NCBI RefSeq assembly: GCF_964213995.1
Contig: NC_135825.1
Coordinates: 31,186,001 to 31,250,000, forward strand
Direction of reading: 5' to 3'
DNA from: Mustelus asterias
Taxonomy: Eukaryota
Length of the DNA: 64,000 bases
The position numbers were made by a program, and so were the translations under genes. Shown here one piece after another: positions 1 through 64,000 of the stretch. Positions within the stretch are counted from its first letter, which is position 1. Each line of letters opens with the position of its first letter. Under the pieces are notes generated by a model. It made no database searches and was not told the origin of the DNA. It saw only the letters and a program-made list of their open reading frames with translations.

Positions 1-245
1 TCCCAGATTAAGGCAGCAATGGCTCGTCCAATCAGCGAGGCCTGAATGTGTATATAATATGGAGCATCAGGGTTATGGGCACTCGGGGTTTATATACTCT
101 GTATGAGGAGGTACTTCTCTGAACATTCCTTACTATGTAAATAAATCTAAAGCTGGTGAAGGGAGAAGATATTTCATAAAGAATGTGTTCTTTGTTCATT
201 TCTGCGATAGGAGGTGGACTCTGAACTCTATTTTGTACTGTTACA
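1..245 (+). mobile_element. Partial solo LTR (3' part)
   Basis: Ordered CCAAT, TATATAA and AATAAA, ending ...gttaca. Shares tgtaaataaa-N-ggtgaaggga with the LTR-like unit at 25190-25390. Confidence 0.45.
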
Positions 246-604
246 GCACACTGGACAATGTAATACTCTACTTGCTTTCCTTTGAATATTTACAGAAGCA
301 ATTTGAAATGTTCTGTGGTAGGTGATGAGGCACAGTTTGAAAATAGCTTCATCTCCATTTTGTAGTCTACATTAAACCTTGGGCAGGAACCGGATCCAGA
401 GACCTGGCTCAACACAGCAGCTGGGTTTTGAATTGAGACATTCTGCAAGCAATGAAAAGAGCTGAAAATGTCCAATTTCCCCGTCAGTGTCTCACATATC
501 CACTGCTGGTGGAGGAGTAAAGGGGCCGCTCAGAACATACTGGGAGGGCCGTTAGATTTCAAATTGCTTTTGCAATTATTCAAAGGGAAAGTAGTAGAGC
601 GTTC

Positions 605-720
605 CATAGAATCCGTAGAATCCCTCCAGTGCAGAAGGAGGCCATTTGGCCCATCGAGCCTGCACCGACCACAATCCCACCCATGCCCTATTCCCGTAAC
701 CCACATATTTACCCTGCTAA
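605..720 (-). mobile_element. HE1-type V-SINE, 3' fragment
   Basis: catagaatcc...cagtgcagaaggaggccatttggcccatcgag...acaatcccaccc, matching the other HE1 copies in the window. Confidence 0.8.
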
Positions 721-1138
721 TGCCCTGTTACATTGCCCAGTTTACTGTGTCAATACAAAGTAGAGTTCAGACTATAGAGTTCAGACTGCGGCTTCCTATG
801 GTTATATTGGCATGAGGAGCAGTACAGCAGCTACTGAGGGCTGTGACAACCTCAAAGCCCCTTTAACTTTCGGATGAATAAATTGGAATTCTCTTCATAA
901 TTTAACATTGTTTAAATTTTTTTTTAACCCTTTTTCCCATTAATTAACATTTTCTGTTCAGATGTTGGGATTGATCAGAATTCATTTTCTTCAGAATTTA
1001 AATCTTGCTTCACCTAACACATCTCCAGAGATAGCCTCACATTGCACCTGTAACAATAACATCCACCTTATTAGCAGCCACAAGTACTTTGTGCAAGAAC
1101 CATTCAAAGATAAACATAGGCCTCTTTGCCTCAGTTAT

Positions 1139-1266
1139 GGGCAGAATTTTCACGTCCCGCCTGTCACGGGAATTGTAGCAGGCGGGGGAGGACCTTTCAA
1201 ACCTGCAAAGTTGATCTCTGCCGGGAATTTCTGGCCTTGGGGCAAGCGTGGCTGGAAAATCCCACC
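1139..1266. mobile_element. ~130 bp PIF/Harbinger-like MITE
   Basis: Termini gggcagaatttt...aaaatcccacc. The internal sequence is shared with 27693-27818 and 47524-47651. Confidence 0.55.
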
Positions 1267-1300
1267 TGTGGCGATGGTGTTCTCTGTGCCACACTGACAT

Positions 1301-2037
1301 GGGGCTGGGTTTTACATGGGTGCTGCAGTCCCAATTACTCCCCTGCACTCCCCCACCCCCACCCTCCACCCTCCCCCACCCCTTTTGGCTAAAAGGTCAG
1401 AGAATCAACAATTTAACACTGGGAGCAGGGTTAATTGCTTTAAGGCAAGACGTCCGCCCCTACCTGAGGAGTAATCTCACTTTAGAAAGCAGCCAGTTGA
1501 TGGGATGACCAGCAGTTCTGTAGTCCCAGCAACACCAGCAGACTGAGGCCACTGATGAAACTAGAGGTAGTCCCACCATGTCAAAGAGCCTAGTTAAGTC
1601 TGAGGTTGGGGTTCTCAGTGAGAAGGGGTATTGATTGAGTTCAAGTGGTTGGAGGGGGGTGGGGAGGGAGTTTCTAAGGGGGGGTGACTTTGAGGGGGGG
1701 GGGAGATGCCTCAAATGGGCCCTGGGACCCCCAAAGCAAGTTCCTTCCTTGCGTGAACCCAGTTCGCACATTTAAAACTGTCAGACTTCCTGCATGGCGT
1801 GGGCCTCATCCCAGCCAGGGTCAAATACTGGCAGTGGTAGAATGAGGCCAGTATTTGGCTACTTGAGGGCTTTTATAGACCCAAGGGTGGTTGGGCTGCC
1901 TGACGCCTTGGTCACCCTTTGTAAAATTTTAGGCAGATCAGGGACAGTGGGAAGGGGCAGAAAGGCCACCCACTAGATTTCACTTTCTCCCTTGCTGTCT
2001 TCGAACCCACTTGTGATGGAATGTAAAAACCATCCCC
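1301..2037. mobile_element. GC-rich non-autonomous DNA transposon (Harbinger-like TIRs)
   Basis: TIRs ggggctgggttttacat / atgtaaaaccatcccc. Confidence 0.55.
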
Positions 2038-2561
2038 ATGTGTCTCTGGGAATGAATTTTATCAGGTAAAGCAATGGGGATGTGTAATTCTGATGTGGAG
2101 ATGCCGGCATTGGACTGGGGTAAGCACAGTAAGAAGTCTCACAACACCAGGTTAAAGTCCAATAGGATTATTTGGCACTAGCTTTCGGAGTCTCAGGCTC
2201 CTTCATCAGGTGAGTGAGGACTTGTGATCACAAACAGGTCATGTACAGACACAAACTGAATTTACAAGATAATGGTTGGAATGCGAGTCTTTACAGGTAA
2301 TCAAGCCTTAAAGGTACAGACAATGTGAGTGGAGAGAGGGCCAAGCACAGGTTAAAGAGGTGTGTATTGTCTCCAACCAGGACAGTGCCACAGCGAAAAA
2401 ATGCACTCGACTTATCGATCGACAGTTCCGACGTGCCACAGTGAAAAACTGCACCAACCCCCTCAGAAGACAAACACGGGACATGGCGGACAGAGTGCCC
2501 TTCGTCGTCTAGTACTTCCCCGGAGCAGAGAAGCTATGACATCTTCTCCGGAACCTTCAAC

Positions 2562-3128
2562 ATGTCATCGATGAAGACGAACATCTCGCAAGGCCATCGC
2601 CACACCCCCACTCTTGCCTTCAAACAACCACGCAACCTCAGACAGACCATTGTCCGCAGCAAACTACCCAGCCTTCAGGAGAACAGTGACCACGACATCA
2701 CACAACCCTGTCACAGCAACCTCTGCAAGATGTGCTGGATCATCGACACGGATGCCATCATCTCATGTGAGAACACCATCCACCAGGTACACGGTACATA
2801 CTCTTGCGACTCGGCCAATGTTGTCTACCTGATACGTTGCAGGAAAGACTGTCCCGAGGTATGGTACATTGGGGAGACCATGCAGGCACTACGACAATGG
2901 ATGAATGAACACCACTTGACAACCACCAGGCAAGAGTGTTCCCTTCCAGTCGGGGAACACTTCAGCAGTCACAGGCATTCAGCCTCTGATCTTCAGGTAA
3001 GCGTTCTCCAAGGCGGCCTTCACGACACGCGACAACGCAGAATCGCTGAGCAGAAACTGATAGCCAAGTTCTGCACACATGAGGACAGCCTCAACCGGGA
3101 TCTTGGGTTCATGTCACACTATCTGTAA
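2562..3128 (+). pseudogene. PLE ORF C-terminus: Cys motif plus GIY-YIG endonuclease
   Basis: PCHSNLCKMC, NVVYLIRC...WYIGET, VGEHFSSHRHS, EQKLIAKF...LNRD. Upstream sequence is frameshifted. Confidence 0.88.
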
Positions 3129-3337
3129 CCCCCACGACTTGCCTGGGCTTGCAAAATCTCACTAACTGTCCTGACTGGAGACAATACACACCTCTTTAAC
3201 TTGAACTTGGCCCTCTCTCCATTCACATTGTCTGTACCTTTAAGACTTGATTACCTGTAAAGACTCGCATTCCAACCATTATCTTGTAAATTGAGTTTGT
3301 GTCTATATATGATCTGTTTGTGATCACAAGTCCTCAC

Positions 3338-3376
3338 TCACCTGATGAAGGAGCCTGAGATTCCGAAAGCTAGTGC
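3338..3376 (+). ncRNA. Minimal type-I hammerhead ribozyme motif in PLE pLTR (mirror copy on - strand at 2176-2212)
   Basis: cac CTGATGA aggag-cctgaga-(c/t)tcc GAAA gc TA gtg: conserved core, stem I cac/gtg, stem II, vestigial palindromic stem III (agct). Confidence 0.75.
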
Positions 3377-4207
3377 CAAATAAACCTATTGGACTTTAAC
3401 CTGGTGTTGTGAGACTTCTTACAATGTGTAATTCCTGTTACGCTTTTCGGAGGGTCTGAAACTTATGACTTGGACCTGGACTGTGAACCATTTTACTGTT
3501 TCAATTGAAAGCCTTTCCCTCCTCATTAATGTGCTGCTCTACTTTTTCTAACCCGGTCAGAGTAGCCACACTAACAACTTAGGTCAGTGATCAAAGGATG
3601 ACTCAGGTTATATACCAATGCGCAGCATACTAAAAGCATAACTGCAACTGGTGTCCTGTGTATAATCTCCTAAAATCATCACAGTGGAAGGCAGGTGGCT
3701 CCACCCAAAACCATAGGTTCTTTAATGTTACTTTAATTTAAAATAAATCTACAGGCTCAGTGAGTTCAATGATGACCTGTTAAAAGTGGTGTCCAGAGAA
3801 ATGTATAAATAATTGTGGATTATAATTTTACTTGACTATGCCTCTTTACAGCGTACTTAATGAGTTGTAATGCACTTTTGAGTAGGTCTGAGGTTATAAA
3901 AGGCTATATACAAATGCACATTTTTCCCTATCTTTATCTTCACCTTGTTTTACCCTCTGAGCTTTTGCTATCCTCCAAATAAAATACTAATCTTTACCAA
4001 TTTTCTTGGATTTACGTGGTGTTTGATTTTGGTTTTTTTTAATGCTTAATGGGAACCTTAATAGATTTCAAGAAGAAAGTAGACCGGTTTGTGTTAACAA
4101 ATTGGATTCAGGGTTTTAGAGATTCACCAAAATAGATAGACAGTGGAGAAGATAAAGTGCCAGTCTTCTCCTGTCTGAAGCAGTCACTATTTCAATCATG
4201 TTCAACT

Positions 4208-4473
4208 AAGATGGCACCAGAGCGAGGTGACTTCTTGCGAGCTGTCTAATTCTATCTTTTACTCTCATTCTATGCTTTTGAAACTCATAACTCTTTCAAA
4301 CTCTCTAACAATGCTACCTTATATTAAGTTTCTCTACACCCTAGCTATAACTGTAACACAACATTTTGCACCCTTTCCTTTCCTTCTCTATGAATGGTAT
4401 GCTTTGTATAGCGCACAAGAAACAATACTTTTCATTGTATACAAATACAAGTGACAATAATAACAAATCAAAT
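4208..4473 (+). mobile_element. Short Rex1/Babar-like non-autonomous element
   Basis: 5' aagatggcaccagagcg start joined to a 3' UTR ending gtgacaataataacaaatcaaat. The same 3' UTR occurs on the Rex1 remnant at 51909-52630. Confidence 0.55.
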
Positions 4474-4882
4474 ATTTTATTAAATTAGAAGTTTACAAAT
4501 CCCTCAGGCTTTTAAATCAACAATAAGAAACAATTTGAATGGTTCTCACTCTCTTTAGTAGCCTGAACAAAAACAACTTATGGCCATTTAAAGATTGTGG
4601 CGTTAAGTTCATTTTACGACTGAACGATTCAAAATAATTTACCACTCTGATTGATGTGTGTTTGCAGTTTTGAATTCTTGCAACTTTTGTAGTTACAACT
4701 ATTATTATAGATCACTTTTCCACAGACAGAACTGGTCAAAATGAAAATGAGACAAATGGCAAATCAACAATTGACTGTAAGGATAGACTTTTGCATGCTT
4801 AACTGGAAAACAGTCCAGAGGACTTGAAATTTCTGACTTGTGAAACAAGAAAATCGTCCACCACAACACAGAAAAGGTAGAC

Positions 4883-6392
4883 AGCAAAAATAGAAAATGC
4901 TGGAAAGTCTCAGCAGGTCTGACAGCATATGTTGAGAGAAAATAGAGCTAACATTTCCAGTCAGGATGACCCTTTGTCAGAGCTGAAGTCAAGGAAAATA
5001 GAACAAAATTTATACTGTGAGGACGAGGGGGGCTGTAAATGATAGGGATGCCATAGACAAAAAGACAAAGGGATTGTAAATGGTGATGATGAAGGCTAGG
5101 AATGGTGCTAAGAGTGTAAATTAAGAGATTGGAATGTGTAAATGGCAGAACAAAGGTGCAGAGTGTAGGAATGTGGCAGGTATCCCTAGTGGGATGGGGG
5201 GAAGGGGGGAACAAAATGGAAAGTAAGATTTTATAAATAAAAGTAAAAGTAAAAATAAGAATATAAAGTAATAAAAATGGATTGATAAGATGAAAAGAAG
5301 AAAGGAAATAAAATAAATAGAAATGGAGTGTGGGTGTGGAGTAGAGAATTCATGCTCTGAAGTGGTTGAACTCAATGTTCAGTCCAGAAGGTTGTAAAGT
5401 GCCAAATCGGAAGATGAGGTGTTGTTCCTTTGGTTTACGTTGGGCTTCACTGGAACATTGCAAAAGGCCAAGGATGGACATGTGGACGGCAGAGCAGAGT
5501 GGTGTGTTGAAATGGCAAGCGACAGGAAGGTTTGAGTCTTGCTTGCGGACAGACCAAAGCTGTTCTGCAAAGTGGTCACCCAGTCTGCGTCTGGTCTCTC
5601 TGATGTAGAGTAGATCGAATGCAATAGTCAGGTTAAAGGAGGTGCACATGAAACGCTGCTTCACCTGAAAAGAGTGTTTGGGCCCTGGGATGGTGAGCAG
5701 GGAGGAGGTAAAGAGGCAGGTGTTGCACCTTCTGCGATTGCGTGGGAAGATGCCATTGGCGGTGGGTGAGGTGTTGGGTGGACCAGAGTGGCCCGGAGGG
5801 AATGATCCCTGCAGAATGCTGACAGGGGGAGTGAGGGGAAGATGTATTGAGTGGTGGCATCATGCTGGAGTTGGTGGAAATGGCGGAGGTTGATCCTTTG
5901 AATGCGAAGGCTGGTGAGGTGAAAAGTGAAGACAAGAAGGACCCTATCCTGGTTCTGGGAGGGATGAGAGGGAATGAGAGCAGTGGCCTGAGAGATGAGT
6001 TAGACATGGCTGAGAGCCCTGTCAACCACAATGGGTGGAAAACCACGATTAAGAAGAAAGTAGGTGGTACTCTGCACCTTTGTTCTGCCATTTACACATT
6101 CTGATCGCTTAATGGATGCTCTTAGAACCATTCCTAGCCTTCATCATCATCAATTACATTCCCTTTGTCTTTTTGTCTATGCCATTCCTATCAATTACAG
6201 CACGCCACCCCCCTCCCCCCATTACCCTCACAGTATAACTTTTGTCCTATTTTCCTTGTCTTCAGCTCTGACAGTGTCATCCTGATTGAAGCATTGGCTC
6301 TGCGCTCTCCACAGATACTGTCAGACCTGCTGAGATTTTTCACCATTTTCTGTTTTTGTTTCAAATTCCAGCATCCACCATAATTTGCTTTT
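4883..6392 (-). mobile_element. Second-family Penelope-like element, decayed, with inverted pLTRs
   Basis: GIY-YIG remnant LLYIRETRRRLGDHFAEQL...PVACHFN...EQHLIFRFGTLQPSGLN (5350-5664). 4885-5170 is inverted at 6065-6360. Confidence 0.85.
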
Positions 6393-6682
6393 ATATTATC
6401 AGAAAATATAGATCTAGTCTGAAACTAGATACACTCGAATTTCAGAAGAGAAATATTGAACTTCTTGCCTCAGCAATTATTTTTATCTGGAGAATAACAC
6501 AGTCCAATAATTATCAAATGCTTTTCTACGACAGATGGACAAAAACAGATATAAAATGTATCTATGAAATAACATGAATGTTCAGTCATAATATTATTTC
6601 ATTTCATGGGGGAATTATGATAAATTTGCAATATTCTAAAGGGGCAGCAATAATCAGGAAATAAAGTTATACAGCTCTGTTT

Positions 6683-6885
6683 AAAAGCAAATTATTGAAG
6701 ATATTGGAATCTGAAACCAAAAGAGAAAATGCTGGAAAATCTCAGCAGGTCTGGCAGCATCTGTAAGGAAAGAAAAGAGTTTCGAGTCCACATTATCATT
6801 TATCTGGACTCAAAATGTCAGCTCTTTTCTCTCCTTACAGATGCTGCAGGACCTGCTGAGATTTTCCAGCATTTTCTCTTTTGGA
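6683..6885. mobile_element. Fold-back mini-element made of PLE family-2 ends
   Basis: aaaagagaaaatgctggaaaatctcagcagg...cctgctgagattttccagcattttctctttt inverted arms, the same termini as 4883-6392. Confidence 0.75.
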
Positions 6886-7760
6886 TAGAGCTCTGTTTGT
6901 TTATTTCTTTAAGGCACAAGGTTAGGGCATGTCAAATTTATTTTATGTTGTTGGAGTGTGAAGTTATTGTTAAACAAAATATTTATGGGTCTTCTGGTTC
7001 AGCTTCCCGAACAAAAATTTGTTGTCAAGTACTTTGTCATGATATCCAATGGATAAATACACCTCCCAGTCTGGCAGTGAAGATTCCAGATGCGGATTTA
7101 AACAATAATTTAATTCCAGTTCTGCGTTTGAGTTAGCTGATAGAAGCAAGACTGCACTGGGAGTGGCACTGGGAAGGGAGAGGCAAATTATGCCTGTTAA
7201 ATAGTTGTAAAGTGGATCTGTGGCTGTTGCATGAGGATGGATTAAGGCCTGAAATGCCTTCCATTAATGAAATACATGTGGTGACACTCACACTCTTGGC
7301 TCACAGGTGAAGCTTGACTCCCTGAGACAAGGTACCTGAGGAATCTGAAACTCAATCCCAGCATGATTTAGTGCCAACATGAAAGGAGGAGGGAACAGGC
7401 GAGGACATTGCATGGAGTGGGGTAGGGGAAGAGGAGCAATGAGGAAAAAACTGTTCTAATGCTAGAAGTCACCACAAAATGGATTGTGTATCTAGTACAC
7501 ACGCCTAAAGGCTTTAACTGAGGATTGATCTAAGTGGTCTTTGCAGCTATGTAAAACTGGCAAGCTATGGACGCCAATGCAGCTTGTCAGTTGTAACCCG
7601 AGATATTCAGCCTGCCTAGAGATCAGTCCTGGATGGGGCATAAGGGAAAATTGGAAGGGGGCAATCTGGGGTCAGGAGTGGTTCCTTCTCTCCATATAAC
7701 TGTTTAAACTAAAGACACGTTCAATTGTTCTTCTGTCGATAGTGTCCATTAATCTCTGTA

Positions 7761-7961
7761 AGATGTGCGGGTTAGGTTGATTGGTCATGCTAAAATTGCC
7801 CCTTAGTGTCCTGGGATGCGTAGGTTAGAGGGATTAGTGGGTAAAATATGTCGGGATATGGGGGTAGGGCCTGGGTGGGATTGTAGTCGGTGCAGACTTG
7901 ATGGGCCGAATGGCCTCTTTCTGTACTGTAGGGTTTCTATGATTTCTATGATTTTCTATGA
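7761..7961 (+). mobile_element. HE1 SINE, 3' half
   Basis: V-domain gttaggttgattggtcatgctaaaattgcccctt and a (tttctatga)n tail. Confidence 0.85.
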
Positions 7962-8459
7962 ACTGCTGGTTAGCCTGCTGTAGTGCTGGTAAAAGTACGT
8001 AGAGCCTACATGGTGCACACTTTGTCCAGCTTATGCTGAATTTAGCAGTCGAATCCCACCACTGGTTTTGGGCTCCTGATTACCAGGATACTCATTTTGT
8101 ACCCACTCAAAATGGGTACGACAGTATTTAACTACCTTCCTGTTCCTGTCACTCCATCCTTGATGATTATCGCAACACAATTAGAAACCTGACACACAAT
8201 AGCACATACAAATGATTCTTGGTTTTTGTTGCATCACAACTTCTTGCTTCAGAATCAATAGATTTATTTTGGGAAGAAGTTACTCATGTTAAAATAGATA
8301 AAGAAAGATCCCTACATAGATCAAAGACGAAGAAAGAAATTGCATTTGTGTAGCAGCTTTTCTGATCTTGGCACACCCCAAAACAGTTTAGAAGCAATTA
8401 GGTACTTTTGAAGTGTAGTCACTGCGGTAATGCAGGAGGGGTGACAACCGACATGTGCA

Positions 8460-10735
8460 CAGCAAAGGGCTCGCAAACAGCAAGGGACCTGCAAACAGCA
8501 ATGGACCCGCAAGCAGCAAGGGACCCGCAAGCAGCAAGGGACCCGCAAACAGCAAGGGATCCGCAAACAGCAAGGGACCCGCAAACAGCAATGGACCCGC
8601 AAACAGCAATGGACCCGCAAGCAGCAAGGGACCCGCAAACAGCAAGGGATCCGCAAACAGCAATGGACCCGCAAACAGCAATGGACCCGCAAACAGCAAT
8701 GGACCCGCAAGCAGCAAGGGACCCGCAAACAGCAATGGACCCGCAAGCAGCAAGGGACCCGCAAACAGCAATGGACTCGCAAGCAGCAAGGGACCTGCAA
8801 ACAGCAATGGACCCGCAAGCAGCAAGGGACCTGCAAGCAGCAAGGGACCCGCAAACAGCAATGGACCCGCAAGCAGCAAGGGACCCGCAAACAGCAATGG
8901 ACCCGCAAGTAGCAAGGGACCCGCAAGTAGCAAGGGACCTGCAAGCAGCAAGGGACCTGCAAGCAGCAAGGGACCTGCAAACAGCAATGGACCCGCAAGC
9001 AGCAAGGGACCTGCAAGCAGCAAGGGACCCGCAAACAGCAATGGACCCGCAAGCAGCAAGGGACCCGCAAGTAGCAAGGGACCTGCAAGCAGCAAGGGAC
9101 CCGCAAGCAGCAAGGGACCTGCAAGCAGCAAGGGACCCACAAGCAGCAATGGACCCGCAAGTAGCAAGGGACCTGCAAGCAGCAAGGGACCCGCAAGTAG
9201 CAAGGGACCTGCAAGCAGCAATGGACCCGCAAGCAGCAAGGGACCCACAAGCAGCAATGGACCCGCAAGTAGCAAGGGACCTGCAAGCAGCAATGGACCC
9301 GCAAGTAGCAAGGGACCTGCAAGCAGCAAAGGGCTCGCAAACAGCAAGGGACCTGCAAACAGCAATGGACCCGCAAGCAGCAAGGGACCCGCAAGCAGCA
9401 AGGGACCCGCAAACAGCAAGGGATCCGCAAACAGCAAGGGACCCGCAAACAGCAATGGACCCGCAAACAGCAATGGACCCGCAAGCAGCAAGGGACCCGC
9501 AAACAGCAAGGGATCCGCAAACAGCAATGGACCCGCAAACAGCAATGGACCCGCAAACAGCAATGGACCCGCAAGCAGCAAGGGACCCGCAAACAGCAAT
9601 GGACCCGCAAGCAGCAAGGGACCCGCAAACAGCAATGGACTCGCAAGCAGCAAGGGACCTGCAAACAGCAATGGACCCGCAAGCAGCAAGGGACCTGCAA
9701 GCAGCAAGGGACCCGCAAACAGCAATGGACCCGCAAGCAGCAAGGGACCCGCAAACAGCAATGGACCCGCAAGTAGCAAGGGACCCGCAAGTAGCAAGGG
9801 ACCTGCAAGCAGCAAGGGACCTGCAAGCAGCAAGGGACCTGCAAACAGCAATGGACCCGCAAGCAGCAAGGGACCTGCAAGCAGCAAGGGACCCGCAAAC
9901 AGCAATGGACCCGCAAGCAGCAAGGGACCCGCAAGTAGCAAGGGACCTGCAAGCAGCAAGGGACCCGCAAGCAGCAAGGGACCTGCAAGCAGCAAGGGAC
10001 CCACAAGCAGCAATGGACCCGCAAGTAGCAAGGGACCTGCAAGCAGCAAGGGACCCGCAAGTAGCAAGGGACCTGCAAGCAGCAAGGGACCCGCAAGCAG
10101 CAAGGGACCCACAAGCAGCAATGGACCCGCAAGTAGCAAGGGACCTGCAAGCAGCAATGGACCCGCAAGTAGCAAGGGACCTGCAAGCAGCAAGGGACCC
10201 GCAAGTAGCAAGGGACCTGCAAGCAGCAAGGGACCTGCAAACAGCAAGGGACCCGCAAGCAGCAAGGGACCTGCAAGCAGCAAGGGACCCGCAAGTAGCA
10301 AGGTACCTGCAAGCAGCAAGGGACCCGCAAGCAGCAAGGGACCTGCAAGCAGCAAGGGACCTGCAAGCAGCAAGGGACCCACAAGTAGCAAGGGACCCGC
10401 AAGGAGCAAGGGACCTGCAAGCAGCAAGGGACCTGCAAGCAGCAAGGGACCCACAAGTAGCAAGGGACCCGCAAGCAGCAAGGGACCCGCAAGTAGCAAG
10501 GGACCTGCAAGCAGCAAGGGACCTGCAAGCAGCAAGGGACCTGCAAGCAGCAAGGGACCCGCAAGCAGCAAGGGACCCGCAAGCAGCAAGGGACCCGCAA
10601 ACAGCAATGGACCTGCAAACAGCAAGGGACCCGCAAACAGCAAGAGGGACCCGCAAGCAGCAAGGGATCTGCAAACAGCAAGGGACCTGCAAGCAGCAAG
10701 GGACCCGCAAGCAGCAAGGGACCCGCAAGCAGCAA
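8460..10735. repeat. 18-bp minisatellite (cagcaa[g/t]ggacc[c/t]gcaa[a/g]), about 126 units, with an 864-bp higher-order duplication
   Basis: Directly visible. The rare variant agcaaagggctcgc occurs at 8461 and 9325, and the variant order that follows is repeated. Confidence 0.97.
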
Positions 10736-10892
10736 GTTGATTATGACAGATAATTTATTTTAGTGAAGTTGGTGGAGGAATAAATTTGCCAGGACGCTCA
10801 GAAGAATTCCCCTGTTCTTCTCCTAATTAGTGCCATGGGATCATTTACATCCATCTGAGAGGGCTGCTGGGACCTTGGATTAACATCGGAAA

Positions 10893-11088
10893 CAGTAAGA
10901 AGTCTCACTACACCAGGTTAAAGTTCAACAGGCTTATTTGGAATCACAAGCTTTCAGGAGTGACTCACCTGATGAAGGAGCAGCGCTCCGAAATCTCCTG
11001 ATTCCAAATAAATCTCTTGGACTTTAACCTGGTGTTGTGAGACTTCTTACTGTGCCCAGCCCAGTCCAACGCTGGCATCTCCACCTCA
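10893..11088. mobile_element. PLE family-1 fold-back mini-element with decayed hammerhead
   Basis: Inverted arms, CTGATGA...GAAA at 10969-10993, 12-bp TSD taacatc(g/a)gaaa at 10881-10892 and 11089-11100. Confidence 0.85.
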
Positions 11089-12164
11089 TAACATCAGAAA
11101 GACTGCACTTTCGACCATCACAGTGCTCCTTCAGTTTTGCATTGAGGTGCTTAAATTGTGTGTTCAAATCGCTGGAAGGAGATCAACTTTTTGACTCAGA
11201 GACTGCCATCGAGCCGCAGTTAACAACCTGCCTTTATCAGTATTGCTGCAGTAGAGCACCCTAATTATCAATCTTGAACTATAAATAACCTCTACATACC
11301 AAAGGCAAATGCTTCACATAAAAGAAAACATTAGCCACACTGTTTCATAAATCATCTCTGACATTCACACAGAGGCAAAGCACCCTGGTATTACCATGTG
11401 TTTTCCATTGTTTGAATTGTTGCTAAGGAAGGAAAAATAACTTTTTAAAATAGTCTCACAATTTAACAATGTCAGAATTCAGTCACAAAATGCCTGACAA
11501 CCCTGTTTTGATGAAAATCTCCCTAGACAATGTTTGCCCTGTTTATGTTTGTATTTCCATAATCCATAAAGTTTCTTTTTTGGTGCTTGACTGAGTCATG
11601 CACTGCTCATGATTTCTGATTCAGCGCAGACAGCTGCCCCTCACATTCCAGGCTTTCAAAAGTTTCCTGTTAGAGGATGTGGACCACAAAAAGCTAATCA
11701 TAACCTGTCAGTGAAATATACAGGAGGGACCACTGAGTCAGTACTTCGGAAACATAACATGCAGATTGACAGACTCTGTTAGCTTAATATGTGCAGGAGG
11801 ATCCATTTTTATAGTCATCTGAACAGTATTATTGCTGGAAAACATTCTACAAATATGGAGGAGGCTGAAAGAGAGCATTAAAAGCCAAGACCCCAGCCTT
11901 CGATCATAATCTGTGAAACAAAACGGTTCAATTTTTGGAGTGAATCACCCCAAGAAAAATTCCCCTGTCAGAATGATTTTATTCAGCAAAGAAACTGCAG
12001 AAAAGGCATTTTTCATGGACCTTGTGCCCGTGCATTAAATTAAAAAAGGTTCCTTTAAACTCATGTAATCTCATGCAAGCTGTCAGCTTCACCAATCTGG
12101 TTACAAAAAAAACGATCATGTCTATCGGCAAGAAATTTGCTTGTCACACAAAAAGAAATCACGT

Positions 12165-12310
12165 TTCACCTTGTGAATGTGGTGTCAGGAAGATCCCAGG
12201 TTCATTTGCAGGCCTGTGCTGAGTTTATTGACCTCAGCTTGGGTAGTATTAGAGGTGTTAACATTGGTCCTCCTATCTCTCAACTAGGAGGAAGCATCAA
12301 CCAGTGTTCC
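12165..12310 (+). mobile_element. Old tRNA-derived SINE remnant (related remnant near 7100-7380)
   Basis: B-box-like cccaggttcatt followed by tgtgctgagtttattgacctcagc. A similar tgagttagctga occurs at about 7130. Confidence 0.3.
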
Positions 12311-13543
12311 TTGTAAACGCCAACCATCTGGATTTCACACCTTAGCATTTTACAGAGGTCAAACCCATTGCATTCAAGCAAACCTGACAGTCATTGTGTA
12401 CACCTCAATCAATATTTTTGCATAAAAGGTTCTGCACATATTAAGCTAACACATTATCAACATTAAACATGAATTCACATTGTATAGTTGTGATGGAGTT
12501 GGGCGTGTTCGGGGACCTTGGAAGTCTGTCAGTGTCTCCTGATAGAAATCAGCACAACTGTGCTGACTGTCTGCCACTCACTCAACCCGCTATCCTCCAT
12601 CACCACTCATCGCAAGTCCACCGCCGAATGCACGGGACGGATCCCGCTTTTTTCTGTTCACTACTCCCAGTGTTAGTGACCTAGAACGCAGATAAGGATT
12701 CTTCCTCTGCAATCTGGCAGCAGCAGAGGGCCAAATGGCCAATGAACATACCTCCTTGAGCCACTCAGGGCCCAAGGCACCAGGCCAGGATGTCAGGGGA
12801 CAGCATCTGTTGTTGGCACTGTCAAGGTGTGTGGCCTGAAGGGAGGCTGGGTGGGGATTCTGGGGGGGAAGGAGGCTGAGTGGGGAGGGGAGAGTCCGGT
12901 CAGATCACCCTCATGCCTGCATGGTATGGGGGGGGGGAGGGGGGGCTACCCATTATTTGTAGGTTGGTCAGAGGATGCCTCTATTTGATGAGGGGTTGGT
13001 GGCGCTCCTGTGGTCAGTGTGGGAGGAGGGAGGGCACCGTTTCATTGTTTGGGAGGGGGCCTGTCATTGAGCTCGGAGATCAGGCCCTCCTTTAAAAATG
13101 GCAGCCTGGTCTCGGAACAGCCAGTCTGGCTGACAGGTTGCTTGAAGTGAGCTTATCTGCATCTTTTAGCTGACAGACACTCCCAACACAAGCGGGAAAC
13201 ACTCCTGTTTTCCTGCTGGTGTGGGCACTTGGCCTCAAAACGGGAAATCGCAGCTTTAGTCACTTTTAGGGAAAATTTGGCCCCTAGTTTTGCTGTGACC
13301 CAGATCTGGAGCACAAAGACTGCTTTTATGAACTGAAGTGGGTGGTAGGGACAGAGGGGTTGCTGCTGTAGGTGTTGGATATAGAATGGGTTTTGTTGAG
13401 GTAAAAATTAAAAATCTAATACTTGTGAAGTAAAAAAGCACTTAAAATGAACAAAATGCAAATTTTTAATGTTCAAATTCCATATTTTTATAGATGGAGA
13501 TGGGAGGGCATGTAGCCTAACCCTAAACCCAACACATCCATCT

Positions 13544-13860
13544 AGGGTGGCATGGTGGCACAGTGGTTAGCACTGCTGCCTCACAGTGCCAGGCATTTAG
13601 GTTCAATTCTGGTGACTGTCTGTGTGGAGATTGCACATTCTCCCCGTGTCTGTGTGGGTTTCCTCCGGGTACTCTGGTTTCCTCCCGCAGTCCAACGATG
13701 TGTGGGTTAGGTTGATTGGCCATGGTAAATTGCCCCTTAGTGTTAGGGGGATTAGTAGTGTAAATATAGTGGGTTACAGGGATAGGGGCTGAATGAGATT
13801 GTTCTTGGTACAGGTTTGACAGGCTGAATGATCTCCTTCTGCACTGTAGGGATTCTATGT
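13544..13860 (+). mobile_element. HE1 SINE, near full length
   Basis: tRNA head ggtggcacagtggttagcactgctgcctcacag, V-domain, gggattctatg tail. Confidence 0.9.
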
Positions 13861-13928
13861 CTTCAACATTTGGATAGCACCAACATGTGCCGTTATTTTG
13901 TTTCCTACAGCGGAAGTCATAAAATGTT

Positions 13929-15331
13929 GGGATAGCCCAGGAAATTACCGACCGGTGAGTCTAACCTCAGTGGTTGGTAAGCTGATGGAGAAGATTCTGA
14001 GGGACAAGATTTATGAGCATTTAGAGAGATTTAGAATGCTTAAGAATACTCAGCATGGCTTTGTCAAAGGCAGATCGTGCCTTACGAGCCTGGTGGAGTT
14101 CTTCGAAAATGTGACTAAACACATTGACAAAGGGAAAGCCGTTGATGTGGTTTATATGGATTTTAGCAAGGCGTTCAATAAGGTCCTCCATGCAAGGTTT
14201 CTAGAAAAAGTGAGAGGGCATGGGATCCAAGGGGCTGCTGCCCTGTGGATCCAGAACTGGCTTTCCCAAAAGAGGCAGAGAGTGGGTATAGATGGGTCTT
14301 TTTCTAAATGGAGGTTGGTCAGCAGTGGTGTGCCCCAGGGATCTGTTCTAGGACCCTTGCTGTTTGTCATTTTCATAAATGATCTGGATGAGGAAGTGGA
14401 GGGATGGGTTGGTAAGTTTGCCGACGACACAAAGGTTGGTGGGGTTGTGGATAGTCTGGAGGGATGTCAGATGTTACAGTGGGACATAGATAGGATGCAA
14501 GACAGGGCGGAGAAGTGGCAGATGGACTTCAACCCAGATAAATGCGTAGTGGTCCATTTTGGCAGGTCAAATGGGATGAACGAGTACAATATAAAGGGAA
14601 AGACCCTTAGTACTGTAGAGGATCAGAAGGACCTTGGGGTCCGGGTCCATAGCACTCTAAAATCGGCCCCGCAGGTGGAGGAGGTGGTTAAGAAGGCGCA
14701 TGGTGTGCTGGCCTTTATTAATCGAGGATTGAGTTTCGGAGTCCGGGGATAATGATGCAGTTGTATAAGACCCTTGTCAGACCCCACTTGGAGTACTGTG
14801 CTCAGTTCTGGTCGCCTCATTACAGGAAGAATGTGGAAAAGATTGAAAGGGTGCAGAGGAGATTTACAAGGATGTTGCCTGGATTGAGTGGCATGCCTTA
14901 TGAGGATAGGCTGAGGGAGCTCGGTCTTTTCTCCTTGGAGAGACGTAGGATGAGAGGAGACCTAATAGAGGTATATAAGATGTTGAGAGGCATAGATCGG
15001 GTGGACTCTCAGAGGCTTTTTCCCAGGGTGGAAATGGCTGCTACGAGAGGACACAGGTTTAAGGTGCTGGGGGGTAGGTACAGGGGAAATGTTAGGGGGA
15101 AGTTTTTCACACAGAGGGTGGTGGGCGAGTGGAATCGGCTGCCGTCAGTGGTGGTGGAGGCAAACTCAATAGGGTCTTTTAAGAGACTCCTGGATGAGTA
15201 CATGGGACTTAATAGGATGGAGGGTTATAGGTAGGCCTAGAAGGTAGGGATATGTTCGGCACAACTTGTGGGGCGGAAGGACCTGTTTTGTGCTGTAGGT
15301 TTTCTATGTTTCTATGTTTCTATGATTCTAT
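13929..15331 (+). mobile_element. Young 5'-truncated CR1 (HER1-like) LINE, RT domain
   Basis: [41 protein letters not shown]; one frameshift near 14740; (ttctatgt)n tail. Possible TSD ctacag at 13905-13910 and 15332-15337, with about 18 extra 5' nt. Confidence 0.95.
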
Positions 15332-15551
15332 CTACAGACAAAATAGCAAAGTGCATGCAACTCTTGTCTTAACATGTCAGAACCATTTTTGCGTTGGCAG
15401 ATTGGGAATGTGTCAACTTTCTTTAAAGCTGTAGATGAGTTTTTGTTCATTTCTAGTTTGATGTGTTTGCTGATGTTAGTCATTGTTTAGCACTGTCACA
15501 AGGTGATGGAAGGAGCCATTATTTGCGAAATCATAGTGATAGCTCCTCATC

Positions 15552-15720
15552 AGTGACTTTTAAGGGGCGTCTTGACAAGTACATGAATAGGATGGGGATA
15601 GAGGGATATGGTCCCCGGAAGGGTAGGGGGTTTTAGTTAAGTTGGGCAGCATGGTCGGTGCAGGCTTGGGGGGCCGATCGCCTGTTCCTGTGCTGTAATT
15701 TTCTTTGTTCTTTGTTCTTT
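15552..15720 (+). mobile_element. CR1 3' end fragment
   Basis: Near-identical to 16740-16907, with a (ttctttg)n tail. Confidence 0.9.
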
Positions 15721-15825
15721 ATCACTAAGGTGCTCTTTGACACTGAGCTCAAGCTACACCAGAATCACAAGTGAGCCAATCTATGTTAGGAAAACCATAC
15801 TATTTCCAAAGCATGATTAAAATCC

Positions 15826-17788
15826 TGGACCAAATCTTCCGTTTTCCAGATGACCAGACCTATGACTGAGAGGTTTGTCTGGAATATGTTCCTCAAGGAT
15901 CAGTGCTGGGACCTTTGCTGTTTGTAATATATATAAATGATTTGGAGGAAAATGTAACTGGTTTGATTAGTAAGTTTGCAGATGACACAAAAGTTCGTGG
16001 ATTTGCGGATAGCGATGAGGACCATCAGAGGATACAGTAGGATATATATCAGTTGGAGACTTGGGCAGAGAGATGGCAGATGGAGTTTAATCTGGACAAA
16101 TGTGAGGTAATGCATTTTGGAAGGTCTAATACAGATAGGAAATATACAGTAAATGACAGAACCCTTAAGAGTATTGATAGAACTCGGAGTTGGAGACGTT
16201 TGCGGAGGATCTGGGTGTACAGGTACACAGGTCACTGAAAGTGGCAATGCAAGTCGAGAAGGTAGTCAAGAAGGCATATGGCATGCTTGCCTTCATCGGC
16301 CTGGGTACTGAGTTTAAAAATTGGCAAGTCATGTTGCAGCTTTATAGAACCTTAGTTAGGCTGCACTTGGAATATAGTGTTCAATTTTGGTCGCCACACT
16401 ACCAGAATGATGTGGAGGCTTTGGAGGGGGTACAGAAAAGATTTACCAGGATGTTGCATGGTATGGAGGGCATTAGCTATGAGGAGAGATTGGAGAAACT
16501 TGGTTTGTTCTCACTGGAGCGATGGAGACCTGATAGAAATCTACAAGATTATGAGAGGCATGGACAGAGTGGATAGTCAGAAGCTTTTTCCCAGGGTGGA
16601 GGAGTCAATTAATAGGGGGCATATGTTTAAGGTGCGAGGGGCAAGGTTTAAAGGAGATGTACGAGGCAGATCTTTTACACAGAGAGTAGTGCGTGCCTGG
16701 AACTCATTGCCGGGGGAGGTAGTGGAAGCGGATATGGTAGTGACTTTTAAGGGGCATCTTGACAAGTACATGAATAGGATGGGAATAGAGGGATATGGTC
16801 CCCGGAAGGGTAGGGGGTTTTAGTTAAGTCGGGCAGCATGGTCGGTGCAGGCTTGGAGGGCCGAAGGGCCTGTTCCTGTGCTGTAATTTTCTTTGTTCTT
16901 TGTTCTTGTCTGGGATGTTTTCATTTCCGATGGGCAATTTCCTACTCCCTGGGACCCTCTGCAAACGTCTCCAACTCCGAGTTCTAGTCAGAAACTTGGG
17001 ACAGTTCTGTTACCCAGGAAATGTCAGACAGACTAAAACCTTGTATAATTGTGGGGGAACTACATAACTGGCTTCCCAGTCACCCGATCCTCACCCCGAC
17101 TTCAGCTCCGATGCCTCGAATACCCTATCAAATGCCCTACCACAATGCCCCTAAATATCCTCCTCATCCACTCACCACACCCCAACACCCCTGAATACCC
17201 TCCTGACCCCCCCCGTTACCATCCTAAACCATCTATCACTCCCCTAAACCCCCCCAAATATCCATCTGACACCCCATCACACCACCAAACTCCCCACCTC
17301 CCGACTACCCCCCAACACCTCCGACAACCCTCCCTATCCGCCAGTGATGACTTCAACCCCGACTACCTTTCCCATCCCCAAATTACCCTCCCAATTAGAC
17401 AAGTTCCCTCCCAACTTGACCCGACTAATCCCCAGATTGACTACCCACTTACCCCTACTCACTCACCCACCTACCCCTTCCCCATTTACCCCTTACCCAC
17501 CCACTAATGTTCATTCACCAACATTTAGATTGGACATTTAAACTGATCGTACAGTTGCTAGTGCTGTAAAAAGGGTGTGGTAGGGTGGGGGTGAGGGGTG
17601 CTATCTCATCTTCCTGTGACTGTGCCATGATCCGATGAAGCTTTCCGAGGGACTCTGCAGTTCACGTTTTTGGGACAGCCAAGTTTGGAAGAGTCCCGAA
17701 GAAATGCGGAGCAGTGTCGGGCCGGGGAGATTTCCTGAAGCGGTGGCCATCCAATGACGATTGCTGCTCCGCAGAAGATCTAGACCCC
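15826..17788. mobile_element. Non-autonomous DNA transposon with C-rich interior, hosting a CR1 insertion
   Basis: Termini ggaccaaatcttc / gaagatctagacc. Internal gatgggcaatt...actccctgggacc...ttacccaggaaatg is shared with 62745-63362. Confidence 0.55.
15884..16907 (+). mobile_element. 5'-truncated CR1 LINE
   Basis: [30 protein letters not shown], tail tttgttc, TSD ttgtctgg. Confidence 0.93.
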
Positions 17789-18009
17789 GTGCCTTTGCTG
17801 AAATTATAGATGCAAATTTCCACAGAGCTGTTTGATTTTCAGAGATGAAAGATCAATCCCTTTGAGGCTGCTTTGCCATTCAGTTAGATGTTGGCTGATT
17901 AGCGCTTCAACTTCGTTTGCTTTTGAAGAAATGCTAACTACCTGGGAAGGCAGCTGATATTTTGGACTAAAAGATCAGGAGTACTGAAGACTGTCCTGTA
18001 CCCAACAAA

Positions 18010-18221
18010 AGCAGCTTGCAATTATATCACACCTTTAATGTAGCAAAGCATCCTAAGGTACTTTGATTGGCAAAAAATTGACACCAAACTATGTAAGGAG
18101 GTATCACACAAGTGACCAAAGTTTGGCAAAAGGAGACTTAAAAGAGGGGAGTAAGAGGGAGAGGCACAGTGAAGTTGTTCAGAGGGGGAATTCCAAATCT
18201 TTGGCCTTAGTCAGCTGAAGT
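18010..18221 (-). mobile_element. L2 LINE 3' remnant (continues at 20349-20400 and 21700-21970)
   Basis: ttgcaattatatcacacctttaatgtag...gtgaccaaagtttgg, a typical L2 3' end, similar to 43255-43400. Confidence 0.55.
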
Positions 18222-20348
18222 AATGGAGACCCATTTCACGACTGAATGTGGATTATAAAATTCTGGCCAAGGTCATCGCCAACCGGGTCAAGTCTGCTCT
18301 GGGGTCAGTGATCCATCCTGATCAAACCTGTGCTGTACCAGGCAGGAAGATCTCTGATAGCCTCGTGCTACTCAGGGATACGATCGCCTACGTGCAGGAC
18401 AGGCAGGTGGACACCTGCCTCATCAGTCTAGACCAGGAGAAGGCGTTTGACAGAATATCGCACAGCTACATGATGGATGTGCTCTCCAAAATGGGCTTTG
18501 GGGAGGGAATCTGCAATTGGATCCAACTGCTCTACACAGACATCAGTAGCGCAGTTTCAATCAATGGGTGGGAATCAGATATGTTTCAGATCAGGTCTGG
18601 AGTCAGGCAGGGCTGCCCTCTCTCCTCCGTCCTTTTTGTGTGTTGCATTGAACCCTTTGCCGAGGCCCTCAGAAGCGACCCAGGCATCAAAGGGGTTACA
18701 ATCCCAGGCAGCGGAGGGACGCAAGTCAAAGCCTCCCTCTACATGGATGACGTGGCTGTCTTCTGCTCGGACCCCTCATCTGTTCGCAGGCTCCTTCAAG
18801 TCTGTGAGCAGTTCGAGCTGGCCTCGGGGGCCAAAGTCAACCAGGGTAAGAGTGAGGCCATGTTCTTTGGGAACTGGCCTGACACATCCTTTGTCCCCTT
18901 CACCATTAGGGCAGACTACCTCAAGGTGCTGGGGTTATGGTTCGGAGCGGCAGGGGCATGCGCCAAAAACTGGGAGGAGCGCATCGCCAAAGCCAGACAA
19001 AAATTGGGATTGTGGGAGCAACGCTCCCTCTCCATCACTGGGAAAAACCTTGTGATCCGATGCGAGGTACTGTCCATGTTGTTGTACGTGGCGCAGGTGT
19101 GGCCTCTCCCCAAGTCCTGCGCAGCAGCAGTGACCCGGGCCATCTTCAAATTTATCTGGAGATCAAAGGTGGATCGTGTCCGGAGGGAGGCGATGCACAA
19201 ATCTCCAGAGAATGGAGGGAAAAACGTTCCCAACGCCGCCCTCATCCTGATGGCCACCTTTGTGTGCGGCTGCATCAAGCTGTGTGTAGATCCTCGGTAC
19301 ACTAACAACAAGTGCCACTATTTTTTGAGGTTCTACCTGTCCCAAGTGTTGCAGAGGATGGGTCTGGCCACATTGCCGCAGGACGCTCCAAGTAGTTGGA
19401 CCGTACCGCAGCACCTGTCCTTCGTGGAGAAATTCTTCCGGAAACACACCTTTGACCACATGGCTATCAAGCAGTGGTCAGCACGTAATGTCCTTGAGGC
19501 CCTGAGAGAAAAGGAGACGGCAGATCCTGTCGGATGGTTCCCTGAGCGGACTGTCAATGTCATTTGGCAGAATGCCTCATCACCAGAACTCACAAACAAG
19601 CACCAAGACCTGGCTTGGCTGGTGGTGAGAAGGGCACTCCCCGTCAGATCCTTCATGCATGCCTGAGGGCTCAACCTCACCGCACGCTGCCCTCGAAGCG
19701 GCTGCGGGGCTGATGAGACGGTCGCACACCTCCTTGTGGAATGTGCTTTTGCAAAGAAGGTCTGGAGTGAGATGCAGTGGTATTTGTTGCGGTTCGTCCC
19801 GGGCAGCTCGGTGACGCAGGACTCTGTGCTCTACGGGCTGTTTCTGGGGACGCACACCGAGACAAATATCAACTGCTGCTGGAGGGTCATCAACTCGGTG
19901 AAGGACGCGCTTTGGTCCGCCCGAAACTTGCTGATCTCCCAGCTGAAAGAATTGTCCTCGACCGAGTGTTGCAGACTGGCACATTCCAAGGTCCAGGACT
20001 ACGTGCTCAGGGACGCGCTCAAGCTTGGGGCAGCCGCCGCCAAGGCACAATGGGGAAAGGCCACCGTGTAAAGCGTCTCAACCGAGGCAGACCGAGGGCC
20101 GGGTAACTGCAGAATACCCTCGGCCTGCGTAACTGTGTGCCAACCTGAAAAATAACAGCACACAGTAAACTCTGACGTATGTATATAGTTTTAAGTAATG
20201 AAATGTAATGTTTTGTAAATAAGCACTGTATTGTACTGTAAAAATGATTCTTTTTTTTGCACTGTTTATAACTTTGGATCTGTCGTTTTGCAATGTCTTA
20301 TTTGAGAGGTTTTTTTTTAATAAAGTATATTTTTGAAATAAAAAAAAA
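18222..20348 (+). mobile_element. 5'-truncated Tx1-clade (L1-group) LINE ORF2
   Basis: WRPISRLNVDYKILAKVIANR, SLDQEKAFDRI, GVRQGCPLS, YMDD; C-terminal CPRSGCGADETVAHLLVEC zinc knuckle; single internal TGA at 19664; aataaa plus poly(A); short TSD aatgg. Confidence 0.93.
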
Positions 20349-20409
20349 TGGCCACTAATGGTTCAATCATTAAAATCAGTTCTGCACAAGGGACCAAGAT
20401 TGGAGTTTA

Positions 20410-20850
20410 ATTTTTATTTATTTCCAGGATGCGGACTTCGTTGGAAAGGCCAACATTTGTTGTCCATCCCTAATTGTCCTTGAGAAGGTGTTGCTGAGAT
20501 ACTTTATTCGTTTGCTAGGTCACGTCAGAGGGCAGTTAAGATTCAACCACATTGCTGTGGGTTTGTAGTCACCTGTGGGCCAGACAACGTAGGGGTGGCA
20601 GATTTCTTACCCTAAAGACCATGGCCGGAACTTTCCGGCTGTTCACGTCAGCGGGATTTTCTGGTCCCGCTGATGGTGCACCCTCGCCATGGGTTTCACA
20701 ACAGCAAGGAGTGCATTCAATGGGAAACCCCATTGACAATGGCAAGACCAGTGGCGATCTGCCTCCCACTGCTGCGAAACACATAGCAGGATGTGTGGTA
20801 AATCCCACCACATGAGTGAACAACAATCCAACTGCCCATAATTACCATTA
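20410..20850 (-). mobile_element. tRNA-SINE remnant (family of 48997-49340) interrupted by a MITE at about 20623-20810
   Basis: ggccaacatttgttgtccatccctaattg...ggcagatttcttaccctaaagac; MITE termini ggccggaacttt / aaatcccacc. Confidence 0.55.
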
Positions 20851-20862
20851 CTGATCGTAATA

Positions 20863-21157
20863 TCATAGAATCTACAGTGCAGAAGGGGGTCATTCGGCCC
20901 ATCGCGTCTGCACCGACAACAATCCCACCCAGGCCCTATCCCCACAACCCCCTGATAATCCCCCTGACACGAAGGGGCAATTTAGCATGACCAAATCAAC
21001 CTAACTCGCACATCTTTGGACTGTGGGAGGACACCGGAGGAAACCGATGCAGACATGGGGAAAACGTACAAACTCCACACAGACATTGAACCGAGGCCAG
21101 AATCAAACCCAGGTCTCTGGCATTGTGAGGCAGCAGTGCTAACCACTATGCTGCCCC
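20863..21157 (-). mobile_element. HE1 SINE
   Basis: Reverse HE1 tail, V-domain and tRNA head (gtgaggcagcagtgctaaccac). Confidence 0.88.
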
Positions 21158-22320
21158 GTGACTAGTTGTTTTATGCTAGCTTGTATTAATTAACTGCATT
21201 TAAATTTCTCAGCTCATGGCGTGTTTAGAGCTCACATCATTCGTCCGATCCTCTGGGTGATGAGACCAGCAGCACAATCACTTTGCTACTTATTTTTCCA
21301 GAGGATTATAGGGCTGGAGGAAGCTAGGGGGTGGAATTCTCCCATGCTCCCGCCAGCCAGATCAAATGGCATTGGGGGAGGGGGAGAACTTGGCTGGAGT
21401 GTGAAATTACAGTGGAATCCTCCAGTGCTGCCCGCCATGGGGGACCAGAAATCCTACTGGGGGCCGGTGTGAAACCGATTTGGATCCCGCTAATATGTGC
21501 CTTTTAAATAAGACATCCAGATACGATGGTGGGACGCACACCGTCAAACCTGCCCACCATGGAAGACCGCAGAAAATCCCGGGATGCAAAATTAATTACA
21601 CCAGGGATGGAAGATATGGCATGGTTTCCCTTGGCCTCTGCAGCGGGAAACACTCCCTGATTCAGCCCCTGCCACGGGATTTAGAACTAGATGGGAGGAT
21701 TCCATCCAGAGAGCAGGGTGAGGGCTTTGAAAGGTAGCATGAGAATTTTAAAATCGCAACATTACTGTAACAAGAGCCAATGTAGGTCAACAAGCATTGG
21801 TGTGATGAACAGGATTGGGTGAGAGTTAGGAAATGGGCAGGGGGGTTCTTTATGAGTTCAACTTACAAAGGGTGTAAATTGTGAGGTTGAGCAGGAGAGC
21901 ATTGGATTAGTCAAGTCCATAGCTAACTAAAGTATGGATGGGCTTCTTGCCAGTAGATAAGCTAAGACCAAACATGAGACAGCCAGAGATGGACTCCTCA
22001 GCACTCACAGTGGTGTTCTCACTCTTTAGGTGCATGATTCATCAGAATCATGGGGCCTGTTGAGTTGGTGTTTCTACTGATCGGGATTGGCCAGCAGCAG
22101 AGACAATGACGTGCTGGACCACAGGTGGAGAAGCAATGTCAGAGACAGTGCTGGGCAAGAATCTTCTGATATCGATGTTCTGTGAATGAATCTTCCCCCC
22201 CCCCTCCTACTATGTATAGGTTCTTCCCCAGGATCTGCAGCTGAGGTTGAAGAAGCCTTCTGACTTCCATGCCTTGTTGCCCGAGATGACCTTGGCATGT
22301 GTCCCCTGGGGAGTCTTGAC

Positions 22321-23314
22321 AAAGAACAAACAAAGAACAAAGAACAATACAGCACAGGAACAGGCCCTTCGGCCCTCCAAGCCCGCGCCGCTCCCCGGTC
22401 CAGGATTGAATCCTGAATCCAGGATCCGCGCCCAATTTTCCAGCCTATCTACATACTAATATCCTATCCACCAAGCTGTCCCTCACAGCTACGATGCTTT
22501 GTTTATCACAACCTATTAACTCACCCCCACCCCCCCCATTCCAGACCATGTGATCTCCAGGGAGAGGCGAAAACCCAGAGTGAAAACCCCAGGGCCAATA
22601 TGGGGAAAAGAAATCTGGGAAATTCCTCTCTGACCCCCTGAGGCGATCGAAACGAGTCCAGGAGATCACACTGGCCCTGATCGGAAAATGCTTCCCAACC
22701 CTATTCATTTCCACTTCCACGAACACCATATGAATTCCCTGCCCCCGAGACAGGTTCCCAACTATCTGCAGTCTCGCTCTGTACTGGCACCAGCAAGATG
22801 ATCATAGAATGAAGCCTTGAAACGAGAAACAAAGAACAATTAGCCCGCGCCGCTCCCTGGTTCAAACTAGACCACTCTTTTGTATCCCTCCATTCCCACT
22901 CCGTTCATATAGCTGTCTAGATAAGTCTTAAACGTTCCCAGTGTGTCCGCCTCCACCACCTTGCCCGGAAACCCATTCCAGGCCCCCACGACCCTCTGTG
23001 TAAAATATGTCCTTCTGATATCTGTGTTAAACCTCCCCCCCTTCACCTTGAACCTATGACCCCTCGTGAACGTCACCACCGACCCGGGGAAAAGCTTCCC
23101 ACCGTTCACCCTATCTATGCCTTTCATAATTTTATACACCTCTATTAAGTCTCCCCTCATCCTCCATCTTTCCAAGGAGAACAACCCCAGTTTCCCCAAT
23201 CTGTCCTCATAACCAAGCCCCTCCATACCAGGCAATATCCTGGTAAACCTCCTCTGTACTCTCTCCAAAGCCTCCACGTCCTTCTGGTAGTGTGGCGACC
23301 AGAACTGGACGCAG
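22321..23314 (-). mobile_element. 5'-truncated CR1 with extended composite 3' UTR
   Basis: EALERVQRRFTRILPG...FSLERWRMRGDLIEVYK, (aaagaac)n tail, TSD ttgac at 22316-22320 and 23315-23319. Confidence 0.92.
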
Positions 23315-24311
23315 TTGACCTTGGGGACTTGGCCTGCTTTTGAACATCATGGATATTGCAGTGCTGTCCTCATAGGTGTGTGGGACTGGAGAGGCATCAC
23401 ACGCAGGAAGGAGAAACGCAGATAAGCTGGACACCCCCAGAGTGTCCTGGGTGGAAGACCCCAGTCTGCCGTGCACCAGATGACCCTCATCCCTTCAGGT
23501 CCCCGGTGCTTTTCCATGGTACAAAGGGGCAGCATGGAAGACTGCTTTTCTATGGTACAAAGGGCCACCATGGAAGACCGCAGAAAACCCCAGGATGCAA
23601 AATTAATTACACCAGGGAGGTGTAATTCCTCTGGTGAGGTCCAGAAGCCTCACCATCTTCTGGTGCAGACACTCATGGATTCCCACCAGTGGCTGCACCA
23701 TGGAGTTCATGCCCTTCAACATGGAGATTGTGAGGTAAACCATGGTGTGGACATCTCCTGCCATGGAGTGCATGTCCTGTGCCAAGATCTCCACTGTGGA
23801 CACCCCCCTCACAGTGTTGGCCTCATTGTGCTGGAGTGACGGCACTATATTTTTGGACATAAGGCAATGGCACTCTTCCAATTGACCTTGTTGTCCAAGA
23901 AGAGATGCTGTTATCCCCTCCTGATGCTCACGACTCTGCTTTTACAGTTCCATCAAATCTGGGATGACATGGCCCAGGGGCACATCATCAGCTGGTGTCC
24001 AGCAGAGTCCTGGCCTCCGGCATCCCCCCCGAGTGCTGGTTCCCTGGAATACCCCTGCCTCCACCTGGTGCTGATCATCAGCAGTGAGATGCTCACCAGT
24101 GAGTTGCCCAGAAGCCTGCCTACTTAGTGAACCCACTGAGGTCTGAGCATCTGCGCTGGTGCTGAGTATGGGTGACAGCTGTGATGCCTCTTCAATGGAG
24201 GGGTCTGAGAATTCTCCCTCCAAGCTGTTCGAGTCTGGTGGGTCCAGGGGGCACGAGGATGGTCCGGCCTATTTGGATGTGTTTCCTGCAAGAGAAGGGA
24301 AATGGCATTAG

Positions 24312-24460
24312 TGCAGCATAGTGGCACAGTGGTTAGCACTGCTGCCTCACAGTGCCAGGGCACCGGGTTCGATTCCGACCTGTCTGGGTGGGGTTTGCAC
24401 ATTCTCTCCGTGACTGTGTGGGTTTCCTCTGGGGGCTCCGGTTTCCTCCCACAGTCCAAA
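24312..24460 (+). mobile_element. HE1 SINE, 5' part
   Basis: tRNA head and V-domain start, up to cccacagtccaaa. Confidence 0.85.
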
Positions 24461-24539
24461 GAGCACATTGATAATGGGCATGAATTTTAACACAACAGGC
24501 TTCAGGCAGTTTGGAGCTGGAGACATTTGCAACACCTCA

Positions 24540-25110
24540 CAGTTTTCCTTCCACTTTTGCATAAGGGAGGTCTATTCAAAGAGGGCAGACCACATCTAGA
24601 CTCTGCTGGGTATCAGCAGGCAGGGTGAGTACACAGCTTCATGAACATTGTAGGCTTCTTCAGGATGCAGGACGTCAATGAGTGTACACACATCTGTTTG
24701 CTTGTGAACTCAGAGGATGTACTGAAATGGAAAGGGATTCCACGCAGATCGATGCCTGGTATCCTGACTGCAGTCATGGTGCCTTCATCCTGCAGCAAAA
24801 CAAACAATAGCTACTGGGTGATAAGGGCTATCCTCATGGCTGATGACTCCGACATGCAGCCTATACGCACCAGGGCAGCAGGCAAACACAAATGCCATGC
24901 TGCCACATGAAACATAACAGAGCAACCCATTGGTGTGCTGAATCAATGGTTCCGCTGCCTCCACTGCTCTGGAGATAATACTTGACAAAGCAGATGTGAA
25001 GATTCGCAGTGGCCCGCTGCAATGTTGTATCATCTTGCCAACGTGAGGGGCCTTTACCATCAGCTACATTGTGAGCAGCTGGGAAGCGAGAGCACGAGGA
25101 AGAGAAAGAG
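24540..25110 (+). pseudogene. Decayed PIF/Harbinger (HARBI1-like) DDE transposase
   Basis: Across frames: GFFRMQDVNECTHI (cf. GFPxVxGxIDCTH), KGFH, SHGAFIL, LLGDKGYP, WLMTP, HAAT*NITEQPIGVLNQWFRCL. Adjacent 23320-24300 and 25400-25900 may be the second ORF (not confirmed). Confidence 0.8.
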
Positions 25111-25189
25111 GAATGGAGGAGGCCATTCAGACGGTGCCTGTTTGCCCAGTCTGTTCGTGAACAACACATCTGGCTGCAATATCAGCAAA

Positions 25190-25390
25190 TGTAACTGTAA
25201 ATACCCATTGATTATGGAATCAATTAATGAACCAATCAGGGAGTCTTTTCCTTGTATTTAACTGGGAGTGTCAGTTCCTCTGGGACTCCTGCAGGTAGAT
25301 TGCTGACTGATAGAACTCTGTGTACCGATATTGGAATTGTAAATAAAGGGATTTTGGTGAAGGGACTTCTGCCTCCGAAGACTTACTACA
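25190..25390 (+). mobile_element. Short solo-LTR-like unit
   Basis: tgtaa...ccaatca...tatttaa...aataaa...tactaca. No clean TSD. Confidence 0.45.
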
Positions 25391-26115
25391 CATTCGCAGA
25401 CCTGTCAGAAATCCAGTATACAATATGTCAATCCAGCAAAACATTGCATAGGGCTTTGGGCAGAAGCAGCATGGAAATGGTAGTCAGTTCCATTAGCACA
25501 CTCATGGAACCAACCCTGGGCACAATGGCTGATGGCTAATGTCTCAGTTTCCATTACAGCACAGACAGAAACCCCCCAATGTCTGGGTGCGCTGAGACCT
25601 CCAGTCAGGCAGGCTCAAAATGCTGCCAGCATGGCTGCAGATACCAGTTCTCAAGGGAGCACTGTGCAGGGGGCTCACAGCATTCTGTGCTCCAATAGGG
25701 GGGATCACCTCAGGGCAATGGCACGGAGCACAAACCTGTTCAAGGTCATCATCTAAAGCCATCTGGAGCCTCTCCGACTGAAAGCAACATCCATCAGCCA
25801 GAGGCGCACGAGGACAGGCAAAGGCACACAGAAGAAAAGCATTAAGGCAATGCACAAGAATTAGTTGACTTTTGAATGCAATAAGACAGGCTTGGATTTC
25901 TAACTTTGCCTTGGAATGTTTATTTTGTGTTGGTTTTTATTTTTGCATTGTGGCCAAGTGGATACAGGTTCAGGACAGAGCGAAAGTAAAATGGGGGACT
26001 ATTACACACAGAGGCTCCTGCTGCCTCTGATTGTACTCCACATTGTCAGGCAAGTGACAGTGAGTGTGTAGTTGGACTCATGTGGTTGCTGCAGTGAATG
26101 GCTGGCTATGTGCGT

Positions 26116-26215
26116 ACAGTAAGAAGTCTCACAACACCAGGTTAAAGTCCAACAGGTTTTTTTTTTGTATCACCAGCTTTCGGAGTGCTGCTCCTTCATC
26201 AGGTGAGTGGAGAGC
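26116..26215 (-). mobile_element. PLE family-1 terminus with hammerhead motif
   Basis: acagtaagaagtctcacaacaccaggttaaagtccaacagg...gctttcggagtgctgctccttcatcaggtga. Confidence 0.8.
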
Positions 26216-27290
26216 TGTGAGGTGTGTAAGGGTGAGTGTGTGAATCTGTGTGTGTGCGTGTATGAGAGTGTTTCTGAACATGGGTTAAGTGTCAGTGTGT
26301 GTGTGACTGAGTGAGTTGAGTGTTTGTGTGTGTGTGTGAGTTTGTGTGTGTGGGTCTGTGTGTGTCTGTGAGAGAATGTGGTTGAGGGTCAGCGTGCATG
26401 AATGTGAGCATGTGTGGGTGTGTGTGTGTTTCCGTGTTATGCATGTGTGTGTTTGAGTCGGAGTGTGAGGGAGTGAGAACATGGGTGTGTGTGTGTGATT
26501 GTGTGTGTAAGTGTGCGAGGGTGTGCGTTTGTGTGAGTGAGCGTGAGCACGTGTATGAGAGTGAGAGAGTGAGAGAGTGAGTGTAAGAGCATGGGCATGT
26601 GTGTGTGTTTGTGCACACGTGCATGACTGTAAGTGTCTGAGCATGGGTGGTGTGTGTGAGCGTCAGCGTGCCAGTGTGTGCATTTTGTCTGTGTGAGTGA
26701 GTGTGAGTGTATGTATGAGACTGAGAGTGTGTATCTGTGAGTGTGCATTTATGAGTGAGAGTATGTCTGAGTGTGGGTCGTGTGTGAGTGGGTGAGAGAA
26801 ATGTTTGTGTGTGTGAGCCTGTGAGAGAGTGGTTGAGGGTCGGTGTTCTTGTGTGTGTCAGTGTGTGAGTGTGTGAGGGTCTATGTGAGTGTCTGAGTAG
26901 GGGTGATGTATATGTGAGTGAGAAAGCATTTCAGTACGTGTGTTTTATCTGCTTGTGACTGTGAGTGTGTATGTGAGGGTAAGGATGAATGTGTGAGTGT
27001 GAATACACATAAGTGTGAGTGAACGTGAGTGTAAGTGAGCATGAGTGTTTGTGAGCATGTGTGTGAATATAAGTGAGCATGATGGTGTATGAGTGAGTAC
27101 AAGTGTGTGTGTCTGAGTAAGAGAATGAGTGTGTGAGTATGAGAGTGTGTGAATGAATACACGACCGTGTGAGTGAATATGTGTGTGTTTGAACGAGTAC
27201 GAATGTGTGAGAATATGAATGTGTTGGGGCATCAGTGAGAGTGTGGGAATATGATGCGAGTGAGTATGAGTGTGTGTGAGTCAGAGTGTA
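26216..27290. repeat. Degenerate (TG/GA)n low-complexity tract
   Basis: About 1.1 kb of gtgtgtgagt-type sequence. It produces the spurious His/Thr ORFs. Confidence 0.95.
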
Positions 27291-28454
27291 TTAATTAGTA
27301 TAAATGTCTCTAGTCTAACTTCATAATATACCTTGGGGTTTCTGAACTGGTCCCTAGCAGAGTGCTGATGGGTGTGATGTGTGAGACTTGGATATGGTGC
27401 ATTAAGCACTATTTGAAACAGGTGATATAGTTGTGGGGAAAAAACATTTGAAGATTAATTCAGTACCCTATCTCTCCTGGGAGGTCACTAAACGTTTTTG
27501 GGTCTTGGTTCTTGTGGCATGATGCCTGGTGTTGACTGCTCCTTTGATCTGCCCTACTGGTTTCTGAGTTTTCGTCTGCAGAGCCTCCTGACTTGCAGTG
27601 GATCAAGTACATCTGTCCTACTCTGTTCCTTCTCATCCATGGGTCTGAGATCCTTGAATATGCTCTTTTCAAGCTGTTCCATGATTCAATGAGGCCGGAA
27701 CTTTACCGCCCCACCCATCACGGGAATTGGAGTGGGCGAGGGGCTGACCATGGAAAGGTCCATTGACTTCGGGCTGGATTTTATGGTTTCGAGACGAACG
27801 AGGCCTTAAAATCCCACCTAGTCTTTTTCCACATCAGTGCAAGTATGTCTGCCACAATACATCTCGCTTTGAAAAGATACAGGGCAGGTTTTGAGCTATG
27901 CTGGTTAGTTTTAACTCGTCTCTGATGATTTTCTTCTGAGGCTTGCAACTAGTCAACAGAAGAGTTAGCACCAGCTTTAATAATAGTAAAGGGCAAACAC
28001 CAGAGTTGGTATGCTGCCTATATCACATTGAATGTCTGTGAGGTAATCGTTCATGGTGAGCCCTGCATTCATTCTCGGGGCCTGTCCAATTTAGTCCCAT
28101 CCTATTTTCGTTTCCTTTAGTAAGTGAGCTAAATATTAGACTTTGTGGTGAAAAATTCCACTCGATTTCACATCTGGTGGAAGTTATCAACTGGTGGAAA
28201 ATAAACTAAAACTGAAATTTCTGTCTTAAACTCGATGTTCTGCCTGGAGAATTTACTGGCAATAGTAGCCAGAGGAAGGGAGCTTTTGGATACCTCAACA
28301 AAGGGTTAATATCCTCAGTAAAGTGTAGGATGGAACCAGCTACCACAAGAGTGGTTGAGCTGAATAGTACAGATGTCTTAAGGAAAAGTTACATATACAC
28401 GTGAGGGACAAAGGAAAGGAAGGTTTGGGAGGCAGCATCAGATGAAGAGGACCC

Positions 28455-28875
28455 TCAGATGTAGGAGCAGAAGTAGGCCATTCAGCCCATCGAATCTACT
28501 CCACCATTCTATGAGATCATGATTGATCAGATATAATACTCAACTCCACTTTCCCGCCTTATCTCCAAAACCCTTCGTTCCCTTTACTGATTAAAAATCT
28601 GTATATCTCAACCTCGAGCATTCTTAACAAACCAACCTCTTCAGCTCTCTGCAGTAAAGAATTCCACAGATTCACTACCCTCAGAGAAGAAATTCCTCCT
28701 CATCTCTGTCTTAAATGGCTGACATGATGTGGAGATGCCGGTGTTGGACTGGGGTAAACACAGTAAGAGTTTTAACAACACCAGGTTAAAGTCCAACAGG
28801 TTTATTTGGTAGCAAAACCAAATACTAAATGGCTGACCCCTTACTCTGAGATCATCTGGTCCTGGACTCTCCAAG
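28455..28875 (-). mobile_element. CR1 3' remnant containing a 102-bp PLE terminus (28724-28825)
   Basis: gtaggagcagaagtaggccattcagccc...aagaaattcctcctcatctctgtcttaaatgg. The PLE piece is flanked by a 12-bp TSD taaatggctgac. Confidence 0.8.
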
Positions 28876-30317
28876 GGTGGGAGGAAACTGGTGTGGTGCA
28901 TACGCACTGCCATGGGCCAAGTGGGCCAGTCTCTATGGTGCAAATTCTAAATAATTCTGCGTAAAATGCATCATAATCCAAAGGATGATAGACCCAGGAA
29001 TTCTCTCTTACGGACAGTGTCGTATACTGAGCAAGTAATTAATGTGGTTTCCCCATTCACAATATAGTCAGAACTTGGGGTGCATGAGGGCATTATAGGG
29101 TTACACTGGTGTTTCAGCATTTTTCAAATAACTCAATGCAAAATGCAAGTTTGGTATTTCCATCCCTGTGCATGTATCTGCAAGTTCCCTTTTAAGTGGT
29201 TACACCGACTTTCTCTGAAATACCACAAGTTAAAATCTACTTGGAATTAAGTCAGGAATCCTGCACCAGCTGGCCTGCATTTTCAAAACAGTACTCATAG
29301 AGGAACATTTGGCTCAATTTCAAAAATAAAGTATGGAACCAACATAAGAAAAAAAACACTAGTCTAAAGTAACATACATTTGGAGAGCTCATGCCAAGAA
29401 CAACATACGGTGCAGAAAAATGGCATTTGTGAACCGGATTCCGAAAAAAATACGAAAGTGGTTTCAATTCAATACAAACTGATATGAGTACAGTAGTCTC
29501 TTTTATTTCCTGTTTTGTTCTGATGTGCCTATATTAGTGGGATTTGCAGGTGGTAAATTTAAGGAGAGAGTACTATTGTTCTTGAGTGAGAAGGTCAGCA
29601 TTTTAAAATCATTGTGAGTAAAACCTAGCAGCACTCACTTACCCCAACTTTGGAATGTTATACCTTGTAGAAGGCTTTCTGATAAATTTGCAAAAGAAAT
29701 GCTGTAATCCTGGGTTTTCAAATTCATCTTAAAATAAGAGCAATCAGAAATATTTACCTTTTATTCATTCTAATCACTTCTTGCTCAGTAGAAACCTCTC
29801 AATGGGAACAACCCGATGGCGAATAAAGCATCCCCTTTACCCAAATGTTCCGACTTAACAAAGAGTGTTGAATGAATTGGGAAATGAGTCAGTTCCTGAG
29901 TAAATGTTCCAATAGCAGGGAGCCCATTAACGAGTATGTATTGTATCATGGAATGTCATTACCACAAACGTTAGGTGATGAAAAATAGAACTGTGACCTG
30001 CAAAGTGATGGCTTTAATATATTTTAGATCCGAAAGATGATTAAATGCACTTTATAGATTTGAGTTGATGGATATTGTGCTGAACTATTGATGTTTTATT
30101 TAGTTAGACTTGCACATACCAATGGACAGCTCACTGCTACATTTAATCAGATTTATTGTCGTAAGTCCTTACTTTTCCTTTTTCACATATGATCATTGGA
30201 CTACGTTCACAGTCATTTGCAATCACTCATGGCTTGTGCAAATGTATGTCTCTTCTATGATTTCCCTTCCAACAGTCTGAACTGACTTCTTGACAAATAA
30301 GGTAAATGTATTCTGTT

Positions 30318-30412
30318 TCACTCTCCGCAGATGCTGCCTGACCTGCTGAGTGTTTCCAGCACTTTCCATTTTTAATTTCAGATTTCCAGCATCTGCAATA
30401 TTTTGCTTTTGT
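30318..30412 (+). mobile_element. PLE family-2 terminus (others at 34865-34950, 38255-38410, 39380-39590, 53158-53257, 60280-60420)
   Basis: cagatgctgcctgacctgctgag...tttcagatttccagcatctgca...ttttgctttt. Confidence 0.7.
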
Positions 30413-30598
30413 ATTTATTTACATAATCTCTCTTCGTAATTTAACCCTGAAGGACCTGGTAATATTCAGGCAAATCTGCACTTCACTCAATCCAAGGACA
30501 ATATATTATTTGAGGTATGGTGTCCACAACTGTACGCAATGCTCCAAAAGCAGTCTAATCAGGGCTTTGTATACCTCTAGCAAGACTTTGGTCCCTTA

Positions 30599-30771
30599 TC
30601 ATAGAAACCCTACAGTGCAGAAAGAGGCCATTCGGCCCATCGAGTCTGCACCGACCACAATCCCACCCAGGCCCTATCCCCATATATTTACCCACTAATC
30701 CCTCTAACCTACGCATCTCAGGACACTAAGGGCAATTTTTAGCATGGCCAATCAACCTAACCTGCACATCT
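30599..30771 (-). mobile_element. HE1 SINE, 3' half
   Basis: catagaaaccctacagtgcagaaagaggccattcggccc... Confidence 0.88.
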
Positions 30772-31265
30772 TATCATTCTCTAATTGTAAAATCTAATCT
30801 CTTTGAATTTTTTTTGTATCAAATACATTTTAATGACCTGTGTACATGGATCTCTATATCACGTTGGCCTTTCAATGCTCCTAGCCTTTCACTATTTCAA
30901 TTGTGTCAGTGTCCAAAATAATTGACTTCACATGACTGTATTGAAAGCCATCTGGCACAGTTTTGACCAATCACAAAATCTACCAGTCTCTTTGTAATTT
31001 TACACTACAGCAAATCCCCGCTTTAAGTCACCCAGCTAAACTTTGCTTCATTTTAAAGCTGTTCTTTCCCCTTCATGGCCTGTTTTCCCATTGGCACTTA
31101 CATTTTTACATCGTCAGCAATAGATATATTTTGGCTTTCTCCACTGTTCTTTGTATCTATCCAGTTCCCTGGACAGATACTATACATTGTATTTTTATAT
31201 GCTCTTTCTTCAAGCTTTATGTTACCTTTTACCTCGTGTGGACCATAATTGTTTTGTTCAACAAG

Positions 31266-31625
31266 ATGTGGAGATGCCGGCGTTGGACTGGGGTAAACAC
31301 AGGAAGAGTTTTAACAACACCAGGTTAAAGTCCAACAGGTTTATTTGGTAGCAAATGCCATTAGCTTTCGGAACGCTGCTCCTTCGTCAGATGGAGTGGA
31401 AATCTGCTCTCAAACAGGGCACAGAGACACAAAATCAAGTTACAGAATACTGATTAGAATGCGAATCTCTACAGCCAACCTTGGCTGTAGAGATTCGCAT
31501 TCTAATCAGTATTCTGTAACTTGATTTTGTGTCTCTGTGCCCTGTTTGAGAACAGATTTCCACTCCATCTGACGAAGGAGCAGCGCTCCGAAAGCTAATG
31601 GCATTTGCTACCAAATAAACCTGTT
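31266..31625. mobile_element. Young PLE fold-back mini-element: 145-bp near-perfect palindrome with two hammerhead motifs
   Basis: Arms 31334-31478 and 31481-31625, 2-nt spacer, about 2 mismatches. TSD tttgttcaacaag at 31253-31265 and 31624-31636. Confidence 0.92.
31565..31601 (+). ncRNA. Minimal hammerhead ribozyme motif (mirror on - strand at 31358-31394)
   Basis: ccat CTGACGA aggagc-agc-gctcc GAAA gc TA atgg. Stem I ccat/atgg covaries with tcac/gtga in other copies. Confidence 0.8.
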
Positions 31626-32124
31626 TGTTCAACAAGGACAGCTCTTGATCATTCAGGGTATATACAGCTCATGTATTCAAGTAAATTCTTTTATGAACAT
31701 CTCCCATTGTTTATTTGTAGTCTTACCTAATGACAGTTTTGAGCAGTTTGCTGTTACCAGTTTCTGTCTCAATCTGTGAAAATTAGCCTTGCCAAGATCT
31801 TAGGCCAAGATTTCCGGCCCTTCCGCCACGGCAGACACAACAAGTCAACCAAATTTCCATTGACTTCAGCAGGATTGGAAGATTCCGCTGATGGGTGGGA
31901 CCAGAAAATTCCACCTTTTAGCAACTGCATCTTAGTAATTGTGTTCTTTCTCCTTTCCAACCTAACATTGAATTTGATCACTGTTAGATAACTATCCCAT
32001 TGCTGTTATATTACATTGTTATATTACATTATTATATTATATTCAGAGACCAGAAGATCTGGGCCATTAACTTTCAGATATCAAAGATATATTACTTGTT
32101 GGATAAGGTCAACAAGACCTAGAG

Positions 32125-32326
32125 TCATAGAATCCCTAAAGTACAAAAGGAGGCCATTTGGCCCATCAAGTCTGCACTGACTCTCTGACTGAGCAGAGCA
32201 TCCCACCCAGGCCCTATCCCCATACCCCCACATATTTACTCCACTAATTTCCCGTAACCAACACATTTTGGGACACTAAGGGGCAATTTAGCATGGCCAA
32301 TGCATCTAAGGTGCACATCTTTGGAC
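32125..32326 (-). mobile_element. HE1 SINE, 3' half
   Basis: Reverse HE1 tail and V-domain. Confidence 0.8.
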
Positions 32327-32819
32327 TTGCAGGATCTTCTCCTGTATCTCCTTTTGGTTTGTCCTCACCATGCTGACTGTCAGCATGGTGAGGACATTCC
32401 TGTAGCTGTGCTTTCCTCTGAGGCATACCTATGATCTGGAGAAGATTATCTCCCTTATGTTTTGGGAGTATCTCTAATGCATACTACAGCAGCTGTTGGA
32501 GACCTAGGCAGACTGCCTAGACGTCTGAGTTCAAGAGGCCATGAGGAGGGGATGTTCCCATTTGTGGCTGGGAGACAAGCTAATCTGGGTCAGGTGGTCA
32601 TGGGACCACCACGGGCAATGGGTGCTCCATGGACTGAATCTGCTACCTCGCTGATTAGAGATCAGACTGCACTCTTGATGGCATCCTGGTGAATGTCTAC
32701 AGTAAATAGTTGGTTTCTTAGAGCTAAGCTCTTCCATTAATGCTTATAAAGATCTGATGCCAATGGAATAAAGAATCCCTGTTTTGTTGTCTTCTGGCAG
32801 TTCGTGTCTCACATTACAA

Positions 32820-33660
32820 TAGTTTTGTGAAAGGGAAATTGTGTTTGACAAATTTATTAGAGTTCTTTGAAGGTGTAACAATCAGGATGGATAAAGGGAT
32901 ACCAGTAGATGTAATGTATTTGGATTTCCAAAAGGCATTCGAAGAGGTGCCGCATAAAAAGTAAGAGTTCATTGCAGGAGGGTATTGGGGGTGATACTTG
33001 CTTGAATAGAGGATTGGATAACTAACAAGAAACAGAGAGGCTGGGTAAATTGAGTGCCCCAGGCAGTTGGCTAAAGGAACCGACTATATTGTAGCCAAAT
33101 TTGCTCATGATACAAAGATAGGTAGGAAAGCAAGGTGTGAGGAGGATACAAATAGTCTGCAAAGGGATATAGATAGGTTAAATGAAGGGGAAAATATTTG
33201 GCTGATGGCATATAATGTGGGAAAATGTGAGGTTGTCCACTTTGGCAGGAAGAATAGAACAGCAGAATGCTGCAGTAAGGGGGACCCGAGTGTCCTTCTA
33301 CATAAATCACAGGACATTAGCATGCTGGTACAGCAAGTATCTAGGAAGCCACACACATGCATATCTAGGAAGCCAAATTGAATGCTGCCCTTATTGCAAG
33401 AGGGATGGAGTGGAAAAGTAGAGAAGTTTTACTACAATTGTACAGGGCATTGGTGAGACCACATCTCATGTATTGTACAGGAGGGATATACTTGCATTTG
33501 GAGCAGTTCAGAGGGAGTTCACTAGACTGAGTCCTGCAATGAAATGGGTTTCTTATGGGGAACGGTTGAACGGGTTAGGCCAATACTCACTGGAGTTTAG
33601 AAGAATGAAAGGAGATCTTATTGTAACACATAAAATTCTGAGGGGGTTTGACAAGGCAAA
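32820..33660 (+). mobile_element. Old CR1 RT fragment
   Basis: YLDFQKAF, AKFAHDTKIG, CEVVHFGRKN, YSLEFRRMKGDLI. Confidence 0.85.
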
Positions 33661-33957
33661 TCAGCATTGTTCAACATATGGCCTGAAGGCCATAGTTTGG
33701 CCCACCAAAGGATTGTAACCAGCGGCCAATCATCATAATGGTTAACGTGGAAGGTGTTATGCTGAAAGTTACCATAAATGTCTAACTTCTCCAAGGATTT
33801 TCCCACCAGCTTTTCTGGATGTTGATATTTAGATTGGACACAGGGTCGAGTCTGTGCTGCGAGGACTGGATTAGTGAATGGAGCCAAGAACTTGTACCAG
33901 AGTTGGTACAAACCCATAAAATGGCTGCCATCATGAAGAAAGGGAGAGCGCGAGGAA

Positions 33958-34622
33958 GAGAATCAGAGAATCAGAAAATCCCTACAGTGCAGAAGGAAGC
34001 CATTCGGCCCATCAAGCTTGCACTAACAACAATCCCACCCAGGCCCCATTCCCATAACCCCACAAATTTACACTGCTAATCCCCCTGACACTAAAGGTCA
34101 ATTTAGCATGGTCAATCAACCTAACATGCACATCTTTGGATTGTGGGAGAAAACTGGAGCATCCGGAGGAAACCCACGCAGACACGGGGAGAATGTGCAA
34201 ACTCCATACAGACAATCACCTGAGGCTGGTATTGAACCCAGTCCCTGGCGCTGTGAGGCAGCGGTGCTAACCATTGTGCTCCTCTGTCTTCTGCTCATAC
34301 TAAAATATTTTAGAATCCCTAGAGTGCAGAAGGAGGCCATTCAGCCCATCAAGCCTGCACCAACTCTCTGACAGAGTATCTTACCAACACCCTCTCCCCT
34401 GCCCCAACCCCATAACCCATTTACCATGGTGAATCCATCTAACCTATACATCTTTGGACACTAAGGGGCAATTCAGCATGGCCAATCCACCTAACCTGCA
34501 CGTCTTTCGACTGTGGGAGGAAATCGGAGCACCCGGAGGAAACCCACGCAGACACAAGGAGAATACCCGAGTCCGGAATTGAATTGGGTCCATGGAGCTG
34601 TGAAGCAGCAGTGCCACCGTGC
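33958..34622 (-). mobile_element. Two tandem HE1 SINEs
   Basis: Copies at about 33958-34278 and 34312-34622. Confidence 0.88.
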
Positions 34623-35154
34623 TGGCCCTTATGAAAAGGCGAAGGAATGCAAATGGAATTTTAGCTGTATCGATGTAAAAGTGATGTCATCAGCAAAGAA
34701 CAAATCTCAAAAAATCCACTTCCCTGTGCTCCCTAGGAAATGGTGGTTTTATGTTTAGTCCAAATCAACTTAAATTTACTCTCAAGTAAAACTACTGGGG
34801 AGACTTTCTTGTAAAAAGATTATAAAATTTTACCACAGAAATACTTAGCTTACAGAATGTCCGCCGAAACAAAATACTACGGATACTGGTCAGGCAGCGT
34901 CCGTGGAGAGAGAAACAGTGAGCATTTCAGGTCAATGACATTCTGTCACAATTGCAGAATTTCCACCTTTTTTATATTCAAACAATTAAGGTTGCTTGTC
35001 AATTAAAAGAGGCAGTGAACGCTGCCTTCTTAAAGTGGTACCATTAACAAACTCACTTAAACAGAACATTTAAAGGAAACTTCATTTGAGGCACTATTGC
35101 TGAGGTGAACAAATTTCTAAATCTTTATTCAACGAATGATAACAGTAAAAATTA

Positions 35155-35797
35155 CAAAGAACGAAGTAAAGTACAGCACAGGAACAGGCTCTTCGGCCCT
35201 CCAAGCCTGCGCTGATCATGATGCCTGCCTAAGCTAAAACCGTATGCACTTATGGAGTCGGTATCCTTCAATTCCTATCCTATTCATGTATTTGTCTGGT
35301 TGCCCCTTAAATGCCGCTATCGTATCTGCTCCCACCACCTCTCCAGGCATCGCGTTCCAGCCATTCACAACCCTCTGTGTAAAAAAAGTGCCTCGCACAT
35401 CTCCTCTAAACTTTTCCCCGTGCACATTAAACCTATGTCCCTGAGTACTTGGCTTTTCTACGCTAGGAAAAAGCATCTGACTATCCACTCTGTCCATGCC
35501 CCTCATAATCCTGTAAACCTTTATCAGGTCACCCCTCAATTTCTGCCGTTCCAGCGAGAACAGACCGAGTTTATCCAACCTCTCCTCATAGCTAATACCC
35601 TCCAGACTGGGCAACATCCTTGTAAACCTCTTCTGTAGCCTCTCCAAAGCATCCGCATCATTCTGGTAGTGTGGCGACCAGAGTTGTACGCAATATTGCA
35701 AATGAGGCCGAACTAAGGTTCTGTCCAGCTGTAGCATGACCTGCCGATTTTTATACTCAATGCCCCGACCGATGAAGGCACACATGCCGTATGCCTA
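35155..35797 (-). mobile_element. 5'-truncated CR1
   Basis: LVRPHLQYCVQLWSP...FSLERQKLRGDLI...FFTQRVVNGWN plus a CR1 3' UTR. Confidence 0.92.
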
Positions 35798-36292
35798 ATG
35801 TAATGAGGGTAGTAAGTGCCCCCTTCTTAAAAGGGGCACATATAGATGGGGCATGGCTGCTGAATTTTCTTTCAATGGTTTAATGGTTAAAAAAATTATT
35901 TAATAGCATTTTCCCTGAGAACTCAGGAATTTGTGTTTAATGGTTCTGTGCTGGTTTCTTATCGCACCATTACAAACTTGGAGGAAATGTTAAGTACACA
36001 TTTATATATTCTTAGTATATTATGCTATGAGTAATATTTTAACAAGGGATTTCTACTCTTCTTCAGTGTTGAAGCCAAAGAGTGTATATCTTTTCCATTT
36101 TATTGATAACAAGAAATTATCACAAGAAATAACATGTGGAACATGGGAAAAAGTCATTTATATAAATAAGAACAAAGACTAGTTTCGGAGATAAGACAGG
36201 AGGGAAAATAAGAATTGAAGATGAAAAATTCACTGCATGAGGACAGAAAGTATCTAGACAATTTCTGTATTTGGAAAGAAATTGAAATAATA

Positions 36293-36482
36293 TAGAATCA
36301 TAGAACCCCTACAGTGCAGTGGGAGGCCATTCGGCCCATCAAGTCTGTACCAACAACAATCCCACCCAGCCCCTATCCCCACAACCCCATGGATTAACCC
36401 CGCTAATTACCCTAACTTACATACCTTGGGACACTAAGGAACAACTTAGCATGGCCGATCTACCTAACCTGCACATCTTTGG
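36293..36482 (-). mobile_element. HE1 SINE, 3' half
   Basis: Reverse HE1 tail and V-domain. Confidence 0.82.
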
Positions 36483-36811
36483 CATTTGAGTAAGTTCATT
36501 GGAAAGAAACTATTCAGTCACTATCAGAGCAGCTACTGTGTCAGTTCTGGCTCAGTGGTTACACTCTCACCAGTACCTCCAAAGGTTGTGGGTTTGGGTT
36601 CAACGCAGGTGATTATAAAATCTCCAGCTGACATTTCAGTGCAGTACTAAGGGAGTGCTATGCTAATCGAAGTATTGTGTTTCAGATGAGACATTAAACT
36701 GAGTGGATATAAAATATTCCATTGTATAATTTCAAAGAGTAAGGAAATTACCCCGTGTCTTGACCAATGGTAACCCCTCAAACACCATATCAAAAAAATC
36801 TGACCATTATC

Positions 36812-37502
36812 ATGGGCAGAAGTTTCAGGATGGCGAGCACCGAGCTGAACGTGTACCCGTCGACTTTCAGAAGAACACTGCCATTTCACAATTCTCTGTC
36901 CTTGAAAGGAAGCCCCACCTTGGAGATATGTCGGTCAATCTCATTGTCTGACAGCTCTCTCAACTGTCTGGGCACAACCATGCAGTGACCAGAAGATTTA
37001 CTGCAGCATATTGCAGTGCTCTGTCTGGAGCTAAGTCCCGGAGGTTAGGGGATGTCCTGGGGATCAGGAGAGGAGTAATCATAGCATTGGGAAGTTGACT
37101 GGGGTTGGGGGGGTGAGGTGTGAAGGAGGGCCAGAGATCCAAGGTCCTGGAGGGGTAGGTCCCCAAACCTGAAGGGGCCTTCAGATTAGGCACATCCCCC
37201 ACCCCCCCTCCCGCCACTCTCTCACCTGAAATGGAGAATTGTTTCTTTTTTCGGTTTCCCATCCTGCTCTGACCCGTGCCCACCTGCCTAAAAATTGAGG
37301 CTGGGTGGGAAAAGGCTCTCAAGTGGCTATAAAGTGGGTCTTAATTGGGGAAAGAGTGCATTTCCTACCGAGGCCCTGCCTGCCCAAGTATGGTATTACA
37401 TCTGGATCAGGATGGTGGGATCCCGGAGAGAATCCCATCCATACAATTTTATGCCCCTGCCCCACCTCAAAACCTGCAGGGGAGAGTGTAAAATTGTGCC
37501 CC
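36812..37502. mobile_element. Harbinger-like MITE inside a Deu-type SINE (about 36535-37610)
   Basis: Termini gggcagaagttt / aaaattgtgccc. SINE sequence is continuous on both sides. Confidence 0.5.
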
Positions 37503-37719
37503 ATATTGCCATTTGTGGGATCTTGCTGCTTAGAAATTACAACAGTGACTGAAGCTGGCTGTATATTGCCGTGGCACATCTGGAGGTTGTAAACAATGCT
37601 ATATAGTTTCCTTTTTTTTACTGTAAGCAACGCTTCCTCACAACTACTTGTTTCTATTGTGAAAATTTCATTTGAGGTTCTCCCTTTCTTCTCTGTTGAA
37701 TACATTGAGCCATTATTAA

Positions 37720-38170
37720 GCAATGTCAGCTTAGGTTCAATGGCAGCTAACTCGTCTCTCCGTTGGCAAGTTGTGGGTTCAAGTCCCACTCCAGAGACTG
37801 AGCATAAAACCCAGGCTGTCATTCCCTGTGGAGTACTGCAGGAATGCTGCATAGTTCAAGGCATTTCCTTTTTGGTGAGACATTCAACTGAGTCCCTGTC
37901 TACCCTTTCCAGTGGGTGTACAAGATCCTGTGGCACCATTTTGAGGAATAAGTGGGCAGTTCTTTCTAGGGTACTGTTCAATGTTTATCCCTCAATCAAC
38001 ATTATTAAAACAGATTATCTGGTCATTATCACATTTCTGTTTGTGGGGATTTGCTTGGTGCGAGGGTTTGCTACACTACAACAGTAACTACACTTCTAAA
38101 ATGCTTCATTGGTTATAAAGTGTTCTGGGATGGCCTGCAGTCCTGAAAGACACTATATCATTGCAAGGCC
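37720..38170 (+). mobile_element. SacSINE1/Deu-type SINE (others at about 40315-40630 + and 47300-47750 -)
   Basis: tRNA-like head gttgtgggttcaagtcccactccagagac, central cagattatctggtcattatcacatt, L2-like tail. Confidence 0.7.
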
Positions 38171-38419
38171 TTCTCTCTTTACCATTTCCCAGAAGTTGTC
38201 TGGATTATGTTGCCAGCATGCTCATTCTTCACATCTGAGTCTCAATATAGCCAATCTGAAATAAAAACAGAAAATGCTGGAAAACCCCAGCAGGTCTGGT
38301 GGCATCTGTGGAGAGAGAAACAGAGTTAACGTTTTGAGTTTGTTCAAGAGAAAGTTAAAGAGGGAGGGAAACACATCACAGATTTTATACTGTATGAGAG
38401 GAGTGGAGAAAATCAGGTC

Positions 38420-38751
38420 AGGGCAGTACAGAGGTACAGTGGTTAGCACCACTGCCTCATAGCGCCAGGGACCCAAGCTCAATTCCGGCCTCAGGTCATT
38501 GTCTGTGTGAAGTTTGCATATTCTCCTTGTGTCTGCATGGGTTTCCTTCGGGTGCTCCAGTTTCTTTCCAGAGTCCAAAGATGTGTGGATTAGGTGGATT
38601 GGCCATGCCAAATGCCCCTTAGTGTCAGGGGGATTATCTGGGTAAATACAAGGGGTTACAGGGATGGGGCCTGGGCAGGTTTGTTGCTGGTGCAGACTTG
38701 ATGGGCCGAATGGCCTCCTTCTGCTCTGTAGGGTTTCTATGAATTCTATGA
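38420..38751 (+). mobile_element. HE1 SINE, full length, inside a PLE family-2 pLTR remnant
   Basis: Head, V-domain and ttctatga tail. Flanks resemble 4885-5160. Confidence 0.88.
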
Positions 38752-39750
38752 TGAGATATGAGAAGGGAAGATTGGGCAAAGAACAAAGGAAGTGTTAATG
38801 ATAGATTCAAGGACTGAAGAAGATAATTTAGGGACATAAAGGTAAGATGGCAGAATGTGTTAATGGAAAAACAAAGGCCAGTGCTGTGTGAAAGCAAAAT
38901 AAAATGGCAGAATGTGTTAATAGCAGGACAAAGGCCAGCGCTGTGGGAAAGCAAAATTTCAGAACAAGTGACAGATGGCCCGACAGTCAACGCTCCTTAG
39001 GGGTCTTCACAGCTGAATTTAATCTTATCCTCACTAATGTACGCACACATATTCTTCCAGCAAGAGTATGGGATTTTTCTCTTTCTAATGCGAAGTTGAT
39101 GAGATGAATCATAGCAGTCCAACCACTTTCTCAGCTGAAATCAGCTAATTCTACATTTCATGATCGGTATGCTTAAGTTCCTAATATCTTAAAAGTCTGA
39201 GCCTTTGGGAAATATGTATCTCTTACATTTCTCACTAAACAACTGACCACTGGTAACATTAACAAAATATTTTATGGATGCCAAGCCTGGACACAGCTGA
39301 AGGCAACCCCTGTACTCCACACTGATACATTTTTAAAAAGGAAAAATGTGCAAGTGGTTTACAATAGAATGGTACAAAAGTAAAACACTGCAGATGCTGG
39401 AAATCTGAAATGAAAACAGCAAATGCTGCAAATATTCAGCAGGTCAGGCAGCATTGAGGGGCAAAGAAAAACAGTTAACTTTTCAAGTTATTGATCTTTC
39501 AATGATCATGGACTTGGAATGATAACTTTTGTTCCTCCCTCCACATATACTGCCTTGCTTGTTGAATATTTCCAGCATTTCCTGCTTTCACACGATGCAT
39601 TGACGCTCTTTTCGACTTAGATCATTGAATCACTATTAGAATTGGACACAGCAACACAGAACCAGACAGAGAGAAACAAGAGTCATTTTAGACTGAGAAA
39701 AAGTTCTTAGCTAATGGTCTGTGTAATATGGTCGATTGCACAATTTTCAC

Positions 39751-39971
39751 TTAATTCAACTGGAAAGATCATATAAAGAATCATATAAAGAAAGAAAATA
39801 AAATCTTATTGGCCTCCTTATTTGAACATGGAAATTCATCTGTTTTGATACAAGCTTTAAGAAACCAATTAATTGACTGGAAATATCACATAAAGAGAAA
39901 AAGTCTTAGTGGCCTCCGTATTTGAACATGGAAATTCATCTGTTTTGATACAAGCTTTAAGAAACCAATTA
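39751..39971. repeat. Local tandem duplication, about 100-bp period
   Basis: ggcctcc(t/g)tatttgaacatggaaattcatctgttttgatacaagctttaagaaaccaatta at 39811 and 39911. Confidence 0.9.
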
Positions 39972-40077
39972 TCCATTACTGACAATGAATTTTTCTTTAA
40001 AATGCAAGTTTGCAAGCAATATTCACTGTGCATGTTGCAACATACCTGAAGCTGTGATAAGCTGTGTATTGAAATTG

Positions 40078-40249
40078 AGTAAGAAGTCTCACAATACCAG
40101 GTTAAAGTCCAACAGGTATATTTGGAATCACAAGCTTTCGGAGTGCTGCTCCTCCATCAGGTGAGTGGAGTCCACCCACCTGGTTTCACAACCTGGTGTT
40201 GTGAGACTTCTTACTGTGTCCACCCCAGTCCAATGCCGGCATCTCCACA
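40078..40249. mobile_element. PLE family-1 fold-back mini-element
   Basis: Inverted agtaagaagtctcacaa/ttgtgagacttcttact, a decayed hammerhead on - at 40128-40164, tail ccccagtccaatgccggcatctccaca. Confidence 0.82.
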
Positions 40250-42574
40250 GAAATGTCAGAAGAATTAAACTCAGAACAATAATGCTTTTATGTTACGTGG
40301 TTTGTCTTTTTTTTGTAGGTGACTCAATTAGTGGCACTTTTGCCTGTGAAGATTCTGGGTTCTCTCCAGGTCTTGAGCACACAAATCAAGACTGACTCTG
40401 CAGTGTAGCACTGAGAGAGATCTACCCGGTTGGAGATGCCATCTTTTGGAAGAGACGTTAAACTGAGACTTCATCTGTCTGCTCGAGTGGATGCAAAAGA
40501 CACCATGGCACTATTTTGATGAGGAGCAGGGGAGTTTAAAGTTACTACACTTCAAAAGTTCCTCATCAGTTGTAAAGTGCCTTGAGACAGCCAGTGGTTG
40601 TGAAAAGTGCTATACAAATGCAAGTCACATTTTGTTAGGTCCCATAACTGTCAGTATGCAACAATTAAGAGTGTAAATCTGTTTTGAATAAATTCATTAT
40701 ATTACCATCAGTGAAACAAAAAGAAAATGTATCCCATCTAGCATATGTGTGAACTAATCATAAACATTCAGGGCAAAAACACATTCTCACAAACCTGGAA
40801 AGTATTAGTCGATATCTGAGGATGTTGTTTTTAAAGATAGATTTGCTTTTTGGTTGATCCTGGGACACAACATACATCTCAAATTCTCAACGATGTTAAC
40901 GCTTAATGGCTGTTTTGTAGCAATGCTACTCAGTGACAGTATTGATGTGGTACATGAAACAGAAGGCGATTCCTTGAGAATTTAAAACACCCTAATCAGA
41001 TGTAAATTCAACATCATTGTATCCATTTTATTAGCCTAAAGCTGGCACAATGGTAACCATTTTGCAGCACAGTGACCCACACGCAGCCAAACCGCTTAAT
41101 TATGGCCTTGGTTGCGTATTTGAGGTGGGAGAATGGGGTTGAGAAACATAACAGCCATGATTGAATGGTGGAACAGACTTGATGGGCTGAATGGCCTAAT
41201 TCTGCTTCTATATCTTATCGTATTTCAAAATTGTAACATTGCTATGTACCTTTAACTTATTGTGATAGTGGTCGTTTGTCACTGTATTGTTTACTAGACA
41301 TTAGCGATTTTAATTGAAGGAACTGTAATAAATAAACTTATTCTTCCAAGATGTACCAGACAACTTGAGTAAATAAACTACTCAAAGCTGATGAGTTATT
41401 TACCTACTGCAGTTTGTGTGTTAAAAGACATAGAATAAGAGAATGCCCAGCCAGCTGTCCCAGGTATGCTTCTCTGACTTGTCCTTGATCCCAGAAGGAA
41501 TAATTTCTAAAGGAGATATGCTGGAGCCTGCATCCTTCAATAAGGCTGCTTGGGTTTACAATTTTGAAACACAGGAGAAATGTTTGACTACAATGCTACA
41601 GACCTCCATTAAAGAACCACACAAACTGATGCCTATGGCATATTAAAATGTTAGTAATCCTGTTATCAGAGCCAGAGCCTATTTGAACATAAATTAATGT
41701 AATTGGCCTTATTCTGTTCTGAAGCCTTTGTGGTTTATTTCTTTCTCAGATTGAATATTATCAGTACATTTTCCGAGACCTGCATTCTTAAGGTGGTTAC
41801 AGTTTGCATTCATGCTTAAAGATTAAAACGTTGCGGAAGTTCTTTTTTTAAGTGAATTTTAAAAAATGTTTGTTGATTTAATCATTGAGAATCAGGTTCA
41901 CCAGTTTGTTGATCCCTCCACTGAGTATAAATATTGCTGCAAAGCCATGAGGGGAAGTCTCTTAAAGCAACAATCTCCTTTGGAATGAACTACAAAAGGA
42001 TTGCTAAGTGGTTTTGGAAGTTGAGCAGAATGACACAATTTGGAAACTGACTATTTCTTTTCCTCAGCAGAAGCCATTAGAGGATCCAAGTTAATTTGGA
42101 AAGTTGTAAGTGTACCTACTCGAATATTTTATAAATGAGCCAGCATTTATTTAGATCATCCGAGTTTAGCTTAGTTGGTAGTATTCTTATACCTGTACTA
42201 GATGAAAGAGTTTGAGCTCACCAACTAGTACTGAGCTCAATAACTAGTACTGAGCAAGTGCCGTATGTTCCAGGCACCATTCTTTGAATCGTAGTTAGTG
42301 TGCAACTTTCCAACTTCATGCTTCTGCCAAAAAGCATTATCTGCTAGTAGCACATATCAAAAGTTTGGAGCCATGTGGCATATGATTTGGTGAACAAATA
42401 ACTTAGTGGTTGGAAACTCGTGCACAGCGCATGTTCAAATTTCCAGTACCCACTGTCCACTGTAAGGCTCCCTACAGGAAGCAAGAAAATACTCACATTT
42501 AAACCAAGATCATGGCCGCCTTTGCTTGTGGTTTCAGGTTTTGAAGAAGGTTAGGTTTATTTTAGATTCCAAAT

Positions 42575-42855
42575 TTCAATTCAATTCAATTCAAATTTAT
42601 TGTCATTGTTTAATGCACAAATACTAGTACAACAAAAAGGCTCTCAAGATACAAAAAAAAGCAAATGCAGTAGTCATCATAAAATGGTGCCAATAGTCAC
42701 TAAGTGTATACATGCATATTGCACAATGCCCATCACCTGGGAATATGCTAAAGGACGGTGTTCAGATGGGTAACAGCTTTGGGGAAGAAGCTGTACCTGA
42801 GCCTGGTCGTACGGGCTCGAATGCATCTGTAGCACTTCCCAGCTAGCAGGAGGGC
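42575..42855 (-). mobile_element. Rex1-like 3' remnant
   Basis: (ttcaa)n tail, tttattgtca, and acagctttggggaagaagctgt...ctgagcctgg. Confidence 0.5.
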
Positions 42856-43254
42856 AAAACCCACCTACCATGGTGGGATTTGAACCTAGGTTTGTGGTTT
42901 ACCAGTTCAGTGACCAAGATAGCACTTGGCCACAGGGGAAAGCCTTAATTGACGATTAATCTCATTAATCCTGGTGGGACTACTGCGGCATTTCTGCCTT
43001 GTTTGGACTTCAAAAGATACTCTGTTACATGCAGTGTATTAGGATAATGTGTTATTTAAATTTTATTATGAAACTATCTTAATAGTTTAGAAACCATGGC
43101 AGATTTTGTTTTGCTCCATAGAAGGATAGTTTCGAAGGTACAAAATAATTGTGAAATAAAATGTTTTAAATGTTGTGGTTTGAAGTATATTTAGGTTGTT
43201 GGTATGCAATTTGTGTACACTAGCTCAAAGAATCATTGCACCTATAACAACACC

Positions 43255-45960
43255 AATTTGCATTTATACCCACCTTTAGTGAAATAGAACATCACAAGGT
43301 GCTTTGCAGAGGCAATATAAAACCAAGTCTGACACCAGCTCACATAAGGAGATTTTAGAGCAGATAAGAAAAGCTTGGTGAGAGGAGTAGGTTTGACTGT
43401 TTAGATACAATAGGGGGGACAAAACAGGTGATGTTGAGATAAAACTGGGTGTCATTAGTGTACTTGTGGAAACCAATGTTGTGTCATAGAAGACGGCCAA
43501 GGATAGATGCTCAAGGGACACCAGAGGAAGCTGTGCAGGAGTAGAAAGAGAGGCTATTGGTGATTCCCTGGCTATAATTAGAGATATAAGAATGGAGCCA
43601 GGTGACAGCAGTCTCATCCAACTGGATGACGGTGGGGGCTGTTAGTCAACTAAGTCAAAAGTTGCTGACAGGTCGAAGAGGACAGGTGGGTCAGTTTGCT
43701 GTTCCATAGCATAGGATGTCACTGTGACATTGATAAAGTTGGGCATAAATGTGGGAGACAACAACACATTGTGATGTCTCGAGGGGCTGGGGATTATAAT
43801 AGGTAGGGTGGAGTTCACTCAGTTCAATAATTCACACTGTGGTCCAAATACAAAAAAAAGAATGTTTATTTAAAGGTCTTCAGATATTCAGCAAAAGCAG
43901 AAAAGAAAGGAAATAAACACCTAGGTCTTCTTTGAGCCTAATTTTACACACAATATATCCTTACTTAAGCGTGGACAGCTAATCCATTTTGCAGGGAAAA
44001 CGCAACACAGTATATAACAGCAACAGTCCTTCAGGAAGGCAAGGCAGAGGCAAGGTCAAAACACAAACAAAGAAGGTCAGATTACCAAAGTGGGTTCTCC
44101 TATCGACTCAAGTTTAATCCACATCAAGGTTTCCATACAGTCCAAACGCACAGCGAAGCTTTCATTCTCCAAGGCCTGATAGGGATTTGCCATCAGTCTG
44201 CCATGTGACTTCTGGGTTGACTGTCGTGGCCATCTTGGTCAGGAGAAACTCTGTCAAGAACCTGGAGAATATTATGGGAAAAGTACCACCCTTCCAGCTT
44301 CACAGCCCCTGGTGACATCGCAACATTTGAAAAGGAAAGGGAGGTTAGAAATGACGCAGTAAGACTGGTGGAATCAAGGGTTGGTTTTTGAGGAGGGGGA
44401 TTGTAATATCATAGAAGGATAGAGTGAAATAGAACCTGAGGAGGGGAAACAATGGGTGGAATTCTCCCAAAAAATGAGTGTCATAATGGTGAGAAAACCA
44501 GAGCGATCTGCACCAGTCTCTCAGGCACTCTCTGCACAGCAATTGTCCCACACTCAATCCCTTTTTTGGAGAGCAGTAAGGTGTACATCATTACTGGAAG
44601 GCGGGCACTATGCATGCCAGTGATCCTAGCTTCAGAGCGCTCAAGGGTGCCTGATCTCACTGGGAGAAATCCATTCCCCTCATCATGACCCCCGACATGC
44701 TCCACTCCAGCATGACACCCCCCTACATAGTTCCACTGCCATAACCCACACTCAGGCTCCACCCCCCTGGCACAGCCCCAGCACACTGATAGGGTGCCCA
44801 ATGTACATGGCTGTGGTGCCTGGTGGGCACTGTCAGTGTGCCAGGTGGGCATTGCCAGGCAGACATTGCCAATGGACATTGTCCACCCATGCCCCTGGCC
44901 AGCTGGAGGCTTCCATGACCTCCGAGCCCTCCTGTGTGGCCATTGTGCCAGATCTCTGCTGGCGGAGACCAGTAGTGATTTGCCCCAGAGTGACGCCCTG
45001 CCGGAGATGTTGGAGCATTCCGGGAGTCATAGAAATCATAGAATCATAGAAACCCTACAGTACAGAAAGAGGCCATTCGGCCCATCGAGTCTGCACCGAC
45101 CACAATCCCACCCAGGCCCTACCCCCATATTCCTACATATTTACCCACTAATCCCTCAAACCTATGCATCTCAGGACACTAAGGGCAATTTTTAGCATGG
45201 CCAATCGACCTAACCTGCACATCTTTGGACTGTGGATGATTGCGTGCTGGACTCGCTAATGAGATTAAAATCCAGCCAATCTCATGCAAATTGGCCAAGC
45301 GTCCTTTCTGGCCACCGGTTTGTCCATGAGAAAGAGGCTGGGACAGGTGCAAAACCGATTTTTAGGCCCACACATTTTCTCTGGGATCGGCACGATCTGC
45401 CCCAGGTGCAGCAAGATCGGAGAATCGCCTCCAATTTTCCACCCTGGAACTGATGGTAGTCAGTAAGGAAAGTTGAGTGGTCAGTAGTTTGTAGGAATCG
45501 GGTCAAGGGAACGGAAGGTGGATCTCAGTGAGAAAATGAGCTTTCAGATGGCATGAGTTGAAACAGGAGAGAAGCTGGGGAAAGTTACAAATTCAGGGCA
45601 AGTGCAACAGGAACGTCTGAGAGGAAGTTGGGACCAGGTGGCTAGGGGGATGGAGGGAAGTTGGGACCAGGTGACTAGGGGGATAGAGGGAAGTTGCAGA
45701 GGCAGCTGATCAGAGGGTCTCAATCTTGATGAGAAAGAAATTCATGAGCTTGTTCCACTTTTTATTAGAGGTGAGACAAGGGTGTGGGGCTTTAGGAAGC
45801 AATGGAGAAAAGAGGCTTGGGGGTTATCTTTGCATTCTAGGATGATCCTGGAATTGTAAGCAATTTTTACACATGAAAGCATGCAGGGCCCAATAGTACT
45901 TTGTTGTCCAACCAGATCTGGCAGTGAATGGCTAAACCAGTTGTCTGTCATATCCATTCA
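43255..45960 (-). mobile_element. Old L2 LINE with nested LTR, MITE (about 44453-45432) and HE1 (45027-45234)
   Basis: L2 3' end ttgcatttatacccacctttag...aggtgcttt; decayed purine-rich body. Confidence 0.55.
43770..44322 (-). mobile_element. Solo LTR, 553 bp
   Basis: Termini tgtgatgtc...gacatcgca (imperfect inverted repeat, TG..CA), 4-bp TSD acat on both sides, aataaa on the - strand. Confidence 0.8.
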
Positions 45961-46399
45961 AGTGTGTGTTCCTTGGATATGAGGGAGCAGAGGTGAAGAC
46001 CAAATCAGGGGGAGCGATCCAGGTGAAGAAATAAATTGTTCTAATGGGAACTAGAGCATTGATGATGGAGACAAGGGTCTGGTGGAGCACATCAGTAGCT
46101 GCAGAAATGTCAAAGACAATTTACAAGTAACATGAAGTTGACTGGAAACAAGCTCATTCAAGAGAAAACAATGAGCAGGATTTTACGGCCTTTACCCAAG
46201 GTCAACGGAGATTTCTGTTGTTGGACCCTTGCCCGCACTGATCTTATGGCGAGTGAGATGGTAGAGTTCCGGCGAATATGTTTGTGAAAGCCCATGTCAA
46301 TTTTTTTTGTAACCAGAAATCATCCATTTACCAAATACTAAATCTTTCTGGGGCATTTTTGGTGGTACAATAGATTTAATCATTGGCATTAACCAGCTT

Positions 46400-46650
46400 C
46401 CTTGTGACACAGTAGGCTGGACCTGGTAAGGACGGCAGATTTCCTTCCCTCAAGGACATTAGTGAACCAGTTGGGTTTTTCTGACAATTGACAATAGTTT
46501 CATGGTCATCAACAGATTCTTAATTCCAGATATTTTCATTAAATTCAAATTCCACCATCTACCATGGCAGGATTCGAACCCAGGTCCCCAGAACATTAGC
46601 TGAGTTTCTGGATTAATAGCCTAGCAATAATACCATTAGGCCATCACCAC
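46400..46650 (-). mobile_element. tRNA-derived SINE (same family as 48997-49340)
   Basis: ggattcgaacccaggtccccagaacattagc, the reverse B box, plus a shared body. Confidence 0.75.
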
Positions 46651-48284
46651 CTCCCACCCACCCACCCACCCCCCTCCCCCCCGACTAACTATCCCAGGAA
46701 CAATGTCCGTGCGATAGTTAACCAAAATCTTTTATTTTCACAGAATCACAGAATTGGTATTGCACAGAAGGAGGCCATTCAGCCCATCATGTCTACTGGC
46801 TCTCCAATTGAGCATTATGACTCAGTACCATTCCCCTGCCTTTTCCCTGTACCCTTGCATATTGTTTCTATTCAAATAATCATCTAATGTCCTCTTGAAT
46901 GCCTCGGTTGAACCTACCTCCACGGCCTCCAAGTGTTCTGATGGTGCACTTTAATCCAGGTAAATCCTACCTATCTGACTTTGATGGATGTAATCTACTT
47001 TATATGGTAGATGCTAATACTTTGGGTAGGATTCTACAAGTTTTGCAATCTTGGTGAGCTTTTAATTGACATGTATCTTATTTATGTCCAAATCAATAAT
47101 TAAATATTACATCTGAGTGTAGCATTTCATTCTTGTGTGCTGTTGAATCCTATTGATTTTTCACCTTCCCGATCAAGCACAGGCCTTAAATCTCTATAGA
47201 TTTCATAGTACTTCATTTACCTCTCCATTGAATGGGAAACTTCCTTTCTGATAGTTTAGATTTAAATCATTCAATTCTGACTCTGAAAATCAATTTGAAA
47301 AGATTACAATTGCTGTCGTAATGTTGGGAAATGCAGCAGAAAATTTCCACACAAGGGCCCAGAAATTAAAAAAACACAGTGATGACATAATCTATTTTCA
47401 ATTGTATTTGTTGGGTGATAAATATTGCCAAAGGCAGACAGAACTTCAGTTTAACATCACATCCAAATAATAGGAGGCAAGATTTTAACTCATTCAAAAT
47501 GAATCCAATTGCACAGATTCAGTGGGGGGTATTTTCCCATCCCACCCACCGCAGGAATTGTAGCGAGCAGGGAGGGGGTCCATGCAAAGGTCTGTTGACT
47601 TTGAATTGGATTTTCCAGTTTTGGGGTGAGCATGATCAGAAAATCCCATCCCTTGAATCTCTGACAGTGCAGCACCCCATTAGTACTTCAACCTGGATTA
47701 TATGCTCAAGTGCTCGAGTGGGGCTCAGGCAGTGAGAGTGCTGCCATTAAACCAAAATATATCATGGCATTTTGAAAGTAGAAAAATCATGTGAGAAGGG
47801 TGGAATTCTTTACACCTCCCAACTGGATGAACTCTGAATTGATGTCAGAATGTATTTTCTTTGAAGAAAAATGAACAAAGCCTGAGTTAATCCCAATATA
47901 TATCCAACTCTGGTAACATGCATGATGCAAGCTCATGCCAGGTGAATGCATGATATTTATGTGCTAATGAGTTATTATTTAAAATTGGGTACTTATAATT
48001 ATTTTAAAATTAGATCCTATTAATCAAGCTGACTTATTATTTTAAAGTTGTAAAGTTCTAATAATTCACGTGGCCACCACCCTGTAGATATATATATAGT
48101 CCACACATCAATCTAACTTAAAATAGAAATTCAATCTAAAAACTTTTGACAGACGTACATCACTGCAAGTTAGATGTTACTAGATCAAGGTGATGAACTA
48201 CCTGCATCTAATTTATTTGTGAAACAAACTGCAAATTTTCAATTTAATCTACAAAAATTAGTAATAAATCAGATCGTGGTTCCA

Positions 48285-49620
48285 TAGTTTCATAGAATGT
48301 TTACAGCACAGGAAGAAGCCATTCAGATTGTCACGAGTCTGCCAATTCTTTGTAACAGGAACTCGGCTATTCCTATTCTCCCACATTGCAAATTGTTTTC
48401 TCTTCAGGTGTTATTTCCAATTCCCTGTTGAAATCCATGGTTGAATCTGCCTCCACCACACCCTTAGGCAACGCATTCCAGATTCTAACCACTTGCTGCG
48501 TAAAAATGTTTTTCCTCATTTTGCCGTTGTTTCTTTTGCAAAATACTTTAAATCAATGTACTCTGTTTCTTAGCACTTCCACAATTGAGAACAGTTTCTC
48601 TCTACCCCACTACTCCATCCAGATGCTTCATTACTTTGAACACATATTAAATTTCCACCCAACCTTCTCTTGTCTAAGGACAACAATACCAGCTTCTCCA
48701 ACTTATACATGTAACTGAAGTTCCTCATCCGTGAAACCATTCTAGTAAATCTTTTGTACACCTCCTCTAGTGCTTTCACATCCTTGCTAAAGTGTGGTGC
48801 CCAGAATTGGAGCCTTTAATTTATTTTGCTCAACCTCACTATTCCTACCAAAATGTATCACTTCATACTCCTCTGCATTAAATTTCACACGACTGCCCAT
48901 TCTACCAGCCTGTGTTCTTCTGAAATCCCCACAATTCACAATGTTTGCCAAGTTTCGTGATGTTTGCAAATTTTGACATTGTACCCTGTACATCCAAGGG
49001 AGGTAGTGGTGCAGTGGTATTGTTGCTGGACCAGTATCCAGTGACCCAGGGTAATACTCTGGGGACCCAAGTTCGAATCCCACCAGGGCAGATGGTGAAA
49101 TTTGATTTTAATAAAATTTGGAATTAAAACTCTAATGATGACAACAAAACCATTTAGATTGTCATAAAAACCTCTCTGGTCACTAATGTCCTTTAGGGAA
49201 GGAATTCTGCCATTCTTATCTGGTCTGACCTACATGTGACTCCAGATTCACAGCAATATGGTTGACTCTTAACTACACGGATGGACAATAAATGCTGGCC
49301 CAGCCAGTGACGCCCACATTCCATGAACGAATAAAAAAAAATTGATGAGTCTACATCAGGAAATGCAGTGGTTGACTTCTCGGTGCTGACTTCTCGGGAA
49401 GCCCGCTTTATACCTTTCTCCAGTCTGAAAATTAAACATTCACTATTACGTACTTTTCCTGTCGCTCAGCCAACTTTGTAACCAGGCTGCCATTTTTCCT
49501 TTTGTTGCATGGGCTTCAACTTTTCTGGAAAGGTGGCACTTCAGTTAGTTTTAGTTAAAGTCTGCATAACTTGATATACCACACAGAATAGCAGGAGGTA
49601 AATTCAAAATTGTATATTCT
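48285..49620 (-). mobile_element. Old CR1 fragment interrupted by a tRNA-SINE (48997-49340, +)
   Basis: KALEEVYKRFTRMVS, EVIHFGRN, KGKMAAWLQSWLSDR. The SINE has A/B boxes and a poly(A) end. Confidence 0.8.
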
Positions 49621-51908
49621 TCCAAGTAGAATAACTGACTTAAACATGTTGCCTATGTGAAATCAATATAACAGACTTCATCACAGTGAGAGAAACATCA
49701 GGGGGTAAATCAACAAGCACATAATTTAACTGCCAGTTTTGGATGTGCATCACCAAAATTTAGGAATTTATGGGCATGATGCGTGTGAGGGGGAACCTAA
49801 GAAAGGAAAGAAGGAATCACGCACAAGCAACTGTAATTAATTGTACCCTTTGCAATATAACATAGTGGGCAGCATAGTTTTAAATCATGAATTCCCAACA
49901 CAGGAAGTTCTTATCTTACCTGCCATGCCAAATGTGAGTGGAAAGATGGAAATGAGCCATTTTGCCACTGGGAGGGATTTAGAAACAGAGGGAGAGTCAA
50001 TGTGGACTATTGTGTTAGGATTAACCTTACCCCTATTACACTCTGAGTGGACAGATCAAGAATACTATTGGCAGAGATTGATAATTGATTTACTTGACTA
50101 CTTATTTTTGTCTCGGTTTATCTTGAAGATGAATGTAATGGGGAGTGGAAAGTACTATGCATTGTCAATTGTAGGGGAAAAAAAGCAAACATGACCTATC
50201 AAAGTAGAGATGTACTGACCTATTCATAAATTAAATGAAGTCCGTTTCGTCTGTTTGTGACCTGTCATTTTTTTTATTTCCAAACATCACAAATATTAAA
50301 ATGCTAACAATTTATAGAATTAACTTATTTATTTTAAAATAAAAGTAAAACAAAAGAAATATTTCACTGAACGTCTGGCAGTAAATTGTAGCTTTCATTT
50401 TCTCAATCTAAATAATATAGAAAGCATATGATCTCCACTTAGTTGCACATAAAGATCGATAAAGATTCCAGCATGACAACCACTTCACTTCTAATTGTTT
50501 ACATATGCTCAGCTGTCTGCTGTGGTTTGCAAGCCTTTTTCATAGTTACTTGTTTACATAACCATTTAGTGCTGTGAACCAGCTTCCTGTTCTATCAATG
50601 TGCCTGTAACAGTGTCCTATACGTTATTGCAAGTTTCAAAAAAAAAATTCATAGTATTATTTGAAAAATGAAGAAATTTGAGGTCATAGTTTTACCACAG
50701 GACGTTATAGATTATTTTTAAAGAACGAATATCTTTAATTATTTCAAATGTCCAAATTCTTATGTTTTCAATTTAGCATGGAGTCTTTACCAAGTACAGG
50801 CATGACTCATTTATTTGACCGCATTTCCTGTATAAACAAGGGTTTAGGATTAGGAAGTCAAGTTTAAACAGAAAATGACAAAACAGTTTGCATGTATTAT
50901 ATAATCCAGAGTTGCTGTGCTATTTGAAAAAAAGAAATGAATTAAGTCACTTTTTAAAAAAACCATAGCAATATTTCACACAAATCATTTTTACAACTGA
51001 ATCTGGCTAACTGGAACACTGCCAAAGTGTGTACATTACCAGAGGGAATTGCTTTTTAATTCTTTCTTTGTAACTTGAACATTCCTGTTGGAAAAGGTTG
51101 CATTAATACCAAAAGAAAATACCATGGACAGCAGCATTCCTGCAACAGTGAATTTTTCTGAAACCTTTAACCAGTTAAAGCTGTGCAGGCTTTTTTTAAC
51201 CGGAGGTTATTTTAACACGAGGACCCGAGCAGCAAGAAAATACATTAAAATTAAAAATATGAACAATAAAATGTCATCTTTTTCTACACAGGAAAACATT
51301 CTGTTTATACATGCATAACTGATCTATTTTTTTCTCTAGACTCTGGAATGCTATGTGTCCCACAAAAGTAGACCATACAAAGGAATTAAAAACACATTTC
51401 TAATTGTCATTAGTGAATCACTCGTGAAATTGTTGTCCTTGTAATGCTGCGCTACTAGTAGCGTCATGAAAATGGTATTTTGCTGTTTGCCTCACCATGA
51501 AAATGCACTGAGTGCCGTGATGTTGTATTTGTGCAGTAGGTATGGACTAAACTAACTACGGTCATTTGTATGACAAGTTTAAGTGTCCTTTTAACAATGT
51601 GACGTTGATTAATGACTGCCATTCAACCACACTGACACTGAACATTAACTACTGAAAACATGGAGTTGCACTCCTTCATTTTAATAAAGTTAAATTTAAC
51701 TTTCTTTTCCTTTTCTATTCTGTTTTTTTCTCTCTCTATTAATCCAAACTTTCTTTCCCTCTCTTTATTTATCTTTCTGCAACTGATCTGACATTGAGTA
51801 TGCCCACTTGCGACACTTGCTACTACATTGTTTGTCTGCTGATTTCACAATCATTCAGTTGACTAAGGAGATTCATTGCTGCTTTTGCAGTTCACTCAGG
51901 CCCCAGTT

Positions 51909-52630
51909 TTTGATTTGATTTATTATTGTCACATATATTAGTATACAGTGAAAAGTATTGTTTCTAGTGCGCTATACAGACAAAGCATACCGTACATAGA
52001 GAAGGAAAGGGGAGAATGTAATGTTACAGTCATAGCTAGGGTGTAGAGAAAGATCAACTTAAAAGTCTGATGGCAGCAGGGGCGGCATGGTGGCACAGTG
52101 GTTAGCACTGCTGCCTCACGGCATCAGGGACCTGGGTTTGATTCCCAGCTTGGGTCACGGTGTGGAGTTTGCCCGTTCTCCCTGTGTCTGCCTGGGTTTC
52201 CTACCACAGTCCAAAGATGTGCAGGTTAGGTGAATTGGTTGTGCTAAATTCTCCCTCATTGTGCCCAAACAGGTGCCGGAGTGTGGCGACTAGGGAATTT
52301 TCAGAGTAACTTCATTGCAGTGTGAATGTATGCATATTTGTGACTAATAAATAAACTTTAACTTTAGGAGCTGTTCTTGAGTAGGTAGGTATGTGACCTC
52401 ATACTTTTCACTGTATGCTAATACATGTAATAATAATAAATCAAATCAAAATCAACGAAGAAGGTGGAAGAGAATATGTCCGGAGTGCGTGGGGTCCTTG
52501 ATTATGCTGGCTGCTTTTCTGAGGCAGCAGGAAGTGTAGACAGAGTTAATGGATGGGAGGCCGGTTTGCGTGATGGACTGGGCTTTGTTCAAGACCCGTT
52601 GTAGTTTCTTGTGGTCTTGGACAGAGCCGG
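51909..52630 (-). mobile_element. Rex1/Babar LINE 3' fragment with nested SINE
   Basis: (tttga)n tail. The - strand reads QDHKKLQRVLNKAQSITQTGLPSINSVYTSCCLRKAASIIKDPTH, a Rex1 C-terminus. Confidence 0.8.
52080..52365 (+). mobile_element. HE1-headed SINE with alternative tail (also 56065-56355 - and 58055-58320 +)
   Basis: HE1 head up to gctaaatt, then ctccctca...gccggagtgtggcgactagg...aacttcattgcag...tgtgac..taataaataaacttt. Confidence 0.8.
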
Positions 52631-53596
52631 AGCCGCTCCCTCGCTGTCATGTCATCAACATGCACTTTTTGCAACTTGCTGCACAAAATTAGAAAAAAAA
52701 TAAGATGCAGAGGAAACAGCAGATGCCTTGCCACAGAAAAATATTGGCCCATTATAAGTTAAGTTGGTTACCAAGTGAGGAGGCAGCATTAAATTATAAT
52801 CACTTCTCAACTTTGGCTTCTCCAATGCATTCAACTGCTCTATGTTCAAACTAGTTTAATTTTTACCAAACCAAGCACAGCTAGGCACAATGTGAACATG
52901 TGGAACTGCATTTTCAGTTAAATTTAATATTTAACTTTAAAAACTAGAGGTTACCATTCAAAAATTACACTTCAAATTAATAATTAGATGAAATAGGTGG
53001 TCAAAATCTAATACTGAGAGAAATAAAAACTGCCAAATTAAAAGAAAATTGAAATATCTGTAGCATCTGAATGGAAATATTTCAGGCATACCTCTAAATA
53101 GAAATCAAAATAAGACTTTTTAAAATTTAAATCTCCATATTGAGTTTATAAATGTAACCAAAAGAGAAAATGCTGAAAATCTCAGCAGGTCTGGCAGCAT
53201 CTGTAAGGAGAGAAAAGAGCTGACGTTTCGAGTCCAGAATGATCCTTTGTCAAAGCTCCATCAAGATATTATTGCCAAGAATATCTGGATTGCAAGGGAA
53301 AAATCTCTGCCACAAAGTCTTTTGCTTGAAACAGTGACTTCAAATGTTATTCGATCCCCAAAGTATTCTTTTCAATAGCAGTATCAACACATTGAAGAAA
53401 CTCAATCTTCATTCACTGCCTGCATTTAAAAATTATATTTTCAGGTTATCAAAAAAATTGTAGTGGATTCAACCGATGTTACGTGGACTCCTTCAGAGCA
53501 GAAAGGACACCTTAAATAATAGTTTCTATGTGCACATCAGTGATCTCCCACAGATAAGATCCCAATCTCAGTGAAGACATTTACAACTCTCTGCAG

Positions 53597-53901
53597 GAGT
53601 GGCACGGTGGCACTGCTACCTCACAGTGCCAGGGACCTGGGTTCAATTCTGACTATTTGTGTGGAACATAGAACATAGAACAGTACTGCCCGTTCTCCCC
53701 GTGTCTGTGTGGGTTTCCTTCACGTGTTCCGGTTTTCTCCCACACTCCAAAGAGCGTGTAGGTTAGGGGGATTAGCCACAGAAAATGTGTGGGATTACAG
53801 GGATAGTGCATGGGACAGGGACTGGGTAAAATACTTTGTCAGAAAGTTGGTGCAGACTGGATGGGCCGAATGGCCTCCTTCCCCACTGTAGGAATTGTAT
53901 G
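53597..53901 (+). mobile_element. HE1 SINE, degraded
   Basis: Head and tail motifs, with a small inverted CR1-tail insert (gaacatagaacatagaacagtac). Confidence 0.75.
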
Positions 53902-54199
53902 AGTGTAGAAAATCGAGGAGTGATGAAGCTAGACCCTCTTGTCCAAAGCCTAATTGCCAGCCTCAAAGCGAGAAGCTGGGGACCAGGGTAAGCACCACCC
54001 ATTTAGTTGGGAGTAGTGTGTGAAATATAATTAAAATGCAAAGGGGAGAAACAAATGATTTTTAAAAAGTGATATGAAAGTCACCAAAGCCTGATTGATG
54101 ATGCTTTTCATAGATTTAATGTACTCTGCTTAAGTACATAAAAATATTCCTGAGCATGACCAAAGGAGGTGAAAATAAAGGTTTCTTGTCACCTGTTCT

Positions 54200-54520
54200 G
54201 AGGGTGAAAGTGCTCTGATTTTGAACAGGAGGTCGAGCAGAAGGTATTCTGCGAATTTCGAGGTGCAGTTCTCGCACAAGCCTCGAAGGAGCGAGCGAGT
54301 GGACCAAACTGCTGCTTAAAATTGCAGCCTCGCGTTCTGCTGCTTGTTGGATGGGAAGTAGGCAGCGGGCTACGGTGTAGTGTACCGCTGCTGCTGCTAC
54401 CGCTGCTCGGATCAAAGGCTCGCCGGCTGGTGGGAGGTGACAATCCCAGTCCAGTCCCAGAGCATGTGATGCTGCAAAATATAAACCTATGAACAGCGAC
54501 ATGCGTAACAGAAGCATTGC
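54200..54520 (+). promoter_or_regulatory. CpG-enriched unique segment, candidate HMGA1 promoter or non-coding first exon
   Basis: Local CpG excess (gcgagcgag, cctcgcg, gctcgccggc) in a CpG-poor window, about 0.8 kb upstream of the acceptor of the ATG exon. Possible donor gag|gtgaca near 54437. Confidence 0.5.
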
Positions 54521-55240
54521 AACATATTTTAAATAGTGACAATTTGCCTAAAAAAGAATCCCTGTTGAAAATATTAATAGTAAGCGTGCATATTTGAGTG
54601 GGTAGATCATCTCTTAGGAGGATTCTGTATAATAACCTGCTGGATGGGATCCAATCAGAACTTGCTTTGCTGCTATGTAACTCGATCCAGGCTGTGGCAG
54701 CTGCTTTGATATTGTTTAGGATTTTTATTTTAAATATATATATTTTTATATATAAAATATACCATCACTGTTGATCGTATCGCCCGCCTTTGGATCAGAG
54801 CCAAGTGTGTGGTGTGTGTGTATCTGTGTGTTTCATTCTCCGTTTCCTTCCAGCCGCCGTTATTAGAGCCAGTGTGATCATCATTCAGGGTAGGAATCGA
54901 GCACAGGAACAGGCCTAGTGTGTGTGTAGTATATGTAGACTCTGCTTTTGCACCAGCTTTTAGTTTCATTTTGATCCAGTAGCGAAAAGGGCTTTTTTAT
55001 TCCACACTGACGTTGCATTTCTTGTGAGTGTTTTTTTTTCTTTTGCCATTTAAGTATAATCGTGCAGTGCAACCGATTGCATGCTGATATGAATGTGTTG
55101 AAGTTTCAGTTTTTTTTGTATATTTGGCTGTTGAATCTTCCATCTGTCCGGGCTTTTCTTCTAATGAATGGGTTACTCTATTATTATTTTCCCCTCTCCC
55201 CATCTATTTTGTTTTTTTTCTTTTTGCAGAGGAATTAAGG

Positions 55241-55342
55241 ATGAGTGACACAGGTGCAAAGCCCAGCCAGCCTTTAGCAGCAAAGCAGGAGAAGGATGTC
55301 ACGCCAAAGAGAGGACGCGGCAGACCCAGGAAGCAACCCCAA
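55241..55342 (+). CDS. HMGA1: HMGA1 first coding exon (MSDTGAKPSQPLAAKQEKDVTPKRGRGRPRKQPQ, AT-hook 1)
   Basis: Polypyrimidine tract with acceptor ttttgcag ending at 55229, ATG at 55241, donor gtatga at 55343. The 34 aa are collinear with human HMGA1 MSESSSKSSQPLASKQEKDGTEKRGRGRPRKQPP; the SQPLAxKQEKD motif indicates HMGA1 rather than HMGA2. Confidence 0.93.
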
Positions 55343-56401
55343 GTATGAGATGTATCATTTACATTTTAGTGAAATCGCATACTTTCTCTCCCCCACCAAC
55401 AGTTCGGCCAGACAAGTCTGCACCAGCAGTAACTTTACTGTTTTTAAAAAAAAAGTTAACTATCGATATGCATTTTTTAAAAACCGCATTTTTCTCTCTT
55501 ACCGACCCACGTTTTTGGATTTGAAATGCAAGTTTTTTTTCCTCGTCTGCAGTCGTCCTGTTGGTCCCCCGCAGTCTATTTTGGTGTCACAAGATTACAA
55601 AAATGCATGAGGCCGCCTTTTGAATAATGGATCAATTTTACAACTGCTCCGGATTGCGGAGCACCATCTGGCTGGGGCTGTGAATAAGCCGCTGGAACAT
55701 TTCTCCCCTTGTTGTGTTTTTGTGTTGTTGTAAATTTCCCAGAGAGGTGTGTGTGTGTTTTGTTGAGGTTTTTTTTAAGGGGACAGCCAGGTCGTGTTGC
55801 CCTCAGGTTGTTTCACGGCGACCGGAGTCCCGAGTCTTCCCTGGGAATCTCCTTCTTTGTTACAATGTTGCTTTCAGCACCAGCCGCAACATGAGACCTT
55901 TAAACCATTGTGTGAACCGGTAGTCACAACCCCAACCCCTGCCCCCATTGGCCGGCCCGCCTGTCAATCAACTGGCAAGCCTGTCCAATGAGAGGCGACG
56001 CTTGGCCTCCCCGGTGACATCAGCATGTTGCTAATGACTGCAACCCAAACAGGTCCTCAGCTGTTTTAAAGTTTATTTATTAGTGTGACAAGCAGGCTTA
56101 CGTTAGCACCGTAATGTGAAAATCCCCCAGTTGCCACACTCCGATGCCTGCGCGGGTACAACTGAGGGAAAGTTTTAGCCTGGCCAGTGCTCCTAACCAG
56201 CACGTCTTTCGGACTGGGAGGAAACCGGAGCACCTGGAGAAAACCCACCCAGACACTGGGAGAATGTGCAGATTCTGCACAGTCTGACGCAAGCTGGGAA
56301 TCGAATGCGGGTTCTTGGTGCTGTGAGGCAGCAGTGCTAACCACTGTGCTAACCGCCTGTGTTGGTTGTCATTGTGGCCACAAGCATGGCAAGGGGGTCT
56401 T

Positions 56402-56935
56402 AGTTGGCCTCTTGGCTAAGATCATGGTGGTTAGTACTGCTGCCTCACAGTGCCAGGGACCCGGATCCAATTCCAGCTTTGGGTGACTGTCTGTGTGGAG
56501 TTTTCACATTCTCCCCGTGTCTGCATGGGTTTCCTCCACGTGCTCCGGTTTTCTCCCACGCTCCAAAGATGTGCGGGTTAGGTTGATTGGCCATGCTAAA
56601 TTATCCCTTAGTGTCAGGGGATTAGCAGGGTAAATATGTGGGGTTACAGGAATAGGACTTGGGTGGGATTGTTGTCGGTGCCGCCTCGCTGGGCTGAATG
56701 GCCTCCTTCTGCACTGTAGGGATTTTATGATCCTATGATCAAGCATCAGATCAAGCCCAAGATGGGGTGCAATGCCGCATCTTGTCAGCTTGGATCTTAT
56801 TTGCCTCTCTATTGAACTGGAATCAATTGGATTTTGAATTTGGTTTTTGGAGCAAGCAAGGAATGGATTTGGGTTTACCCAGTGCACTCTGAGCATTGGC
56901 TTTATAACTTTAAGGATGGAGTAGAAAATTCAAAA
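56402..56935 (+). mobile_element. U2-snRNA-derived interspersed element, copy 1, interrupted by HE1 (56425-56736)
   Basis: ggcctcttggctaagatca|ag matches U2 nt 11-31; tggtttttggagca matches the Sm-site region. The HE1 insert has TSD gatca. Confidence 0.75.
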
Positions 56936-57034
56936 ATACATTCTTAATTGACCTCTTGACCCCCCCCATCCCACCAACTGATTAAAACCTCATCTCTAAA
57001 TTTTGACCTCATGAAATAATCTCCCTTTTTTCAG

Positions 57035-57705
57035 TTCATAGGAATCCCAGAACATTTACAGCAAAAAAAAAAGGCCATCATGTCGACACTGGCTGAATTA
57101 AAAAAATAAATGTATTCCTTTCTCTAAGTTACAAAGCCAGTGCTCAGAGTGGTCAGGGGCATGCCCCTAATTTATCTCCTCGCTTGCTCCGAAAACCAAT
57201 TCAAATTCAAAGTGAATCCAATTAATGGTCCCTACAAATGACACATACTAGATCCAAGGTGACAAGAACAGGCATTATACCTGATCTCGGGCTTTGTTCT
57301 ACACTTGATCTTAGACAAAAGGCTGAAAACTGGCTTTAAAAAAAAAGAGCCACCCAGCCCACTTCACAGCATTTGGTTCATAGTCCTTGCAGGTTACAGT
57401 ATTTAAGTGATTTTTTTTTTTACCTTACCTACCACCCTTTCAAACAGTGGGTTCCATACCTCTTACCACCCTCTATGCCCACCAGTCACTGACCTTTCCA
57501 CTAAGGTAAATAGACACTTGCATTGCACTTTATCCAGATCCCGGACAATTTTGTACATCTCATTCAAATCTCCCCTCAGCTTCATCTGTTCCAAGAAGAA
57601 TAACCCCAGCCTACCCAATTTTTCCTCATAGCTGCAATTTTCCAGACCTGGCAACATCCTCATAAATCTCCTCTGTACCCTCTCTATTGCAATTACATCT
57701 TTTCT
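57035..57705 (-). mobile_element. CR1 3' fragment hosting U2-derived copy 2
   Basis: RMLPGLENCSYEEKLGRLGLFFLEQMKLRGDL. Confidence 0.8.
57095..57328 (-). mobile_element. U2-snRNA-derived interspersed element, copy 2
   Basis: The - strand tttcagccttttgtctaagatcaagtgtag matches U2 nt ~7-36. 7-bp TSD actggct at 57088-57094 and 57329-57335. Confidence 0.8.
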
Positions 57706-58523
57706 AATTTTAACAGGAAAGTGGGATTTTAAATAAATCTTCTATTAATGGGTATGAATCGTGGCTTTCATGCATAGATAGTTTCTCAATCAGCGATGTA
57801 TCTTGGTGCATTGATTGTTTCAAAATGGGGGTAGGTGACAATGGTGAGGTCCCAACTTGATGAATTTTGCGAATTCTTAGATCAACCTATTGAGAAGGTG
57901 GTCGGTCTAAATATTGGCTGCCAGAGTGTATTCGCATAGTAATCTGGTTATTTGTCTGCCGTTGTGAAAACCTTTGCAATATATTGCACCTGTGTGCTTT
58001 TGTTAAATAGTGCATTCAGCTGTATTAGAGGAAATTTTATAAAAAGGTCCTGTACAGCGCCAAGGACCTGGGTTCGATTCCTGGCTTGGGTCGCTGTCTG
58101 TGCAGAGTTTGCATGTTCGTCTTGTGTCTGCGTGGGTTTCCTACGAGTGCTCCGGTTTCCTCCCACAGTCCAAAGATGTGCTGGTTAGGTGCATTGGCCA
58201 TGCTAAAATTCTCCCTCAGTGTACCCGAACAGATGCTGGAGTGTGGCGACTAGAGGTTTTTTACAGTAACTTCATTGCAGTATTAATGTAAACCTACTTG
58301 TGATACTAATAAATAAGCTTGTATTGGGATGGTTTCAGGCAGATTAATTTCTACAGTAGCCAGTTTTGAAATGTGTGTTTCTGGAGTGGGTTTATTTATG
58401 GTGTGGTAAACAGAGTTACCTAGCGCATTAAATTTTAGTGTGTTTTTCTCATTTTATTTATAGAGATAATTTGTTTGTAGAAAGAGTTTGTTAGAGAATA
58501 CAATCTGTAGAAGTACTTAATAT

Positions 58524-58875
58524 TGTAAGTCCTTTTGGCGGGGCGGGGGGGGGGGTTGATGGTCTCTTTTAAGAATAAGATTGCTTTAGGACCTGATCAC
58601 AGGTTTTGAAAAAAAGAGCAACTGGCTTCCAGTAAATGGCCATGTGACCAAGTTGGCTGGGAGATAAAAAAAATAGGCAAAAAGGTTCATCATGCTTTTA
58701 ATACATTTAACATTATTGACTTTTAAAACAGAATGTAGGTGTTAGGATTCATGCTCTTTGATTTTGGTGTCATAAAATTCTTTTTGATTTAAAGCATGAA
58801 CTTTGCAGCTTCATTCTTTCTGGGGTGTCGGATTCTTAAAAATGAAACATGTTATTGGTCTTTAGTGAGGTGACA
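58524..58875 (+). mobile_element. Possible solo LTR
   Basis: tgtaag...ggtgaca termini; imperfect flanks atat/ataa. Confidence 0.3.
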
Positions 58876-59142
58876 ATAATATCTCCAACTATATGCACAT
58901 TTTCAGATCTAGCAGAATGTTTTTAACTTTTATCATATGCCCATTAATTTTCCATGTTTCAGTACTACCAACATGTTAGCAGATTTATGATTCTGCTTAT
59001 ATATATTCAGAAAGCCTTCTTGTTTGATTGAAATGTTTATAGGGCAACAGCAGAAATAGTAGGGATTTTTTATCATTCAAAAATGTAAATATTAAGAGCC
59101 TCATTTTGTTGCATCAAAATGAATCGCAACTGGCTGAAGCTG

Positions 59143-59411
59143 TCACTGCTGCCTCACAGTGCCAGGGACTCAGGTTCACTTGGGTGACTGTGTGGAGTTT
59201 GCACATTCTCCCCGTGTCAGCGTGGGTTTCCTCTGGGTGCCCTGGTTTCCTCCCACAGTCGAAAGATGTGTGGGTTAGGTTGATTGGCCATGTTAAATTG
59301 ACCCTTAGTGTCAGGGGAATTAGCAGGGTAAATACTTGTGGTTATGGGGATAGGGCCTGGGTGAGATTGATGTTGGTGCAGGCCTCCTTCTGCACTGTAG
59401 GGATTCTATGA
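59143..59411 (+). mobile_element. HE1 SINE
   Basis: Head remnant, V-domain and tail. Confidence 0.85.
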
Positions 59412-59596
59412 CTGTCATGTGCTGATAACAGAGCAATCCTGCGACAAAGCATAATCGTGGATGAACCAGATAAACCTATTCTATTTCCCCATGCTAGTTT
59501 GGTCCAATGAGCAAACATTATAAGTATCTACATGTAGCTAGTGGTTTGTATAGCAGAGCTGTGCCATTAATCTTTTTATTCTCTTCCATTTAATAG

Positions 59597-59680
59597 GAAC
59601 CAACTGGAGCTCCTACTCCAAAACGACCACGGGGAAGACCAAAAGGAAGCAAAAACAAAGTTTCTGCTAAATCTGGAAGA
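59597..59680 (+). CDS. HMGA1: HMGA1 second coding exon (EPTGAPTPKRPRGRPKGSKNKVSAKSGR, AT-hook 2)
   Basis: Acceptor ttccatttaatag and donor gtaagt. The exon is 84 nt, phase 0, and continues exon 1. PTPKRPRGRPKGSKNK is the invariant HMGA core. It is too short for the ORF track. Confidence 0.93.
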
Positions 59681-59859
59681 GTAAGTACATGTAGTCCATA
59701 TCATTTTTTGAAATTGTATACCCTATCAAAGCATCATTAAAAATGATCATGTGTAACATTTTATCTTGTTTACCTTTCCTTGACCTTTAAATGATCAAAT
59801 CAAATCATTCGCCATTGGCAAGTGGAAACCATTTCAGCCAAGATATTTTCAAAATGGAG

Positions 59860-61430
59860 AGTGGGAAAACATGGATTGTTTCTGGGATGGCAATGTGTAA
59901 CCGTTAGAGAAAGAGTGTTTGGGACTCAGCTATATCAATTATTGATGCAGGAACCAAATGTATTGCATCAAAATTTATAAAAATACAAAGCCAGAAAGAA
60001 AAGTAAGATGTGCGTGTTACAATGTAACCAATGGCAACATGCTGTGATAGTCAGCTAACCAGTTGACCTGGTAGAAAAAGCAAGCAGATGAGGATGGGGG
60101 AAGCACTTATGGCTAAAGTGGTTGTGTAAAGAAGAATCTGAATTAAACTTTTACTTTGGATTTACTTTGTGAAGTTGTTTTTTTTTGTTTATTATTGCTT
60201 GCTATTGGAGGATTCTTACTGCCGGATGAACAGTGGGGAGGGCATAAAGAGAATGAGAAGAGATTACAAGCTCATTAAATAAAAGCAAACTATTGAGGAT
60301 GCTAGAAGTCTATACACAGCAGGCCTGGCGATGTTTATGGAGAGAGAAACAGAATTGACATTTCTATTCGAATATAACTCTTCTTCAGAACTGGAGATGC
60401 GGCCTTACATACTGAGTATTCCTGTTTTAAGATGATGATCATTTTAATCATCTCGTTAAATGATTGGGAAAGTATTTGGCAGCTGGAATATAAACGTGTG
60501 AATATGCAGAGTTACCCATTTTGGTAGGAAGAATGGAAATGCAGATTTTCTTTTAAAGATGAAACTAGAAAATGTTGGTGAACAGAGAATTTGGGTGTCT
60601 ATGAACACAAATTACAGAAAGTTGACATGTAAGTACAACAAGCAATTAGGAAGGCAGATGGAACGTCAGCCTTTATTGCTAGAATATAAGAGTAAAAAAT
60701 TCTTGCTGAGGTTATATAGGTCTTTAGCGAGATCATATTTAGAGTACTGTAATGATGCACTTTCAGAGACTTCATTAGTTATTAAAAAGGGATTTATTTG
60801 GTGATCTTCAAAAGCAGCAGCATGTTTCCAAATAGCTCTAAATTGCCTCTGCCTAGGAGAACTCCTCCTCCTGGGGTGATTCCTCACCCTGAGTCCGTAT
60901 CGGTCACTCAGGCCAGGTGACCCTTACTCTGCTGTGTTGCCCTTAAAGGGACAATCACCACATGTATGGTGTACAGTTTTGGTCTTCGTACCTAGTGAAG
61001 ATTGTATTTGCCTCAAAAAGGATCACTGCATTGATTTCTGGGATGAGAGGGCTGTTCTATGGGTAGAGATTCAGTAAGATGTATCTATATTCTCTGCTGA
61101 GAGGTGATCTCATTGCAACCTGTAAAATTCATAGAGGGGCGACAGAGCAGATGCTGAGAGGCAGTCTTCCCCTGGCTGTAGAGACTACAACTGGTCTCAG
61201 GGTAAAGGTCAACTATTTAGGACTGAGATGAGCAAAGATTTCCCCATTCTGAAGATTGTGAATTATTGGAGCAAAGTGAATTCTCAGTCATTGAGTATAC
61301 TCAGGACTGAAATCGACTAAACTTTTGGGCAGTATGAGAACTGAGGAATATGGGGATAAGGTGAGATAGTGAAATGGACCCAGAAGTTGAACGGGGCAGT
61401 TTGGCCAATTCCAGCACCTATATTTTTATG
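59860..61430 (+). mobile_element. Old CR1 with two nested short solo LTRs (60015-60232, 60748-60962) and a PLE terminus
   Basis: LLRLYRSLARSYLEY|...VQFWS is split by an insert; THFGRKN. The inserts have TG..CA termini. Confidence 0.7.
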
Positions 61431-61873
61431 TTGTTTTAATGACAGGCTAGTTATGATTTGAAGCTGCAGAGATCTGCAGATATGTTATTTGGTGTATGTA
61501 CCTAATTGCAGGTGTGTGTTTATTAAAACAAGTCAGATTACTCAATTTTGGACAGAAATGTCACTTTGTGCCTTAATAGCATTTATGAACGTTCTGTGGC
61601 TCATACAGTGTGTGTATGAATCATCATCTGAAATAGCTAGATCTAATGTTTAGATGTGCAGAAGGTGTAGTCTCAATGTAAACCAATCTCATTCGTGCCC
61701 CTACTGCCCCAGTGTGACATTTGAGTTTCTTTTTCGTGACTGAGTGCATTTTCTCCAGAATCTGGGCTGAAATTGTGCTCACTTCAGACCAGTTGTAGGC
61801 TTAGTTAATATATTTGTACCAATATCCTTTAGAAACAAATATAGTGGTCAGCCTGCTTTAGTAATGCGCGGGA

Positions 61874-62221
61874 TCATAGAATCCCTACAGCGCAAAAGGA
61901 GGCCATTGGGCCCATCAAGACTGCACCAACTCTCCAACAGAGCATCCTACCCAGGCCCTATCCTCATAACCCCACATATTTACCCCACTAATCCCCCTAA
62001 CCTACACATCTTGGGACACTAAGGGACAATTTAGCATGGCCAATCCACCCAACTTGCACGGTCTTTGGATTGTGGGAGGAAATCAGAGAACCCGGAAGAA
62101 ACCCATGCAGACACGGGGAGAACGTGCAAATTCCACACACAAAGTCACCCAAGGCCGGAATTAAATCCAGGTCCCTGGCACTGTGAGGCAGCAGTGCTTA
62201 CCACTGTGCCATCTTGCCGTG
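61874..62221 (-). mobile_element. HE1 SINE, full length
   Basis: Reverse tail, V-domain and tRNA head. Confidence 0.9.
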
Positions 62222-62489
62222 CACCAGGATGCTTTAATATCATGATTTTCTTTTAACCTATCACCACATATGATCAGCCTGAAATCACCAGTAGTCCACC
62301 TTAATGCTGTTTAGGTCAGATTACTCACAACAAATACAAGTATAAAGAGAAAAATTGTACTGCTAAGTGTCTGTTTAGCAGGTTAAGCGGGCTCATCATG
62401 AAAATTGCACATACATCATTTTCCTTTGCTGAAATCCTAATGACAACCCTGATATCAAGAGTAACTCAAATAGTTGCTTGATAGTACCA

Positions 62490-62660
62490 AACTGGAATAT
62501 TATTGAAAAAAGAGACACGCTGGTCGAAGCTTCTGATCTTGCACTCATCAGAACAGAAGCAAGAATGTCAAATTTCAACAGCAGCAACAATTTATGCTAC
62601 ATGAGAAAAGGATGCTGATTGGTTGGCAAGTCAACTCTGGTCAAGATGTTTCCATGGAGA
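62490..62660 (-). mobile_element. Third PLE-type remnant with hammerhead-like motif (62523-62554)
   Basis: The - strand reads gtt CTGATGA gtgcaagatc aGAA gct TC gac. Confidence 0.4.
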
Positions 62661-62744
62661 ATGCGCCAGAGAATTCCATGGAGAATTCAGCCAAGTGTTG
62701 GTCAATCGTGGAACCACAGCTAACGTTAGATTGGACCAAAGCTT

Positions 62745-63362
62745 TCTGTTTCTGGATCATTGAAGACTGGATGTATGTCAGAACACTGTGCAAGTCCTGA
62801 TCTCCTGCATGGTCATTGTCCAGGAAATTTCAACTCCTGATGGGCAATTCCCCCACTCCCTGGGACCTTAGTGAATATCTCTGACTCTTAGCTAGAGTTG
62901 GAGATTATAGGCAGTTCTGTCAGACTTACCCGAATAGTTACCCAGGAAATGTTAGGAAAAATACCTAGTCTCACTCTGGAAATGACCCGATCGCTCATGC
63001 AGGCTCCCTGGCCAACTACTCCACCTGGCCCCCATATCTGATTGTTACCTCATCCACCTGACACCTCACAAGCACTACCCCATTTACCTCACTCACCCCT
63101 ATCCATCCCTACCATTCAACTGCTCACCCATTCACCAACATTCAAACTGCACCTTTAAATTTACCATACGACAGTGTGTCCCGTCTTCCTTTCTACTCTG
63201 CTCTGAAGTGATGGAGCTCTCCGAGGGAACACCGTGTTCCACATTTCTGGGAAAGTTGATCTTGGAAGATCCAGAAAGAAATACGGTGCAGCATCGCAAT
63301 CAGGGGAAAGTTTCAGCAGAGTGGCAATACAACAGTAATGCACTTCCTGGAAGATCTGCGCC
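62745..63362. mobile_element. Non-autonomous DNA transposon, family of 15826-17788
   Basis: Shared internal motifs, C-rich core, terminus gaagatctgcgcc. Confidence 0.5.
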
Positions 63363-64000
63363 ATTATGCTCTTGAATTTTGCAAGCTTAGGCTGGTTGAG
63401 TATCGTCAGTAGCTTGAGTATTGCAAATAGCCAAAGGTTATAAATAGAACTTTTAGTAATTAAATCATATGAGTGGTAACGGATGTGGTGCGTTGATAGG
63501 CTCTGTAATGGACTTGTTCCTAGTATTGGACATGATGAGGGATCATGTAGTAATGGATAGAATATGCATTTATTGTTCCGAGATGGTACTACACATTGAA
63601 AAGCAATGTGTTTGACTCTTAAAATGCCCTCTGAAATGGCCTAGCAAGCCACTCAGTTCAAGGGCAATTAGGGATGGGAAACAAATGCTGGCCCATGTCC
63701 CATGAATTGATATTTAAGAAAATGTTCTGATTGTATCAGAATAATTATGCTTCATAAACCGATCATCATACTGTTAGCAAAACAAATACAGCTGACCAAC
63801 GCTTCAATGTTTTGGATAACACTGTGTCTTTTAATATACTGTACTGCAAAAACACAGTGATGTTTATCAATGTAGTGTTTAAAGCAGAGGTTTCTTTGTC
63901 GTGATGGAGAGTAGTTTGGTCATTTGGAACATTTGTCTCGGTATCGAGAGCAACCAGTTCCTGTAGAAAATGTTTTTTCTCCAACTCTGTTTTACATCCA

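Follow-up and report, generated by a model that had tools for sequence, protein, structure and literature searches.

A dispersed, probably SINEU-like repeat family built from rearranged U2 snRNA in Mustelus asterias

A stretch of 64,000 nucleotides of the Mustelus asterias genome (hereafter the window) carries two copies of a repeat that occurs in four organisms as thousands of dispersed copies with one master structure and fixed ends. We consider it probable that these copies form a dispersed, non-autonomous, SINEU-like retroposon family of about 230 bp that is wholly, or almost wholly, U2 snRNA sequence. By alignment, the master is a U2 with two tandem triplications, one of U2 nucleotides 23-34 and one of the Sm-site region. 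Family copies begin at the U2 5' end and terminate in A/T-rich sequence at roughly the end of U2, and one insertion flanked by a target site duplication (TSD), copy 2, lies within an older LINE.

Setting and anatomy of the two copies

Coordinates and motifs of both copies were recovered as the sequence-only reading had given them (Table 1). Both lie inside intron 55343-59596 of an AT-hook gene, which we take to be HMGA1-like. The earlier placement in an HMGA1 intron thus holds for the intron of an AT-hook gene; the AT_hook match of exon 55241-55342 (E 0.013) is below the cut-off. Elsewhere in this intron, a GC-rich stretch (55920-56040) with several CCAAT-like words adjoins a GT-repeat and CpG-rich sequence and is possibly promoter-like.

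Table 1. Features of the two copies and their surroundings in the window
Feature	Position	Strand	Basis
Copy 2, full element, 234 bp	57328-57095	-	Between two AGCCAGT direct repeats
Copy 2, U2 head	57328-57301	-	U2 alignment
Copy 2, units 2 and 3	57300-57277	-	U2 alignment
Copy 2, remainder: U2 35-100, Sm-region repeats, stem-loop III region, T-rich end	Sm-region repeats ~57225-57190	-	U2 alignment
Upstream TSD of copy 2, 7 bp	57329-57335	-	AGCCAGT; T run and AA precede
Downstream TSD of copy 2, 7 bp	57088-57094	-	AGCCAGT
Host LINE fragment upstream of copy 2	57336-57700	-	63-76% to five other window repeats
Host LINE 3' tail, resuming past copy 2	57030-57087	-	Tail motif at 12 other window sites vs 1.9 expected
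Copy 1, 5' part: U2 head (U2 ~7-29)	56402-56424	+	U2 alignment
tRNA-SINE-like repeat inside copy 1	56425-56741	+	Many 69-97% matches elsewhere in the window
Copy 1, body	56733-~56930	+	Alignment to copy 2 and U2; contig depth edge
Copy 1 body, three 12-nt units of U2 23-34	56735-56770	+	U2 alignment
Copy 1 body, U2 35-~85, private ~9-nt deletion		+	U2 alignment
Copy 1 body, triplicated Sm-site region, then stem-loop III region	Sm-site region ~56815-56850	+	U2 alignment
Copy 1, 3' end	near 56923-56937	+	Depth edge and loose contig ends
AT-hook gene, exons 55241-55342 and from 59597	55241-59680	+	Translation and GT/AG ends
5'-truncated L1-group LINE	18224-20350	+	RVT_1 and zf-RVT, E 3e-46 to L1 ORF2p, AATAAA and A tail

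Copy 2 lies within a LINE that is presumably CR1-like. Its description as an insertion into a CR1 with a 7-bp TSD is borne out for the TSD, which falls to 6/7 in three other organisms where the upstream repeat differs at 57331, and for the LINE host. At 80% likeness, the host LINE shows the depth of single-copy sequence as far as 57500, and its upstream fragment fills the position that an snRNA promoter of copy 2 would need.

Copy 1 is split by a tRNA-SINE-like repeat flanked by a 9-bp direct repeat (56416-56424 and 56733-56741) that is 8/9 identical. The insert reported earlier is therefore present, and it is presumably an HE1. Junction inspection revealed no recognisable TSD around copy 1. 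A SINE-like repeat lies upstream of this copy, from 56344 leftwards. Neither copy looks like a functional U2 snRNA gene, in that both miss the Rfam gathering score and have repeat sequence upstream.

The two copies are 71-72% alike (72% over 204 columns, E 2e-20), and neither BLAST nor nhmmer found a third in the window. They form an inverted pair about 170 bp apart, one sense and one antisense to the AT-hook gene, and at 72% identity might pair weakly in the pre-mRNA. Assuming 1-3 x 10^4 copies in 3-5 Gb, random insertion would bring two copies this close with a chance of 0.4-2%; this closeness counts against the reading as a dispersed retroposon.

U2 origin and a shared rearranged master

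The U2 references were three vertebrate-type genes (L024, L045 and L049; Rfam 173-184 bits), chosen by eye from 34 stretches in bacterial MAGs after 18 sources had been scanned. These stretches (L024-L057) represent host contamination with eukaryotic U2 genes or gene fragments, some of which are arrayed in tandem. The copies match vertebrate U2 across U2 6-36, 24-106 and 91-160. The head of copy 2 agrees with U2 6-36 at 28/31 positions and that of copy 1 (56406-56424) with U2 11-29 at 18/19, a score reached by 0/1000 shuffles. As the sequence-only reading had held, the similarity continues past the first 30 nt: stripped of its head, copy 2 beats 1000/1000 dinucleotide shuffles with each of the three genes (U2 24-100, 24-106 and 24-160), and an nhmmer profile of these genes gives E values of 3.2e-07 for copy 2 and 0.013 for copy 1. 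The third segment of copy 2 (U2 ~91-160) is equalled by 0, 12 and 69 of 1000 shuffles with the three references, and the copy 1 body by 0-23 of 1000. The proposed scan against Rfam U2 (RF00004) did find copy 2, at 24.1 bits (E 0.09), below the gathering score of 46, and listed no match for copy 1. The weak score of copy 2 arises because the rearrangement breaks the U2 model.

The tail is likely to derive from U2 as well, judging by an anchored alignment in which copy 2 is matched by 31, 37 and 474 of 2000 shuffles; copy 1 fails this test (1449-1898 of 2000), and local alignment of the last ~55 nt to U2 is non-significant (311-948 of 1000). The stem-loop III region still folds in copy 2 (4/200 shuffles as good), and copy 2 as a whole has a folding z of -2.7. 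For the stem-loop III region of copy 1, 18/200 shuffles are as good, and in the head and the stem II region folding does not surpass that of shuffled sequence (122 and 198 of 200).

Both copies carry U2 23-34 three times with a period of 12. The three units match U2 at 12, 5 and 9 of 12 positions in copy 2 and at 9, 8 and 8 in copy 1; by hand count, the family letters at 57298, 57296 and 57295 raise the middle unit of copy 2 to 8/12. Three repeats of the Sm-site region are also found in copy 1 and, among the loose contig ends listed, in the family consensus. Two internal duplications separated by spacers had been described from the letters. The repeats stand, whereas the spacers turn out to be decayed repeat units, making the duplications triplications. 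Both triplications fall in stretches that are mostly unpaired according to the Rfam structure line. As a candidate origin of the first repeat, the 20-bp TSD of Utopia was rejected: the TPRT model places that TSD downstream of nt 38, and the repeat covers nt 23-34.

The non-U2 substitutions said to be common to both copies are indeed shared far beyond chance. Over the 111 columns in which the three U2 genes agree (poorly aligned columns beyond 170 being left out), the copies have the same non-U2 letter in 27 and different non-U2 letters in 3, where independent decay predicts 5.6-10.1 shared letters (P 8e-12 to 2e-6). At 19 of the 23 body sites tallied among those listed, the family letter is that of the other copy, with two gaps and two differences. 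The copies are therefore separate insertions from a master and not a local duplication, which upholds the earlier rejection of independent pseudogenes and of duplication in place.

The head is either younger than the body or has been kept closer to U2, because the two copies share no non-U2 letter in the 19 head positions common to both, and copy 2 matches U2 at 26/29 positions in the head as against 30-31/44 in the segment after it, a stretch in which 66-67/67 positions are the same in the three U2 genes. The master had a near-perfect U2 head on a body that was diverged by about 24%.

Copy number, dispersion and age

Organisms A, B, D and H each contributed one run (four of the 21 listed), and the Logan contigs of these four runs were mapped on 56730-57500 at 80% likeness. 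Contigs fitting this region number 8042, 6941, 6047 and 4916, so that the first condition named for abandoning the proposal, that only two copies exist, is refuted in all four runs; the second, that U2 similarity ends at 30 nt, did not hold either. Summed depth peaks over copy 1 at 216,578, 88,198, 34,738 and 11,953, compared with 25.8, 7.7, 6.8 and 2.0 over the single-copy spacer, which amounts to 8394, 11,410, 5079 and 5976 times the spacer. Peaks over copy 2 reach 549-1237 times. Depth over the copy 2 head is low, and contigs matching human DNA were filtered out of the mapping. As summed depth is a proxy and no copy number, and diverged copies escape mapping at 80%, it indicates a family of thousands of copies, of the order of 10^4. 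The depth does not come from true U2 genes because the majority letters at 57239, 57224, 57212 and 56799 are non-U2.

The ends of the family are well marked. Depth returns to baseline at 56938 and 57328, and 172, 144, 112 and 124 contigs have loose ends before 56733 in the four runs. The mapping listed 24 of 1558 loose ends, 40 of 107 variants and 15 of 152 joints. Among the loose ends listed, those on the 5' side show a T run and AAA followed by the U2 5' end, and most of those at both edges have a median length of 255 with an agreement of 0.42-0.52; the one listed behind 56923 reads a T run and then an A run (agreement 0.46). In records of 1.4-2.5 kb, the match is confined to ~140-195 nt, and the flanks are unrelated. 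The amplified family with a common rearranged-U2 master that had been proposed from the two copies is supported by these contigs and by the shared derived letters.

Structural variants occur within the family. A variant with a shorter head (at 56748) is found in 65-81 contigs per run and may instead reflect repeat units placed out of register in the alignment, and among the joints listed a 50-nt repeat-back variant (56798 to 56749) is found in 5 and 2 contigs. Variants common to several contigs hint at several masters. By the joints listed, other family members thus carry a further 50-54-nt internal tandem duplication (56749-56798), and a joint from 56928 to 56748 marks a head-to-tail dimer in at least one member.

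Organisms B, D and H carry both copies at the orthologous position, and one contig of organism D spans 56847-57500 with 59 other letters. No empty site of either copy was seen in the four organisms. Both insertions therefore predate the splits of the four organisms, and we infer that the window copies are dead, independent insertions. The family motif and the vertebrate U2 pattern each gave 0 matches in metagenome contigs and viral contigs.

Transcription, mobilisation and relation to known elements

The family may have formed in several steps. An old U2 retrocopy would have diverged by ~24% and gained both triplications, after which, as has been proposed for crocodilian SINEU, a template switch of the reverse transcriptase would have joined a fresh U2 1-36 piece to its 5' end. 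The young head fits this later addition. More than one source copy would have been active. Their transcription may have relied on Pol II and a promoter lying outside the element, whether the snRNA promoter of a master locus or promoters in flanking sequence. The RNA would then have been copied in trans at T/A-rich nicks by the reverse transcriptase of an L1/Tx1-group LINE.

The suggestion of Pol II and an outside promoter follows from features that argue against Pol III: neither copy has an A box, and the element contains T4 at U2 14-17 and T4-T5 at the Sm site. The same oligo-T argument is made for SINEU (PMC4494074). "SINE-like", as the sequence-only reading called the family, is thus apt for a dispersed, non-autonomous repeat and fails in the strict Pol III sense.

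An L1/Tx1-group LINE is probably the mobilising partner on circumstantial grounds, namely a weak flank consensus and its presence in the window. The single L1-group member in the window (18224-20350), presumably Tx1-like, has one in-frame stop. A comparison of 3' tails with local LINE ends had been suggested as a way to find the partner, and it identified none: eight comparisons with the local CR1-like, tRNA-SINE-like and L1-group repeats were non-significant (96-910 of 1000 shuffles), which also leaves the family outside the stringent type of SINE, with no tail homology to these three local repeats. The best comparison was with the L1-group LINE (96/1000), where both copies match the same 3' UTR spot near 20258. 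The lack of a shared tail with local LINEs is consistent with a LINE that can act on RNAs lacking tail homology, and the T run and AAA of the 5' flank resemble the L1 nick site, given as TTTT/AA in PMC2912911. Several observations stand against the retroposon reading: only one of the two copies has a TSD, which measures just 7 bp (6/7 in the three other organisms), no empty site was seen in any of the four organisms, and the end of copy 2 is a T run where SINEU have poly(A). Copy 1 ends A-rich.

SINEU, as described by Kojima 2015 (PMC4494074), come from crocodilians, and that account found none elsewhere. The family shares with them a U2-derived head, a dispersed high-copy structure common to its members and a short non-coding element (234 bp, under 500 bp). 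It most resembles SINEU-3, which is described as short, non-coding and mostly U2, with one rearranged structure in all copies, internal oligo-T and a promoter that is not known; the short U2 5' piece measures 32 bp there and 34-36 here. SINEU-3 has an internal deletion of ~50 bp, a ~40-bp non-U2 end, poly(A) and ~1,600 copies, 90% of them in Mariner-N4_AMi (PMC4494074). In contrast, the Mustelus family keeps nearly all of U2, adds two triplications, has an A/T-rich end and numbers at least several thousand copies, and the window copies lie in a presumably CR1-like LINE and in unique DNA. By the same description, all SINEU have poly(A), and their mobilisation is attributed to Tx1-Mar, with Mariner-N4_AMi preferred as a site (PMC4494074). 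As in SINEU-1 (~7,700 copies, PMC4494074) and SINEU-2, where fresh U1/U2 pieces are described as added 5' repeatedly along with partial internal duplications, a fresh piece heads the element; unlike the non-snRNA 3' half of SINEU-1 and the U1-U2 fusion of SINEU-2, head and body are both U2. Since its structure differs from SINEU-1, -2 and -3 as described, the family is probably SINEU-like with a separate origin.

The principal alternative is that the copies are mass retropseudogenes of one or a few rearranged U2 paralogues, germ-line expressed from their own snRNA promoter and 3' box, and were themselves never sources. We regard this as unlikely but worth weighing. It agrees with copies that span U2 from its 5' end to about its 3' end, as judged by the loose ends and the anchored tail of copy 2, with the absence of an internal promoter, with the folding stem-loop III region of copy 2 and with the Sm-type words retained in copy 1. 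Human U2 is described as having 1,708 pseudogene hits (PMC4476161), and Kojima 2020, as far as cited here, wants a transposition-competent copy proven before the term SINE is used. Like the family, the mammalian processed U2 pseudogenes described by Doucet et al. 2015 (PMC4476161) are LINE-mobilised snRNA copies with TSDs at TTTT/A-like sites. These are, however, independent copies of normal RNA, without a shared rearranged master, and 57/58 are 3'-truncated, unlike the family copies. The variants that hint at several masters also speak against retropseudogenes, as do the failed tail test of copy 1 and the near-perfect head on a 24%-diverged body, which favours later 5' addition over one evolving gene.

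We also speculate, with still less confidence, that the master was a selfish snRNA with an snRNA-type Pol II promoter, in which the triplications were selected because they multiply the single-stranded handles of U2. If so, the extra Sm-type sites would route the RNA through cytoplasmic Sm assembly, stabilise it and bring it to a LINE reverse transcriptase, a U2 counterpart of the use of SRP9/14 by Alu.

It is improbable that a functional U2 gene harboured the master at its Keno/Utopia target site, providing both the promoter and the fresh U2 1-36 head. This would account for promoter and young head together, and the perfect head does stop at U2 nt 34-36, two to four bases before the site at nt 38/39; Keno and Utopia are likewise described as leaving U2 5' fragments that end near nt 38 (Kojima and Jurka 2015, PMC4640811). 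Yet these elements are, by that description, autonomous, several kb long and fixed at nt 38/39 within U2 genes, with downstream flanks that begin at nt 39, whereas the body here restarts at nt ~19-23, so that the link to Keno and Utopia raised in the earlier reading is not supported. Moreover, no U2 39+ follows the tail among the loose ends listed, the head-body join falls within the period-12 triplication, and the copies are dispersed and not in U2 genes.

Very unlikely, too, is a true Pol III SINE in which the second 12-nt unit made a B box and, with the U2 5' end, an internal promoter. Copy 1 has a match to the B-box word GWTCRANNC at 56749, as would copy 2 if its letters at 57298, 57296 and 57295 were those of the family. 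Of the seven fixed letters in this word, six come with U2 itself, so that the match has a chance of 1 in 4, and this one word accompanies a missing A box and T4-T5 runs that would stop Pol III. There is practically no case for a pair of ordinary U2 pseudogenes, for an inverted duplication in place or for a DNA-level repeat such as a satellite or MITE passenger: the copies are adjacent and inverted in a window with no third, and one tandem joint is among those listed, but thousands of contigs carry non-U2 family letters with long unrelated flanks at both edges, private letters revert to those of the other copy at the 19 of 23 listed sites, and copy 2 breaks a LINE with a TSD.

As a SINEU-like retroposon, the family would represent a second origin of such elements among vertebrates, distinct in design (almost all of U2 is kept, with expansion in place of deletion), and would show that snRNAs repeatedly become mobile elements. 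The main texts searched, including PMC1513397, PMC5381603, PMC5499810, PMC8143547, PMC7245038, 10.1101/2025.02.19.638963 and 10.1101/2025.02.02.635956, describe no snRNA-derived family from cartilaginous fish, and PMC12054243 names such retroposons, still in 2025, for crocodilians only in the text covered. NSRE1 and NSRE2 of the nurse shark are, by description, specific to that species and denser. There is some chance, albeit a minor one, that the family may already be in Repbase, Dfam or supplementary repeat libraries. PMC4494074 and PMC5786205 treat the transcription of snRNA-derived retroposons as an open question. A source locus surviving in these slowly evolving genomes would answer how they are transcribed and mobilised, and thousands of copies are enough to find source loci, promoter and partner LINE. 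The family will also inflate or confuse U2 and snRNA annotation in these genomes, and its old, shared insertions are possible phylogenetic markers.

Three ~1.8-kb IMG/VR contigs (L010, L015 and L021) contain U2 nt ~10-40 followed by unrelated sequence, with L015 reaching the Rfam gathering score; the break near nt 40 recalls U2-targeting elements. Two further repeats in the window lie away from the copies. A long inverted repeat at 6729-6872 has the look of a MITE and matches miRNA hairpin models on both strands below gathering, and a ~2.3-kb tandem repeat with an 18-bp period (8400-10750) is open in several frames.
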